A stretch of DNA of 64,000 bases from an uncultured Thermoleophilaceae bacterium. Its GTDB lineage: Bacteria > Actinomycetota > Thermoleophilia > Solirubrobacterales > Thermoleophilaceae. The notes beneath the pieces were generated by a model. The model was not told the DNA's origin, did not search any database, and saw only the letters and a list, made by a program, of their open reading frames with translations. The first letter of the stretch is position 1. Every line of letters begins with the position of its first letter. Both the position numbers and the translations under genes were made by a program. This document shows positions 1-64,000 of the stretch, in pieces. Location of the stretch: NCBI GenBank assembly GCA_963741455.1, contig CAVUIF010000010.1:183850-247849 (forward strand), given 5' to 3'.

Positions 1-158
1 TCGGCGACTGGGCGGACGCGCTTCGTATGCTCTACGACGACCCGGGCAGGCTCGCGCGGATGAGCCGCGCCGCCGAGGCATTCGTCGTGAACCGCCATTC
101 ACCCTCGGCCAACGCCCGCGCACGAGAGGAGGTCTACGATCGCGTCGTCTCCGCATGA
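1..158 (+). CDS. glycosyltransferase family 1/4, C-terminal fragment (5' end lies outside the window)
   Basis: Frame-3 translation GDWADALRMLYDDPGRLARMSRAAEAFVVNRHSPSANARAREEVYDRVVSA* looks like a GT1/GT4 C-terminal helix region. Stop TGA 156-158 overlaps ATG 155 of the next gene (ATGA). Confidence 0.5.
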   Translation, partial: GDWADALRMLYDDPGRLARMSRAAEAFVVNRHSPSANARAREEVYDRVVSA

Positions 159-1320
159 ACGCCGCGCGCTCGCGCGGCGCGCCGACTTCCTCGTCTTCGG
201 GAGTCCCCTGATCGGTGAGGCCGAGATCGCGGAGGTAGTCGACTCGATGCGCAGCGGCTGGGTCGGGACCGGTCCGAAGGTCAGCCGCTTCGAGCGCTCT
301 CTCGAGGAGTACGTCGGCGTGGAGCACGTGCGCTGCGTCTCGTCCTGCACCGCTGCGCTGATGCTCGCTCTGCGCACGCTGGACATCGGCCCCGGCGACG
401 AGGTGATCGTGCCGTCGATGACCTTCGTCGCGTCGGCGAACGCCGTCGAGCACAGCGGCGCCACTCCCGTGCTGGTCGACTGCGAGCTCGACTCGGGGCT
501 GATCGACCTCGACTCCGTCGAGGCCGCCATAACGCCCGCCACGCGCGCCGTCATGCCGGTGCACATCGCCGGCCGGCCGGTCGACCTCGAACGCCTCGGC
601 AGCATCGCCGGCCGGCACGGCATCCATGTGATCGAGGACGCCGCCCACGCGCTGGGCGCCGAGTGGGCCGGCAAGCGCATCGGGAGCCACGGAAACCTGG
701 CGGCCTTCTCCTTCTACGTGACCAAGAACGTGACGACGATCGAGGGCGGCGCGCTGGCAACGCCCGACCCGGACGTGGCGGCCCGAGTCGAGCGCCTTGC
801 GCTGCACGGCCTGAGCCTCGGCGCCTGGCAGCGCTACTCGGACAAGGGCTTTCGCCACTACGAGGTGGAGGAGCCCGGCTTCAAGTTCAACATGACCGAC
901 GTGCAGGCGGCCGTCGGGATCCACCAGCTGGCGCGACTCGACGAGTGGATCGACCGCCGCGCCGAGCTATGGCAGGCCTACGACGCCGAGCTGGCCGGCC
1001 TGCCGCTCCGCTTGCCGCTTCCGCCCACCGGCGACATGCGACATGCGCGTCACCTCTACCAGGTGCTCGTCGAGGACTCGGCGCCGCTGAGCCGCGACGA
1101 GCTGCTCGACGCGCTGACGGAGCGGAAGATCGGGACGGGCGTCCACTACCGCGCGGTGCACCTGCATCCCTACTACCGCGACCACTACGGCATCGATCCG
1201 GCCGCGCTGCCCGTCGCGACCGACATCTCCGAGCGCACGCTCAGCCTGCCGCTGGGTCCGAGCATGTCCGGCGAGGACCTGGCGGACGTCGTCGCGGCCG
1301 TTCACGACGCACTCGCCTAA
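155..1320 (+). CDS. DegT/DnrJ/EryC1/StrS-family PLP-dependent sugar aminotransferase, with an apparent +1 frameshift near 172-181
   Basis: ORF 247-1320 has DegT hallmarks (VIVPSMTFVASANAVEHSGATPVLVDC; FSFYVTKNVTTIEGGA with the PLP-lysine context). The conserved N-terminus DFLVFGSPLIGEAEIAEVVDSMRSGW continues upstream in the same frame to ~181 with no start codon. ATG 155 (ATGA coupling) is one frame off; deleting one base in GGCGCGCC joins MNAARSRG to ADFLVF. Confidence 0.85.
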
Positions 1321-2762
1321 CCGCCGCCGCGACGCCCGATGCCGCGGACATAGTCGCGGCCCCGCGCGGCGAGCTCCCGATAGTCGCGCAGGTCCTCGCG
1401 CCGGGGGAGGAGGTCTCGCGCGTGGAGAGAGGTCGCGCGGCGGAAGTAGTGCAGGTTCAGCAGGGCCGCGGCCAGTCCCGAGACGGTCGACACCACGGCC
1501 GCGCCCTCGGCCTCGTACTCCGGGATCACGAGCACGAATGCGGCCACCGTGAGCGGCGCGACGATCAGCCCTGTACGCAGGGCGAAGTGCGGGAAGCCCC
1601 TGCCCGTGAACACGGCCGCCAGCACGGTCGCCAGCCCGGCGAGGATCACCCCGGGCACCAGGATCAGCCCGGGCACGATGGACTCCTCGAAGTCGGCCCC
1701 GAAGACGAGCGGGATCGCGAACATCGCGACGACCAGCACCACCGCGACGAGCGGAGCGAGCACGATCGTGTGCCTGATCGCCTTCGTCATCACCATGTCC
1801 TGTCCGGCCGCGTCGCTCGGGTCGTGCAGGGCTGAGACGCGGGGGAGAACGACCGCGGCCAGCGAGCGCGGCAGCAGGAGGCCGAGCTCCGCCACGAGCA
1901 GCGCCACCGCGTAGTGGCCGACCGTCGCGCCCGCGGCCACGGCGTTGAGCACGAACAGGTCGGCCCGGTACGTGATCAGCTGAAGCACCTGCGGGATGTG
2001 TCCCGGCAGGCCGAAGCGGATTGCGCGCCGCAGCTCGCCCGGTGTGCGCCCGAGCCAGCCCCGCTCGGGCGGCGGGAGGGTGCGCCGGCCCACGATGAGC
2101 AGGCGGCCCGCGGTGAGCAGGTGTGCCAGAGCCAGCGCTCCCACCGCACCCTCGACGCCGAATGCCGGTGTGAGCCCGAGCGTGAGCACGAGGGCGGCGA
2201 GGTTCTGGGATAGGGGCGCGAGGGCGTAGGTCTCGTAGCGGTCGAGCGCCACCGCGAGCGCCGCGCTGAACGTCCACGATTGGACGAGCGGCAGGGCGCC
2301 GAACACGATCAGCAGCGCCTCGAACGGCACTCCCTCGAAGACGCTGTCGCGGCCCAGCACGGCCAGTCCGATGCCGACCGCCGCGCTGGCCAGACCCAGG
2401 ACGAGGGCTCCGACCTGTGCCTGGCGGAAGGCGTCACCCGGCGCCCAGCGCTCGGAGCTGGCGTAGTAGGTGATGCCGAGCGTCAGTCCGAGCGTCGAGA
2501 TGCTCTGCGCCAGGAGCAGCGTGGTGGTGGCCACGTTGTAGGCGCCCGTGCCATCCGGCCCGAGGTTGCGCGCGACCACGATGCCGAGCAGGCCGCCGGC
2601 CAGGGCGGTGCCCACGGCCGCCAGCGTCCCGATCGTCGCGCCGCCGCCGACCGTGCGCCTCAGGATGGGCTCCCCGTCGCCGCTCACTGGCGCGAGGCTA
2701 ATCGGCAGAGCGGCCCGTACGCTTTCGCCCCTTGCGCAAGCTGCTGGTGATCGCCTATCCAT
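1317..2762 (-). CDS. Wzx/MOP-type polysaccharide flippase (polysaccharide biosynthesis protein family)
   Basis: 481-aa ORF with ~12 hydrophobic helices and composition typical of O-antigen/teichoic flippases (GAYNVATTTLLLAQSISTLGLTLGITYYAS). An in-frame GTG at 2687 would avoid overlap with the divergent gene starting at 2732. Confidence 0.7.
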   Translation of the reverse strand: MDRRSPAACARGESVRAALPISLAPVSGDGEPILRRTVGGGATIGTLAAVGTALAGGLLGIVVARNLGPDGTGAYNVATTTLLLAQSISTLGLTLGITYYASSERWAPGDAFRQAQVGALVLGLASAAVGIGLAVLGRDSVFEGVPFEALLIVFGALPLVQSWTFSAALAVALDRYETYALAPLSQNLAALVLTLGLTPAFGVEGAVGALALAHLLTAGRLLIVGRRTLPPPERGWLGRTPGELRRAIRFGLPGHIPQVLQLITYRADLFVLNAVAAGATVGHYAVALLVAELGLLLPRSLAAVVLPRVSALHDPSDAAGQDMVMTKAIRHTIVLAPLVAVVLVVAMFAIPLVFGADFEESIVPGLILVPGVILAGLATVLAAVFTGRGFPHFALRTGLIVAPLTVAAFVLVIPEYEAEGAAVVSTVSGLAAALLNLHYFRRATSLHARDLLPRREDLRDYRELAARGRDYVRGIGRRGGG

Positions 2763-4009
2763 ATCCGCCGATGCCGTCGATCGGCGCGAGCCGCTGGGCC
2801 GCGATGGCGAAATGGCTCCGGCGGGCCGGTCACGAGGTGACGGTGCTGACCACGTCGGGCTTCGGCTCCCTTCCTGGGGACTCGGATGACGGAGTGGTGC
2901 GCAGTCCCGACCTGATCGCCGATCCGCGGCTGCGGCGGCTCACGCGTCGCCCGAACCTGCCGGAGCCCGGAGGGCCGGTGGAGGTCGACAAGCCGGCGCC
3001 GTCCCTGTTCACGCGCGTGCTCGTGCCCGACATCTACGTCGCCACCTGGGTCCCCGGTGCGGTCCGCGCGGCGCGCCGGCTGCTGCGCGAGTCGGACTAC
3101 GACTGCGTGATCACGACCTCGCCGTGGGAGTCCGGGCACCTGGTCGCCCTGGGCCTCGGCGGCGACCGGCCGGCGTGGGTCGCCGATTTCCGGGACTCGT
3201 GGTGCTTCGAGCCGTGGCGCGAGCCGTTTCCCACGCGCCCCCAGCGCGCCCTCGACCGGATGCTGGAGCGGCAGGTGGTGGAGCGAGCCGACGGCGTTGT
3301 GGCGGTACACGGCGTGCTGGCCGAGGACTTCGCGCGCCGGCTCGGCGTGCCGGCCGCGCACGTGCCGAACGGCTGGGACCCCGACCTCGACGCCGCAGCG
3401 GAGGGCGCAGACGCTCCCGAGCTGGATCCCGGCAAGCTCTCGCTCGTGCACACCGGCAAGCTCTGGGGTGGCTGGGGGCGCACGCCGGCCGCCCTCTTCG
3501 AGGCTCTGGGCCGCCTCCGCGCGGAGCAGCCGGACCTCCCCGAGCGCCTGGAGCTGGTCGTGGCCGGAAGGCTCGACACGGAGGAGCAGCGGTTGCTCGA
3601 CGCTGCCGGCCTCGAGGATCTCGTAAGGCATACCGGCGCGATTCCCCGCGCCTCGGCCATCGCGCTACAGCGGCGCGCCGACCTGCTGCTCCTGCTCACG
3701 TCGCGGCGGCTCAGCTGGGAGGCGCCCGGGAAGCTGTTCGAGTACCTCGCGGCGGATCGCCCCATCCTCTGTCTCGCCGAGGGAAACGAGGCCGCCAGGA
3801 TCGTCGCGGAAACCGGAACGGGCGTCACGGTCGCTCCCGATGACGCGGACGCGATCGCGGCCTCCGTCACGGAGGCGCTCAGCGGAGGCGTGGCGGAGCG
3901 GTACGCCCCGCGCGGGCTCGACAGGTACGTCTACCCCGCACCCGCCCAGGCGATGGTCGCGGAGGTGGAGCGCGCGATCGATCAGCGCGGCCGGCGCGCC
4001 ACCGCATGA
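2732..4009 (+). CDS. glycosyltransferase family 4 (GT-B fold)
   Basis: TTG start. N-terminus MRKLLVIAYPYPPMPSIGASRWAAMAKWLRRAGHEVTVLTT is typical of GT4. C-terminal half has an E-x7-E-like region (WEAPGKLFEYLAADRPIL). Confidence 0.8.
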   Translation: MRKLLVIAYPYPPMPSIGASRWAAMAKWLRRAGHEVTVLTTSGFGSLPGDSDDGVVRSPDLIADPRLRRLTRRPNLPEPGGPVEVDKPAPSLFTRVLVPDIYVATWVPGAVRAARRLLRESDYDCVITTSPWESGHLVALGLGGDRPAWVADFRDSWCFEPWREPFPTRPQRALDRMLERQVVERADGVVAVHGVLAEDFARRLGVPAAHVPNGWDPDLDAAAEGADAPELDPGKLSLVHTGKLWGGWGRTPAALFEALGRLRAEQPDLPERLELVVAGRLDTEEQRLLDAAGLEDLVRHTGAIPRASAIALQRRADLLLLLTSRRLSWEAPGKLFEYLAADRPILCLAEGNEAARIVAETGTGVTVAPDDADAIAASVTEALSGGVAERYAPRGLDRYVYPAPAQAMVAEVERAIDQRGRRATA

Positions 4010-4918
4010 AGCAGGTCGCCCTGCCCGGTTAGCCGGTCGGCGAGCAGGGCGAGCGGGTAGGCGAGCACTGCGGCCGCCGACGCCAGCCTGAGCGGCATCC
4101 CCTCCGGGAACAGGCAGCGCCCGGCCACGAGGTACTGGACGCTCCCGGGCAGCCCGACCGTGCTCGAGCCGGTGTGCGTTCGCACCTCCTCGAAGCCGGC
4201 CCGCTCGAGCGCGCGCCGGAGCCCCTCGGCGGTGAAGTGGACGCGGTGGCGCGGAAGGTCGAGGTGGAACCACCGCGACCGGAAGCGGCGCGCCTGCCAC
4301 GAGCCGAAGTTCGGGACGGTGATCGACACCACGCCGCCGGGCTCGAGCGCGGCGGCGACGCGCCGCAGGTCGGCCACGGGGTCGGTCACGTGCTCGAGCG
4401 AGTGGTGGAAGACGGCGCCGGAGTACGAGCCCGCTTCGAGGGGCACGTCCGCGAGCGTCCCGGTGCGGGCGTCCACACCGCGCGCCCGCGCGACCTCGCA
4501 CGCGTCCGGCGAGGGCTCGACCCCGGTCACGGCCCAGCCCCGGCCGACGAGAGCGGCCGCGAGGTCGCCGCGCCCGCAGCCGACGTCGACCGCTCGCCCC
4601 GGTGTGAGCGCGCGCAGCGGCCCGAGCGGCATGCCGCGCACCGCAAGCCACGCCTGGAGCGAGCGGATCGCGGCCGACGCCAGCCGGACGGCCGGGTTGG
4701 CGGGCAGCTCGTAGGGGCCGTAGCCGGAGGGATAGAACGCCGACAGCTCCTCGGGGCTCGCGTGCGGCATCGTCCTGCCCGACCCGCACGACGCGCAGCG
4801 CAGCACCTGGAAGGCGCCAGGCGTGCGGTGGAGGCGGTCGGCGCCGTCGCGGCACGGCGAGCGTCAGCCGCGCGGCGCCGCACGCCAGGCACTCGTTGTC
4901 CGGTGCGGCGGTGGGCAA
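3982..4918 (-). CDS. class I SAM-dependent methyltransferase with N-terminal zinc ribbon (apparent +1 frameshift ~4845-4855)
   Basis: ORF 3982-4806 carries the SAM motif I VDVGCGRGDLAAALVGRGWAVTGVEPS. Upstream in another frame from TTG 4918 reads PTAAPDNECLACGAARLTLAVPR. Removing one base links it to DGADRLHRTPGAFQVLRCASCGSGRTMP, giving a CxxC...CxxC ribbon. Confidence 0.7.
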
Positions 4919-4956
4919 GGAGCGCAGCGTAGAGCGCTGAGTACGCTGCGGTCCTC

Positions 4957-5988
4957 ATGCCCCGTGTGCTTCACGTGCTGCCCCATCCCGGCGGCGGGGG
5001 CGAGGACCTGGTCGACATGCTGGAGGAGGACGGCGGGGGCTTCGAGCACCGCCGCACGTATCTCACGACGAGCAGGGCGCCGCTGCGGGCCGTCCTCGCC
5101 ATGGCGGCCGGCCGCCCGCGCCTGCGCCGCGAGGTCGCGAGCGCAGACCTCGTCCATGTGATCGGCGACGCCGCGGCGTGCATCACGGCGGGCATGCTGG
5201 ACCGGCGTCCGTCCGTGTTCGGAACCCACGGCCTCCACCTGCTGCGCCGCAGCCGCGGCCTCGGCGGCCGGCTGGTGCGCGCCAGGCTGCGCAGGGCGAT
5301 CGGCAACACCCGCGTGACGATCTGCTCGTCGGAGCCGGAGCTGAGCGAGCTGCGCTCCATCTGCGGCGCCGAGCGGGCCGGCCGCCTGCGGCTGCTGGAG
5401 AACGGGATCCCCGTTCCCGATCCGATCGAGCCGGAGGAGCGAGCGAGCGCGCGCGCCGAGCTCGAGATCCCGGACGGCACGCTCGCCGTGCTCTACGCGG
5501 GCCAGCTCGAGCCCCGCAAGCACCCGCTCGTGGCGGCGGAGGCGGTTGCCGCGATGCACTCGGACGCGGTGCTGCTGGTCGCGGGCGAGGGCCCGCTGCG
5601 GGACCGGCTCGAGCGCTTCCCGTCGAGCACGATCCGGGTGCTCGGGTTCCGCCCGGACGTGGCCCGGCTGCTCGCCGCGTGCGACGTGTTCGTGATGCCG
5701 TCGGAGCGCGAGGGCCTCTCGCTCGCGGTGCTCGAGGCGATGGGCCGCGGGACGGCCGTGGTGGTCTCCGACGGGGCGGGCAACCCCGAGGCGGTCGGCG
5801 ACGCGGGGATCGTGGTGCCCCTCGGAGATGCGGCCGCGCTGACCCGCGCGTTCGACGAGCTCGCGGCGGACCCCGAGCGCCGGCGGCGGCTGGGCGAGGC
5901 CGCGCGCGAGCGGGTCATGCAGCGCTACACGGTCGAGCGCTGGCTGGCGGACATGCGCGACGTCTTCGGCGAGGCGCTCGCGGCCTAG
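4957..5988 (+). CDS. glycosyltransferase family 4
   Basis: MPRVLHVLPHPGGGGEDLV N-terminus; conserved C-terminal block FVMPSEREGLSLAVLEAMGRGTAVVVSDGAGNPEAV. Confidence 0.85.
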   Translation: MPRVLHVLPHPGGGGEDLVDMLEEDGGGFEHRRTYLTTSRAPLRAVLAMAAGRPRLRREVASADLVHVIGDAAACITAGMLDRRPSVFGTHGLHLLRRSRGLGGRLVRARLRRAIGNTRVTICSSEPELSELRSICGAERAGRLRLLENGIPVPDPIEPEERASARAELEIPDGTLAVLYAGQLEPRKHPLVAAEAVAAMHSDAVLLVAGEGPLRDRLERFPSSTIRVLGFRPDVARLLAACDVFVMPSEREGLSLAVLEAMGRGTAVVVSDGAGNPEAVGDAGIVVPLGDAAALTRAFDELAADPERRRRLGEAARERVMQRYTVERWLADMRDVFGEALAA

Positions 5989-7352
5989 GCGCGGCGCCTG
6001 CGCACGACGAGCTCCTGTGCTCCCAGAGCGGCCGCGCCCACCAGGAGCGGCAGCATGGGGACGAGGTAGCGCCAGTTGTAGATCAGGGTCGCCGAGGGCA
6101 GCAGCACGGCCATCGCGGTGAGCGACAGCATCAGGGCGATCGCCAGCCGCTGGACGCGCGGGGCGACGAAGAGGCCGGCCAGGGCCACGAGGAACACGAT
6201 CGCCACGAGAGGCGGGTGCACGTACACGATGCGGTGGTAGGAGCGCAGCTCGTCCGCGAGCGGCGTGCTCACCTCCACTGGCCCCCAATGGGCCTCGGCG
6301 GCTCCCTCCGCGTTGCCGAGGTAGATCGGGTTCGGGTCCGAGAAGGTCAGGCCGAGCGGAGTCGTTCCCGACCCCGTGCGCCCCTCGCCGACGCTCGGCA
6401 CGACGTAGCGCACGAGGTCGGTGGCGACCGCGCGCACGTAGGCCACCGGCTGGTTCACGACGACCGTGCGCCCGAAGGCGCCGAGCTGGTCGTCGCCCTC
6501 TGGCGGCGGCCCGAACAGCCGCCACGCGGGCGACGCCGCGTTGTGGTGATAGAAGCTCGATCCGGCACGCTCGCCAGCGGTGTTCGGATCCTCACACAGG
6601 GCCTCGGTGCCCTTCGGAGGCTCGAACTCCCGGCAGTTGGCGAAGTAGGCCACTCGCGAATACAGCGACCAGCCGCTCGTCCTCGACAGGCCGGTGAAGT
6701 CCGTGGCCTCGCGCTGCCCGATCACGTACACCCCCACGACGGACAGCCCCGCGACGGCCGCCGCGGCGGCGGCGAGCAGGCGCATGCGGGTACCGGGCCC
6801 GGCCACGAACAGCAGCCAGACGAGCAGCAGCGGGAGCATGAACAGCGCCACGGTTCGCACGGTCGAGGCGGCGCCGAGCAGGGCCGCCGCGGCAGCGCCC
6901 CACGCGGCGGCGTTCCCGTCGATCGCTCTCGCCGAGCAGTAGACCACCGCCGCGAGCAGGAACCCGAACAGGGCCTCCGAGAGCACGGCGTGCTCGAAGA
7001 AGATCTGGTCGCCGGAGAGCAGGACGACGGCGGCCGGGACGAGCGCCACCCATTGCGACGCTCCGAATCGCCGCATCGCCAGGTAGACGAGCACGGCGGT
7101 CGCGAGCCCGAGGCCGTGCTGAACCGCAATGAGCAGCGGCAGCTCGCCGAACAGCAGGAAGTCGCCGACGCGCAGGAAGGCCGGGTAGCCCGCCGGCCGC
7201 TCGGGATAGTCGAACAACCCCGTTCCCGCCGCGTCGAGATAGGCGAATGCGTCCGGGTTGGCGATGAATCCGGGCCGGAACCCGAGCATCGCCGCGATCC
7301 GTAGCGCCACCCCGATCACGCCCAGGACGACCGCCGCCACCCACACCCGCAT
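5985..7352 (-). CDS. GT-C-fold membrane glycosyltransferase (ArnT/PMT/GT39-like)
   Basis: From ATG 7352 (MRVWVAAVVLGVIGVALRIAAMLGFRPGFIANPDAFAYLDAA) there are ~10 TM helices followed by a C-terminal soluble domain. The longer ORF to 7619 has an Arg-rich junk-like extension and would overlap the upstream gene. Confidence 0.6.
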   Translation of the reverse strand: MRVWVAAVVLGVIGVALRIAAMLGFRPGFIANPDAFAYLDAAGTGLFDYPERPAGYPAFLRVGDFLLFGELPLLIAVQHGLGLATAVLVYLAMRRFGASQWVALVPAAVVLLSGDQIFFEHAVLSEALFGFLLAAVVYCSARAIDGNAAAWGAAAAALLGAASTVRTVALFMLPLLLVWLLFVAGPGTRMRLLAAAAAAVAGLSVVGVYVIGQREATDFTGLSRTSGWSLYSRVAYFANCREFEPPKGTEALCEDPNTAGERAGSSFYHHNAASPAWRLFGPPPEGDDQLGAFGRTVVVNQPVAYVRAVATDLVRYVVPSVGEGRTGSGTTPLGLTFSDPNPIYLGNAEGAAEAHWGPVEVSTPLADELRSYHRIVYVHPPLVAIVFLVALAGLFVAPRVQRLAIALMLSLTAMAVLLPSATLIYNWRYLVPMLPLLVGAAALGAQELVVRRRRA

Positions 7353-7363
7353 CGCCGGGCACT

Positions 7364-8164
7364 CTACGGAGATTGACCTCGCCGGCGTCTGATCGCGCGC
7401 TTCAGCCGAATCGGCGCGACCCAGGCGGCCACTCCGACCGCCACGCCGCGGAGCCCGCGCGCGCTGCGCCGCCGTCGCATCGCGCGCACGCGCATCGCGA
7501 TCGTCTCCGCGATCTGCTCGCGTTCCCTGCGCGCCGCGACGTTCTGCCCGGACATTCGCCGGGTCGCGAGCGGCTCGTCGAGCGTCACGACCGCGTGCGA
7601 CTCCGCAACGCGCAGCCACAGGTCGTAGTCCATCGCGTACAGGTAGCGCGGATCGAAGCCGCCCGCCGCCAGCACGGCGTCTCGGCGCAGGCAGACGCAG
7701 GAGTTGGGGATCGGGTTGAAGCGCATCAGCACGGGCCTGACGTCGCCGGCCGCGAACGACGTGCGCGGGGCGAGCGCTCGGCCGAGCTCGTCCACCTCGT
7801 GCATGCGGCTTCCCACCACCGCGACCTCCGGCCGCGCCTCGAGCACCGCCAGCTGGCGCTCGAGGCGCTCGGGCTCGGACCAGTCGTCGGCGTCCTGAAT
7901 CGCGACGAACGGAGCCCTCGCCTCTCGCAGTCCCTCGTTCAGGCTCCGCGAGATCCCCATGTGCGGCAGCGCGAGGCGGCGCACCCGGTCGTCCCCGAGG
8001 CCCTCCACCACGGCGGGCGTGTCGTCGGTCGAGCCGTCGTCCACGACGATCAGCTCCAGGTCGCGCACGGTCTGCCGAAGGATCGAGCGCGCCGCGCGCT
8101 CGAGCGTGTCCGCGTTGTTCCAGCAGCCGATCAGGACGCTCACGCGCGGGATCCCCTGGCTCAT
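7364..8164 (-). CDS. glycosyltransferase family 2
   Basis: MSQGIPRVSVLIGCWNNADTLERAARSILRQTVRDLELIVVDDGSTDDT plus a DxD-type AIQDADD motif. ATG 8164 overlaps the upstream stop (ATGA). The 680-aa track ORF 7364-9406 is a read-through artefact. Confidence 0.85.
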   Translation of the reverse strand: MSQGIPRVSVLIGCWNNADTLERAARSILRQTVRDLELIVVDDGSTDDTPAVVEGLGDDRVRRLALPHMGISRSLNEGLREARAPFVAIQDADDWSEPERLERQLAVLEARPEVAVVGSRMHEVDELGRALAPRTSFAAGDVRPVLMRFNPIPNSCVCLRRDAVLAAGGFDPRYLYAMDYDLWLRVAESHAVVTLDEPLATRRMSGQNVAARREREQIAETIAMRVRAMRRRRSARGLRGVAVGVAAWVAPIRLKRAIRRRRGQSP

Positions 8165-9307
8165 CGGCTCGCGTAGGCGTCGAGGACGGTGCGCAGCGAG
8201 GACTCGAGCGAGAGGCGCTCGCTGTTCGCGCGAAACCAGGCGGCGGTGGAGCGGCGCAGCTCGTGGCCGCCGTCGTGCACCCGCTCGATCGCGGCGGCGA
8301 GGTCCTCCGCCGAGGCCGAGCGCGCGACCACCCCGTTCACGCCGTCCTCCACGAGCTCCACCGCCGCGTTGTCCTCGCCCAGCACGACGATGGACGGAGT
8401 GCCACGCGCCGCGGCCTCGAGCACCACGAGCCCGTAGCCCTCGCGGCTCGACGGCAGCAGCAGGCAGAGCGCGCGCGCGAGGGCGTCGTCGATCCGGTCG
8501 GGCGCCACGAAGCCAGGGACCTCCAGCACGTCCTCGAGCCCGAGCTCCGTGCGCAGCCTGAGTACCTCGTCGCGGTCGGGCCCGTCGCCGTAGATCGCTC
8601 CGCCCAGCTCGGGAAGCCGCTCGCGCGCAAGCGCCAGCGCCGGCACGAAGGCCGGCACGCGCTTCTCCGGGATGTGGCGCCCGGCGAACACCACCACCGG
8701 CTCCGCCACGGCGGGCTCGTCCACCGGCGGCGCGCCCGCGTACTCGCCCTCGAGCACGGTGACCGGCCCTCGCACGCGCTCGGCCAGCAGCCGCCGCTCG
8801 TGGAGACGCGAGAAGCAGAAGGCCCGCTGGCGCACGCGCAGGCAGGCCGACTGCACGAGCCGGCCGATGCGGCCGCCGAACCCGCCGAGGTAGTCGCGCC
8901 AGTACTCGCGCGTCCAGACCTCGTGCCAGTCCACGACGATCCCGTAGCGGCCGAGCGGCGCGGCGGCCGCGGCCGCGAGCAGCGAGAAGTAGGGGAACGA
9001 TGCGGTGTGCACGACGTCGTACCGCCGGCCATTCCGGAGCAGGTGCCAGAGCACCCCGAGGCCGAACACGAGCGGCGGCGCGATCCGGCGCCGGCCGCCC
9101 GCCGCGTAGAGGGCCATGCGCGGTCCGGCCACCACCACGCGCACGCCCGGGCAGCTCGACGCGCTCGCCGCGGTCCCACTGCCGAAGCGTCAGATAGGTG
9201 ACCTCGTGGCCCTCGCCGGCCAGCCGCTCGGCGAGGTTGCGGTACCACCGCTCGGCGCCGCCGACCGTGTGCGGGAACAGGCAGTCGTAGACGAGGCAGA
9301 TCCGCAT
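8161..9307 (-). CDS. glycosyltransferase family 4 (apparent +1 frameshift at 9145-9151)
   Basis: The N-terminal domain MRICLVYDCLFPHTVGGAERWYRNLAERLAGEGHEVTYLTL from ATG 9307 is in one frame. The remainder (VRVVVAGPRMALY...EGYGLVVLEAAARGTPSIVV) is in ORF 8161-9144. The junction is CTG CCC GGG C GTG. Confidence 0.8.
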
Positions 9308-9384
9308 GGGAAGGGGGAAGAGCCTGCCAGACGGTCCGCTACCATCGCCGCGCAGGTTCCGCAGGCGCCTCGCGAGGCCATTTC

Positions 9385-10567
9385 TTGAGCACCGTCGAGC
9401 ACACAAGCAGCCCTTCGGCTGCGGGGGGCGAAGGCACGCAGGCCGTCAAGGTCTCCGTCGTCATCCCCTGCCTGAACGAGGCCGATTCGATCGAGCGCTG
9501 CGTCGAGCGGGCGCGCGAGGCGCTGGATCACCAGGGCTGGGAGGGCGAGGTGGTGGTCGCGGACAACGGCTCCGACGACGGGAGCCCGAACCTCGCCACG
9601 CGGGCGGGCGCCGTGGTCGTCCACGAGCCGCGGCGCGGCTATGGCAGCGCCTACCTGGCCGGCTTCGCCGCCGCGCGCGGGCAAGTACATCGTCATGGCC
9701 GACGCCGACCTCACCTACGACTTCGCGGACATCCCTCGCTTCGTCGAGAAGCTCGACGCCGGCGCCGACCTGGTCATGGGCAACCGGATGCGCGGCATCC
9801 AACCGGGGGCGATGCCCTGGCTGCACCGGTACGTCGGGAACCCGGCGCTGACCGGCATCCTCAACCTCTTCTTCCGCACGGGCGTCCGCGACGCCCACTG
9901 CGGCATGCGCGCCGTGCGGCGCGAGGCGCTGCCGCGCCTCGACCTGCGCACGACCGGGATGGAGTTCGCGTCCGAGATGGTCATTCGCGCCGGCAAGGAG
10001 CGCCTGGCGATCGAGGAGATCCCGATCCACTACCACCCGCGCGAGGGCGAGTCGAAGCTCTCCAGCTTCCGCGACGGCTGGCGACACCTGCGCTTCCTGC
10101 TCGTGCACAGCCCGACCTGGCTGTTCATCGTGCCGGGCGCGCTGATGGCGTTCCTGGGCGTGCTGGTGGCCGCGACCGTGCTGCTCCAGCTCGACATCTT
10201 CGGCCGCGAGTGGGACCTGCATTCCATGGTGGCCGGGGCGCTCCTCATGATCGTCGGGACGCAGGTGCTGGCCCTCGGCCTGTGCGCCCACGCCTACGCG
10301 ACGTACTTCATGGGCGAGCAGGACCCGTGGTTCGACCGGATGCGGGCGCGCCTGCGGCTGGAGCACGGCCTGATGCTGGGCGGAGTCATCCTCGCCGCCG
10401 GCCTCGTGCTCGCCGCCGTGATCGCGGGCACCTGGATCGACCGCGGCTTCGGCGAGCTGTCGGAGGAGCGGCTCGCCGTGCTGGCGGCGACGCTGATCAT
10501 CGTGGGGATCCAGATCTTCTTCTCCTCCTTCCTGCTGAGCATCCTGGGGTTGCGCCGGCGCGGCTGA
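9385..10567 (+). CDS. GT2 polyprenol-phosphate sugar synthase-like glycosyltransferase with C-terminal TM helices (apparent +1 frameshift at 9679-9682)
   Basis: VKVSVVIPCLNEADSIERCV...VVADNGSDDGS, then after CGC GGG C AAG the frame of ORF 9641-10567 continues KYIVMADADLTYDF...GMRAVRREAL...IPIHYHPREGESKLSSFRDGWRHLRFLL, followed by 4 TM helices (DPM1/GtrB-like architecture). Confidence 0.8.
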
Positions 10568-10571
10568 GCCC

Positions 10572-11186
10572 TTGTCCCGAATGCGCACAGGCGCGCTGCT
10601 CGCGGCTGCGCTCGGGGTGGTCGCCGTCGCGGTCGTGGTCGTACTGCTGGACTCCGCGCCCCGCCAGGCGGGCACCAACTACGTGCCGGAGCTCGCCCCC
10701 GCGCTGACGATCGAAGGTCGGGGGGAGCATTGCCAGAAGGGGCAGATCGTGCCCGGCGGAGCCGCGGCCCTCCGCCTCCTCGTCGGCACGTACGAGCAGC
10801 CGACCCCTCCCATCACGGTGACGGTCAGTCGCGACGACAGTCGCCTCGCCCGGGGTGGCCTGCGCGCCGGCCGCCCGGAGGGCCACGTCGTCGTGCCGCT
10901 GACGACCGTCGAGGACACCACGGCGGGCGCCACCGTCTGCGTCCGCGTGGGGGAGGCCGGCGAGGGCCGGCGCACGGTGCTCTACGGCACGCTCGGCCAG
11001 GTCCGGTTCGAGTGGCTTCGCTCAGGATCGGAGAGCTGGCTCGAGCTCGTTCCCACCGTCGCCCATCGCTTCGGGCTCGGCAAGCCGCTGCTGCCCGGGT
11101 GGTGGTTGCTCGGCGCCGCGGCGCTGCTGCTCGCACTCGCCTGGGCGGTCGCCCTGCGGCTGCTCGGCCGGGAGCTGGCGCCATGA
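10572..11186 (+). CDS. hypothetical bitopic membrane protein
   Basis: N-terminal TM (ALLAAALGVVAVAVVVVLL), a beta-rich middle and a C-terminal TM (WWLLGAAALLLALAWAVAL). The stop overlaps the next start (ATGA 11183-11186). No recognisable family. Confidence 0.45.
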   Translation: MSRMRTGALLAAALGVVAVAVVVVLLDSAPRQAGTNYVPELAPALTIEGRGEHCQKGQIVPGGAAALRLLVGTYEQPTPPITVTVSRDDSRLARGGLRAGRPEGHVVVPLTTVEDTTAGATVCVRVGEAGEGRRTVLYGTLGQVRFEWLRSGSESWLELVPTVAHRFGLGKPLLPGWWLLGAAALLLALAWAVALRLLGRELAP

Positions 11187-12640
11187 GGCGCCTGCCGGCC
11201 GCGGCGCGGTGGTGCGCTCTCGTGGCGTTCGCGAACGCGCTCGTGTGGTCCATCGTCACGCCCCCCTTCCACGTGCCCGACGAGACCGGGCACATCGTCT
11301 ACGTCCAGCATCTCGCCGAGACGGGCGACATCCCGGACGACCCGGACCTGGAGCCGTTCTCCGCCGAGCTGGTCACCGTCCTCGACTCGCTGAGGTTCAA
11401 CTCCATCGTCGGCCGCCCGCGCGATCGCGCGGTCTTCTCCGAGGCATACGACCGGTCCGTGCAGGACGCGGTGCGAGACCCGGCCAATCCCGTCGGGCTG
11501 GACGGAGACATCGAGAGCTCCGGACAGCCGCCGCTCTACTACGCCGCGCAGGCGGGCGTCTACCTCGCCTCACCGTGGCAGGACCTGCTTCACCGCCTCT
11601 ACCTGATGCGGATCCTGTCCGCGCTGCTCGCCGCCGCGACCACGGTGTTCGTGTTCCTGTTCCTGCGCGAGGTGCTCGCGCCGCCCTGGGCGGCGACGGT
11701 GGGCGCGCTCGCGGTGGCGTTCCAGCCCCTGCTCGGCTTCATGTCGGGCGGAGTGACGCCGGACACGCTCCTGTTCACCGCCTCGGCGGCGCTCTTCTAC
11801 GGGCTCGCGCGCGGGTTCCGCCACGGCCTCTCCCTGCAAACGGGCCTCGTCATCGGAGCCGCGCTCGCGGCCGGTGCGCTGACGAAGCTGAACTTCGTCG
11901 CGCTGATCCCGGGCGCCCTGCTCGGGCTCGCTCTGCTGCTGTGGCGCGCGCCCGACCGCCGCACGGCCGCGAAGGGCGCCGCGGCGGCCGTGACGGTGCT
12001 GGTAGTCGCCGTCGGCGTCTACGCCGCGCTGAACCTCGCCCTCTGGGATCGCACCGCGTGGGGGGGCGGGGTCGAGACGGCCGTGACCGCGGCCACGAGC
12101 GGCGAGTCCGTCCAGGGGTCGATCTCGCCGGGAAGGCAGCTCTCCTACATGTGGCAGCTCTATCTGCCCAAGCTGCCGTTCATGACCGACGAGCTTCCTG
12201 GCTATCCGGTCTGGAACGTGTGGTTCAAGGGCATGATCGGCGTCTTCGGCTGGCTCGACACGACCTTTCCCAAGTGGGTCTACTTCATGGCGCTCGGGTT
12301 GGTGTTCCCGCTCGGTCTCCTGCTCGCGGTGGCGCTGTGGAAGCGGCGGCACGCACTGCGAGACCGCTGGGCCGAGCTCCTCACGTACACGGTGATCGTG
12401 CTGGGCGTGCTCGCCTCGATCGGAGTCCTCGGCCTCCGGTACCGCGAGGACACGGGCAACGCCTTCGAGCAGACGCGCTACCTGCTGCCGCTCCTGCCGT
12501 TGTACGCGGCGGGGCTGGCCCTGGCGATCCGCGGCGCCGGCGAGCGCCTGGCGCGGCCGCTTGCCGCGCTCGTCGTCGTGCTCGCCATGGCGCATGGGCT
12601 GTTCGCCCAGCTGCTCGTGATCTCGCGGTACTACGGCTGA
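11183..12640 (+). CDS. DUF2142-like multi-TM protein (putative GT-C glycosyltransferase)
   Basis: MRRLPAAARWCALVAFANALVWSIVTPPFHVPDETGHIVYVQHLAETGDIP matches the DUF2142 N-terminal signature (PDE..H); ~11 TM helices follow. The track ORF start at 10730 is an off-frame extension. Confidence 0.7.
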   Translation: MRRLPAAARWCALVAFANALVWSIVTPPFHVPDETGHIVYVQHLAETGDIPDDPDLEPFSAELVTVLDSLRFNSIVGRPRDRAVFSEAYDRSVQDAVRDPANPVGLDGDIESSGQPPLYYAAQAGVYLASPWQDLLHRLYLMRILSALLAAATTVFVFLFLREVLAPPWAATVGALAVAFQPLLGFMSGGVTPDTLLFTASAALFYGLARGFRHGLSLQTGLVIGAALAAGALTKLNFVALIPGALLGLALLLWRAPDRRTAAKGAAAAVTVLVVAVGVYAALNLALWDRTAWGGGVETAVTAATSGESVQGSISPGRQLSYMWQLYLPKLPFMTDELPGYPVWNVWFKGMIGVFGWLDTTFPKWVYFMALGLVFPLGLLLAVALWKRRHALRDRWAELLTYTVIVLGVLASIGVLGLRYREDTGNAFEQTRYLLPLLPLYAAGLALAIRGAGERLARPLAALVVVLAMAHGLFAQLLVISRYYG

Positions 12641-14739
12641 GGGGCGTCCGGCACGCTGGCGGAGCGCTCCTGCTCGCGCAGCGCCTCGCGCAGGCCCGCC
12701 TCCACCTGCTGCGCGGCCACCTCCCAGGAGGCCGACTCCACGAGGCCGAAGCCGGCGCGCATGCGCCGCTCGCGGAGAGCGTCGTCGCTCAGCAGCCGCT
12801 CGAGGGCGTCCGCGAGCGCGACAGGATCCGCCTCAGCCAGCTCTACGCCGCTGTCCCGCCCCAGCTCCGCCTCCGTGCTGCCGCCCGCCAGGTCCACGCA
12901 CGGTAGCCCGCAGGCCAGCATCTCCTGCGGGATCAGGGAGTAGTTCGTCAGGGAGAGGCACAGGCCCGCGGTCGCGGCCGAGTAATGCCACGCGAGCACC
13001 TCGGGGCTCACGACTCCGAGGTGCTCGTGGGAGAAGGAGGTCGCCAGCTCCTCGGACTGGCCGAAGAAGACGAAGCGGGTGTCCGGCCGGCGCCGGTGGA
13101 GCTCCTCCATGGCCAGCAGACCCAGGGGCACGGCGCGCCTCGCGGTGAACTCGCGCGCGTAGAAGACCACCGTGTCGCGACGGCGCTCCACCGGACGGGG
13201 CCGGTACACCCCGCGGTCCACCCCCAGCCGGAACCACGTGCCTCGCTGCCCGTAGCGCCGCGCCAGCAGGTCGCGCAGCCACCGGCTCGCTGAGATGCCG
13301 TACATGCCGAGCTCGTACGTCCGGGCGGCCCAGATCCACTCGGCCGACTGCGCGTAGAAGTCCGGCTCGTGGTCGTTCACGAGGTACGCCCGAGCGCGGC
13401 AACCCGGTAGCAGCATCACCGGGTACGCCGTGTCCCACCCGGTAGCGACCGCGACGTCCGCGCCCGACCAGCCGGCGAAGTCCCTGAACACGGGGGCGCG
13501 GACCGGCGTGAACTCCTCGACGACGCGTCGCCTCAGGACCGACCCGGCCTCGTGATGGCGGCCCTGCGGGTCGTACATCCAGATCGAGCAGGTGTGGCCC
13601 ATCTCCTCGAGCAGGCGTATCAGGGTGAAGATCGTGTTGTGGCCGCCGCTGCCGCGCTGAAACGGCGGGATCACGACGGCCACGTGCAGTGAGGCGCGCT
13701 CGGCCATGCCCGGCACGGGGTCGTCGAGCGGTGCCGGCCCCTCGACACGCAGGCGGAGGACGTCCTGCCACGTGCTGCCACCCGGCCGCCCGGGGACCTC
13801 GCGGCCATGTGGGACCGGATCGCCGGCGGGGGCGGGCGAGCTCCGCCCTTCGAGGGACAGCCCGCGCTGGAGCGGGGCCGGCAGGCGCGCGGCCCGCGAG
13901 CCGAGCGCTGACGCGGCACGCCGCCCCGTCTGATGAACGGCGGACCGCACGAGCCAGGGAGCGCGACGGCCGGCCGGCCACCCCTGTGCCCGCATCCAGC
14001 GAGCGTCGGCGCGGATCTCCCGGGCCGCGGCACGCGGCGCCAGCGGCTCGACGTGGCCGCTCGCCTCGCGCAGGCCGCGGTACTCGTCGAAGTAGCGCTT
14101 CATGAACTCGACGGGCCCGTAGTCGTGCGCGTGGCGCACGGCGGCGGCGGGGTGGAAGACCTTCACCCATCCCGCCGCCAGCATCGCCCGGCCGAACGCC
14201 TGGTCCTCGGAGTAGTCGAGGTCCGCGAACCGGATCTCCTCCCAGCACGCCCGGGCATAGCAGGCGTTCACGTTCGAAAGGAAGGTGAGGTCGCCCTCTC
14301 GCTGGATCGACGGCCTGCCGTTCGGTGCCAGGCCGCGGAAGAACTCCGTCAGCTCCCGGGCGATCATGGGACTCGTGGCGTCGTGGGGCAGATGCGGGCC
14401 GAACGCGGCGCCGACCCTCGCGTCGAGCGCAAAGGAGTCTCGAAAGGCGTCGAGCCACCCCTCCTGGGGCACGGCGTCCTGGGTCAGGAAGCAGATCAGC
14501 TCGCCCGCCGCGCGCTCCGCCCCGAGGTTCCGCGTGCGGCCGTGGCCGAACTCCTCGGGCGGTATCTCGATCAGCTCCGCGCCCGCCGCTCGTGCGATCT
14601 CCCTGGACCCGTCCCGCGATCCGGAATCGATCACGATCAGCTCGAGGTCACCCTGCCGGCGCACGGCGTCGAGCACCTCCTCGAGGAGCGGCCCGCCGTC
14701 CTTCACCGGAATCACGACCGAGACGTCGTCGAGCGCCAC
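12631..14739 (-). CDS. bifunctional glycosyltransferase: N-terminal GT2 (rhamnosyltransferase-like) plus C-terminal WsaF-like GT-B domain
   Basis: N-terminus VSVVIPVKDGGPLLEEVLDAVRRQGDLELIVIDSGSRDGS...FLTQDAVP. C-terminal half LHVAVVIPPFQRGSGGHNTIFTLIRLLEEMGH resembles the WsaF-family rhamnosyltransferase signature. GTG start is 1 nt after the upstream stop. Confidence 0.75.
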   Translation of the reverse strand: MALDDVSVVIPVKDGGPLLEEVLDAVRRQGDLELIVIDSGSRDGSREIARAAGAELIEIPPEEFGHGRTRNLGAERAAGELICFLTQDAVPQEGWLDAFRDSFALDARVGAAFGPHLPHDATSPMIARELTEFFRGLAPNGRPSIQREGDLTFLSNVNACYARACWEEIRFADLDYSEDQAFGRAMLAAGWVKVFHPAAAVRHAHDYGPVEFMKRYFDEYRGLREASGHVEPLAPRAAAREIRADARWMRAQGWPAGRRAPWLVRSAVHQTGRRAASALGSRAARLPAPLQRGLSLEGRSSPAPAGDPVPHGREVPGRPGGSTWQDVLRLRVEGPAPLDDPVPGMAERASLHVAVVIPPFQRGSGGHNTIFTLIRLLEEMGHTCSIWMYDPQGRHHEAGSVLRRRVVEEFTPVRAPVFRDFAGWSGADVAVATGWDTAYPVMLLPGCRARAYLVNDHEPDFYAQSAEWIWAARTYELGMYGISASRWLRDLLARRYGQRGTWFRLGVDRGVYRPRPVERRRDTVVFYAREFTARRAVPLGLLAMEELHRRRPDTRFVFFGQSEELATSFSHEHLGVVSPEVLAWHYSAATAGLCLSLTNYSLIPQEMLACGLPCVDLAGGSTEAELGRDSGVELAEADPVALADALERLLSDDALRERRMRAGFGLVESASWEVAAQQVEAGLREALREQERSASVPDAPQP

Positions 14740-14740
14740 G

Positions 14741-16021
14741 TCAGACGCGCTCGAGCACGTAAAGGTCCTGGTTGCCCTCCACGCGCCCGGGCCGGTAGAG
14801 AACCGCCCGCCACTCTGGTGTGAGGCGGGCGAGCAGCCACTCGGGTGTCAGGAACGCCGTGCCCCAGTCCTCGTTCGCGATGCCGTGATCGCCCTGCTCG
14901 CCGAACTCCGGGGCGTACCAGAAGCCGTGCTCGAACAGCGCGGCGCGGACGTGCTCGAGCTGCTCGGTCGAGCGCAGGCCGAGCCGCCGCGTGTGCACGA
15001 TCGTGTGCTCTCCGTGAGAGGTGAGCACGAGCCGGCCCCCGGGCTTGACGATCCGGCGCATCTCCGACAGCCAGTCGAGCGCGGCCGCCTCGGAGAAGTG
15101 GCTCCAGATCGAGATCGCGAAGGCGAAGTCGACGCTGCCGTCCTCGTAGGGAAGCGGCGGGTACTCCGGGCTGCGCTCGAACCGGATGCCGGGGAGGTTC
15201 TCGCGGGCCCAGTCGATCGCGTCCGGGATCGGGTCGCAGCCATGCCACTCGATCTCCGGAAAGGCCGCGGCCAGCACGCGTACCACGCGGCCCGATGAGC
15301 AGCCGAAGTCGAGGCCCCTCATCGCGGCGGCCGGCTCGAAGCCGGTCGAGCGCAGCGCGTCCACGACCAGGTCGGCGTAGTAGGGGGCTCCGCCCGCGGC
15401 CGCCGCTCCGTGCGCCATCGAATGGACCCCGGCGCCCGGCATCGCCGCGCTGAGACCCGTGCGGCCGAGCGCCGGCTCGACCCGGTAGTGGGCGGCGAAC
15501 GCGAGAGCGAGCCGCTTGCGGTCCTGCAGGTCGGCCGTCTCCCAGAGCGCCGCCTCGGAGGGCTCGAGGCGGGCCTCGATCGCGGCGAGGTCTTCCTCCG
15601 AGAGCCGGTCGTGCAGGATGTCCGTCACGGGCGACGCCCGCAGGGGGCTCGGCGAGAGGGTGCGGCTCAGCTCCTCCTCGCGGTCACCCGCCGAACGCTC
15701 GCGCTCCTCCGTCACGGTCCGCCTTGCCTCCGCCCAGCTGAGCGGGACACCGGAGGCCCATGCGAGCTGGCGGGCGTCCTTGAAGAAGCGGTAGACGGCG
15801 CGCAGCACGCGCAGGCCGGCGCGGAACTCCCCCGCGCCGCGGCGGCGCATCAACGCGTTGAGGTCGACCTGCCAGCGATCCAGCCAGTAGCTCCTGTCCT
15901 GCGCGGCGGCGAGCGCGTTGTTAGCCCGCGCCGTCCGCTCCGCAGACTCACGCTCGAGCGCCTCGAGGCGCTCGTGCAACGCGCGCAGCTCGGCGCTCTG
16001 GCTGGTGTGCTCGACTGCCAT
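14741..16021 (-). CDS. SAM-dependent methyltransferase with N-terminal coiled coil
   Basis: The N-terminal ~70 aa are heptad-like (LRALHERLEALERESAERTARANNALAAAQ). The C-terminal Methyltransf_11/23-like core reads LDFGCSSGRVVRVLAAAF...VDFAFAISIWSHF...VKPGGRLVLTSHG. Confidence 0.8.
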   Translation of the reverse strand: MAVEHTSQSAELRALHERLEALERESAERTARANNALAAAQDRSYWLDRWQVDLNALMRRRGAGEFRAGLRVLRAVYRFFKDARQLAWASGVPLSWAEARRTVTEERERSAGDREEELSRTLSPSPLRASPVTDILHDRLSEEDLAAIEARLEPSEAALWETADLQDRKRLALAFAAHYRVEPALGRTGLSAAMPGAGVHSMAHGAAAAGGAPYYADLVVDALRSTGFEPAAAMRGLDFGCSSGRVVRVLAAAFPEIEWHGCDPIPDAIDWARENLPGIRFERSPEYPPLPYEDGSVDFAFAISIWSHFSEAAALDWLSEMRRIVKPGGRLVLTSHGEHTIVHTRRLGLRSTEQLEHVRAALFEHGFWYAPEFGEQGDHGIANEDWGTAFLTPEWLLARLTPEWRAVLYRPGRVEGNQDLYVLERV

Positions 16022-16023
16022 GG

Positions 16024-16863
16024 TCAGAGGTTCTCAGCAATCCTGGGCGCCTCGCGGGCGAACACCCACAACCCCAGGGCGAAGACGATCGCCACGATAG
16101 CCAAGGGGATCGCGAGTCGCGGCCATCCGCCGAGGACGTCCACGGCGGTCGGCGCGTCGGCGTCGATCAGCGCGTGGCGCATCTGGGTCAGCACGGTGGC
16201 GATCGGGTTCATGGCAGCGAACTCGCGCACGTTCTCCGGGATCGCGGTCGCGACGTACAGGACCGGGGATCCGTAGAAGAGCAGCTGGAGGGTGACCTCC
16301 CAGATCGGCTCCATGTCCCGGTACCGGACGTAGAGCGCCGAGAGCAGCATCGTCACGCCGGTCCCGAGCACGATCAGCACGGCGATGAGCAGCGGCAGCT
16401 GGATCCAGTCGAGCCTGGGCTCGATTCCCGACGCCAGCACGAACACCATCACCGCGACGAGGTTCGCGGCCAGGTTGAACAGCGCGGCGAGTGCCACGGC
16501 CAGCGGGATCACCAGCCTCGGAAATCGCATCTTGCGGAGCAGGTTCTCCCGCTCGACCAGCGCCGTGACCCCGCGGGTGGTGGTCTCCGAGAAGAACGTG
16601 AACAGCACTATCGAGGCGAGCAGGTAGACCGGATAGTTCTCGACGCCCTCCCCGAAGCGGACGATCTGCGTGAACACGACGTAGATGACTCCGAAGAGCA
16701 GCAGCGGCCGCATCAGCGTCCACACGTAGCCGAGCACCGATCCGAAGAAGCGCAGCTTGAAGTCCGTCGCGGCGAGCGTCAGCGTCAGGCTCCAGAACCG
16801 GCGCAGGTCGCCTCCGAGGATGGACGGACCGCGCTGGGGCGAGGCGGTTGCCTCCACGCTCAT
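16024..16863 (-). CDS. wzm: ABC-2 type polysaccharide export permease (Wzm/TagG-like)
   Basis: From ATG 16863 (ATGA overlap with wzt stop): LRRFWSLTLTLAATDFKLRFFGSVLGYVWTLMRPLLLFGVIYVVF, six TM helices, typical ABC2_membrane family. Confidence 0.85.
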   Translation of the reverse strand: MSVEATASPQRGPSILGGDLRRFWSLTLTLAATDFKLRFFGSVLGYVWTLMRPLLLFGVIYVVFTQIVRFGEGVENYPVYLLASIVLFTFFSETTTRGVTALVERENLLRKMRFPRLVIPLAVALAALFNLAANLVAVMVFVLASGIEPRLDWIQLPLLIAVLIVLGTGVTMLLSALYVRYRDMEPIWEVTLQLLFYGSPVLYVATAIPENVREFAAMNPIATVLTQMRHALIDADAPTAVDVLGGWPRLAIPLAIVAIVFALGLWVFAREAPRIAENL

Positions 16864-18095
16864 CCGCGCGTCACCTCCAGCTCGTACGGCAGGTCCACGA
16901 CACCGCCGGTCCAATGCGGCGCCTGCACGAGCAGCGCGGCGATGTCATCCGCGCGGGCGTAGTGGTCGCGCTCGCCGCCCGGAGCGCCCACCGCCGGAGT
17001 GAGGGTGTAGCGGCTCGGAGCGAGCCGGTTCTCGAACGAGAACCTGACAGTGCACCGCTCGCCTCCACGGAACTCGCCGGTCGGCACGCCGAGCGTGGTC
17101 GAGCTCGCGACGAAGATGGTGTGCCGGACGTCGTTCCGGAACACGAGGCTGAGCTTGGGGTTCTCCACCGTCTCCGAGAACTCCAGCTCGAAGCATGCGA
17201 CCACCGGCTCGCCCTGTGACGACGCGACGATCCGCTCGCCGGCGGGGGTCTCGCACCAGGCGCCGAGGATCCTCACCGGGCCATCGCCACCCTGGGGACC
17301 GCCGAGCTGCCCGAAGTTGAGCTCGCTGTAGGTGCGCGTGATCTGCTCGGGATGGCCGATGTCCACCACCTCACCGCGCTCGAGCACCAGCCCGCGGTCG
17401 CAGAAGCGCTCGACGCTGCCCATGTCGTGGGTGACGAAGAGGATCGTCCGGCCCTCCGCCTTCATGCGCTCGAACTCGTCGAAGCATTTCCGCTGGAAGG
17501 CGGCGTCGCCGACCGCGAGCACCTCGTCCACCAGGAGAACGTCGGCATCGACCAGCACCGCGACCGAGAATCCGAGTCGCACGCTCATGCCGGACGAGTA
17601 GTTCTTGAGCTTGAGGTCCACGAACTCCTCGAGCCCGGCGAACTCGATGATCTCGTCGAAGCGGGCGCGCGCCTCGCGGCGCGAGACGCCCAGCATGATC
17701 GCGTTGATCAACACGTTGTCCCGGGCGGTCAGGTCGGGGTTGAAGCCCACCCCGAGCTCGATGAAGGGGGAGAGCCGGCCCTCCACGTCGATCGTGCCGC
17801 GATCCACGCTGTAGATCCCCGCAAGGCACTTGAGCAGCGTGCTCTTGCCGCTGCCGTTGCGCCCGACGATCCCGAAGAACTCGCCGCTGGGGATCTCGAA
17901 GCTCACGTCCCTCAGCGCGCGGAGCTCGTCGTACGTGTTGGAGGCGAACGGGTGCAGCGCGCGCTCCTTGAGCGTGGAGTACTGCTGGTGGGGGAGCCGG
18001 AAGCTCTTGCTCACCCCCTGCACGGATACCGCGGCCGGCCTTGCGCCGGAGCCGGGTGCCCGCCGCTCCTCGATATTGCGGGCGGTAGCGGTCAA
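16860..18095 (-). CDS. wzt: polysaccharide ABC exporter ATP-binding protein (Wzt/TagH-like) with ~160-aa C-terminal extension
   Basis: Walker A GRNGSGKSTLLK, signature YSSGMSVRLGF, Walker B VLLVDEVLAVGD. The C-terminal beta-rich domain (VRILGAWCE...LSLVFRNDVRHTIFVASS...RFSFENRLAPSRYTL) resembles the Wzt_C glycan-terminus-binding module. The proposed TTG start at 18095 overlaps the upstream stop (TTGA); this start is uncertain. Confidence 0.85.
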   Translation of the reverse strand: MTATARNIEERRAPGSGARPAAVSVQGVSKSFRLPHQQYSTLKERALHPFASNTYDELRALRDVSFEIPSGEFFGIVGRNGSGKSTLLKCLAGIYSVDRGTIDVEGRLSPFIELGVGFNPDLTARDNVLINAIMLGVSRREARARFDEIIEFAGLEEFVDLKLKNYSSGMSVRLGFSVAVLVDADVLLVDEVLAVGDAAFQRKCFDEFERMKAEGRTILFVTHDMGSVERFCDRGLVLERGEVVDIGHPEQITRTYSELNFGQLGGPQGGDGPVRILGAWCETPAGERIVASSQGEPVVACFELEFSETVENPKLSLVFRNDVRHTIFVASSTTLGVPTGEFRGGERCTVRFSFENRLAPSRYTLTPAVGAPGGERDHYARADDIAALLVQAPHWTGGVVDLPYELEVTRG

Positions 18096-19327
18096 CGGCG
18101 GCCTGACGCTAGCAATCGGCGCGCCCGCGCCTGCCAGCGGCGGACGCCGCCGGCCTCGCGCCGCGCGACGCGTTCCTCGAGGCTCTCGACGCGCGCGCGG
18201 GCGAGGTCGAGGGCCGCGTCGCGGCGGTCGATCTCCCGTTGGAGGCGGAGCTGCGCGAGGCGGAGCCCCTCGAGGCCCGCGTGCGCGTCCGCCAGCAGTT
18301 CGGGAACGCCCGCCTCGTGGTGCGGCGGCGGCCCACTTGCGATGTCGCGCAACGCCGCGGCCATCAGCTCGGTGCTCTGCTCCCACGACGGCCACTCCCG
18401 GGCGGTGTCGAGCGCGCCGGCGCGAAGCCGCGCCAGCAGCTCACGGTCGGTGGCGAGCAGGTCGAGCCAGCGAGCGGTGCCCGCGATGTCGTCCCATCCG
18501 GCGACGATGCCGTTCGCCCGGTGCCGCACGTACTCGTCGTGTCCCGTGACCGGCCAGACCACGCAGGTCGCGCCGCGGTGAAAGGCCTCGATCGGCGGTC
18601 CGAACACGCCCTCCACGCGCGAGAGCTTCAGCAGGACGTCCGCCTCCGAGTACACCGCCGGCATCCGGTCGTGTGGCAGGGGTCCGACGACATGGTCCAC
18701 TCCGGCCGCGATCTCGGGCGGCGGCGGCTCGGGGGACACGAGCTTGGCCTCGTGCTCCTCGCGCATGCCGGCGAGGACGTCGACGGCCTCGCGCACTCCC
18801 TTGAACCACAGGCTCGGCGCTCCCTCGATCAGCACGCGCAGCGGGCCGTCCCTGCCGGGCGGGGCCTCCACCGGCCCGAACAGCCGCTTGTCGACGCCGT
18901 TCGGAACGTGGTAGCAGGGCGCGTCAGGCCGTAGCTCGGCGAGCTCTTCGACCATCCATGACGCCTCCGTCAGGAACGAGAGCGGAAGGCCATGAGTGAG
19001 GACCGCGCCGAGCTGTTCCACGTCGCCGGGCCTGTAGAGCCGTTCCTCGAAGTTCTGCGCGAAGTAGGCGCGGCGCCGGGCCGGAATCCGGAAGAGCGAG
19101 TACACCGTTCGCCACCAGGTCGCGACGGCGAGGTCGAACTGCCGGTCATGCGCCTGCTCCGCCCGGATCAGCTCGACGCCCTCCGGAACCGCGCCCTCGG
19201 CGGGGCCCTCGGTGACCGCCACGACGACCTCCATGTCGTGCGCTGTCGCGAGACCGTGGGCATGCTCGAGCACCGCCCGAACGCCGCCGGACGGTCCCAG
19301 ACGGCCGAGGACAAAGCACACCCGCAT
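18092..19327 (-). CDS. glycosyltransferase (GT-B, GT4-like) with C-terminal coiled coil
   Basis: From ATG 19327 MRVCFVLGRLGPSGGVRAVLEHAHGLA...; C-terminal LEGLRLAQLRLQREIDRRDAALDLARARVESLEERVARRE is coiled-coil-like. The upstream 176 aa of the track ORF are junk-like. Confidence 0.75.
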   Translation of the reverse strand: MRVCFVLGRLGPSGGVRAVLEHAHGLATAHDMEVVVAVTEGPAEGAVPEGVELIRAEQAHDRQFDLAVATWWRTVYSLFRIPARRRAYFAQNFEERLYRPGDVEQLGAVLTHGLPLSFLTEASWMVEELAELRPDAPCYHVPNGVDKRLFGPVEAPPGRDGPLRVLIEGAPSLWFKGVREAVDVLAGMREEHEAKLVSPEPPPPEIAAGVDHVVGPLPHDRMPAVYSEADVLLKLSRVEGVFGPPIEAFHRGATCVVWPVTGHDEYVRHRANGIVAGWDDIAGTARWLDLLATDRELLARLRAGALDTAREWPSWEQSTELMAAALRDIASGPPPHHEAGVPELLADAHAGLEGLRLAQLRLQREIDRRDAALDLARARVESLEERVARREAGGVRRWQARARRLLASGRR

Positions 19328-19379
19328 GAGCGCTGCACAATACGGAGGCGGGTGAGGCCGGACGGCTAGCATCGCCGCG

Positions 19380-20114
19380 GTGCGCTCGATCCGCGTGGCA
19401 TTCGCCGGGGACCCGCAGCTGGCCCTCGAATGCGCGCCGGCCGCTCCTGGGATCGGCACGGTGGACCTCGCCGGCCCGTCGCCCCCGGATGTCGTGCTGG
19501 CGCTCGCGCCGGAGCCGGGCGCGGTCGAGGCGCTTGCGGATTCGCCGGCCCCGGTGCTGGTCTGGCTCACCGGCGGCGGGAGCGTCCACGGCCTCCGGCC
19601 CCAGGACCGTGTGATCTCGACGGACCGCCGCCCACGTGGCGTGTGGCGCACGCTCCCGCTTCCGGTCGGGGACGCCCGCTTCGCGGCCGCCACCGGGACG
19701 GCCGCCGCGGGCCGCGCGCTGTGGCTGACCGAAGACGGCCCTAGGCGGCGGGAGTACCTCGAGCACTTCGAGCACTCCGTTGCGCTCGTCGAGCCTCCGG
19801 AGGACGCCGCGGTCGCGATCAATCTTCGTGACGACGGCGACCACGGACGGCTCACCTCCCGCGCGGCCGCCGCGCTTGCCGCGGGACGGCTGCTCGTGAG
19901 CGAGACGCTCGAGCCGTCGTTCGGCCTCGAGCCCGGCCTTGACTACCTCGAGGGGCGGGAGCTCGACGACATCTTCGTGACCGTCGAGAACGCGGCTCGC
20001 ACGCCCGAGGCCTTCCGTCGCGTGCGTATTCGCGGCCGCCGAAAAGCCGAGTGGTTCCGCGCCTCGCGGGTGATACGGAAGCTGGTCGAGGACCTCGAGC
20101 TGGAACTGCCGTGA
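19380..20114 (+). CDS. hypothetical protein (weak CgeB/DUF3880-like C-terminus)
   Basis: GTG start, 244 aa. The C-terminal part (GLEPGLDYLEGRELDDIFVTVENAARTPEAFRRVRIRGRRKAEWFRASRV) resembles glycosyltransferase-associated CgeB-type C-termini. The stop overlaps the next start (GTGA). Confidence 0.45.
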   Translation: MRSIRVAFAGDPQLALECAPAAPGIGTVDLAGPSPPDVVLALAPEPGAVEALADSPAPVLVWLTGGGSVHGLRPQDRVISTDRRPRGVWRTLPLPVGDARFAAATGTAAAGRALWLTEDGPRRREYLEHFEHSVALVEPPEDAAVAINLRDDGDHGRLTSRAAAALAAGRLLVSETLEPSFGLEPGLDYLEGRELDDIFVTVENAARTPEAFRRVRIRGRRKAEWFRASRVIRKLVEDLELELP

Positions 20115-20881
20115 CTCCCTTGGCGACGGTGCTCATGCCGGCCTTCAACGCCGAGGACACCCTGCTGGAGTCGGTGGAGTCGGTCCTCGCTCAGAGCGTC
20201 GGGGAGCTCGAGCTGATCGTCGCGGACGACGGGTCCCGGGTGCCGGTCGCCGATGTGCTGCGTGAGGTGCGCGACCCCCGCGTGCGCATCGTGCGCCGCA
20301 GGCTCAACGGAGGCACCGGGCGAGGTCGCAACGCGGGGCTCTCGCGTGCGTTGGCGCCGGTGGTCTGCCAACTCGACGCCGACGACCTGTGGGAGCGCGA
20401 CTACCTGGAGGCGGTCCTGCCGGAGTTCGAGGATCCGGCGGTTGGGCTCGTCTACGCGAACGCGACGATCCTCGGCCATCCGTTCGGCCACGAGGACTAC
20501 ATCGGCGATACGTCGATTCACCCGCGCGACCAGTTTCCCGAGCTCGCGGAGGCCAACCCCGTGCCGTGTCCCACCGCCGCGATCAGGACCGTCGCGGCTC
20601 GCTCGGTCGGCGGCTACGCCACCTGGTTGCCGGGAGTCGAGGACTGGCACATGTACATGAAGCTCGCGGCCGCCGGCTGGCGCTTCGCGTACGTGGACCG
20701 GCGGCTGGCCAAATACAGGTGGCCCTCCCCCGAGCGCGGCATCAGCTACGACACGGGGCGCCTCGAGCGCAACGTCCGCCTGGCGCTCGCCGCCCTCGCG
20801 ATCCGCCATCCACGGCTCGGAAGCGTCCGCCGCCAGCTCATCGGCCGCGTCCGCGCGGGCGGCTCGCACGGCGCTCGCTGA
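20111..20881 (+). CDS. glycosyltransferase family 2
   Basis: From GTG 20111: ATVLMPAFNAEDTLLESVESVLAQSVGELELIVADDGS...CQLDADD. Confidence 0.8.
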   Translation: MTPLATVLMPAFNAEDTLLESVESVLAQSVGELELIVADDGSRVPVADVLREVRDPRVRIVRRRLNGGTGRGRNAGLSRALAPVVCQLDADDLWERDYLEAVLPEFEDPAVGLVYANATILGHPFGHEDYIGDTSIHPRDQFPELAEANPVPCPTAAIRTVAARSVGGYATWLPGVEDWHMYMKLAAAGWRFAYVDRRLAKYRWPSPERGISYDTGRLERNVRLALAALAIRHPRLGSVRRQLIGRVRAGGSHGAR

Positions 20882-20884
20882 GCA

Positions 20885-22090
20885 ATGCGAATACTCGTCG
20901 ACCCAGGCAGCCACCACCTGCTCAACCTCGGGGACGTCGCGATGCTCGAGGTATGCGTCGAGCGGCTTCGGGCACGCTGGCCCGCGGCTCGCGTGGAGGT
21001 GCTCACCACCGCACCCGGCCTCCTCGAGCGCCACGTGCCGGGTGCTGTGCCGCTCCCGGCGGCCGGCCGCTACTCCTGGCTGCGCCAGCCCGAATCGAGA
21101 GGACGGCGCTCCCCGGAGCTGAGAGCCGCCCACGCGCTTCCCGCGCGCTTCACGAGGCCACTGCTTCGGACCGAGCGGGCGAGGCGGGGACGGCGGGACC
21201 TCGAGCTGCGGCAGTTTCTCGACGCCCTCCTCGGCGCAGACCTGTTCGTGATGAGCGGGCGCGGGGGCATCGGGGACGCGTTCCCGGACGAGACGGTCGC
21301 GGTGCTCGAGGAGCTGCGTGCCGCGAACGCGCTCGGCGTGCCCTGCGCGCTGCTGAGCCAGGGGATCGGCCCCCTCGAGGACTCCGGCCTGCGCCGCACG
21401 GCCGCGAGGGTGCTGCCGTCAGCCGACCTGGTTGCCGTACGCGAGGGCCGCACCGGCCCGCGGCTTCTCGATGAGCTGGGCGTGCCGGCGGATCGGGTGA
21501 TCGTGACCGGTGACGACGCGCTCGCGCTCGTGCCCGAGCGCCCCCCGGCCGCGGGCCAGGCGGTGGGTGCTGGCATCCGCATCTCGCCCTACTCCGGCAT
21601 GCCGGCGGAGACGGCGCAACGCCTGAGCAGCGCGGTCACGTCACTGGCCCGCGGGCTCGGCGCCGCGGTCGAGCCGCTTCCGGTATCTCGCCACCCCGCC
21701 GAGGCGGACGCGGCCGCGCTCGGGAGTCGTGCGGCCGACCAGCCGGAAACGCCCGCCGACCTGATCGCGCGGATCGGGGGCTGCCGCGTCGTCGTGAGCG
21801 GCAGCTACCACGCCGCCGTCTTCGCGCTCGGCCAGGGCGTGCCGGCGGTCTGCGTGGCCACCTCGCCCTACTACCGCGACAAGTTCCTTGGCCTGCGCTC
21901 GCAGTTCGGCGACGCATGCGAGGTCGTCCTCCTCGAAGGAGATGCCGCGCTCGAGCGCGTCGCCGATCTCGCCGCCCGCGCGTACAGGGCATGGCCGTCG
22001 CAGCGGGAGCAGCTCCTGCGCGCAGCGCGCGCACAGCGCGCCGCCGGCCTGACCGCCTACAGCCGGCTCGGCGAGCTCGTCGCGCCCTGA
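20885..22090 (+). CDS. polysaccharide pyruvyl transferase family protein (CsaB/WcaK-like)
   Basis: MRILVDPGSHHLLNLGDVAMLEVCVERL...GGIGDAF...RVVVSGSYHAAVFALGQGVPAVCVATSPYYRDKFLGL matches the PS_pyruv_trans pattern. Confidence 0.75.
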   Translation: MRILVDPGSHHLLNLGDVAMLEVCVERLRARWPAARVEVLTTAPGLLERHVPGAVPLPAAGRYSWLRQPESRGRRSPELRAAHALPARFTRPLLRTERARRGRRDLELRQFLDALLGADLFVMSGRGGIGDAFPDETVAVLEELRAANALGVPCALLSQGIGPLEDSGLRRTAARVLPSADLVAVREGRTGPRLLDELGVPADRVIVTGDDALALVPERPPAAGQAVGAGIRISPYSGMPAETAQRLSSAVTSLARGLGAAVEPLPVSRHPAEADAAALGSRAADQPETPADLIARIGGCRVVVSGSYHAAVFALGQGVPAVCVATSPYYRDKFLGLRSQFGDACEVVLLEGDAALERVADLAARAYRAWPSQREQLLRAARAQRAAGLTAYSRLGELVAP

Positions 22091-23940
22091 CCCCAGCGCC
22101 GCGCCCAGCGCAGCGCGGGCCGTGCGATGCCGCGCCGGCCGGTGGCCGGCGCGTGGTCCTCGATATACCCGAGCAGCTCCGGCTCTCCGTAGCCCAGGGC
22201 GACCGGTTCGTGCGGCTCGGTCGTGAGGAGGACGTCGGGAAGCGCGGGGTGGGGCGCGGCGAACAGCGCCAGACGCCCGGGCCCACCGTCCCGGTGCAGC
22301 CACCCCGCGATCCGTGTCCCGTTCGCCTCCGGCTCTCGCCGGCCGCGGAGCGCATCGCGCGACCGTCGCGCCACCGACCTCGCCCGGGGGACGGGTCCCG
22401 CGAGGTCTCGCCACCGAAGCGGGGACATCACCCAGCGTGCGGCTTCCCGGCGAGACCGCGCTCGCGAGCCATCCGCGAGCATCGGCGCGCCGGCCTCATC
22501 CAGAAGCAGCGGGACGCCGCCCTCGCGCGGCTCGGCCGCGAGCAACGCGCCCAGCTCTCCGATGAAGGTGCCGGGCGGCACGACGCCCGCTCCGTATGCG
22601 TGGCGCCTTTCGTCCTCGTCCACGGTCACGAGCAGGCCGATCCGTCCCTCGGGCACATCTCGCGGCGGCGGCCACGAGCCGTCAAGCTCCCGGATCTCCG
22701 CGCGCGGGAACTCGGGGCCGGCGGCCCGCGGCGGGTAGGGGTCGCCCGCCGAGACGGCTCTCAACAGGCGTTCCTGGTGCACGGCGATGGTGGACGGCCC
22801 GGGATTCAGGGGCACGCGACTCGAGTTGCGCAGCAGCTCCGCGATCGCGTCGCGCAGCGGTTCGTTCTCTGCAGTCGGCTCGAGCGCGGCGAACGCCGAG
22901 TTCCAGCCAAGCCTGGTCACGAGCGGCGGGAGCGCCAGGGCGCGCACCGCGTCCAGGTCGACGTGCTTGGGGAAGGCGGCAGAGCGCCCGCCCCCGCCGG
23001 CCGCTTGGAGGCACGCCATGGTGAGCAGGCACTTGGAGCAGCTTCCGCAGTTGGTCGCGCTGTCGCCACCGAAGCAGACGAACAGGTGGTCGAGCAGCTC
23101 GGGACGCTCCTGGACGATGTGAGCGAGCTTGCCGGGCCGGCCGAGGGCGGCGCTGTCGTGCGCCACCTCGACCCGCTCGGTCGACCACAGCGGATCCAGC
23201 TGAGGGTGCGACCCGCGCGGAAGGAAGTTCCCGTGGTCGACGTTCGAGGCGAGCGTGAAGCGGCCGTAGGCGCCCGGCAGCGACAGGCCGAGCATGGCGA
23301 GCGTGGCTCCGTGCGCGTCGATCCAGTCGAGGACCCGCCACATCACCTCGCGCACATTCGTGCCCACGACGATCACATCGAGGCCCACCACGGCGGCGGC
23401 GCGCCGCGCCGCATCCACGAGCTCCCGCTCGGTGCTCTCGCTGTCCCCCGGGTCCCAACCCGTGGAGAACACGAGCGCGGTCAACCGCTCGCTCGGATGA
23501 CGCGGGGCGATCGCGCTGTACGTGGAGTCGACACCGCGTGAGAAGCCGCAGCCGTGACCCGGCCGTGGGGCACCGGGATCGAGCGCGCGCGCGGCCCGCA
23601 CCGGAACGCGCGTCAGCCCGGGGTCCCACGCGCTCAGCAGCTGCTGGGCCTCGGGCAGCTGGCCCATGAGCCGCGGCGAGACGGGCCCGTCGAGCTGAAG
23701 CGGCTCGCTGCGCTTCATCGCGAGCATGGTCGCCACCGGCACGAAGGGACTGAGGTCGTCGTCGGCCGGCGCGTAGGCGGCGGGCGCGCGAACCCAGAGG
23801 CGGGTCTCGCCTCCGACCCAGGAGAGGCGCACCGACCGGACCAGGTCGTCCCCGACCTGCTCCGCCTTGAGGTCCTCGACACGCACGCGGCCGAGGATCC
23901 TAAGGAACCGGTCCGAGCTTCCCGTTGTAGTTACAGGCAC
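22057..23940 (-). CDS. hypothetical protein with QueC/PP-loop-like ATP-pyrophosphatase features in the N-terminal half
   Basis: GCGFSRGVDSTYSAI resembles a degenerate SGGxDS PP-loop. About 190 aa later, FVCFGGDSATNCGSCSKCLLTMACL resembles the CxxCxxC zinc site of QueC-like enzymes. The C-terminal ~250 aa are unassignable. The GTG start at 23940 is doubtful because it abuts the divergent sigma gene. Confidence 0.45.
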   Translation of the reverse strand: MPVTTTGSSDRFLRILGRVRVEDLKAEQVGDDLVRSVRLSWVGGETRLWVRAPAAYAPADDDLSPFVPVATMLAMKRSEPLQLDGPVSPRLMGQLPEAQQLLSAWDPGLTRVPVRAARALDPGAPRPGHGCGFSRGVDSTYSAIAPRHPSERLTALVFSTGWDPGDSESTERELVDAARRAAAVVGLDVIVVGTNVREVMWRVLDWIDAHGATLAMLGLSLPGAYGRFTLASNVDHGNFLPRGSHPQLDPLWSTERVEVAHDSAALGRPGKLAHIVQERPELLDHLFVCFGGDSATNCGSCSKCLLTMACLQAAGGGGRSAAFPKHVDLDAVRALALPPLVTRLGWNSAFAALEPTAENEPLRDAIAELLRNSSRVPLNPGPSTIAVHQERLLRAVSAGDPYPPRAAGPEFPRAEIRELDGSWPPPRDVPEGRIGLLVTVDEDERRHAYGAGVVPPGTFIGELGALLAAEPREGGVPLLLDEAGAPMLADGSRARSRREAARWVMSPLRWRDLAGPVPRARSVARRSRDALRGRREPEANGTRIAGWLHRDGGPGRLALFAAPHPALPDVLLTTEPHEPVALGYGEPELLGYIEDHAPATGRRGIARPALRWARRWGQGATSSPSRL

Positions 23941-23941
23941 G

Positions 23942-24505
23942 GTGGAGGACCGGCCACCACAGGAGGCGGAGCTCGTGGCTCGCGCGAAGCGCGGCTTGCC
24001 TGACGCCTACGAGGAGCTTGTGAGAGTGCACCAGACGATCGCGTTCCGGACCGCGTGGGTGATCACGCGCTCCGCCGCAGACGCCGAGGAGGCCGCCCAG
24101 GACGCCTTCGTGAAGGCGCACGCCGCGCTGTCCCGGTTTCGCGAGGGAGCGCCCTTCCGGCCCTGGCTGCTCGCGATCGTGGCCAACGAGGCACGCAACC
24201 GCGTGCGGTCGGCAGGCCGCCGCGACCGGCTCGCGAGGCGCGTGGTCGAGGAGCGCCGCCCGGACGACGCGGTCCCGTCGCCCGAGGCGGCGCTCCTCGA
24301 CTCCGAGCGCCGCGAGTCGCTGCTCGCCGCGATCGACCGGCTGCCCGACGGAGCGCGCGAGGCGATCGCGTGCCGCTACCTGCTGGAGCTCTCCGAGGAG
24401 GAGACCGCGGCCGCTCTCGACTGCCCGCGCGGCACCGTGAAGTCGCGCGTGTCGAGGGCACTCGAGCGGCTGCGCGCGGAGCTCGGCGAGGAGGTGGAGG
24501 CATGA
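23942..24505 (+). CDS. ECF-type RNA polymerase sigma-70 factor
   Basis: Region 2 LVARAKRGLPDAYEELVRVHQTIAFRTAWVITRSAADAEEAAQDAFVKA; region 4 LPDGAREAIACRYLLELSEEETAAALDCPRGTVKSRVSRALERL. A start at GTG 23942 is more likely than 23867. Confidence 0.85.
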   Translation: MEDRPPQEAELVARAKRGLPDAYEELVRVHQTIAFRTAWVITRSAADAEEAAQDAFVKAHAALSRFREGAPFRPWLLAIVANEARNRVRSAGRRDRLARRVVEERRPDDAVPSPEAALLDSERRESLLAAIDRLPDGAREAIACRYLLELSEEETAAALDCPRGTVKSRVSRALERLRAELGEEVEA

Positions 24506-25266
24506 CCGACCTCGAGCGGCAGCTCACCGCGCTCGGCCGCGAGCTCGACTGGCCGGCGACGCCGGCGCTCGCCTCCTCGGTCCGCCGGCGCATCGAGACC
24601 CCCTCGCGGCCGCGGCGCCCGGCTCTCTTCCGGCAGATCCTTCGCGATCGCGGTCGCGGCGCTGCTGATCCTGGCCGGGGGCGTCGTGGCGGCCGTCCCG
24701 AGCGTGCGCGACTCGGTGCTCGAGTTCTTCGGGCTTCAGGGCGCGACCGTCGAGCGGCGCGAGCAGCTTCCGCCCGCTGCCCGAGTCGGCTCCGCTCGAC
24801 CTCGGCGAGCGCACCACGCTCGACGACGCGCGCGGAGTCACTCCGCTTCGACCCGCTCGTCCCGAGCGCCGCGGGCCCGCCCGACGGCGTGTTCGTGAGC
24901 GACGAGGCGCCGGGCGGCGAGCTGTCGCTCACCTATCGCGCGAGCGACGAGCTGCCCGAGGCGGGCAGCACCGGGCTCGGCCTCCTCGTCACCGAGTTCC
25001 GCGGCGACCTCTCGCCGCAGTACACCGGCAAGATCGCCGGCGAGGCGACGCTCGTGGAGACGCTGCGCGTGGACGGCGAGCGCGCGATCTGGCTCGAGGG
25101 CGCGCCCCACTTCTTCTTCTACCGCCGTGGCGACGAGGAGATCGTCGAGGACCAGCTCCGCATCGCCGAGAACGTGCTGCTCGTGGAGCAGGGCAACCTG
25201 CTCGTCCGCCTGGAGGGCGCGTTCGACCGCGAGCAGGCCGTGCGGCTGGCGCGCTCGCTCCGCTAG
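24502..25266 (+). CDS. anti-sigma factor-like membrane protein (DUF4367-like C-terminus), about 3 apparent +1 frameshifts
   Basis: ATG 24502 overlaps the sigma stop (ATGA). MTDLERQLTALGRELDWPATPALASSV is in one frame, the TM segment FAIAVAALLILAGGVVAAVPSVRDSVLEFFGLQGATVER in the next, LPESAPLDLGERTTLDDAR in the third, then SLRFDPLVPS...LVRLEGAFDREQAVRLARSLR back in the first. Confidence 0.6.
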   Translation: MTDLERQLTALGRELDWPATPALASSVRRRIETPSRPRRPALFRQILRDRGRGAADPGRGRRGGRPERARLGARVLRASGRDRRAARAASARCPSRLRSTSASAPRSTTRAESLRFDPLVPSAAGPPDGVFVSDEAPGGELSLTYRASDELPEAGSTGLGLLVTEFRGDLSPQYTGKIAGEATLVETLRVDGERAIWLEGAPHFFFYRRGDEEIVEDQLRIAENVLLVEQGNLLVRLEGAFDREQAVRLARSLR

Positions 25267-25748
25267 TTGCTGTCGAGCAGCCGCTTCACGGGCCACGCGA
25301 ACCAGAGCCCGGCGAACGTGAGCCCGACGGCCGCGCCGACGATCGTCACCGTCGTCTCCTTGTAGAGGAGGTCGGTGATGAGCGTGACGGCGCCGGTCAT
25401 CGCGGCGGCGAGGAGCGCAAGGCCCGCGATGGCGAGCCTGGTCGCCTGGAAGACGATCCGCTTCTTGTCCTGCGCCCGGAACTCGATGCGGTGGTGCGCG
25501 GTGGGCGCGATGAGGCACGCCGAGGCGGCGGTGGCGAGGAGCAGCGTCACGAAGTAGGTCGTGCGCTGGAAGTTCGTGATGTCGGCGAAGCTCTGCTGGA
25601 ACGGCACGACGAGCAGGAACGCGAACAGCACCTGCACGCCCGGCAGCGCGACGCGTAGCTCGCCGAGCAGCTCCTGAAGGTTGCGGTCGAGCCGCTCCTT
25701 CTCGGTCTCCTCGCGGCCCTTGTCGTCTTGATGTACCGGAGCGTCCAT
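25263..25748 (-). CDS. DUF6328-family membrane protein
   Basis: ERLDRNLQELLGELRVALPGVQVLFAFLLVVPFQQSF...TAHHRIEFR pattern plus 3-4 TM helices. Confidence 0.65.
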   Translation of the reverse strand: MDAPVHQDDKGREETEKERLDRNLQELLGELRVALPGVQVLFAFLLVVPFQQSFADITNFQRTTYFVTLLLATAASACLIAPTAHHRIEFRAQDKKRIVFQATRLAIAGLALLAAAMTGAVTLITDLLYKETTVTIVGAAVGLTFAGLWFAWPVKRLLDSN

Positions 25749-25806
25749 GTGTGGAAAGGAAACAGAAACGCCCGCCCGCCGGAGTCCGGCGGGCGGGCGC
25801 TGAGGA

Positions 25807-26686
25807 CTAGCGGGAGCGCGCCCGCGAGCTCTTCGCCCGCGTGCTGCCGGACTTGGCGCGCGTGCTGCCGGACTTGGCGCGCGTGGAGCCGGACTTGGCG
25901 CGCGACGAACTGGACTTCGCGCGCGACGAGCTCGACTTCGCCCGCGTGGAGCTCGACTTCGCGCGCGTCGAGCTGGACTTCGCCCGCGACGTGCTCGCCT
26001 TCGCCCGCGTGGAGCGGCTCCGCGAGGAGCTCGCCTTCGCGCGGGACGAGCCGGAGCCGTTCGACGAGCTCCTCGACCGGCTCGACGACGCGCGGCGGCG
26101 TCCGCCGGACGACCCGTTGCGGCGCTCGGCCGCGGGGATCTCCTCGCGCGCGACCGCCTTCGCGAGCTGCGCGATCTGCTTCTCGAGGAACTTCGCCATC
26201 TTCTCCTCGTCGCGGCGAATGCCCTTGCGCGAGCCTCGCCGTCTCCTTGTCGCCGACGGTGTCGGCGAGTGCCTCGATGCTGGTGTAGAAGCCGATCTCC
26301 TCGAACTCGTTGTGGTACTCGGTCCGGGCGTTCTTCAGCATCTTCTCGGCCTGGCCCGTGCCGCGGATCGCGTGCAGCGGGCCCTGGGCCGCGGCGACGG
26401 CCTTGCTTGCAAGAGAGGTCGCGGTGGTCGCCGCCTCTGTCACCACGTCGGGACCGCGCGACACCGGTCCGGCCTCGGCCTTGCCGCCGAGCTCCTTGAT
26501 CCGCCGCTTCACGTCGCGCGCGTGACCCTTCGTCTCCTTGAGGTGCTCCTGAAGACGCTTCTTGTACGGCGTCTTCGTCGTCATGGCGATGTGAGCCTGG
26601 AGCGCGGTCTCGAGCTCCTTCTCCTTGCCATAGGCCTCGTTGAGGTACTGGATCAGTTTCGTGTCCCTGGCGTTGGGATCCGCCAT
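25807..26686 (-). CDS. DUF892 (YciE/YciF ferritin-like) protein with repeat-encoded Ser/Arg/Lys-rich C-terminal tail (apparent +1 frameshift at 26221-26224)
   Basis: MADPNARDTKLIQYLNEAYGKEKELETALQAHIAMT...HLKETKGHARDVKRRIKELG is the DUF892 signature, with a strong SD (AAGGAGG) upstream. After CAA GGG C ATT the protein continues in ORF 25807-26199 (IRRDEEKMAKFLEKQIAQLAKAV...), ending in (S/T)RAKS(S/G)S heptads. Confidence 0.75.
25831..26055. repeat. 21-bp tandem repeat, ~10 imperfect copies (CTTSGCSCGCGWSSWGCYSGA-like), coding
   Basis: Direct reading: cttcgcccgcgtgctgccgga / cttggcgcgcgtgctgccgga / cttggcgcgcgtggagccgga / cttggcgcgcgacgaactgga / cttcgcgcgcgacgagctcga and so on. It encodes the heptad tail of the DUF892 protein on the minus strand. 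Confidence 0.85.
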
Positions 26687-26774
26687 TGGTCTTGTTGCCT
26701 CCTTAGGGGGTTACAGGGGGTGTGCGTACCCGGTGGGCAGCGTGCGCAACCTCGCGGCGGGGTACGGTCGAGAC

Positions 26775-26945
26775 ATGAGCAACTTGGACGACGACGACGA
26801 TTGGACGGGCACACCGCCGGAGGGACATCACTCGGCGTCGCGGGCGAACCCCGGCTTCTGGGCCGAGAACCGCACGCCGATGTCGATCACCGGCATCGGC
26901 GTGGGCGCCGCGCTGATCGTGCTCCTGATCGTCTGGCTGCTCTGA
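26775..26945 (+). CDS. small hypothetical membrane protein (56 aa)
   Basis: ATG 26775: MSNLDDDDDWTGTPPEGHHSASRANPGFWAENRTPMSITGIGVGAALIVLLIVWLL, an acidic N-terminus plus one C-terminal TM. No family assignment. Confidence 0.35.
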   Translation: MSNLDDDDDWTGTPPEGHHSASRANPGFWAENRTPMSITGIGVGAALIVLLIVWLL

Positions 26946-26956
26946 GCGCGCTCAGA
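26941..26956. terminator. perfect 16-bp palindrome TCTGAGCGCGCTCAGA containing both convergent stop codons (possible short bidirectional hairpin)
   Basis: TGA of the plus-strand small ORF (26943-26945) and TGA of typA (complement of 26952-26954) lie in the two arms of the palindrome. There is no U-tract, so terminator function is speculative. Confidence 0.25.
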
Positions 26957-28787
26957 CCGGCACGCGCTTGCGTGCACGCGCGGCCTTCTGGCGCTCGACC
27001 GGGTCGAGCACCAGCTTGCGCAGCCGCACCGCGTCCGGCGTGACCTCCACGCACTCGTCCTCGCGGATGAACTCGAGCGCCTGGTCGAGCGAGAGCCGGT
27101 GGTGGGGCACGAGCTTCACGGTCTCGTCCGAGCCGGCCGCGCGCATGTTCGTCAGCTTCTTCTCGCGCACGGCGTTCACGTCGAGGTCGTCGGCGCGCGC
27201 GTTCTCGCCGACCACCATCCCCTCGTAGACCTCCTCGCCGGGGCCGACGAAGAGCTGCCCGCGCTCCTGGAGCTTCAGCAGCGCGAACGTGGCCGTCGGG
27301 CCGCGGCGGTCGGCCACCAGCGAGCCGGTCGGGCCGCGTGCGGATCTCGCCCTGCCACGGCTCGTAGCGCTCGAACACCGAGTGGAGGATCCCCGAGCCG
27401 CGCGTCTCGGTGAGGAACTCGGTGCGGAAGCCGATCAGGCCGCGCGTGGGCACCAGGAACTCGAGCCGGACCCAGCCGGTCCCGTGGTTGACCATGTTCT
27501 CCATCCGGCCCTTCCGCAGGGCGAGCATCTGGGTGACGACGCCGAGGAAGTCCTCCGGCACGTCGATCGACAGCCGCTCGATCGGCTCGTTCAGCTCGCC
27601 GTCGATCTCGCGCGTCACGACCTGCGGCTTGCCGACGGTCAGCTCGAAGCCCTCGCGGCGCATCGACTCCACGAGCACGGCGAGCTGGAGCTCGCCGCGG
27701 CCCTGCACCTCCCAGGTGTCGCGACGCTCGGTGTCGAGCACGCGGATCGCCACGTTGCCCACGAGCTCCGCCTCGAGCCGGTCCTCGACCATGCGGGCGG
27801 TCAGCCGCGAGCCGGACTGGCCCGCCAGCGGCGAGCTGTTGATGCCGATGGTCACGCCGAGCGCGGGCTCGTCGATCGCGATCACGGGCAGCGGCGCGCG
27901 GGTCCTCGGGGTCGGCGATCGTCTCGCCGATCGTGATCTCGGGGATCCCGGCGAGCGCGATGATCTCGCCCGGGCCGGCCTCGTCGGCCGGCAGGCGCTG
28001 CGAGGCCCTCGTTCACGTACAGCTCGCTCACCTTCACCGTCTCGCTCGAGCCGTCGCGCTGCAGCCACGCCACCTGCTGCCCCTTCCGGATCGTGCCGTG
28101 GTGCACGCGGCACAGCGCGAGCCGGCCGACGTACGCGTCGGCGTCGAGGTTCGTGACGCGCGCCTGGAGCGGGTGCGAGTCCTCGTACTCCGGCGCCGGC
28201 ACGCTCTCCACGAGCAGGTCGAACAGCGGCCGGAGGTCGGAGCCCTCGACGCCCTCCTCGGTGGACGCCCAGCCCGCCTTCGCGTTCGTGTAGACGATCG
28301 GGAACTCGATCTGCGCGTCGTTCGCGTCGAGGTCGAGGAACAGCTCGTAGACCTCGTTCACGACCTCGCCGATGCGGGCGTCGGGGCGATCTACCTTGTT
28401 CACCACGAGCACCACCGGCAGCCCGGCCTCGAGCGCCTTGCGGAGCACGAAGCGGGTCTGCGGGAGCGGGCCCTCGGACGCGTCCACGAGCAGCATCACG
28501 CCGTCGACCATCGTGAGGCCGCGCTCCACCTCGCCGCCGAAGTCGGCGTGGCCGGGCGTGTCGACCAGGTTGAGCTTCACGTCGCCGTACCGGACGGCGG
28601 CGTTCTTGGCGAGGATCGTGATCCCGCGCTCGCGCTCCTGGTCCATCGAGTCCATGACGCGGTCGGTGAGCGCCTCGTGCGCGGCGAAGACGCCCGACTG
28701 GCGCAGCATCGCGTCGACCAGGGTCGTCTTGCCGTGGTCGACGTGGGCGATGATCGCGACGTTGCGGATGTCGGAGCGTTGGGGCAC
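26952..28787 (-). CDS. typA: translational GTPase TypA/BipA, interrupted by 3 apparent +1 frameshifts
   Basis: N-terminus [24 protein letters not shown]...[14 protein letters not shown]...VVNKVDR (ORF 27882-28787). Middle [28 protein letters not shown]...[11 protein letters not shown] (frame of 26887-28797). C-terminus [43 protein letters not shown]...RKRVPV (26952-27317). Shift sites are ~27998-28004, ~27893-27900 and 27331-27335. Confidence 0.9.
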
Positions 28788-28816
28788 GAGGCCCCAACGC
28801 TAGACACCTCCTGCCG

Positions 28817-29149
28817 CTAGTCGTCGTCGCGGTCGTCGCCGCCGTGCTGGCCGCCGCCGCCGGAGCGCTCGACCTCGATCGCGATCCAGCGCCCGTTCGA
28901 GCGCTTAACGATCGCCTCGACGCGGTTCATCCCGACCCTCAGGCCGCGGATGCCGTTGATCCGCTCGAACCTCGTGTTGCGGGTGATCCTGATGCGGATG
29001 GTGCCGCGCTCCGAGTCGCGGAGCCGGAACGTCTTCTTGGCAACGCTCTTGCCGACGACCGTGCCTTCGTACTGCGTGGCGGCCGAGGCGGTGGCGACTC
29101 CAAGCGACAGGGTGAGCGCGAGAGCTGTGATGAGAGCGATGGTCTTCAT
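28817..29149 (-). CDS. small secreted protein with acidic Gly/Asp C-terminal tail
   Basis: Signal peptide MKTIALITALALTLSLGVATASA, a beta-rich core, and a tail SGGGGQHGGDDRDDD that resembles the tails of the proteins at 51153-51596 and 53784-54395. Confidence 0.55.
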   Translation of the reverse strand: MKTIALITALALTLSLGVATASAATQYEGTVVGKSVAKKTFRLRDSERGTIRIRITRNTRFERINGIRGLRVGMNRVEAIVKRSNGRWIAIEVERSGGGGQHGGDDRDDD

Positions 29150-29228
29150 GCACCCACTGTTGCGCCGGGCACGTCAACCGCCGCCCAAGCGAGTTACAAG
29201 AGCGGGTAAGGACTTCTGGAGCCGGCGT

Positions 29229-30209
29229 CTACGCGGTGGTCGGCGCCGGAATCGGCGTCAGCCGGCGCGTGACGAGCACGTCGACCGCGGCCCAGGCGGC
29301 GAACGCCAGGCCGCCGACGGTGCCGGTTGCCGTGAGGAGCACACCCGCCGCAGCGGCCGCGGCGACGCCCTGCGGGCCCAGGATGAGGACGCTGGCGGCC
29401 GCGCCGACGCTCAGCCCGAAGGGCAGCTGGCCGAGCGTCACGACGGCGATCAGCACCGCGATCGCGTCGAACACGGAGGCATCCACGCCCACCGCGTGCA
29501 GCAGGAGCCAGTTGCGCGCGATCTGCGCGAACACGGCCACGAGCACCAGGCCAACGAGCAGCCCGCGGTTGCGGGCGGTTCGCATGACGGACAGTCCCTG
29601 CGCCAGCCAGCGCGCCCGCGCGGCGGCGACGCTGCGGAAGGCCAGCCCCACCGCTCCCACGGCCGCCAGGCATACGAGCGGCGACCACCAGGGCAGGCCG
29701 AGCGGACCGACGAGCGTGAACGAGGTGAGGGCCGCGAGGGCGGCCTCGACGTAGAGGATCGGCAGCTCGGCGGCGATCAGCGCCGGGACCCGCGGGGTCT
29801 CCTCCGGCGCGAACCGCCGCAGCGACGCGATGCGCGCCGCCGTCCCGAGCTGGCTGTTCAGCAGCTGGCCGACACAGCCCATGCTCGAGGCGCGGTAGAG
29901 CTTGCGCCGGCTGACGGTCCCGCCCGAGGCGTTCACACAGACGCGCCATGCCTCGCTGCGCGACACGAGCGCGATCACCTGAAGCGCGACCGCGACGGCC
30001 ACGATGCTCGCGGCCGCGCCGGTGATGCCGGCCTCGAGCTCGTCCCACCTCCCGACGAGGACGGCGACGAGCGCCACGCTCGCGCCGATGGAGGCACCCA
30101 GCGTCAGGGGCCTTCGGAGGCCTTCCGGCAAGCCATCTCCCACACCTCTCTCGGAGATACCGCACGAAGGCAGAGGCGGTGGCCTGGGGACGGTCTGCAA
30201 GAACACCAT
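29229..30209 (-). CDS. UPF0104/lysylphosphatidylglycerol-synthase-TM-region family (flippase-like) membrane protein
   Basis: 326 aa, ~8 TM helices, with characteristic segments (LYRASSMGCVGQLLNSQLGTAARIASLRR; LLLHAVGVDASVFDAIAVLIAVVTLGQLPFGLSVG). Confidence 0.65.
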   Translation of the reverse strand: MVFLQTVPRPPPLPSCGISERGVGDGLPEGLRRPLTLGASIGASVALVAVLVGRWDELEAGITGAAASIVAVAVALQVIALVSRSEAWRVCVNASGGTVSRRKLYRASSMGCVGQLLNSQLGTAARIASLRRFAPEETPRVPALIAAELPILYVEAALAALTSFTLVGPLGLPWWSPLVCLAAVGAVGLAFRSVAAARARWLAQGLSVMRTARNRGLLVGLVLVAVFAQIARNWLLLHAVGVDASVFDAIAVLIAVVTLGQLPFGLSVGAAASVLILGPQGVAAAAAAGVLLTATGTVGGLAFAAWAAVDVLVTRRLTPIPAPTTA

Positions 30210-30259
30210 ACCCGCAGTTGGTTAGGGTCCGGCCGACCCCCTACCAGGAGTGAAGCGCA

Positions 30260-30781
30260 ATGGTCGAAGGAGTCCGCGACCAGCAGACATCCACGCCGGG
30301 CAGCGGCGCCGCCGAGGCGGTGCCCCACGGAGTCGAGTTCAAGCGTGTGAACACGCTCGTCGACGAGCGCGGGACTCTCTGTGAGATGTTCGACGAGCGC
30401 TGGGACTGGTCGCCCCACCCGCTCGTCTACTCCTACTTCTGCACCGTCCGGCCCGGCGTGGTCAAGGGCTGGGCGCTGCATCGCGAGCACGAGGACCGCT
30501 ACTTCGTCGTGCAGGGCGAGATGGAGGTCACCCTGTACGACGACCGCGACGGGTCGCCGACCCAGGGCATGGTCGCCCAGATCTACCTGACCGAGTTCGA
30601 GCGCCGCCTCATGAACATCCCCGCCGGGGTGTGGCATGCCGACCGCAACGTCGGCGCAAAGGACGTGCTGCTCGTGAACTTCCCCACCCAGCCGTTCGAC
30701 CACGAGAACCCGGACAAGTACCGGCTACCGATCGACACCGAGCTGATCCCGCACTCTTTCGGCGATGCCCGGGGCTGGTAG
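30260..30781 (+). CDS. RmlC-like cupin (dTDP-4-dehydrorhamnose 3,5-epimerase family / sugar epimerase-isomerase)
   Basis: LVDERGTLCEMFDE...GVVKGWALHREHEDRYFVVQGEMEVTLYDDR...MNIPAGVWHADRNVG...LLVNFPTQPFDHENPDKYRLP follows the RmlC-like pattern. Confidence 0.7.
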   Translation: MVEGVRDQQTSTPGSGAAEAVPHGVEFKRVNTLVDERGTLCEMFDERWDWSPHPLVYSYFCTVRPGVVKGWALHREHEDRYFVVQGEMEVTLYDDRDGSPTQGMVAQIYLTEFERRLMNIPAGVWHADRNVGAKDVLLVNFPTQPFDHENPDKYRLPIDTELIPHSFGDARGW

Positions 30782-31929
30782 CCCTGGAGCTCCCGCGCGA
30801 CGCCGATCCCCGCGCCTCGATCCTGATAGCGGCCTTTAGCCCGCCGGAGTTCGGGCGCTGTGTGCGTTCGCTCGCCACGCATCTCAGCGGCGAGCCGGCC
30901 TGCGAGGTGATCGCCACGCTCAACGGCCCCGCCGACGCCCTGCTCGAGGCCGCGAACGGGGTCGAGGGACTGCGGAGCATCGACCCTCGGGTGAATCTGG
31001 GTCTGGCGGCGGGCCTGAATCTCGCGCGCGAGTCGGCTCGCGGCGAGCTGTTGGTGCTGGTGCAGGACGACGCCGAGATCGAGGCGGGCTGGCTGGAGGC
31101 GCTCGTGGCCGCGGCCGACGCGCACCCCGACGCTGGTGCGGTGGGCGGCCTGGTCTGCTGGCCGGACGGCGAGCGCGTTCAGACCGCGGGCCTCGTCCTG
31201 TGGGCCGACTGCTCCCACTCGGAGGTGGGCTTGGGCACCCGGCCCGGCGAGTGGGACCGCCGCGAGCCGTTCGCGGTCGACTACTGCTCGTCGAGCTCGC
31301 TGCTCGTGCGGGCGGAGGTCTGGGATGAGATAGGCGGGCCCGACGACGCATTCTTCCCCGCCGGCCACGTGGACGCCGACCTTGCCATGCGCATCCGGCG
31401 CAGCGGTCGCCCGGTGCTGGTGGAGCCGCGCGCTCGTTCGCGCCATCGCCGTGGCGCGAGCAGCACCAAGCCGTTCAAGCGCTTCATCGCCGTGCGCAAC
31501 GCCGAGCTGTTTCGCGAGCGCTGGGGCGAGGAGCTCGCCCGCACCCAGGAGCCGCGCGGCGAGGCCGGGGCGGAGGAACTCGACCGGGCGCTCGCCCGAG
31601 CGGCGGAGCGCCGCGGCGCCGCGCCGGCACCGGCGCCGGCCCGGGGCCGAGCTCCCGCTTCGGGCCCGGACCCGCTCGACGTGGCCAACCGCCACATCCG
31701 GCTCCACCGGGCCTACGAGGCCGAGCTCGAGCCCGCGCTCGAGTACTTCGAGACCGAGGCGGCGGAGCAGCGCGAGCGCGCGAACGAGTTGAGCGCACAG
31801 CTCGAGGCGATCACCGGTGGCGGCTGGTGGCGGCTGCGCGAGCGCCTGCTTCCGCTGCTCGGCCTGGCCGGGGCGCTCCAGCGGCGACTAACCCGGCGCC
31901 GCCCCGAATCGCTCCGTGCGAATGACTGA
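30775..31929 (+). CDS. glycosyltransferase family 2 with C-terminal coiled-coil-like tail; start codon unresolved
   Basis: ASILIAAFSPPEFGRCVRSLATHL...ELLVLVQDDAEIEAGWLEAL...GGLV...FFPAGHVDADLAMRIRRSG. No ATG/GTG/TTG lies in frame between 30631 (inside the previous gene) and the conserved first beta-strand; only CTG codons at 30775 and 30784. Confidence 0.65.
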   Translation: MVALELPRDADPRASILIAAFSPPEFGRCVRSLATHLSGEPACEVIATLNGPADALLEAANGVEGLRSIDPRVNLGLAAGLNLARESARGELLVLVQDDAEIEAGWLEALVAAADAHPDAGAVGGLVCWPDGERVQTAGLVLWADCSHSEVGLGTRPGEWDRREPFAVDYCSSSSLLVRAEVWDEIGGPDDAFFPAGHVDADLAMRIRRSGRPVLVEPRARSRHRRGASSTKPFKRFIAVRNAELFRERWGEELARTQEPRGEAGAEELDRALARAAERRGAAPAPAPARGRAPASGPDPLDVANRHIRLHRAYEAELEPALEYFETEAAEQRERANELSAQLEAITGGGWWRLRERLLPLLGLAGALQRRLTRRRPESLRAND

Positions 31930-32613
31930 CGGGTCCATGCCGAGGTCGAGCAGGAGGCCGGCCGCCGTCTCCACGAACCCGTTCGACCCGCACACGAACG
32001 CGAGCCGGGCGCCCGCGGCCGGCTCGCGCAGCAGCTCGGCGTCGACGTGCCCGGTGTGGCCGGTCCAGCCGCCGGGTGCCTCCCGCGTGTAGGTGAGCGC
32101 GGCGTCGTCGCCCAGCTCGTCCGCGTAGATCACGTCGTCCGCGTATCGCACCGAGTACACGAGCCGCATGTCGAGCTCGGGCATCGTGCGCCGCTTGTGG
32201 CGGAGCATCGCCATCAGCGGCGCGATTCCGGACCCGCCGCCCACGAGCACCACCGGCGACTCGCCGCGCCACACGAAGTACGACGTGAACGGGCCGCGCA
32301 CCTCGACCTGGTCGCCCTCCTCGACCACCTCGTGGAAGTACGGCGACACCTCGCCGTCGTCGAGCAGGTCGATCGTCAGCTCCACCTCGCCCTCGTCGAG
32401 CGGGGAGGACGACACCGAGTAGGAGCGCTGGGCCCGGTAGCCGTCAGGATCGGTCAGCCGCACGTCGTAGTGCTGGCCGGGGAGGTGGGGCATCCACATC
32501 GGCACGACGAGCCGGAACGACTTGACGCGCGGCGTCTCGACCTTGACGTCCTTGACGGTGGCGATCTGCCACCGGCCTGGCGCCTTCTGCTCGACCGGCG
32601 TCAGTCGTTCCAA
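31888..32613 (-). CDS. ferredoxin-NADP reductase-like FAD/NAD(P)-binding oxidoreductase
   Basis: From TTG 32613: [23 protein letters not shown]...RSYSVSS (RxYS FAD motif)...[18 protein letters not shown]...[11 protein letters not shown]. It appears fused to the upstream gene in the track only because of a frameshift there. Confidence 0.7.
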
Positions 32614-33213
32614 TAGCGCTCTTCCTTCCAGGGGTCGCCGCGGTTGTGGTAGCCGTTCAGCTCCCAGAAGCCCGGCTCGTCGTGGTCCAGGATCCGGAGC
32701 CCGGCGACCCATTTCGCGCTCTTCCAGAAGTAGAGGTGCGGCACGAGGAGCCGCGCCGGGCCCGCCGTGCTCGCGCGGCAGCGGCTCGCCCTCGTGCTCT
32801 GTCACGACCCAGGCCTTGCCGCCGGTGAGGTCGGCGAGCGAGACGTTCGTCGTGTAGCCGCCGTAGGAGTACGCCGTCGCGTAGCCGCCCTGCGGCTCGG
32901 CGCCCTCGAGCAGCGTGTCCACCGACACCCCGCCGAAGCTGGTGCCGAGCTTCGACCACTTGGTCACGCAGTGGATGTCGCACGGCACGGTCTCGAACGG
33001 AAGCGCGTGGAACTCCTCCCAGGTCAACTCCGTCTCGCGGCCGACCATGCCGTCGATCCGGAAGCCCCAGGCATCCGTATCGACGCGCGGTGTGGGGCCG
33101 GCGGTGAGCACCGGGAAGCCCCGCTCGACGTACTGCCCGGGCGGCACCCGGTCGGCGAGCTCCTCCGGTGTCTGGCGGCGGCGTGAAAAGCCTCTCGAGA
33201 CGAAGTTGCTCAT
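32601..33213 (-). CDS. sulfite-oxidase-like molybdopterin-dependent oxidoreductase (YedY/MsrP-type catalytic subunit family), apparent +1 frameshift at 32751-32763
   Basis: [33 protein letters not shown]...[22 protein letters not shown]...EHGGP. After dropping one base in GGGCCCGG the highly conserved end [51 protein letters not shown] appears (stop at 32601-32603). Confidence 0.8.
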
Positions 33214-33229
33214 GTCTTAACCGTAAGGT

Positions 33230-33571
33230 GTGAGCCAACCCGGTTACATCTGTCAAATGACTGCCTGCGCACACGTCGACAGCGTCCAGATCACCGAGTT
33301 GCCGGAGACGGTTCCGGGGTGCGAGGACTGCCTCGCGATCGACTCCCCGTGGTGCCACCTGCGGATGTGCATGACATGCGGGCACGTGGGCTGCTGCGAC
33401 TCGTCGCCGAACAAGCACGCGACCGCTCACGCCGGCGCCACGGGCCACCCGATCATGCGCTCGGTGCAGCCGGGCGAGAACTGGGCGTGGTGCTACGTGG
33501 ACGAGGTGTCGATGGTGCTCCCGCAGGTGACGGGCGAGCCGAGCATCCCGCCGTCGCCGCTATGCCCCTAG
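33230..33571 (+). CDS. UBP-type zinc-finger domain protein
   Basis: CEDCLAIDSPWCHLRMCMTCGHVGCCDSSPNKHATAHAGATGHPIMRSVQPGENWAWCYVDE matches the zf-UBP pattern. The start is probably ATG 33248 (MTACAHVD). Confidence 0.7.
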   Translation: MSQPGYICQMTACAHVDSVQITELPETVPGCEDCLAIDSPWCHLRMCMTCGHVGCCDSSPNKHATAHAGATGHPIMRSVQPGENWAWCYVDEVSMVLPQVTGEPSIPPSPLCP

Positions 33572-33597
33572 GCCGCGGTTAGACGCCGGATACGCTC

Positions 33598-34422
33598 GTG
33601 GACATCCGCGTCACGCACATCGGCGGACCGACGACGCTGATCGAGGTCGGTGGCTGGCGGATCCTCACCGACCCCACGTTCGATCCCCCCGGCCGGAAAT
33701 ACACCTTCGGCTGGGGGACGTCGTCGCGGAAGACGGAGGGGCCCGCGCTGGCGGCCGACGAGCTGCCGCCCATCGACGCCGTGCTCCTGAGCCACGACCA
33801 CCACGACGACAACCTCGACGACGCCGGCCGGGCGCTGCTGCCGTCGGCCGGCGTGGTCGTCACGACGGCGCCGGGCGCGAAGCGGCTCGGCGGCGGGGCG
33901 CGCGGGCTGGAGCCGTGGGAGACGACTCGCCTCGAGGCGCCGGACAAGCCGGCGATCGAGGTGACGGCGACGCCATGCCGTCACGGCCCGCCGCTGAGCC
34001 GGCCGATAGTCGGACACGTGATCGGCTTCGCGCTCCGCTGGGACGCCCAGGAGCACGGCGTGCTGTGGATCACGGGCGACACCGTGCTGTACGACGGCGT
34101 GCGCGAGGTGGCGAACCGCCTCGAAGTCGACCTCGCGCTCGTGCACCTGGGAGGCGTCCGGTTCCCGATCACCGGCCCGGCCCGCTACACGATGACCGCC
34201 CGCGACGCGGTGGAGCTGCTCGGCCTCGTCCGGCCGAACACGGCGATCCCGATCCACTACGCCGGCTGGAAGCACTTCCACCAGCCGCGCGAGGAGGCCG
34301 AGCGCGAGTTCGCGAGCGCGCCCGCCGAGGTGCGCGACGCCGTGCGATGGATCCCGCAGGGCGAGCCGGTGACGATCGAGGCGGAGCTCGCGCGCCGCCG
34401 CCCAGCCACTCGGGCGCAGTAG
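33598..34422 (+). CDS. MBL-fold metallo-hydrolase
   Basis: IRVTHIGGPTTLIEVGGWRILTDPTFDPPG...IDAVLLSHDHHDDNLD (HxHxDH-type motif)...LVHLGG. Confidence 0.75.
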   Translation: MDIRVTHIGGPTTLIEVGGWRILTDPTFDPPGRKYTFGWGTSSRKTEGPALAADELPPIDAVLLSHDHHDDNLDDAGRALLPSAGVVVTTAPGAKRLGGGARGLEPWETTRLEAPDKPAIEVTATPCRHGPPLSRPIVGHVIGFALRWDAQEHGVLWITGDTVLYDGVREVANRLEVDLALVHLGGVRFPITGPARYTMTARDAVELLGLVRPNTAIPIHYAGWKHFHQPREEAEREFASAPAEVRDAVRWIPQGEPVTIEAELARRRPATRAQ

Positions 34423-34533
34423 GACGAGCCGCCGCGTACGACCCAGGCGGCCTGCCTCCCTTTGTGGTGGCGGCGTGTCAGCGTCAGCCGGGCACTGCTG
34501 TGAATTATCCACCCGCCCGGGGAGGAATGGAAG

Positions 34534-34668
34534 ATGGAGCAGAGCGAGATCGAGGATGTGGTCCGGCGGGCATACGCCTTCGAGCGTTGCTGGCGACCGG
34601 CCTTCGTAGAGAGCGATGAGGTGTTCGTGCGCTACGAGTTCGAGCGAGACTACGGCGTCCCGAGGTGA
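34534..34668 (+). CDS. possible 44-aa small ORF translationally coupled to uvsE
   Basis: GGAGG lies 8-9 nt upstream of ATG 34534. The product is MEQSEIEDVVRRAYAFERCWRPAFVESDEVFVRYEFERDYGVPR*. Stop TGA 34666-34668 overlaps GTG 34665 of the UV endonuclease gene (GTGA). It is too short for the supplied track. Confidence 0.3.
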   Translation: MEQSEIEDVVRRAYAFERCWRPAFVESDEVFVRYEFERDYGVPR

Positions 34669-35585
34669 CGAGCCATCGCCTCGGCTTCGCGGTGAAGGTG
34701 CTCGGTGACGGCGGCCTGCCGTCGCACGACACGCGCCGCTGGCAGTCCGGGCCGCACCTGCGCCACTCGCTCGAGCGGCTGCGGGCGATCCTCGACTACT
34801 GCGACGCGCACGACATCCGGATGTACCGGATGGCGACCGCGCTCGCGCCCTACTCGAGCCATCCCGAGCTGACCCAGTTCCACGGCCAGGTCGAGGAGTG
34901 CGCCGGCGAGCTCGCCGCGGTCGGCCGGCTCGCGCGCGAGCGCGGCATCCGGCTCTCGACCCATCCCGGCCAGTACACGGTGCTGAACTCGACCGAGGAG
35001 CGGGTGCAGGCGGCTGCGGTCGCCGAGCTGGAGGTGCAGGCCGCGCTGCTCGACGCGATGGAGCTGGGTCCCGAGGCCGTCGTGGTGCTGCACGTGGGTG
35101 GCGCCGCGGGCGGAGTCGACGCGGCGTGCGACCGCTTCCTCGCCGGCTTCGAGATGCTCGGCGAGGCCGCCCGCCGGCGGCTCGTGATCGAGAACGACGA
35201 CCGCTCGTTCGGGATCGGCGACGTGGTGGCCCTGGCGGAGCGCGCCGGCCTGCGCGTGATCTGGGACGCGCTCCACCACCACTGCCACGACCCGCACGGG
35301 ATGAGCGACCGCGAGGCGCTCGCGGCCGCGTTCGCCACCTGGCCCGAGGATGAGACGCCGAAGATCCACTACTCCTCGCCGCGGCTCGACATCGACCCGC
35401 GCACGCTGCGGATGCCTCAGCTCCGCGCGCACGCCGACCTGGTCGACCCGCTCGCGTTCGAGGGCTTCATGCGCGACGTCGCGGGCGAGCGCGACTTCGA
35501 CGTGATGCTCGAGGCGAAGGCGAAGGACCTCGCGCTCCTCCGGCTGCGCGAGCAGCTCGCGGGGCGCGGCCTGGCCGTCTCGTAG
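34665..35585 (+). CDS. uvsE: UV damage endonuclease (UvdE/UvsE)
   Basis: RLGFAVKVLG...RHSLERLRAILDYCDAHDIRMYRM...RLSTHPGQYTVLNS...VVVLHVGG...RLVIENDDRSF...IWDALHHHCH...IHYSSPR...HADLV...FDVMLEAKAKDLALLRL, TIM-barrel UVDE hallmarks throughout. Confidence 0.85.
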   Translation: MTSHRLGFAVKVLGDGGLPSHDTRRWQSGPHLRHSLERLRAILDYCDAHDIRMYRMATALAPYSSHPELTQFHGQVEECAGELAAVGRLARERGIRLSTHPGQYTVLNSTEERVQAAAVAELEVQAALLDAMELGPEAVVVLHVGGAAGGVDAACDRFLAGFEMLGEAARRRLVIENDDRSFGIGDVVALAERAGLRVIWDALHHHCHDPHGMSDREALAAAFATWPEDETPKIHYSSPRLDIDPRTLRMPQLRAHADLVDPLAFEGFMRDVAGERDFDVMLEAKAKDLALLRLREQLAGRGLAVS

Positions 35586-35597
35586 CCTCCACGGGCG

Positions 35598-35984
35598 ATG
35601 TCAGCCGAGAACGTCGAGGTGGTCCGCCGGATCCACGAGACCCGGAACCGCGAAGGGGTGTCGATGCGCGAGCTGCTCGCGGAGGACCTCGAGTACGTGA
35701 ACCCCCCATACGCGGTCGAGCCGGGCACGCGCGTGGGATGGCGGTGGTACGGGTCCGTGCGCGAGACCTATCCGGACTTCGAGTTCCGGGTCGACCGCTA
35801 TGTGGACACCGACGGCGACCGGGTCGTGGTGCTGGGCCGCTACACGGCGTCCGGCGGCGCGAGCGGGATCGAGCTGGAGGGCGAGCACGGATACGTGTGG
35901 ACGATCAGGGACGGCCGGGCGGTTCGCTTCCAGTGGTTCCAGTCGCACGACGAGGCGCTCGCGGCCGCGGGCATCGCCGGCTGA
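35598..35984 (+). CDS. SnoaL/NTF2-like (ketosteroid isomerase-like) small protein
   Basis: 128 aa. NVEVVRRIHETRNREG...DLEYVNP...VVVLGRYTASG...YVWTIRDGRAVRFQWFQSHDEAL is the typical NTF2-like pattern. Confidence 0.6.
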   Translation: MSAENVEVVRRIHETRNREGVSMRELLAEDLEYVNPPYAVEPGTRVGWRWYGSVRETYPDFEFRVDRYVDTDGDRVVVLGRYTASGGASGIELEGEHGYVWTIRDGRAVRFQWFQSHDEALAAAGIAG

Positions 35985-36042
35985 TTCGTCTCCGCGCGTA
36001 AGGAACCGCGCGCTTCCTTCTCTCTCGGGGTGGAACCCATAG

Positions 36043-36726
36043 GTGCCCGGCCGCCCTCCCGGCCGGATCGCCCCGACCGAAAGGACTCGCGTGGTGCACA
36101 GACTTCCGTCCTGGCGCGGGCTGGACCCCTCGCCCTGGCCGCCCGGAGCCGACGACGACGCCATCGCCCGCCTGCTCGACCTCGCCGAGGAAGCCGCCCC
36201 CGAGGTCGCCGCTCACATGGAGCGCACGTCACGGCTGATCCGCCTCTTCGCCGTGGAGGCGGGCCTGCCCGACACGCTTGTCCGGACCGTGGTCCGGACC
36301 GCGCGGCTGCACGACATCGGCAAGCTCGCGATCCCGCCGTGGGTGCTGGAGAAACGCGGGCCGCTCAACGAGGTGGAGCGCCGCCTCGTCCGCGGACATC
36401 CCGTGATGGGGCAGAAGATGGTCGAGCGAAAGCCGGCGCTCATGTCGCTCGGCCCGCTGATCCGCTCGACGCACGAGCGATGGGACGGGAACGGCTATCC
36501 CGACAGGCTCAAGGGCGCCGCGATCCCGCTGCCGTCGCGGATCGTCGCCGTTGGGGACGCGTTCGCCGCGATGACGAACAGGCGTCCCCACAGCCCGCCC
36601 AAGACGGCCGAGAAGGCGCTCGCGGAGCTGCAAAGGGGCGCGGGTGCACAGTTTGACCCCGGGGCCGTTGCGCTGTTCTGCGACGTGTTCGAGCTGCGCA
36701 TTGACCTGATTGCCATGGGGGCGTAG
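36043..36726 (+). CDS. HD-GYP domain protein (putative cyclic-di-GMP phosphodiesterase)
   Basis: ARLHDIGKLAIP...VRGHPVMGQKMV...IRSTHERWDGNGYPDRLKGAAIPLPSRIVAVGDAFAAMTNRRPH contains the HD and GYP motifs. Confidence 0.8.
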   Translation: MPGRPPGRIAPTERTRVVHRLPSWRGLDPSPWPPGADDDAIARLLDLAEEAAPEVAAHMERTSRLIRLFAVEAGLPDTLVRTVVRTARLHDIGKLAIPPWVLEKRGPLNEVERRLVRGHPVMGQKMVERKPALMSLGPLIRSTHERWDGNGYPDRLKGAAIPLPSRIVAVGDAFAAMTNRRPHSPPKTAEKALAELQRGAGAQFDPGAVALFCDVFELRIDLIAMGA

Positions 36727-36743
36727 CGTGGCCAAAGAGCCTC

Positions 36744-38303
36744 GTGTCGGCAATCGCCGCTGGCCACCGCGAGTCCACGACCCCGGACGGGGTACTGGTC
36801 CAGGAAGCTGCTGCGGGCAGCGGGACCTCGTACGGCGATTTGTACGACCGCTACGCGGAGCAGGTCTACAACTACTGCCTGCGGGTGACGGGATCGCCCG
36901 ACGACGCGGCCGACGCCACGCAGGAGGCGTTCGTCAACGTGCTGCGCCGGCTCCAGGATGACGACAAGCCGGTGCTGGAGTTCTCCTCTTACCTGTTCGC
37001 GGCGGCACGGAATGAGAGCTACGCGCTGATGAGGCGGGGCGCGCGGGTCGAGCCCTCGGACACGCTTCCGGAGCAGCCGGCCGTCACGGTCGACGTCGAG
37101 ACCCAGCCCGAGCGAGCGGCGATCCTGCACGACTCGCAGGAGGCCGTGCGGCGGGCGAACGCGACGCTGCCCCCGCGACACCGAGAGGTGCTCGCGCTCC
37201 GCGAGCTCGGCGACCACTCCTACGGCGAGATCGGTCAGATCATGGGGATCTCGGAGAACAGCGCGGCGCAGCTGATCTGGCGCGCGCGGTCGAAGCTCCG
37301 CGAGGCGATGACGGCCGGCGCGGTGGCCTCGGTGGTGGCGACCTCGACGGACTGCGAGCGCGCCCAGGTCCTGCTCAGCCGCATCCAGGACGGCGAGCCG
37401 GTGGACGAGCTCGACCGGCACTGGCTGGACCGGCATCTCGACGAGTGCGGCTCGTGCCGCGCGGCCAGGGGGATGCTGCTCGAGGTCGGTGCCTTCTACT
37501 GCGCGTGGGTGCCGGTCGCGGCGGGCCTGGCGCTGAAGGCGGACACGCTCACGGCCGCCGGCAGCCTGATCGGCGCCGACTGGAGCGGTGTGGCCGCGAG
37601 TTCCGCGGGTGGAGGCGGGGCCTCCGGTGGTGGAGCGGGCGGAGGAGCGGGCGGAGCGGGCGGGACCGGCGGAGCCGGTGGCATCGGCGTGGGCGGAGCG
37701 GTCGCCGGCGTGGCGACGCTCGCCGCCGTCGGCCTGGCGCTGTCGGCGGTGCTCCCGGGTGGCGACCCGAAGCTCGAGCGGAACACCGTGCCGCCCCCGA
37801 AGGAGCCCGCCGCGAGCGAACCGGCGCAGAGCGCAGACAGCCCCGCTGCCGCGCCCGCGAAGATCTCGTCGCTGGCGCGCGGTCCGCGGGGCGAGGCCGC
37901 GCCGTTCGTCGCGTTCAGCCCGGCAGCGGTCCCACCAGGCGACGAGACGGCCGCGACGCCGTCGCCGGACTCATCCCCATCACCGCCGAGCCGCGAGCCG
38001 CGCGGACGCGGCTCGCCGGAGCCGCGTGAGGATTCGCCGGCGACTGACTCGCCGGTAGTGCCCGGGCCACCCGGACCCGATGGTGGACCGGCGGCGCCGG
38101 AAGGGCGGTCCGGCGGCGAAGCCCCGCCCGATCCACGCGAGCCTCCGGTCGACCCGAAGCCCCCGCCGGATCCGCCCGACACGAAGCCGGACCCAACCGA
38201 CCCGCCGCCCCCGCCTGACGACTGCACCTGGCCCGGCCGCGGCCAGGGCCCCGAACAATGCCCGCCGGGACACGACGACGGCGACCGCGGTCCCGACGGG
38301 TAG
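36744..38303 (+). CDS. ECF sigma factor fused to a zf-HC2 anti-sigma-like domain, TM segment(s) and a Pro-rich extracytoplasmic tail
   Basis: Sigma region 2 (YDRYAEQVYNYCLRVTGSPDDAADATQEAFVNV) and region 4 (LPPRHREVLALRELGDHSYGEIGQIMGISENSAAQLIWRARSKL), then HLDECGSCRAA (HxxxCxxC), a Gly-rich/TM segment (VAGVATLAAVGLALSAVL), then ~190 aa Pro/Asp/Ser-rich. Confidence 0.75.
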   Translation: MSAIAAGHRESTTPDGVLVQEAAAGSGTSYGDLYDRYAEQVYNYCLRVTGSPDDAADATQEAFVNVLRRLQDDDKPVLEFSSYLFAAARNESYALMRRGARVEPSDTLPEQPAVTVDVETQPERAAILHDSQEAVRRANATLPPRHREVLALRELGDHSYGEIGQIMGISENSAAQLIWRARSKLREAMTAGAVASVVATSTDCERAQVLLSRIQDGEPVDELDRHWLDRHLDECGSCRAARGMLLEVGAFYCAWVPVAAGLALKADTLTAAGSLIGADWSGVAASSAGGGGASGGGAGGGAGGAGGTGGAGGIGVGGAVAGVATLAAVGLALSAVLPGGDPKLERNTVPPPKEPAASEPAQSADSPAAAPAKISSLARGPRGEAAPFVAFSPAAVPPGDETAATPSPDSSPSPPSREPRGRGSPEPREDSPATDSPVVPGPPGPDGGPAAPEGRSGGEAPPDPREPPVDPKPPPDPPDTKPDPTDPPPPPDDCTWPGRGQGPEQCPPGHDDGDRGPDG

Positions 38304-38315
38304 GCTCGCGCCCCG

Positions 38316-38873
38316 TTGGCGACCGTCTCCTACACGCGCATGGCCGACATGACGGAGGAGGACCTCCGGCTCGTCAACCAGGACGCAGACGAGGACGCCC
38401 GGGAGCTGCCGAACCGGCTGATGGCCGCGGTGGCGGCGCTGGAGGATTTCCAGGGACCGGTCAAGGTCACCCGCCTCGAGCACTCGCTCCAGTCGGCCAC
38501 CCGCGCGCTCCGCGCGGGGAAGGACAACGAGTACGTGGCGGCGGCGCTGCTCCACGACATCGGCGACACCCTCGCGCCGCACTCACACGGCGAGATGGTG
38601 GCTGCGGTGCTCAGGCCGTTCGTGAGCGAGCGCGTCTGCTGGATCATCGAGAAGCACGGGCTGTTCCAGGCCTACTACTACGCCCACCTGATGGGCGAGG
38701 ACCGGAACGCCCGCGACCGCTACGCCGACCATCCCTGGTACGACGACTGCGTCGAGTTCTGCGAGCACTTCGACCAGAACTGCTTCGACCCCGACTACGA
38801 CTCACTGCCGCTGGAGCACTTCCGGCCGATCGTGGAAGAGGTCTTCAGCCGCCCGCCCGAACCAGCAGCCTAA
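38316..38873 (+). CDS. HD-domain protein of the PhnZ/MIOX-like (putative diiron oxygenase) type
   Basis: VTRLEHSLQSATRALRAGKDNEYVAAALLHDIGDTLAPHSHGEMVAAVL...IIEKHGLFQAYYYAH resembles phosphonate-operon-associated HD proteins. TTG start; an ATG alternative lies 8 codons in. Confidence 0.65.
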   Translation: MATVSYTRMADMTEEDLRLVNQDADEDARELPNRLMAAVAALEDFQGPVKVTRLEHSLQSATRALRAGKDNEYVAAALLHDIGDTLAPHSHGEMVAAVLRPFVSERVCWIIEKHGLFQAYYYAHLMGEDRNARDRYADHPWYDDCVEFCEHFDQNCFDPDYDSLPLEHFRPIVEEVFSRPPEPAA

Positions 38874-38881
38874 CTTCAACG

Positions 38882-40735
38882 ATGTCAGCGCACGCGTTGA
38901 CTTCGGTGGCGGCCGAGAGGATGCTCGCCTGGATGGTCGCGGACACGTCGGCCACAGGGCAGGACTCGCACGAACCGCCGGAGGGCGACTCGGAGCCAGG
39001 ACTCGCGGTTCGAAACGAGACGGCTCGCAAGGTCTTGATCCGCGGCGACGGTGGCTTGGAGATCGTCGTCGCTCCGTTCGACGAGAGGCGGCTCTTGCCC
39101 ACGCAGCGGCGCCATGTGGACGAGGAGGTCCTGCGGAGCTCCCGCTACCTGTCGATTCCAGACCCGGCTGACGATCAATCCGGCGACTCCAGTCCGAACA
39201 CGTGGCTCGCGCTCCTGGGGCTGCTCGTCTGGGCAGTGCCCATCTGGGCAATAGTGGGAGCGTTCGTCGGTGGCCCGGGCTACTGGCAAGCCGGCGTGCT
39301 TGGGATCGTCGGGTTCACGGTCGTGATGCTCGCGGGTTGGAGGCTTTCGAAGTCGCACCAAGACGATCCGGGCGCCATAACGTCACGGCTGTCGAGGGCG
39401 GTGGACTGGACCACGCAGCAGGTCTATCTCGGCGCCAACGTCGCCATCGGCGTACTGCTCCCCGCCGCGGTTATCATCTTCTCCGCCCAGTTGCTCGACG
39501 TCGTCGACACGATTCGGTCGGCGGAGCCGGGCGCCGACCTGCATCCGCACGTGTTGACGCTCGTGGGACGTGCGCTCCAGCTCGTGTTCATCGCGGTCGC
39601 CTCGTTGCTCCCCGCGCTGCTGTTCTTCTTGTTCGACCGCGAGCAGCTCTCGACTCAGCGCGACCGCTTCATGCGGCAGATCGTCCGCTTCGACGGCAGC
39701 GTGGAGACTCGGGCGGAGATCCTGGCCAAGTACGGCCATGCGATGGAAGAGGCCTATGGCCCGGAGGACGCGAGCGCCGGCCGCCTACTGCCCGGGAGGC
39801 GCTCGCCGGTGCTGGTCGCGACCGTCGTGATGACCCTGGGGTGGGTCATGACCCTTGCGCATGCCGACGCCGAGCTCCTCGCGAATGAGACTGAAGTGTT
39901 CACGCTGCTCGAGCCGCCGCGGGAGCCCGAGGTATATGCGTTCCTGGGCGCATATGTGTATGCCCTCGGGACGGTCCTGCGTGGATACGTGCGCAAGGAC
40001 CTGCGCCCGAAGACGTACAGCCACATCACCGTACGGATCATCCTCGTGATCGTGCTCGCCTGGGTGCTCGAGCTTCAGTGGAGCGGCGACGTGCTGCTGG
40101 CGATCGTCTTCGTGGTGGGCCTCGTCCCGGAGACGGCGTTCGTGCTCATCAACGAGTCCCTTCGAAGCGCCACGAAGTTGTCTCCGTTGGAGGAGGAGCC
40201 GGCTCCGCTGACGAAGCTCGAGGGGATCGACCTGTACGACCGCGCGCGGCTCATGGACGAGGGCGTCACGAGCGTGGAGGGGCTGGCTCACCACGACGTG
40301 CCCGAGCTGATGCTCCAGACCCGGATCCATGCCCCGCAGCTCGTCGATTGGGTGGACCAGGCGATTCTCTACCTGCACGCCGGGCCGGACAAGCACAAGG
40401 ATGATGAAGGGGCGACGCGCGAACTCGCGCTCGCGCAGCTGCGCGCCTACGGCATCCGCACGGCGACGGACTTGGTTACGGCGGTCGAACTCGCCCGCGA
40501 GCGACACGACCGCGGCCTGGACCATGTGCTCCCTGCGAGACACGGAGATACCGACCCCCTGCCCCCGCGAATCCAGGTCATCCACGACGTCATCTGCGAC
40601 GAGGAGTGGATCCCGAACCTCCGTAGGTGGCACAGCATGCGGGTGATGAAGCAGCCGCCCCACGAGATCGAGGCGCCGCGGACGGCGCAGCGCGTCGCTC
40701 CTCGAGCACCCGCCCAGGAGCCGCCGTCACCCTGA
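38882..40735 (+). CDS. hypothetical ~617-aa multi-TM protein with C-terminal helix-hairpin-helix-like (DUF4332-like) soluble region
   Basis: ATG 38882 lies 8 nt after the HD gene stop. About 8 hydrophobic helices. The C-terminal LTKLEGIDLYDRARLMDEGVTSVEGLAHHDVPELMLQT is HhH-like. There are visibly more A/T-ending codons (ATA, TAT, GTA) than in the neighbours. Confidence 0.6.
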   Translation: MSAHALTSVAAERMLAWMVADTSATGQDSHEPPEGDSEPGLAVRNETARKVLIRGDGGLEIVVAPFDERRLLPTQRRHVDEEVLRSSRYLSIPDPADDQSGDSSPNTWLALLGLLVWAVPIWAIVGAFVGGPGYWQAGVLGIVGFTVVMLAGWRLSKSHQDDPGAITSRLSRAVDWTTQQVYLGANVAIGVLLPAAVIIFSAQLLDVVDTIRSAEPGADLHPHVLTLVGRALQLVFIAVASLLPALLFFLFDREQLSTQRDRFMRQIVRFDGSVETRAEILAKYGHAMEEAYGPEDASAGRLLPGRRSPVLVATVVMTLGWVMTLAHADAELLANETEVFTLLEPPREPEVYAFLGAYVYALGTVLRGYVRKDLRPKTYSHITVRIILVIVLAWVLELQWSGDVLLAIVFVVGLVPETAFVLINESLRSATKLSPLEEEPAPLTKLEGIDLYDRARLMDEGVTSVEGLAHHDVPELMLQTRIHAPQLVDWVDQAILYLHAGPDKHKDDEGATRELALAQLRAYGIRTATDLVTAVELARERHDRGLDHVLPARHGDTDPLPPRIQVIHDVICDEEWIPNLRRWHSMRVMKQPPHEIEAPRTAQRVAPRAPAQEPPSP

Positions 40736-40781
40736 GGCGGCGCCTGCTCGCGGACGCGATCCCGGCCCGCTGACTCAACAC

Positions 40782-43593
<2,812 letters not shown>

Positions 43594-43610
<17 letters not shown>

Positions 43611-44169
43611 GACCTCTCCTCGTGTGAGCGACTCGTCGGGACTTCCCCAGGGGGGAAAGACCGATGTTGCCCCTGGGGTCGGACGGACCCGCCTCGCCGT
43701 CGAGCGCCAGCTGATCGGCGCCCGGCAGGGGGTCCTCCTTGTATCTGCGGACGACCGCCTCGAGCTCGTCGAGGTCGGCGAGATTGCGGTAGACGGAGGC
43801 GAACTGGATGGCCGCGACGGGGTCGATCAGGGCGAGCCCGCGCTCGGCGAGATCGCCGACCTGGCTCGCCTCGACCTCGGGGCCGGAGCGCCTCACCGCC
43901 GCCGCGATCTGGTCCGACAGCGCCTCCAGCTGCTCCGAGCTCACGGGCCGCTTGTTGGCCGCCCGCTCGAGCCCTCCCAGGAGCTTCCGGCTGTCGAACC
44001 GCTCGCGGCGGCCGTCACGCTTGAGGACGGTCACGTTCGCTTCCGCCCGCTCGTACGTGGTGAAGCGGTTGCCGCAGCCCTCGCACTCGCGACGGCGGCG
44101 GACGGCATCGCCCGTGTTCCGGCTGTCGACCACGCTCGTGGCCTGGGAGTCGCAATAGGGGCAGTGCAC
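43594..44169 (-). CDS. nrdR: transcriptional repressor NrdR
   Basis: (GTG)HCPYCDSQATSVVDSRNTGDAVRRRRECEGCGNRFTTYER zinc ribbon plus an ATP-cone. The 3' end overlaps the nrdJ start by 17 nt. Confidence 0.92.
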
Positions 44170-44179
44170 ACAGGCAATT

Positions 44180-44227
44180 CTACTAGCCCTAGTGCCTGAT
44201 TCCTCCCCCGGGCACTACATATTGTGC
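44180..44227 (-). promoter_or_regulatory. two tandem NrdR boxes upstream of nrdR-nrdJ
   Basis: Box A 44212-44227 GCACTACATATTGTGC is a near-perfect match to the NrdR-box palindrome (acaCwAtATaTwGtgt type). Box B 44180-44195 CTACTAGCCCTAGTGC is weaker, with conserved arms. The centre-to-centre distance is 32 bp, the usual three-helical-turn spacing. Confidence 0.55.
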
Positions 44228-44230
44228 CTT

Positions 44231-45070
44231 CTATGCGGGATGAATCGTCTCGACGATGGCCTCGGAGCGCGGGCGGCCGCCGTCGGCGGGTGCGTCGAAG
44301 CTATCCCAGACGAACTCCGGGTCGCGAAGGAAGCTCGCGAAACCCGCGCTAGGTGCGTGAAGATTGAGCCAGGTGGCTTCCCCGGGCCCCTCGTTCCGGA
44401 AGGTGTGGATCACCTCGGGCGGCGCGAGCACGAACGTCCCGGGCCCGGCGGTGATCCGCTCGACCTCGGGGCCGATGCCGAAGTTCAGCTCGCCCGTGAG
44501 GATGAAGAACGCGTCGCAGTGCTCCTTGTGGATGTGCGGCCCCGGGCCCTCCTCGCCCGCCACGTAGCGCGTCCAGGTCACGCACACCTCCGGCAGGTCG
44601 GCGAGTATCCGGATGGTCCGCTCGGGCCGGTCCGTCACGACCTCGCCCTCCTCGGCGAACGCGAGCGCGATCGCATCGCTCGCCGGGCGGCCCGGCTCCG
44701 GCGGGTCGAAGATGTTGTCCGCCTCCTCCGGCGGCCGCTGGCCGAACAGGTACTCGGCGAAGTCCATCGCGGGCGCGTGGATGTTGAGGAAGGAGCCCTG
44801 CTCGGTCGTTTCGTGCTCGTAGCGGTGGATCACCTCGGGCGGGATGAAGATCGCGGTGCCGGCGCCGTGGGTCGCGCGCGTGTCGCCGAGCTCGAACGCG
44901 TACTCGCCCTCGAGCACCATGAAGCCGTCGGCGTGCTCGTGGTGGAGGTGGCGGCCGGGGCCGCCCTCGTTCCGCGAGCGCATGTACGTGAGCACGATCT
45001 CGGGGCGGTCGGCGAGCACCTTCACGGTCGCCTCGGGGATGTCCACGAGCGTCTGGCCGGTCCGTGACAT
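44231..45070 (-). CDS. bicupin-domain protein
   Basis: From ATG 45070 there are two cupin repeats (GPGRHLHHEHADGFMVLEGEYAFELGD...IFIPPEVIHRYEH and GPGPHIHKEHCDAFFILTGELNFGIG...FVLAPPEVIHTFRNE). The upstream 147 aa of the track ORF look off-frame. Confidence 0.7.
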   Translation of the reverse strand: MSRTGQTLVDIPEATVKVLADRPEIVLTYMRSRNEGGPGRHLHHEHADGFMVLEGEYAFELGDTRATHGAGTAIFIPPEVIHRYEHETTEQGSFLNIHAPAMDFAEYLFGQRPPEEADNIFDPPEPGRPASDAIALAFAEEGEVVTDRPERTIRILADLPEVCVTWTRYVAGEEGPGPHIHKEHCDAFFILTGELNFGIGPEVERITAGPGTFVLAPPEVIHTFRNEGPGEATWLNLHAPSAGFASFLRDPEFVWDSFDAPADGGRPRSEAIVETIHPA

Positions 45071-45205
45071 GCGCGCGAGCCTAACCAGGCACCCCAAACT
45101 GCGCAGGCTGGCGCCCATGACCTTGTGCCGTTCGGACGAGAGGGTCATAGTGCTGGGCAGAGCGCCGTACGCTCGCCAAGTCCCCGGCCCAGGACGAGGT
45201 GGGAT

Positions 45206-45538
45206 GTGACCCAGCTGGTCAAGATGGATCTCGCGGAAGGTGGCTCCGTGCTGGTGGAGGTCGCCGAGACGCAGACCGGTCCCGTAACGCGCGGAGGCCG
45301 GGCGGAGGACCTCATCACCGACGCCGGCGCGACGCTCGACAGCGCGCTCGACCAGCTCGGCCCGGTGGTGAGCGGCGTCCTCACGCGGCTGCGCGAGGCG
45401 GCCGACTGGCCGGACGATGTGACGGTCGAGTTCTCGATCAAGCTGTCGGCCGACGCCAACGTGATCATCGCCCGCACCGCGGGCGAGGCGAACTTCAAGA
45501 TCTCGATGCACTGGTCGCGCGCCGCCGAGGGCGGCTGA
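45206..45538 (+). CDS. trypco2-like (trypsin-co-occurring domain 2 family) small protein
   Basis: GTG 45206 is preceded by AGGACGAGG. VTQLVKMDLAEGGSVLVEVAETQTGPVTRGGRAEDLITDAGATLDSALDQLGPVVSGVLTRLREAADWPDDVTVEFSIKLSADANVIIARTAGEANFKISMHW follows the pattern I associate with trypco2/CU044_2847-type proteins. The stop overlaps the CHAT start (TGATG). Confidence 0.65.
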   Translation: MTQLVKMDLAEGGSVLVEVAETQTGPVTRGGRAEDLITDAGATLDSALDQLGPVVSGVLTRLREAADWPDDVTVEFSIKLSADANVIIARTAGEANFKISMHWSRAAEGG

Positions 45539-47905
45539 TGCCCGACACGATCCCCGAGTACGACGAGCTGAAGCTGCGCGTCGAGCCGCGGGGGTCGGGC
45601 CAGTACGACGTGGTGGCGTTCGCCCCGGACGGCGGCACCGCCACCGGTCACTTCGAGTCGCCCATCTCCGAGCTCGAGCTCGACAACTTCATCCTGCGCG
45701 TCGCGCGGCCGCGGAGCGTCCGCGCCTACCACTCGACGCACATGGAGGAGGCGAAGGAGCTCGGGCGGGAGCTGTTCGAGCACCTGATGGTCGACGACGT
45801 GGGCGACGTGTACCACGGCGCGCGCCGGGTGGCGGACACGAAGGGCCGCGGCCTCCGCATATCGCTCTCCATGACGGGCGCGCCGGAGCTGGCCGAGATC
45901 CCGTGGGAGCTCCTGTACGACCCGAGCGAGGCGTTCTTCCTCTCGCAGTCGATCTACACGCCGGTCGTGCGCTCGCTCGACCTGAAGAGCCCGCCCGAGG
46001 CGCGGAAGGTCACGCTGCCGCTCCAGGTGCTCGCGCTGGTGAGCGCGCCCCAGGGCTTCATCGCGCTCGACACCGAGGCCGAGCGGGCGAACCTGGAGCA
46101 GGCGCTCGAGCCGCTGATCGAGAGCGGCGCCGTCAAGCTCGAGTGGCTCGATACGGCGACCCTGGCCGAGCTCGACCGCCGGATCGCCTCGCCGGACGAG
46201 CTCCACATCATCCACTACATCGGGCACGGCGCCTACGACGAGAAGGGCACGAAGAGCGGCATCCTCGTGCTCGAGCGCGAGGACGGGCAGCCGCACGAGG
46301 TGACGGGCGAGGAGCTCGGCGGGCTGATGCGCGACGAGCGGAGCCTGCGGCTCGTGGTGCTGAACTCGTGCGAGGGCGCGCGCTCCTCGCACGTGGACCC
46401 GTTCTCGGGCGTGGCGTCGTCGCTGCTCCGGTGCGGCCTGCCGGCCGTGATCGGCATGCAGACGGAGATCACCGACGAGGCGGCGATCACCTTCTCGGAC
46501 CGGCTCTACACGGCGCTCGCCCAGGGCTTCCCGATCGACGCCGCCCTGGCCCAGGCGCGGCGGGCGATCTTCGCGGCCGGCCGCGAGGTGGAGTTCGGAA
46601 CGCCGGTGCTGTTCATGCGCGTGGCCGACGGGCGGATCTTCGACGTGACCGGCGCTCCCCCGCCGCCTCCGGTCGGGCGGCTCGAGGCGAAGCTGCGCCC
46701 GGAGCCGGCCGCGGTCCGGCCGGGCGCGACCGTCACCTGGAAGCTCGAGGTCCGGAACGCCGGCGAGTCGCCGCTGTCCGACGTGACGGCCCGGGACAGC
46801 GACGGCCAGACGCGCGCGGGGCCGTTCGGGCTCGAGCCGGGCGGGTCGCACGAGTGCACCTGGCCGGTGGTGGTGCACGTGCCGCTCGACGAGACGCGTG
46901 ACGGTCGGCGGCCGCGGCTCGGACGGGCGCGCCGTGAGCGCGCAGGCGGCCGCGCACGTGGGGGTGAACGAGCACACCGAGCGGCCGAAGTGGCTGTACG
47001 CGGGCGCGGCGGCGGTGGCGGCGGTGATCGCGGCGCTTGGGGTCGTGGCCCTGGCGGGCGGCGGGGATGACGGCGGCTCCTCACCGGACGTGCGCGTCTA
47101 CGACGCGCGGGCCACGGACGTGCCCGACCTGGACGTGCGCGGCGACAAGGCCGCCTTCCTGGCGCCGGTCGGCGATGTGGACAGGGAGATACGGCGGCTC
47201 AACCTGGGGAGCGGGGCAATGACTCCGGTCGTCGAGCCCGCCGTGCTCAGGAACCTCGATGTGGGGCTGGACGCCGCCGGTCATGCCCACCTCGTGTACG
47301 CGCGCTGCGACGAGAGCAACTCGTGCGACATCTTCACCAAGCCGATGACCGGCCCCGAGGAGCGGTCGTCGGTGTCGACCCGGGAGTGCAGCGAGGCCCG
47401 GCCCACCATGTCGAGCGGGATGCTTCTCTTCGCCCGCGTGGGCGAGGGCTGCGAGTCCGAGCTGCTCCTGAAGCCCCGCGGCGATGCGCCGGAACGGAGG
47501 ATCGCCGGGGCGACCGCGGGCAACGACCTGAACGACGGCCACGCGGTCTGGCTCACCGGGAGGACGCTCTTCGCGGGGCGTGTTGCCTCGAACGGCACCG
47601 TGACGCCGCAGGGCGAGATGACCGCCGAGGGCGGCGACTCGTTCAAGCCGCCGCTGGTGGTCGAGGACCGATTCGCCTACTTCGTCCACTCGCAGGGCTC
47701 CCAGAGCTTCATCGCGCGCGCGGAGCTGCCGCTGGGCGACTCGGAGATCCAGCACTACGTGCCCGGTGAGAACGTGACGATCGCGGAGGAGTCGCCCCAC
47801 TACGCGGTCACGGCGGGAACGCTCTTCACGACGAACTACCCGCAGCCGAACGGCGACCCGGGCAGCGGAGTGATCGTGCGGATCCGGAACCCGACGTTCG
47901 AGTAG
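45538..47905 (+). CDS. CHAT-domain (caspase-like) protease fused to a beta-sandwich domain, one TM helix and an extracytoplasmic beta-rich domain; either one +1 frameshift at 46895-46897 or two overlapping genes
   Basis: CHAT His/Cys dyad contexts LHIIHYIGHGAYD and LRLVVLNSCEGARS. This is followed by VTWKLEVRNAGESPLSDVTARDSDGQ...HECTWPVVVHVPLDET. After GAG ACG C GTG the next frame continues VTVGGRGSDGRAVSAQAAAHVGV...WLYAGAAAVAAVIAALGVVALAG (TM), then ~280 aa. The original frame decays into Arg/Gly-rich sequence. Confidence 0.7.
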
Positions 47906-47911
47906 GCGGGG

Positions 47912-48839
47912 CTAGCGCAGGCTCTCGAGCGTGCGCGCGAGACCCTCGTCCAGCTCGACCTTCGCTTCCCAGCCGAGCTCCTCACGCGCGCGAGAGGGGT
48001 CGAGGGCGATGTGCTGCACCTCGCCGGGCCGCTCGGGCGCGTGCTCGGGCTGGAAGCCGTCCTCGGCCAGGTCGTCCAGGACCGCGACGATGTCGAGCAC
48101 CGACTTCTCCTGGCCGAGGCCGATGTTGACCGGCCCGCTCACGTCCGCCTCGGCGGCGCGGAGGTTGGCGTCCACGACGTCGTCCACGTAGACGTAGTCG
48201 CGCGTCTGCTTGCCGTCGCCGAAGATCGTCGCCTTGCCGTTCTCGAGCAGCTTGCCGCAGAAGATCGCGATCACGCCGGCCTCGCCGAGCGGGTCCTGGC
48301 GCGGGCCGTAGACGTTGCCGTAGCGGAGCGAGACGGTCGAGAGCCCGTGGAGGCGGGTGAAGATCTCGCAGTACTGCTCGGCGCACCACTTCGAGAGGCC
48401 GTAGGGCGCCTCCGGGGCGCTCGGGTGGTCCTCCGGCGCGGGGATCTGGCGGCCCTCGCCGTAGATGGCCCCGCCGGTGGAGGTGTTCACCACGCGCGGG
48501 ACGCCGTGCGCCTGCGCGGCGCGGAGAACGTTAACCGTCCCCTCGAGGTTGACCCTTGCGTCGTGCGCCGGGTCCGCAACGGACTTGCGCACGTCGATCT
48601 GGGCGGCGAGATGGAAGATCACGTCGGGCTTGGCGCGGCCCACGGCGTCGCTCACAGCCTCGGCGTCTCGGATGTCGATCTCCTCGAGCGTGGCTCCGCC
48701 GGCCAGCGCGTCCTCGAGGTTTTCGCGCTTGCCGGTGGAGAGGTCGTCGATGACGTACGACCTCATCCCCGCGCGCGAGGAGTGCGTCCACGAGGTTCGA
48801 GCCGATGAATCCGGCGCCGCCCGTTACGAGTGCGTCCAT
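47912..48839 (-). CDS. NAD-dependent epimerase/dehydratase (UDP-glucose 4-epimerase-like), apparent +1 frameshift ~48765-48770
   Basis: MDALVTGGAGFIGSNLVDALLARGDEV (Rossmann GxxGxxG) is in one frame, then YVIDDLSTGKRENL...YGLSKWCAEQY (YxxxK)...DGKQTRDYVYVDDV in ORF 47912-48766. Confidence 0.85.
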
Positions 48840-48956
48840 GAGGCGGCCACTCTAGGGCATACCAAATTGGGTGTTTTAGATCTGGAAGTTGGGTAAGGGC
48901 GGCGTAACGGAGCCCCACTAAATGCCGAAACCCCTGCGGCTGGAGGTGAAGTCTCC

Positions 48957-50626
48957 ATGAATACTGCCGTCCGACGAATCGCCCTGGTTGCGACTTCTGT
49001 CGCCATCGCCTACGCCGTCGCCGCACCGGCCGCACCCGCCCAGCTCCCCGAGCTGCAGCTGCCGCGGTTGCCCGTGGACGCGCCGTCGCTCCCGTCCACC
49101 GGGCCTGCACCGACCCCCAGAGCCGCGCCCGCGCCTCTCCCGGCGCCGTTGCCCTCACTTCCCCTCCCGTCCCCGAGCCCCGAGCCGTCGATCACGCCGA
49201 TCGTCGACGCCCTGCCGACTCCCGTCGGACCCGGGCCCGGGCCGGTCGGCTCGGCTCCCACCCCTGGGACCGTTCCGCTTCCGGGCGGCGGCGCGCTTCC
49301 AGGCGGCGGCGCGCTTCCAGGCGGCGGCGGGCTGCCGGGCGGCGGCGGGCAGCCCGGCGTGATCCTCGCCCCCCTTGGCCCCGGCGGAACGCTCGTCAAC
49401 ATCGCCTCGGGTGGGCGAGGGCGTGCTTGGCAGTGCGGCAGCGCGGGCGGCGGCCGCTCGCGGGTTCATCGCTCATCACACCCGGCGAGCGCCGCCGTGC
49501 GAACTCGCCCTTCTGGCGCGAGCGGCTCAGGGGCAAGCGGCTGCGCAACCTTCGGGACCGGGTGCTGGCGCACTGGAGCTGCGCCGACGCCGTTCCCGCG
49601 GGCCAGCGGCGAGCGCTCATCCTGCGCGCGGGCCTGTTCGGGCGGCAGCCGGCCTCGTGGCGCGCGATCGCGCGCCGCATGAACGTGACCCTCGCGCGCG
49701 CGGTCCGGCTGGGACGGTCCGGGCTCAAGGGCATCACCTCCGCCCGGATGTGCATCGAGTCCGGTGGGGCGGCGCTGGGCACGTCGGCGGATCCGATCGC
49801 CATCTCCTTCGCGTCCACCGCGGCCGACGCGCGTGCGGGTGACGACGCGGCGGGCGACAAGGCCGGCGTCCTCGGCGTCGAGGAGACGCGGCGCCTTCGC
49901 CAGACCGAGCCACCCGACATGAGCCACGGCGACACCTTCGGCCTCGGCAGGTCGGACGAGGGCGGGCCGGGGATACCGGATGCGCTGTTCGCCCTGCTCG
50001 TCGCCCTCCTGTGGCTGATGCTGGCCGCGGTCTTCGCCATCTACCGGCGTGGCGCGCTCCCGCTCCTGCCGCCTGTCCCGCAGGTCGGACGGTCGGGCAA
50101 GCCGCTGCTCTTCCTCGACGTGGACGGCGTGATCGCGCTGTCGCCGTTCGCGGGTCCGCTTCCTCCCGGGCGCTGGCACGACGCCGACGACACGCAGGTG
50201 TACGTGGCGGAGCAGTCGGGCGAGCTGGTGCGCCGGCTGGCCGAGCGCTACGAGATCGTGTGGGCGAGCGGATGGGGGAAGGAGGCGGGCCGCTTCAGCC
50301 GCGTCCTCGGCCTCGAAGAGGAGGCCCACGCCCTCACCTTCGGCCGCGATGCACGGTCCGACCGATCCGACTGGAAGATCAAGTGGGTTCAGCGAGCGGC
50401 CGGCAAGCGTCCGCTCGCCTGGGTGGACGACACCTTCGGGCCGGACCACATCGAGTGGGGCACCGCACGCGATGCTCCGACGCTGCTCGTGAAGACCACG
50501 CCCCACGTCGGTCTCTCGGACGACCACGTTCGCGAGCTCCTCGAGTGGGCGGACGCGCTGGACCACGCGAACGGCAGGCGCTTCGTGCGCGGCCGTAACC
50601 ACCACAGGGTCGAGGCAGGGCGCTAG
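48957..50626 (+). CDS. composite ORF: signal peptide plus Pro/Gly-rich region, sigma-70 region-4-like HTH, TM helix, HAD-like domain. Two apparent +1 frameshifts (49413-49415, 49462-49464); may be two genes (alternative ATG 49919)
   Basis: MNTAVRRIALVATSVAIAYAVAAPAAPA signal peptide; PLPAPLPSLPLPSPSPEPS and GGGALPGGGALPGGGGLPGGGGQPG repeats. The next frames give GEGVLGSAAARAAAARG, then LRNLRDRVLAHWSCADAVPAGQRRALILRAGLFGRQPASWRAIARRMNVTLARAVRLGRSGLKGI. TM ALFALLVALLWLMLAAVFAIY. HAD motif I LLFLDVDGV. Confidence 0.4.
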
Positions 50627-51126
50627 CCGAAGGCGGCGGGGTAGCGGACGGTGCCGCGGGCCTCGGGCGTGTAGGCCGGGAGCTTCAGCGCCATCCAGGC
50701 GTCGTCCGGGACCTCGAACGGGGGGATGACGCCGAGCGGATCGGCGCGGCCGAACCCGAGGCGCGGGTAGTAGTCCGGGTGGCCGAGGACGGAGATGAGC
50801 GGGAAGGGGGTCTCCTTCGCGCGCTCGATGGTCGCGTGCCCGAGCGCGGAGCCGATGCCGTGCCGCTGGACGTTCGGGGCAACGCCCATCGGGGCGAGCA
50901 CGAGGATCTCGTGACCGCTCGGGTCGAGCGTGGCGCGGCTGAAGAGCACGTGGCCGATGACCTCGCCGTCGTCCGTCGCGACGAAGGTCAGCTCCGGCAC
51001 GTGGAGGCCGTCGGCTCGTAGCCGGTCGACGAGCTTCGCCTCGACGTCGCTCGGCGCGAAGGCGGCGTCGTGAAGGGCCCGGATCGCGTCGAAGTCGGCG
51101 GGGGTCTCGGGCCTCACGTCGAGCAT
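50623..51126 (-). CDS. GNAT-family N-acetyltransferase
   Basis: 167 aa; VAPNVQRHGIGSALGHATIERAKE (acetyl-CoA-binding Q/RxxGxG/A motif); typical YhbS-like layout. Confidence 0.8.
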   Translation of the reverse strand: MLDVRPETPADFDAIRALHDAAFAPSDVEAKLVDRLRADGLHVPELTFVATDDGEVIGHVLFSRATLDPSGHEILVLAPMGVAPNVQRHGIGSALGHATIERAKETPFPLISVLGHPDYYPRLGFGRADPLGVIPPFEVPDDAWMALKLPAYTPEARGTVRYPAAFG

Positions 51127-51152
51127 GAGGCGAGTCCATCACACCGGGAGCG

Positions 51153-51596
51153 TCAGTCGTCGTCGGGTTCGTCGCCGCCGGAGATGCCGTCGCCGCCGCG
51201 TCCCCGGCCGCGCCCCTGCCCGCTGTCGTCGCTGCCGCTGCCGCTGTTGTCCGAGCCGCTGCTGCCTGAGCCGCTGTTGTCGTCCTCGGCGGTGGTCGTG
51301 GGCGGGACGAAGTCGTCCTCGATCTCGGGCGACGTGGTGGTGCGGACGCCGTCGTCGTCGCCGCCCCGGTTCCGGTTGCGATTCCGGTTGCGGCGCTGGC
51401 GCTGCCTCTGCCGTTGCTCGGCGCGGTCGTCGGACCTCGGCTCCGCGGGCGCCAGCGTCTCGCCGGCGGAGAGCGGCTCGGCGCCGAGGCCGACGCTGTC
51501 GCCGGAGATCGTGTTCGCCAGCAGGCCGATCCCCACCGCGGCGGCGAGGCCTACGAGGGCGAGGGCGGCGCCGGTCGCAAATCGTCTGAAGGTCAT
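51153..51596 (-). CDS. membrane-anchored/secreted low-complexity acidic protein (paralogous tail to 53784-54395)
   Basis: N-terminal hydrophobic segment FATGAALALVGLAAAVGIGLLA, RQRQRQRRNRNRNRNR basic patch, SGSGS/DD-rich region, and the ending GQGRGRGRGGDGISGGDEPDDD. It starts 11 nt after the kinase stop. Confidence 0.55.
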   Translation of the reverse strand: MTFRRFATGAALALVGLAAAVGIGLLANTISGDSVGLGAEPLSAGETLAPAEPRSDDRAEQRQRQRQRRNRNRNRNRGGDDDGVRTTTSPEIEDDFVPPTTTAEDDNSGSGSSGSDNSGSGSDDSGQGRGRGRGGDGISGGDEPDDD

Positions 51597-51607
51597 CGCT
51601 CTCGACC

Positions 51608-53035
51608 CTACGCTCCGCTCGGCAAGGACTCGTCAAGGGGAGAGTCAGCTCTTGGCAAAGCGGCCGTGGCCGCCTCGAGCGCGACCTCGGCGCGGGCGCC
51701 GCCCGTGGGGCGGTTCGAGAGCGTGACCTCGCCGCCCCAGCGTGCGGCGAGCGCCTCCACGACCGCCAGGCCGAGGCCCGTGCCCGAGGCGCCGCCGGCG
51801 CTCGCCGAGCCGCGGTAGAAGCGCTGGAAGACCCGTTCGCCCTCGTCGGGGGCGAGGCCGGGGCCCTCGTCGAGCACGGCCAGGCGCACGGTGCCGCCGT
51901 CGCTCTCCCACGTGAGCGTCACGGTCGAGCCGGCGGGCGAGTAGTTGAGCGCGTTCTCCGTGAGGTTGTCGAGGATGGCGGCGAGGTCCGCCTTCGACGC
52001 CGCCACGACCGCCGGCGGGCCGGGCTCGACGCTGAGCTCGTGGCCGGTGCGCTCGGCGGGCCCCTGCCAGCGGACGGCCGCGGCCTCGATCGTCTCCTCC
52101 ACGTCGAGCTGCTCGGCCGCCGGACGCTCGCCGCCGCCCGCGAGGGCGAGGAGCTCGGAGAGGAGCCGGGCCAGGCGCTCGGTCTCGTGCTCGGCCGCGG
52201 CGAGCTCGCGCTCGACCTCCGGGTCCTTCGACTTCAGCGCCGCCGCCTCGAGGCGCAGCCGCAGGCCGGTGAGCGGGGTGCGGAGCTGGTGCGAGGCGTT
52301 GGCGACGAACTCGCGCTGGCCGCGCAGCGTGCTCGCCATGCGGGTGGTCATGTCGTTGAACGCCGTGGCGACCTCCTTCTGCTCGGCGGAGCCCTCCACG
52401 TCGGCGCGCGCGTCGAGGTCGCCGTCCGCCACCTTGCGCGCCGTGCCGGCGAGGCCGCGCAGCGGCTTGGCGAGGCCGTTCGCGAGCAGCCAGGCGACGG
52501 CCACGCCGAGCAGGAGGGCCACGATGCCGACTCCGATCAGCGCGGCCACGTCGCCGCGGATGGCGCGGTCCACGGCCTCCACGCTCTGGGTGATGCGCAC
52601 GGCGCCGGTCACGCGGCCGGCCCGCGAGATCGGCACGGCGGTGAACAGCAGGTCCGTGTCGAGCTCGTCGCTGCGGCGCTCGCCCTGGACCGCCCGGCCG
52701 TTCAGCGCGGCGCGGATCTCGGGACGGGAGCCGTAGTCGTCGCCGCGGGTGGCCGGCCCGAAGGAGTCGGCCAGGACGCGACCATCCGCGTCCACGACGA
52801 TCACGCGGCCGCCGAGGGTCGCCTCGCTGCGCCGCACGAGCTGCGGGAGCCCGCGCCGGTCGTCGAGGTGGTCGGACGCGCCGATGGCGATCAGCTCGGC
52901 CTGGCTCCGCGCCTCGGACTTGATCTCCGCGTCGACCCGGTTCGACAGGTTCAGCGCCAGCGGCACCTCGAGCGCGACGATCACGAGCACGAGGACGTAC
53001 GCAAACGCGACGACCAGCCGCGCCCTGAGGCTCAT
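51608..53035 (-). CDS. sensor histidine kinase (HAMP-HisKA-HATPase; MtrB/MprB-like)
   Basis: From ATG 53035 (ATGA overlap with the regulator stop): two TM helices, HAMP, H-box FVANASHQLRTPLTGL, N/G boxes (LDNLTENALNYS, DEGPGL, GTGLGLAVV). Confidence 0.85.
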   Translation of the reverse strand: MSLRARLVVAFAYVLVLVIVALEVPLALNLSNRVDAEIKSEARSQAELIAIGASDHLDDRRGLPQLVRRSEATLGGRVIVVDADGRVLADSFGPATRGDDYGSRPEIRAALNGRAVQGERRSDELDTDLLFTAVPISRAGRVTGAVRITQSVEAVDRAIRGDVAALIGVGIVALLLGVAVAWLLANGLAKPLRGLAGTARKVADGDLDARADVEGSAEQKEVATAFNDMTTRMASTLRGQREFVANASHQLRTPLTGLRLRLEAAALKSKDPEVERELAAAEHETERLARLLSELLALAGGGERPAAEQLDVEETIEAAAVRWQGPAERTGHELSVEPGPPAVVAASKADLAAILDNLTENALNYSPAGSTVTLTWESDGGTVRLAVLDEGPGLAPDEGERVFQRFYRGSASAGGASGTGLGLAVVEALAARWGGEVTLSNRPTGGARAEVALEAATAALPRADSPLDESLPSGA

Positions 53036-53745
53036 AGCTCGTCGGCGGAGGCGAACCGGAAGCCCACGCCGCGGACGGTGTGGATGAAGCGGGGGCTCTG
53101 GGAGTCGTCGCCGAGCTTGCGCCGGAGGCTCGACACGTGGACGTCGAGCGTCTTCGTGGAGCCGAACCAGTTGGTGTCCCACACCTCGTCGATCAGCCGC
53201 TCCCTCGACACCACGTTGCCCGCCTCGCGCATCAGGAGCTCCAGCAGCTCGAACTCCTTGCGGGTGAGATCGAGCTCGGTGCCCTCGAACTTCGCCTCCC
53301 GCCGCGCCGGATCCAGGTTCAGCGCGCCGATCTCGACCGCGCCCGCGCGCTCCGCGGGAGCGGCGCTCGCCGCGTCGCCGGTTCTGCGCAGCACCGCCCG
53401 GATGCGCGCGGCGACCTCGCGCGCGCTGAAGGGCTTGACGATGTAGTCGTCGGCGCCGAGCTCGAGCCCGACGATCCTGTCGGTCTCCTCGCCGCGGGCG
53501 GTGAGCATGATGATCGGGACCTTCGACTGCTCCCGGAGCGTGCGGGCTACGTCGTAGCCCGAGCCGTCGGGGAGCATCACGTCGAGGAGGACGAGGTCCG
53601 GCATCTGCTCGCCGGCCGCCTCGAGGGCCGCGGCGACGGTGCCCGCCACGCGCGTGTCGAACCCCTCGCGGTCGAGTGCCTCCGCGAGGGGCTCGGTGAT
53701 CGAGGACTCGTCCTCGACCATCAGGATGGTGCGCCGGCCCGCCAT
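53032..53745 (-). CDS. OmpR/PhoB-family response regulator
   Basis: TILMVEDESSI...LVLLDVMLPDGSGYDV...PIIMLTARGEE...ADDYIVKPFS, and a winged-helix C-terminus LDLTRKEFELLELLM...TLDVHVSSLRRKL...IHTVRGVGFRF. Confidence 0.9.
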   Translation of the reverse strand: MAGRRTILMVEDESSITEPLAEALDREGFDTRVAGTVAAALEAAGEQMPDLVLLDVMLPDGSGYDVARTLREQSKVPIIMLTARGEETDRIVGLELGADDYIVKPFSAREVAARIRAVLRRTGDAASAAPAERAGAVEIGALNLDPARREAKFEGTELDLTRKEFELLELLMREAGNVVSRERLIDEVWDTNWFGSTKTLDVHVSSLRRKLGDDSQSPRFIHTVRGVGFRFASADEL

Positions 53746-53783
53746 CGGATCAGAAGGGTAGGCGGGCCGGCGGGTTGTGTCGG

Positions 53784-54395
53784 CTAGTCGTCGTCTCCGC
53801 CGCGACCGCGGCCACGTCCGCGACCGCTGTCGTCGTCGTCGTCCGAGTGGTCGTCGTCACCGTCGTGCGAGTTGCCGGGCCCGGAGTTGTCCTCGTCACG
53901 GTCGTGCGAGTTGCCGGGGCCGGAGTTGTCGTCGTCGCGGTCCGAGTGCGAGTTGCCGGGGCCCGAGTTGTCGCCGGGCGCGCGCGGCGCGCCGGTGCAG
54001 CGCGGGTCGTTGGCATGCTCGGCCTCGTCGCAGGGGCCGGAGATGTCGACTCCGCCCGTCCCCGGCGCCTGGCCGCCGCCCTGCACGGGCGCCTGGCCGG
54101 TGCAGCGCGGGTCGTTGGCGTGCTCGGCCTCGTCGCACGGGCCCGAGATGTCGACGCCGCCGGTGGCCGGCGCCTCGTTCGTCCGCGTCCGCCCGTCGTC
54201 GCCGCGGGCACGGTCCGGGTTGTCCTCCGTGGTGGTGGTCCGGTCCGTGGTGGTCCGGTCCGTGGTGGTCGTGCGCTCCTCGGTCGTGGTGCCGGAGGCG
54301 CTGCGACCGTCGTCCCCGCCCGTGGCCGCGACGACCACCGCCGCGAGAATCCCGAACAGAGCGACGCCGAGAATGAGTGTGAGTGTCCTTCGCAT
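53784..54395 (-). CDS. membrane-anchored/secreted repeat protein with duplicated Cys/His/Asp motif and acidic tail
   Basis: TM/signal LTLILGVALFGILAAVVVAA; TTTDRTTTDRTTTTE; two 35-aa repeats GGVDISGPCDEAEHANDPRCTG (105-bp DNA period, 53992 and 54097); three DNSGPGNSH(S/D) repeats; the ending SGRGRGRGRGGDDD. Confidence 0.6.
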   Translation of the reverse strand: MRRTLTLILGVALFGILAAVVVAATGGDDGRSASGTTTEERTTTTDRTTTDRTTTTEDNPDRARGDDGRTRTNEAPATGGVDISGPCDEAEHANDPRCTGQAPVQGGGQAPGTGGVDISGPCDEAEHANDPRCTGAPRAPGDNSGPGNSHSDRDDDNSGPGNSHDRDEDNSGPGNSHDGDDDHSDDDDDSGRGRGRGRGGDDD

Positions 54396-54517
54396 GGCCT
54401 GGCTCCCTGTGTTGCTGGGTTGTCCAGACCAACATCCCGCGCGACCGGTCAGCCGCTCCCCAACCCGGGGTTACGACTTCGTAAAGCCTGGGCCGCTGCT
54501 AGGTTCGCGCCCGCGAG

Positions 54518-55120
54518 ATGCGCGGCCTGTTCGTCACCTTTGAGGGCATCGATCGCTCCGGCAAGACAACGCAGGCGGGGCTGCTCGTCGACGCGCTCGG
54601 GGACGAGGCTCTGGGCGTCCGCGAGCCGGGTGGAACCGCGGCCGGCGAGCGGGTGCGCGAGGTGCTGAAGGACCCGGACGTGGTGCTCTCGCCGGAGACC
54701 GAGGCGCTGCTGTTCGCGGCCGCCCGGGCGGAGCTCGTGAACGAGGTGATCCTGCCCGCCCTTCAGGATGGGCGGGTGGTCGTCTCCGACCGGTTTCTCG
54801 ACTCGTCGCTCGCCTACCAGGGCGGGGCTCGCGGGCTCGGGATCGAGGACGTGGAGCGGGTGAACCACTTCGCGACCCGCGGCCTCAGGCCCGACCTCAC
54901 CTTCCTCCTCGACCTCTCGCCGGAGGATGCCGCCACGCGAGCCGGGGAGAGCGACCGCTTCGAGGACGAGGGAGCGGGACTCCAGGAGGCGGTGGGAGCG
55001 GCGTACGAGCGGCTGATGCGGACGGACCCCGACAGGTGGCGGCGGATCGACGCGACCCGGTCGCCCGACGAGGTCCACGCCGACGTGCTGGCGGCGGTCC
55101 GGGAGGCGCGCGCCGAATGA
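54518..55120 (+). CDS. tmk: dTMP (thymidylate) kinase
   Basis: MRGLFVTFEGIDRSGKTTQ (P-loop), REPGGT, DRFLDSSLAYQG; 200 aa. Confidence 0.9.
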   Translation: MRGLFVTFEGIDRSGKTTQAGLLVDALGDEALGVREPGGTAAGERVREVLKDPDVVLSPETEALLFAAARAELVNEVILPALQDGRVVVSDRFLDSSLAYQGGARGLGIEDVERVNHFATRGLRPDLTFLLDLSPEDAATRAGESDRFEDEGAGLQEAVGAAYERLMRTDPDRWRRIDATRSPDEVHADVLAAVREARAE

Positions 55121-56245
55121 CCGTGGCGCTCGCGGGAACGGAGGACCACCCGCAGGCACGGATGGTGCTGGCTACCGCGCTGGCGTCGGGGCAGCCGTCC
55201 CACGCCTATCTGTTCCACGGGCCCGCCGGCACCGGCAAGCGGACGGTGGCGCGGGCGTTCGCCGCGGAGCTGCTGGCCGAGGGGTCGGACGATCCCGACG
55301 CCGTGCGCACGCGCGTGATGCACGGGGCGCATCCCGACCTCACCTGGGTGGCGCCGACCGGGCGCGCACGTGATGCGCGTGGACGACGTGGAGGGCCCCG
55401 TCGTCAACGCGGCCACCCGAACGCCCTTCGAGGCCCGCCGCCGCGTGTTCGTGCTCGAGCGCGTGGACACGATGAACGACGAGGTGGCGAACCGGCTCCT
55501 GAAGACGCTGGAGGATCCGGCGGCGTACGTGCACCTGATCCTCATGACCGATCAGCTCGGCCGCGTGCTCGAGACGGTCATCTCCCGCTGCCAGCTCGTC
55601 CGGTTCGAGCCGCTCCCGGCGGCCACCATCGCCTCTCATCTCGTGGCGGAGGGCATTCCGGCCGAGCGCGCGGAGGCATGCGCCCGGCTGGCGCTCGGGA
55701 ACGCGGCGCGGGCGCGGTACCTGGCGTCGGCGGAGGGGGAGGCCCTGCGATCCGAGGTGGAGGCGCTCGTGGCGGCCTCGCTGTCCGGAGGCGGCTCGGC
55801 CGGGGCCGAGCCGTGGCGGGCGCTCCTCGACCGGGCCGAGTCGCGCCGGAACGCGGCCGAGGAGTCGATCGCGGCCGAGGCGAAGAAGCGCCTCGAGCTC
55901 GAGCCGAAGGGCCGCGAGCGAAAGGCCATCGAGCGCGAGTACGAGGAGGCGGCGAAGCGCGACGGCCGCAGGGCGCGAACCGAGTCGCTCGACCTCGCGC
56001 TCACGCTCACGGCGCTCACCTTCCGCGACCTCGTCTGCCTCGCCGAGGACGCGCCCGAGGCCGTGCTTGCGTCAGACCACACGCCGTCGCTCGCGGAGCA
56101 GGCGAGGAGCCGCGATCCGCGCAGGCTGCGCGAGGCCGCCGAGCGCTGCGAGGACGTGCGCCAGTCGCTCGAGCTGAACGTGACCGAGGACCTCGCGCTC
56201 TCGGCGCTCAGCTTCAGGCTCGCCGCCCTGGCGGGCGCGCGCTAG
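55117..56245 (+). CDS. holB: DNA polymerase III delta-prime subunit, apparent +1 frameshift at 55360-55362
   Basis: ATG 55117 (ATGA overlap with tmk). SHAYLFHGPAGTGKRTVARAFAAELL...HPDLTWVAPTG, then after ACC GGG C GCG the next frame continues AHVMRVDDV...RVFVLERVDTMNDEVANRLLKTLEDP...ILMTDQLGRVLETVISRCQLVRFEPL. Confidence 0.8.
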
Positions 56246-56249
56246 CCGG

Positions 56250-58519
56250 TCAGCGACGGAGCTTGACGGTGCGCTTGAAGCTGTCCGTGTTGCCGGCCGT
56301 GTCGCGAACCCGGAGCACGATTCGGGTCTTCAGACGCTTGGAGGGACGCCTGCGGAGATACGCCTTGATCGCCTTCCGCGCCTTCTTCGGCACCATGAGG
56401 CGCAGTGTCGCCCTGGTGCCCCGGGGTACGAAGCGGTTCCTGACGGCCTTCAGCCGGTAGACCTTGGACGCGCCGCCGGGCACCGACACGGTTCCCGTCG
56501 CGGACGCGATCAGGTCCTCGGTCGTCGCAGCGACCACGATTCCGACGCTCGTACCGGCCTTCTGCGTCGTCCTCCCGGTCATCTTGATCACAGGCGGGGT
56601 CGTGTCGGTCCCACCGTTACCGCCGCCGCCGCTGCCCCCGTTACCGGGGGCGGGGTCTGGGTCTGGGTCGGGGGTTCCTGACCCGCAAGGTGAAACCGCC
56701 TGCGGCTGGGCACCGGGAGCGATGCGTACCCACTTCGCGACCGACGGCACGCCGTCCGAGTCGACCAGGAAGAGCATGTAGTAGCCGGGCGGGGCGACGT
56801 TCGCGTTCGTTGGGGAGGCGAGGTCGAGGGTGCACGGGCGGCGCCCCGTGATCCGAAGCGGCACGTAACGCTGGTGCATGTCGGTCGCGTGCGTGGTCGC
56901 GCCGGGCGCGATCAGGACGGCGCGGTTGATGTTCGCGTTGGGGGTCGAGACGCTGAAGCCCTGGTTCCAGTCGACCGCCGTGGGGGCGCTCGCGATCGTG
57001 GGTCGCGGCGCCCTTGAACAGGTAGGGCGGCTCGTAGATCTCTGCGGAATCGGTCCACGCCGTGTTCGTGGGGGCGTTGCCGTCGTCGCCGGCCGAGAGC
57101 ACCCGTCCGTCTGGCAGCAGCATGGCCACGGAGTGGTACGCGCGCGTCTCCTGCTGCGCAGCGCCGAGCCGCCAGGTCCTCGTCAGGGGATCCCACAGCT
57201 CGACCTGCTTCAGCGGGTCGCTGCCGATGTATTGCTCCCAGCCGATCCCGCCACCGACCGACACCATCGAGGCGTCCGGCAGCAGGACGGTGTTCTGGTA
57301 GGTGCGCGCCTGCTGGTACGACGGGCCCGCCTGCCAGCCCGCGCCCGACTCCGACTCGTCGAAGTACTCCGAGGTCTTGGTGCTCTCGTGGGTCGTGTCC
57401 GACGCTCTGACCCGGCCGCCCAGCTGAATCACCCTGTCCGAGGGCGTCGGTGCTTCCGGGCGGCGGCGGCTCGAACACGGCGTTGCCGTACAGCCTGCGC
57501 CGGCTCGGGTTGTCGAGGTCAACCCACGACAGCGCGCTGTCGTTGGCAGTGCCGGGAGAGTTCATGTACCAGGAGTCGTTCACAGCCGGGCCGGCCACGA
57601 CGTGCGGCCGCTCGGCATCACGCGCAGGTTCGGGTAGAGGTCGCCGATCGGCGGCATCCCGGGCCCGCCGAGCTCCCCGGCGAGCGTCGTCAGCGTGCCC
57701 TGCCCGCCTCGGGTCGCGGGCGGGTTGAAGACCTGGATGGTCGTGTTGATGATCTGTTGGACGGGCGGGGTGACCTGGGTGGACGCCTCCTGGATAGACC
57801 CCTGGATGATCACCTGGCGGCCGTCGGGGAGCAGCACCTGGCTCGGGTACCAGCGCCCCTGCGCCATGCTCGGCTGCTCGGTCCAGGTCTTGCTGAACGG
57901 GTCGAAGGTGAGGATCTTGTTGAGCCCCTTGACGCCATTGAGGCGAGTGAGCTCGCCGCCGACGACGAGGAGCTGGCCGTCGGCGAGGAAGGCCTGGCCG
58001 GAGCAGTAGATGTTGGCCGGCGGGTCGACGCGCTCCTGCTGGCCGGTGACCGGGTCCCACAGGACGGCAAGGGTCGTGCTGTCGTTGAAGCCGCCGACCG
58101 GCGGGCCCCAGAGGAGCACCTTGCCGGTCGGGAGCATCGCCGCGTGGATCGCGTACATCGGGAGACTCGAACAGACCGTTCCAGGCGCCGGTCGTGGCGC
58201 CCGGCTCGACGGCCGCCGCCTGCACGTCCGCGGCCCGGAACACGCTGTTCCGGTAGCTGCCGTCCTCGCCGGAGAGCGCCCCCCTGTTCAGCGCCGCGCC
58301 GAACTGCGGCGTGGCGGCCTGCTTCGAGGCGCGCGCCCGCTGCCGCGCGTGCTCCGCGGCGTGGCTCTCGCCGAGGACGCTCGTCTCGAGCGCGCGAACC
58401 TGGCTCTCCGGGAGGCCGGGGAGGGAGGGAGAGGGGTGTTCGGCGGCTGCGGGACCAGCGAAAACGAGACTGGCCACCACGGCCACCAACGCCACGGAGA
58501 GGGCGGGGCGGGGGGGCAC
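56250..58519 (-). CDS. secreted radical-copper-oxidase-like protein (glyoxal/galactose oxidase N-domain plus DUF1929) with a ~100-aa basic C-terminal module; about 5 apparent frameshifts
   Basis: Signal peptide (GTG)PPRPALSVALVAVVASLVFAGPAAA. Kelch-like blades IHAAMLPTGKVLLWG, NIYCSGQAFLADGQLLVVGG, RWYPSQVLLPDGRQVII. Cu-ligand context [23 protein letters not shown]1929 end MHQRYVPL...[25 protein letters not shown]. The pieces lie in ORFs 56912-58519, 57580-58158, 56641-57522 and 56250-56879. Confidence 0.75.
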
Positions 58520-58589
58520 ATAATCACGCTACACGCGGTTTGAAAGTTTCGCTACCGAACCTTTTTCGCCCGGTCCCAAAAAAAGCGGC

Positions 58590-61500
58590 TCAGCGCCGGA
58601 GCCGCACGGTCTTCCGGTAGCGCGCGACGTTGCCCGCGCTGTCCCGGACGCTCACGACGATGCGGACCTTGACGCGCCTGCGGCTGCTCGTGCCGAGGAA
58701 CGTCTTGATGGCCCGGCGCGCCTTCAGCGGTAGCGCGAGCCGGAAGGTCCGCCTGGTACCGCGGCGCACCAGCCGGTTCTTGATCGCCTTCAGCCGGTAG
58801 ACCCTCGACGCGCCCGGCACGGAGACCGTTCCGACGGCCGACGCGCGCAGGCTCTCGGTCGTCGCCACGACCGCGATGCCCACGGCCATGCCGAGCTTCT
58901 GCGTGGTCTTGCCCCGGAACGTGAGCGTCGGCGGAGTCGTGTCGTCCGGCGGACCCGGATCCGGCGGGCGGCGCCGGGCAGCCGTCGAAGGTCGCGGCCG
59001 CGACCAGCGGGCAGGCGTCGCCCGAGTCGGCGAGGCCGTCGTTGTCGTCGTTCGAGTCGCACGCGTTCCCGAGGCCGTCGCCGTCCGTGTCCGTCTGGCT
59101 GGAGTTGCTCACCGTCGGGCAGTTGTCGGCGCCGTTCGCGACGCCGTCACCGTCGCCGTTCCGGTTGGGGACCGAGTGTCCCGGTGTAGGTGAAGGGCTC
59201 GGAGCACTGCGACAGCGTTGCCCACGGTGTCGGTGGCGGTCACCGTGAACTGGTACGTCCCGTCGTCCCGCACGGAGGCGCTGAGTGCCCGGATCGGCGA
59301 AGGTCGACCGCCGGCCCGGCGGCCATCACGATCCCGTGCAGTCGCCCGATCGGTAGAGGCGGACCGTCGAGCCCGACTCCGCGGAGCCGATCAGCTTCGG
59401 GTTGTTCACGTTCGAGGGCGAGTCCGGATTGCTCTCGTCGATCGAGGGCCGTGGCCGGCGCGGTGATGTCGACCGTGAACGTGGCGGTGTCGGTCGACTC
59501 GACGTTCCCGGCGGCGTCGGTGGCCCGCGAGCTGAGGGTGTACTGGTCGTCGCCCGGGGTGAACCCGCGGCTCCACGGGGAGGTGCCGGTCGCCGGCAGC
59601 CACACGGCCCCGGTCTGCCAGCTCGTGCCGTTCCAGTAGTGGCTGTCGCTCTGGCGCTGGATCCGCACCTCGACCGCCGCGAGCCCGGATCCGCCCGTGT
59701 CCGAGGCCGTGCCGCACACGTCGGCGTGGCCGCCGTGCTGCAGCCGGCGTTGAAGGTCGCCGCCCGTACGACGCTCCGTCGACCGGGAAGGTGATCGACG
59801 GACGCGGCTGGTGGAGTCCTCGACGTAGGCGCGCGCGGCCGAGCAGTCGACGTGTGCCCGACCGCGTCGGTCGCGGTGGCGCGCAGGTTGGTCGTCTGGT
59901 TCTCGGGCACGGTCACCGTGAAGCCCGGTGCGCGGTATTGAAGTCGGCCGCGGACCCGGTGCCGATCGGAGTGCGCCGGTGCAGTCCGACGTGGAGTAGA
60001 TGTCGACGGTCGAGCCGTTCTCGGCCGTGCCGCTCATCTCGGGCTGGTGGTCGTTCGCGGGCGAGTCGGGAGGTCGCCGTGATGGACGGCGCGTCCGGGG
60101 CCTGCGAGTCCTCGATGTAGGGGAACGCGGCGGAGCAGTTCGACGCGTTCCCGGCGGCGTCGGTCGCCGTCGCGCGGAGGTTGGTGGTCTGGTTGGCGGG
60201 CACGGTGGCGGTGATGCCGGTTGCCAGTTGAAGTCCGCCGCCGGCCCGGTGCCGATCGGCGTGCCGGTGCAGTTCGAGGTGGAGTAGATGCGCACGGTCG
60301 ACGCGGCCTCGGCGCCGCTGCCCCTCACCTCGGGCTGGTCGTCACTCGACGGCGAGGGGGGCGTCGTCGCGGTGATCGACACGGCCCCGGGCGCCTGCGA
60401 GTCCTCGGACGTACGCGTGTGCCGCCGAGCAGTCCGAGACGTTGCCGGCCGCGTCCGTCGCGGCCGCGCGGAGGTTGGTCGTCTGGTTGGCCGGCACGGT
60501 GGCGGTGATCCCGGTTGCCGAGTTGAAGGTCGGCGGCCGTGCCGGTGCCGATCGCGGTGCCGGAGCAGTCCGAGGTCGAGTAGATCCGGACGGTCGAGCC
60601 GGCCTCGGCGCCGGTGCCCCTCACCTCGGGCTGGTTGTCGTTCGACGGCGAGCTCGGGGTCGTGGCCGTCACCGACGGCGCCCCCGGGGCGGTGGTGTCG
60701 ACCGTGAACGTCGCGCTGTCGAGGGCCCCGACGTTCCCGGCGGTGTCGGTCGCGCGCGAGCTGGCGGTGTACTGGTCGTTGCCGGGAGCGAAGGCGCGGG
60801 TCCACGACGATGTGCCGGTGGCCGGCAGCCATACGACTCGCCGGCCTGCCAGCTCGTCCCGTTCCAGTACTGGTCGTCGCTCTGGCGCTGGATCCGTACC
60901 TCGACCGTCGCGAGTCCGGCCCCGCCGCGTGTCCGACGCGGTGCCGCAGACGTCCGGCGTGCCCGACCCGCAGCCCGCGTTGTAGGTCGCGGTCCGGTAC
61001 AGCGCGCCGTCGACGGGGAACGAGATCGCCGACGACGGCGCGGTCGAGTCCTCGACGTAGGGGTGCGCGCGCCGAGCAGTCCGAGACGTTGCCGACCGCG
61101 TCGGTGGCCGTCGCGCGCAGGTTGGTGCGTCTGGTTGGCGAGCACGGTGTGCGGTGATCCCGGCCGCGGAATTGAAGTCGGCGGCGGAGCCGGTGCCGAT
61201 CGGGGTGCCGGTGCAGTTCGAGGTCGAGTAGATGCGGACGGTCGAGCCGGCCTCGGCGCCGGTGCCTCGCACCTCCGGGTTGTTGTCGTTCGACGGGGAG
61301 GCCGGGGTCGGTGGCGGTGATCGTGGGCGCGCCCGGCGCCTGGGAGTCCTCGGTGTAGGGGAGCGCGGACGAGCAGCCGGACACGTTCCCGGCCGCGTCC
61401 GTCGCGGTCGCGCGCAGGTTGGTGGTCTGGTTCGGACGCGACCGTCGCGGTGATGCCGGTCGCCCCGTTGAACGTCGCGGCCGGGCCCGTGCCGATCGGC

Positions 61501-64000
61501 GTGCCGGTGCAGTCCGAGGTCGAGTAGATCCGGACCGTCGAGCCGACCTCGCGCAGTCGACCCGCGCACCTCGGGCTGGTTGTCGTTCGAGGGCGAGTGC
61601 GGGAGTGGTGGCGGCGAGGATCGGCGTGGCGGTAGCCTGGGAGTCCTCCGCGTACGGCAAACGGGGCCGAGCAGCCCGAGACGTTGCCGGCCGCGTCGGT
61701 GGCGGTCGCGCGCAGGTTGGTCGTCTGGTTGGCCGTGCACGGTGGCGGTGATGCCGGTGGCCGTTGAAGTCGGCCGCCGTGCCCGGTGCCGATCGGCGTG
61801 CCGCTGCAGTTCGAGGTCGGGTAGATCCGCACCGTGGAGCCGGCCTCCGCGCCGGAGCCCCTCACCTCGGGGTTGTTGTCGTTCGACGGGGAGGCGGGGT
61901 CCGTGGCGGTGATCGTGGGTGCGCCCGGCGCCTGCGAGTCCTCGGTGTACGGGAATGCGGCACGAGCAGCCCGAGACGTTGCCGGCGGCATCCGTCGCGG
62001 TCGCGCGCAGGTTGGTCGTCTGGTTCGCGGTGACCGTCGCGGTGATCCCGGTCGCCCCGTTGAACGTCGCGGCCGGGCCCTGAGCCGAGCGGCGTCCCGG
62101 TGCAGTCCGAGGTGGAGTAGATCCGCACCGTCGAGCCGGCCTCGGCGCCGCGCCCCTCACCTCGGGCTGGTTGTCGCTCGACGGCGAGGCGGGCGTCGTG
62201 GCCGCGATGGATGGCGTGTCGGGACCCTGCGAGTCCTCGGTGTAGGCGAACAGGGCCGAGCAGCTCGACACGTTCCCGGCCGCGTCGGTGGCCGTGGCGC
62301 GCAGGTTGGTCGTTTGGTTCGCGGCCACGGTGGCCGTGATCCCCGTCGCGCCGTTGAAGGCGGCGGCGGTGCCGGTGCCGATCGGCGTGCCGCTGCAGTC
62401 GGAGGTCGGGTAGATCCGCACGGTCGAGCCGGCCTCGGCGCCGGTGCCTCTCACCTCGGGCTGGTTGTCGCTCGACGGCGAGGCCGGGGTAGTCGCCGAG
62501 ATCGTCGGCGCGCCCGGTGCCAGCGAGTCCTCGGTGTAGGAGATCGAGTTGGAGCAGCCGGACGGGCCGTTCGGGTTCGTCGCCCTGGCGCTCAGCGGCG
62601 TCACGGAGTTGTTGCCCACGGCGACCGTGATCCCGGCTCCGGTGAAGTCGGCGAGGCTTCCGGTGGTCGGCGTACCGGTGCAGTTGTTGCTCGGGTAGAC
62701 GTCGACGGTGGTCGTGCCCGTGCCGCAGCCGCTCACCGTGCCGCGCACCTCCGGGTTGTTCTCGTTCGCGGGCGAGGGCGGGCTGGTGCCGGTGATCGCC
62801 GGCGTGTCGCACGGCGACACCGCGGTTGTTCGTGAACACGCAGCGCACGTGCTCCCCGGCCGCGACGCGCACGGTCGCCGTGCGCGTGGCCACGTCCTCG
62901 CCGCTGTTCGAGTCGTCGCAGGCGATCGAGCCGAGCGCGTAGCCGCTCGGTGGTGCCCTCGGTGACCGTGTAGGTGCCGGCCGGCACGTCGCCGGTCCTC
63001 GTGCCGTCGTCGGTCAGCGAGAAGTTCCCGAGCGCCGAGTCGCTCGTGAAGGAGAACGACGTCTTCGGGTTGGCCGTGTCCGCCGGGTTCGTCTGCTTCT
63101 CGATCGTGATCCGCCCGGGCGCGGCGCCGGGGAGGATGCGCACGAACTCGGCGACCGACGGCACGCCGGCCTCGTTGATGAGCCAGAGCATGTAGTAGCC
63201 GGGCGGGGCGGCGTTGGCGTTCGGAGGGGCGGTGAGGTCGACGCCGCCGGCGCGCTCCTCGAGCTCCAGCGGGATGTAGCGCTGGTGCATGTCGGTCGCG
63301 TGCGTGACCGCGCCGGGCGCGATCAGGGCAGCGCGGTCGATGTCCGTGTTCGGGGTGTCGACGCCGAACGTCTGGCCCCAGTTGACCGCGCTGGGGGCGT
63401 CGGTGATCGTCGGCCGCGGCCCCTTGAACAGGTAGGGCGGCTCGTAGACCTCGGCGGAGTCGGTCGCGCCGCTGGCCGGTCCGTTGCCGTTGTCGCCCGC
63501 GGAGATCACGCGACCGTCGGGCAGGAGGGTGGCCACCGAGTGGTACGCGCGCGTCTCCTGCTGTGCGGCGCCGAGCCGCCATTCGCGTGTGACCGGATCC
63601 CACAGCTCGACCTGCTTCAGCGCGTCGTTCCCGGTGAACTCCGGCCAGCCGACGCCGCCGCCCACCGAGACCATCGAGGCGTCCGGGAGCAGCACCGTGT
63701 TCTGGTAGGTGCGCGCCAGCTGGTACGACTCGCCCGGCTTCCACGACGGCGAGGGCTCGGACTCGTCGAAGTACTCCGAGGTCGCCGTGCTGCCGTGGCC
63801 GGGCGACGACGCGCTCGTGCGCCCGCCGAGCTGAACCACCTTCGTCGACGCCTCGACCTCACCCGGAGCCGGGGGCTCGAGCACGGCGTTGCCGTAGATG
63901 CGGCGGCGGCTCGGGTTCGGCGTGTCGCTCCAAGAGAGCGGACTGCCGTCCGCGAGGCCGGGGGTGTTCATGAACCAGGAGTCGTTCGGATGCGGGCCGG
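58590..64000 (-). CDS. giant secreted adhesin-like protein (5' end outside the window): glyoxal/galactose-oxidase-like head, prealbumin/Cna-B-like domain, ~10 Ig-like repeats, thrombospondin-type-3-like Ca-binding repeats, basic C-terminal module; many apparent frameshifts
   Basis: 62733-63971 is paralogous to 56250-58519 ([20 protein letters not shown]; MHQRYIPL...[25 protein letters not shown]). Next come [21 protein letters not shown]...GTYTVTE and repeats such as [113 protein letters not shown] lies at ~59000-59110. The end [32 protein letters not shown]...RKTVRLRR* is at 58590. Confidence 0.7.
59330..62810. repeat. coding tandem repeats, period ~292-298 bp (about 98 aa Ig-like units), ~10 copies with two inserted non-repeat modules
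   Basis: The marker GAGTCCTCG(G/A)(T/C)GTA recurs at 59814, 60106, 60399, 61046, 61344, 61641 (variant), 61936, 62231 and 62525. Spacings are 292, 293, 647, 298, 297, 295, 295 and 294 bp. The non-multiples of 3 coincide with frame changes. Confidence 0.75.

Follow-up and report, generated by a model that had tools for sequence, protein, structure and literature searches.

The question raised by this locus is whether a small protein and a caspase-like protease, encoded by two overlapping genes on the forward strand, form one functional module, whether the interrupted protease gene is one gene or two, and from which side of the membrane such a module could be activated. The locus lies in a window of 64,000 nucleotides of DNA from an uncultured Thermoleophilaceae bacterium, and all positions refer to this window. 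The original prediction described the pair as a trypco2-like protein coupled to a membrane-spanning CHAT protease that might respond to events outside the cell. The small gene and its junction with the protease gene consist of the following features:

45191-45199, plus strand: Shine-Dalgarno-like AGGACGAGG, 6 nt 5' of the GTG at 45206, read from the sequence
45206-45538, plus strand: Trypco1/CU044_2847 ('Pepco'-class) gene of 110 aa, with a GTG start at 45206 and a TGA stop at 45536-45538
45536-45540, plus strand: TGATG stop/start overlap of 1 nt between the Trypco1 stop and the CHAT ATG, read from the sequence

The small ORF encodes a Trypco1 protein. Pfam assigns it to Trypco1, PF19493, with E 3.9e-26 and 91.9 bits (cutoff 24.6; profile positions 2-98 of 98), and NCBIfam assigns it to CU044_2847, NF041216, with E 4.5e-19 and 68.9 bits (cutoff 23; positions 1-91 of 91). 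Both matches are above the curated cutoff and extend across the whole domain. The earlier label of a trypco2-like protein had to be replaced, as the Pfam scan gave no match of the small ORF to Trypco2 (PF19631) even at E<=10, a model to which the tested protein SsPepco scores 65.6 bits. The start of the 110-aa protein is backed by the N-termini of homologues, GC3 is high in its reading frame, and dN/dS relative to locus L002 is 0.12. The strands at aa 69-79 and 89-98 are strongly amphipathic, with a beta-moment of 0.70-0.74 compared with 0.78 in SsPepco. A [K/R]98-I99 motif is conserved (I in 109 of 121 sequences), and about 11 residues follow I99, including a conserved W103. For Trypco1, the AF2 monomer model has too low a confidence to be relied on (pLDDT 47), and a PDB sequence search with this protein returned spurious designed coiled coils only.

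The TGA of Trypco1 overlaps the ATG of the protease gene by 1 nt, as had been described, and this placement beside a peptidase gene is conserved in relatives. The junction reads TGATG in 13 of the 27 same-strand Trypco1-positive loci, and the remaining ones mostly have ATGA or GTGA (a 4-nt overlap) or a 1-nt spacer before the ATG. Of the 74 genome loci that were found by the CHAT profile, 28 have Trypco1 directly 5' of CHAT, and these 28 include every locus that carries the propeller described below. Trypco1 was also upstream in all but one of the Trypco1 or CHAT look-ups with gene context, and in locus L052 the Trypco1 and CHAT domains are found within one ORF. The conserved overlap and adjacency support the claim of obligate co-expression as a small-protein/CHAT-protease module. 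The pair, its overlap and its architecture were found again in dozens of independent genomes and are therefore not due to chance. A scan of 44900-48100 detected no sigma-70 consensus promoter or terminator, which is uninformative in an actinobacterial genome of 72% GC.

The protease gene and its parts are as follows:

45538-47905, plus strand: single CHAT receptor-protease gene, 788 aa without the extra C at 46896 (uninterrupted homologues, one indel, GC3 switch)
45760-46575, plus strand: CHAT (clan CD, caspase-like) peptidase domain, aa 75-346 (PF12770)
46714-46960, plus strand: predicted beta-sandwich with the frameshift inside (DUF7507 and TIGR01451)
46896-46897, plus strand: one extra C (ACG-C-GTG) that breaks the frame, the sole interior indel relative to L002
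46991-47059, plus strand: single TM helix WLYAGAAAVAAVIAALGVVALAG, N-in/C-out (AF2 hydrophobic helix H32-53 and flanking charges)
47078-47902, plus strand: extracytoplasmic beta-propeller, putative sensor, with four invariant Cys and no Pfam family (AF2 and Foldseek)

The CHAT assignment was confirmed by a profile search, in which PF12770 matched aa 75-346 with E 5.8e-33 and 115 bits (cutoff 24). The catalytic His230 is encoded by CAC at 46225-46227 (IGHG) and Cys278 by TGC at 46369-46371 (NSCEG). Both catalytic contexts are intact, in agreement with the original prediction, and all 23 aligned sequences have H230-G231 and C278. The dN/dS of the CHAT domain is 0.16 relative to L002, and the solved structure closest to it by sequence is the CHAT protein 8tl0 (E 8e-8). 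Pfam detected no NTPase domain within the CHAT protein. Downstream, the region at 46714-46960 is conserved among full-length homologues, and its matches to DUF7507 (E 0.0054) and TIGR01451 (E 0.0027) are both below cutoff.

As assembled, the CHAT gene is present as two ORFs, 45538-47070 and 46898-47905. It had been proposed that these are one gene if the extra base is an error, and the comparative data point to a single gene. The DNA alignment with L002, a 97.4% identical contig, contains exactly one interior indel, which is the extra C at 46896, and GC3 periodicity changes frame at about 46880-46900. A 96%-identical 788-aa protein and 14 more full-length homologues (54-71% identity) are uninterrupted through ...DE.VTVGGRGSDGR..., and the uninterrupted homologues are 788-811 aa long. 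The extra C is probably an assembly or sequencing error, because the neighbouring epimerase gene (~48757) and the DNA polymerase III delta' gene (~55355), within about 9 kb, are also frameshifted; the latter gene is normally essential. Two genuine genes were rejected on the basis of the in-frame orthologues and the frameshifts in these other window genes. A programmed +1 frameshift at 46896 was rejected on the same two grounds, and no slippery motif was recognised.

The restored protein is predicted to cross the membrane once. A TM helix followed by an extracytoplasmic beta-rich domain of ~280 aa had been predicted, and this was borne out by the AF2 model, the charge asymmetry and the invariant cysteines. 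In 20 of 20 homologues, K and R are enriched on the N-side of the helix and nearly absent from the C-side, which is a Gly/Asp-rich, K/R-poor linker. Crude hydropathy calls over-predict TM helices in Ala/Val-rich proteins, and of these calls only the one for the first TM helix past CHAT was used. For the post-frameshift ORF, AlphaFold gave a model with a mean pLDDT of 82.8, with values >90 over most of the ~275-aa beta-rich domain. Foldseek matches to this C-terminal domain are beta-propellers only (TolB, paraoxonase, Sec12, LRP6), with E down to about 1e-6 at 7-15% identity. Its invariant cysteines are C137, C143, C164 and C185. No Pfam, NCBIfam or PADLOC match to the propeller itself was found, and the sole match to its ORF is a sub-threshold NCBIfam one over the TM region (E 0.015). 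The propeller is less constrained than its partners, with a dN/dS of 0.38 for the post-frameshift part (vs L002) compared with 0.12-0.16 for Trypco1 and CHAT, and with 44-59% identity across syntenic orthologues compared with 60-77% for CHAT.

The propeller is rare, with 41 representatives among 1.84 billion proteins, TIR- and kinase-linked forms included. The same domain follows a TM helix in the TIR proteins P0248, P0250 and P0254, a version that adjoins TPR-S and DUF4231 genes, and in the Ser/Thr kinases P0267 and P0277, a version that adjoins Psp-type genes and the envelope-related LGT and M23 peptidase genes. Because it is joined via a TM helix to TIR and Ser/Thr kinase domains elsewhere, the propeller appears from these architectures to be a portable outside sensor. 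In the CHAT family, the CHAT module is constant and the post-TM domain is exchanged (this propeller, Vgb/NHL, Kelch or WD40 propellers, TPR, multi-TM), a pattern that fits a sensor. The outside-in arrangement of the original prediction gains support from the TIR and kinase proteins, and we infer the activation step itself.

The genomic setting is that of a resident gene pair. The slot nrdJ-nrdR-bicupin-[pair]-epimerase is common to four other Thermoleophilaceae-type genomes (L001/L003 on the same MAG contig, L004, L007 and L041), in which CHAT identity is 60-77%, and the nearest genome loci, at 77%, belong to Thermoleophilaceae MAGs. The pair is single-copy and syntenic among housekeeping genes, and a paralogous type of it adjoins the mraZ/dcw cluster. 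The idea of an inserted two-gene cassette fails on this evidence, and a recently inserted cassette or defence island was rejected on synteny. No mobile-element genes and no defence-island neighbours were noted beside the pair. The context is not defence-like, which counts against a defence-module reading. The absence of an NTPase partner that had been noted holds for about 8 kb around the pair; no MoxR, vWA, STAND, GAP1 NTPase or hydrolase gene was found near it, and the genes around it encode NrdJ, NrdR, the bicupin, the epimerase, a GNAT protein and a HAD protein. Neither Trypco1, the propeller nor the pair is covered by a PADLOC model, and PADLOC gave a CHAT-only partial match.

The reading that we favour, with a probability of roughly 0.55, is that the two genes form a protease-effector module of the Pepco/Trypco class with the build of a transmembrane receptor. 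The large protein would be one polypeptide, with the CHAT domain and beta-sandwich in the cytoplasm, a TM helix, and a disulfide-stabilised propeller on the outside of the membrane. This propeller may bind an extracytoplasmic cue, which could be envelope damage or a ligand that derives from a phage or from the cell envelope. Clustering upon ligand binding, or a change in conformation, would then be relayed via the TM helix to switch on the CHAT protease, which would cut the co-translated Trypco1. The most plausible cut is near [K/R]-I at aa 98-99, freeing the last ~11 residues, and it would convert Trypco1 from a latent oligomer to a membrane-permeabilising form, with cell growth arrest or death as the end result. 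The small gene product would be a putative protease-activated membrane effector, and the pair is proposed as a receptor-like variant of the protease-plus-effector cell-death modules of bacterial immunity.

The model for this reading is the tested Pepco system, SsPepco with SsAvs4 from Streptomyces subrutilus (Evans et al., bioRxiv 10.1101/2025.11.14.688446). SsPepco becomes toxic upon C-terminal cleavage, for which the catalytic residue of the protease is required, and Pepco proteins accompany proteases of the serine or cysteine type that bear a variety of fused sensors (same source). As characterised, SsPepco constitutively forms a 9-11-mer beta-barrel whose exterior is hydrophobic and whose lumen is charged, and beyond a conserved Ile at P1 it has a disordered C-terminal tail of about 20 aa that can be removed (Evans et al.). 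The earlier statement that such proteins had no biochemical or genetic characterisation is outdated, given these experiments on a Trypco2 member with the trypsin-like Avs4 (Evans et al.). Like SsPepco, the protein described here is small (~110 aa), is encoded directly 5' of, and coupled to, a protease with a variable sensor, and comes from an actinobacterial lineage. SsPepco is a Trypco2 protein with a trypsin-like protease and a cytoplasmic STAND (Avs4) sensor of phage portal, whereas the present locus combines Trypco1 with CHAT and no NTPase. The putative sensor here, the propeller, lies outside the cytoplasm and follows a TM helix, in contrast to the cytoplasmic SsAvs4. The tail of Trypco1 past the last conserved strand has about 5-11 residues, compared with 20 aa in SsPepco, and its secondary-structure order is beta-beta-alpha-alpha-beta-beta-beta, whereas SsPepco has an N-terminal amphipathic helix followed by strands. 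No homology of Trypco1 to the tested Trypco2 could be detected, as the Pfam cross-scan, profile-sequence and profile-profile comparisons were all negative, with hhalign probabilities of 1.0% for Trypco1 and SsPepco (profile vs sequence) and 1.2% for Trypco1 and Trypco2 (profile vs profile). The resemblance between the two is one of genomic context only, and because homology is not detectable, it is by analogy that we infer the SsPepco mechanism for Trypco1.

Bacterial gasdermins are latent pore-formers that are freed when a neighbouring caspase-like/CHAT or trypsin protease removes a short C-terminal peptide. The same logic is proposed here, with no gasdermin domain in the pair (Trypco1 was the only Pfam assignment), and among gasdermin-associated proteases we know of none whose sensor is extracytoplasmic and follows a TM helix. 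Trypco1 itself was defined by its co-occurrence with a peptidase gene in vWA-MoxR (VMAP) ternary systems, and caspase-type peptidases were described there as paired with an alpha/beta-hydrolase partner (Kaur, Burroughs, Iyer, Aravind, eLife 2020, PMC7159879). The present protein belongs to the same Pfam family; in VMAP systems it stands beside trypsin-like peptidases in an NTPase-centred arrangement, whereas here it stands beside CHAT, with no MoxR, vWA, STAND or hydrolase gene in the neighbourhood. DdvA of Myxococcus xanthus, a transmembrane anti-sigma factor with TPR-CHAT, is also a single-pass membrane protein with CHAT and is implicated in trans-membrane phage defence signalling (Sci Adv 2024, PMC11506125). 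In contrast to the present protein, its CHAT domain is periplasmic and its output is a cytoplasmic zinc anti-sigma domain, and DdvA has an incomplete active site and neither a Trypco partner nor a propeller (PMC11506125). The cyanobacterial cell-division/heterocyst CHAT protein HetF shares the CHAT core only (NF045509, 73.4 bits vs a cutoff of 1200). The match to SAVED-CHAT (PADLOC PDLC02016; CBASS / type III CRISPR-associated) covers profile positions 104-252 of 498, which is the CHAT part only, and no SAVED domain is present.

Other roles were considered for Trypco1 and for the pair as a whole. It is rather unlikely that Trypco1 is a regulator, adaptor, pro-peptide-like inhibitor or chaperone of CHAT and not a death effector, with the protease directed at host or phage proteins or at itself. 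An effector-less caspase-like protease still defends (Evans et al., bioRxiv 10.1101/2025.11.14.688446), and such a role would suit a protein with a very short C-terminal tail, a poor AF2 model and no detectable homology to pore-forming Trypco2. Many close CHAT homologues also do without Trypco1. However, Trypco1 and Trypco2 are mutually exclusive at the same position beside peptidases (Kaur et al. 2020, PMC7159879) and are handled as one class by the group behind the experiments (Evans et al.). A membrane-active oligomer would be consistent with the small size and the strongly amphipathic strands, and strict 1:1 coupling would be uneconomical for a regulator that acts catalytically but would suit a stoichiometric substrate. 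We consider it quite improbable that the pair uses regulated proteolysis for non-lethal envelope surveillance or developmental signalling, in a way similar to HetF-type CHAT proteins or receptor kinases, instead of serving anti-phage defence or abortive infection. The variable sensor on a constant protease with a Trypco partner is a trait of conflict systems (Kaur 2020, Evans 2025), and the propeller on TIR domains beside TPR-S and DUF4231 genes also recalls such systems. These traits are set against stable vertical inheritance in one slot by nrdJ/nrdR (or by mraZ/dcw in the paralogous type), purifying selection on all parts, neighbours that include no noted defence island, and the propeller kinases by Psp-type, LGT and M23 peptidase genes. 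The partial HetF profile match points the same way, but its score is 73 against an equivalog cutoff of 1200.

The frameshift also admits a decaying, inactive pseudogene, or two present-day proteins, a soluble CHAT protease and a membrane-anchored propeller, and we regard both as very improbable. The extra C is outside any homopolymer (ACGCGTG vs ACGGTG), a GTG codon stands exactly at the start of the new frame, and in P0001, the closest relative, Cys278 is replaced by Trp (TGGGGGGGC), so that both near-identical copies have a lesion. Yet GTG 46898 has no upstream Shine-Dalgarno sequence, all 15 full-length orthologues are uninterrupted, and the dN/dS of 0.38 after the frameshift is well below 1. 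The epimerase and DNA polymerase III delta' frameshifts nearby point to assembly indels, and similar splits occur in several long-read MAG loci of this family.

If the favoured receptor module is taken as a guide, a wider view is possible but doubtful. The propeller-TM unit could represent a family of bacterial transmembrane pattern-recognition receptors with one outside-facing sensor and three cytoplasmic outputs, namely a caspase-like protease with pore-forming Trypco1 as its substrate, TIR, and a Ser/Thr kinase. This locus would then be a prokaryotic analogue of the extrinsic death-receptor/caspase/pore pathway, and it would sense a danger, for instance phage adsorption, a predator, a lytic enzyme or damage to the envelope, ahead of any entry into the cytoplasm or in its absence. 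Trypco1 would be a second pore-former with no detectable relation to Trypco2. The bacterial protease-effector systems and STAND/Avs-type sensors tested in the cited studies detect intracellular phage proteins, whereas here the putative ligand-binding domain is outside, the caspase-like executioner is inside, and there is no NTPase switch. If the reading is true, regulated proteolysis and permeabilisation of the membrane can be set off in bacteria by a cue from outside the cell. The pair would then offer a compact two-gene system for dissecting transmembrane activation of a caspase-like protease and a first functional approach to Trypco1, a widespread family in Actinomycetota. The rare propeller on TIR and kinase outputs would provide a route towards the ligand.

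About 60% of the surveyed CHAT homologues have no Trypco1 within 6 kb, which indicates that the protease can also occur without this partner. For the 46 CHAT loci that lack Trypco1, inspection of the upstream ORF translations by eye revealed no apparent shared alternative partner; the ORFs at this position are heterogeneous and include Der GTPase, helicases and others. Three Agromyces loci of this kind have a conserved small acidic protein upstream.

What appears to be new at this locus is a Trypco1-CHAT pair with an uncharacterised extracytoplasmic propeller as a putative sensor and no NTPase switch. The protease-effector class and its logic are already published. The receptor-like wiring is unexpected and directly testable, and the same applies to a propeller that is common to TIR and kinase outputs. 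The relevant features of the window, which has a GC content of 72%, are listed below.

45206-45538, + strand: Trypco1 ORF of 110 aa, GTG 45206 to TGA 45536-45538, with AGGACGAGG 6 nt 5' of the GTG
46991-47059, + strand: single hydrophobic helix of the CHAT protein
48745-48770: frameshift region in the epimerase gene, relative to syntenic orthologues
55340-55365: frameshift region in the delta' gene, relative to syntenic orthologues

The 110-aa ORF is matched over its full length by Pfam Trypco1 (PF19493, E 3.9e-26) and also by NCBIfam CU044_2847 (E 4.5e-19). The original prediction labelled it trypco2, a label that is replaced by Trypco1 here, as the Pfam profile scan gave no Trypco2 match even at E<=10. 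Its start and length are backed by 120 homologues of 104-118 aa with aligning N-termini, and the gene as called on a contig of 97% identity agrees. The A of its TGA doubles as the A of the ATG (45538) that opens the large ORF, in which a CHAT domain was identified (PF12770, E 5.8e-33, aa 75-346). His230 (IGHG) and Cys278 (NSCEG) are invariant in a 23-sequence family alignment. On these profile matches, the locus is assigned to Pfam Trypco1 and CHAT, not Trypco2. It is not HetF (73 bits vs a cutoff of 1200) or SAVED-CHAT, of which the CHAT core alone was matched. No NTPase is present at the locus, which is not among the NTPase-centred ternary systems.

The CHAT gene switches coding frame at ~46880-46900, as seen in third-position GC. 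In a global DNA alignment with L002, a 97.4% identical contig (GCA_033612675.1), the sole interior indel is an extra C at 46896, where the window reads ACG-C-GTG and L002 reads ACG-GTG. Removal of this C gives a 788-aa protein that is 96% identical to database protein P0001 over its full length, and 14 further uninterrupted proteins of 791-811 aa are 54-71% identical to it. P0001 and the 14 other intact homologues all read ...DE.VTVGGRGSDGR... across the site. The frame switch, the lone indel, and the intact homologues bear out the earlier view of one gene rather than two. Comparison with the syntenic contig L001 revealed two more frameshifts, in the NAD-epimerase gene (~48757) and in a homologue of DNA polymerase III delta' (PF13177, ~55355). 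The N-terminal 27 aa of the epimerase, with the GGAGFIGS motif, are out of frame with the remainder; this Rossmann N-terminus, MDALVTGGAGFIGS, lies in the other frame, and the Pfam match begins at profile position 27. The delta' gene is normally essential, and a living genome would hardly be expected to carry a broken copy. Three indels in ~9 kb (46896, epimerase, and delta') suggest an error-prone assembly, and similar fragmentation recurs in several long-read MAG loci of this CHAT family. Because the delta' break is implausible and these MAG loci are fragmented, the extra C at 46896 is very probably an assembly error. A main rival explanation is that this genome's copy is inactive; the segment past the frameshift is under purifying selection relative to L002, with dN/dS of 0.19 in the linker and TM helix and 0.38 in the propeller. 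L002, the closest relative (97% identical to the window), reads TGGGGGGGC at its positions 1343-1370, against TGCGAGGGC in the window. In L002 the catalytic Cys-Glu thereby becomes Trp-Gly, through either a sequencing artefact in poly-G or a mutation that inactivates the L002 copy. Two overlapping + strand ORFs occupy 48957-49682 and 49427-50626 of the window. One encodes a Pro/Gly-rich protein whose N-terminus is signal-like and for which Pfam gave no match; the product of the other (399 aa) has HAD_SAK_2 as its C-terminal domain. Their overlap may be another frameshift or the product of spurious high-GC ORFs.

The CHAT domain is followed by a proline-rich linker, a beta-sandwich with sub-threshold similarity to DUF11/DUF7507, the TM helix, a Gly/Asp-rich linker, and a ~275-aa domain with no match in Pfam, NCBIfam, or PADLOC. 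AlphaFold2, run with a 20-sequence alignment, modelled this last domain as all-beta with pLDDT >90 (mean 82.8 for the whole ORF). Foldseek against PDB returned beta-propellers only (Sec12, TolB, paraoxonase, LRP6 YWTD, and prolyl-oligopeptidase propellers), with E values to ~1e-6, TM-scores of ~0.5, and 7-15% identity. The model thus clearly points to a beta-propeller fold; no functional relative was found among the PDB matches. The 20 residues before the helix hold 2-5 Lys/Arg and those after it almost none, in 20/20 homologues. The propeller has four invariant Cys, and the N-terminus (MPDTIPEYDE...) is, judged by eye, unlike a signal peptide. Because of these three features, the CHAT domain is predicted to be cytoplasmic and the propeller extracytoplasmic, as originally proposed from the sequence.

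When 1.84 billion representative proteins were searched exhaustively with HMMER, only 41 propeller relatives were retrieved, 9 of them at E<=1e-30. Besides CHAT proteins and fragments, this set has three proteins with a TIR domain (assigned by Pfam in P0250 and P0254 and by sequence in P0248) and two that are Ser/Thr kinases (P0267 and P0277). Each TIR or kinase protein runs from its cytoplasmic domain through a basic stretch and a TM helix to a Gly/Asp linker and then a propeller with the same Cys motifs. Downstream of a TIR-TM-propeller gene (L084 5001-6491) come genes for a TPR-S protein and for DUF4231. A kinase-TM-propeller gene (L085 4770-6740) adjoins PspAA/PspAB, LGT, and M23 peptidase genes, of which the last two are envelope-related. 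Within the CHAT family, the other post-TM domains are Vgb-lyase/NHL, Kelch, and WD40 propellers, TPR, and multi-TM regions. Because the cytoplasmic output is constant and the outside domain is swapped and faster-evolving, the CHAT protein carries a receptor signature and is a putative receptor.

The pair with the same propeller holds the same slot in four related genomes (L001/L003, one MAG contig; L004; L007; L041). The order is nrdJ, nrdR, bicupin, Trypco1-CHAT, and epimerase, then GNAT where the contig reaches.

Identity of proteins and protein parts to the window
NrdJ: 90-95%
NrdR: 78-91%
Bicupin: 67-85%
Epimerase: 76-90%
CHAT: 60-77%
Beta-sandwich: 50-59%
Propeller: 44-59%

This shared slot and these identities indicate that the module is old and vertically inherited in this lineage, with the propeller as its fastest-evolving part; on the shared slot, the idea of an inserted two-gene cassette is rejected. 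A shorter paralogous type adjoins the mraZ/dcw cluster, and neither slot is a defence island. In L001, from a Thermoleophilaceae MAG, two extra genes of 262 and 316 aa lie between bicupin and Trypco1 (5541-7279, equal to L003 3526-5264). They have no Pfam domains, and the short duplicated pieces that flank them come from the N-terminal part of bicupin and the C-terminal part of the epimerase; this looks like a local insertion or rearrangement.

Trypco1 and Trypco2 were defined as mutually exclusive neighbours of trypsin-like peptidases within vWA-MoxR systems (Kaur et al., eLife 2020). Both were renamed Pepco, the most abundant effector associated with proteases (Evans et al., bioRxiv 2025.11.14.688446). 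The earlier statement that no biochemical or genetic characterisation exists has been overtaken by the same study. The Pepco of Streptomyces subrutilus (SsPepco) forms SDS-resistant 9-10-mer beta-barrels; the adjoining Avs4 trypsin-like protease cleaves it past Ile97 with loss of a 2-kDa tail, and the truncated form with Ile97 as its exact end is lethal (Evans et al., bioRxiv 2025.11.14.688446). In its working, the window locus appears closest to the Pepco-protease and gasdermin-protease modules. With a probability of about 0.55, the Pepco mechanism is adopted for the pair as the best available model, and we infer all steps beyond the domain assignments. The propeller would receive an outside cue, the membrane-tethered CHAT protease would then be activated and cleave Trypco1, and cleaved Trypco1 would permeabilise the membrane.

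SsPepco and the window Trypco1 are alike in size, gene position, protease coupling, and strongly amphipathic beta-strands. However, SsPepco is a Trypco2 by the paper's supplement and Pfam, and the predicted order of secondary structure differs. No relationship was detected by hhalign, either with SsPepco (profile against sequence, probability 1.0%) or with a 28-sequence Trypco2 alignment (profile against profile, 1.2%). After the conserved [K/R]98-Ile99, the window protein has only ~11 residues, ~5 of them past the last conserved position. Another main rival is that Trypco1 is a regulator or adaptor and not the effector. A further one, a non-lethal envelope or developmental signalling device, has some support from the synteny with housekeeping genes and from the propellers linked to kinases. 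Only one membrane-spanning CHAT protein is characterised in the retrieved literature, DdvA, and its topology is opposite to that of the window protein. A search of open-access literature and bioRxiv found no experiments on Trypco1, on a CHAT-Pepco pair, or on any protease-effector module activated from the outside in.

Scanning 185,579 species genomes for the pattern with a CHAT-family profile gave 74 loci. Most of them belong to Thermoleophilia (Thermoleophilaceae, Solirubrobacterales), Microbacteriaceae (Agromyces, Microbacterium), Chloroflexota, or the genera Demequina, Nocardioides, and Actinoplanes. Adjacency was scored with an HMM made from homologues of the window's Trypco1. A Trypco1 ORF adjoins the CHAT gene upstream in 28 of the 74 loci, counting L016 (ORF in frameshifted pieces) and L029 (ORF on the opposite strand). 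It is present in about half of the actinobacterial loci, in none from Chloroflexota, and in all loci bearing the window's own propeller. Five further look-ups, from CHAT proteins or from Trypco1 proteins at 51-55% identity, gave the same gene order; Trypco1 was not found in the CHAT look-up P0097. The junction is TGATG in 13 of 27 same-strand loci, and most others have ATGA/GTGA or a 1-nt spacer before ATG. The expected preference of the small ORF for a protease neighbour therefore holds on these counts, look-ups, and conserved junctions. Trypco1 is missing within 6 kb of about 60% of homologous CHAT genes, and no shared replacement partner was found at these loci. The association is strong, not universal. 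One continuous ORF (L052 4728-6827) holds both Trypco1 (aa 86-194) and CHAT (from aa 198); it may be a natural fusion, which would support functional linkage, or the result of an indel in this long-read MAG. Among Kelch-type relatives, three contigs (L079-L081, 4330-7514) have a 250-aa ORF between Trypco1 and an 809-aa CHAT-Kelch gene, and L082 (4330-7377) has a single 1015-aa CHAT-Kelch protein directly after Trypco1. Either some assemblies have split off an N-terminal extension, or the 250-aa ORF is a third gene in its own right. In Agromyces ramosus (L025 9197-10981), a second, more divergent CHAT paralogue lies ~100 nt 3' of a Trypco1-linked multi-TM CHAT gene.
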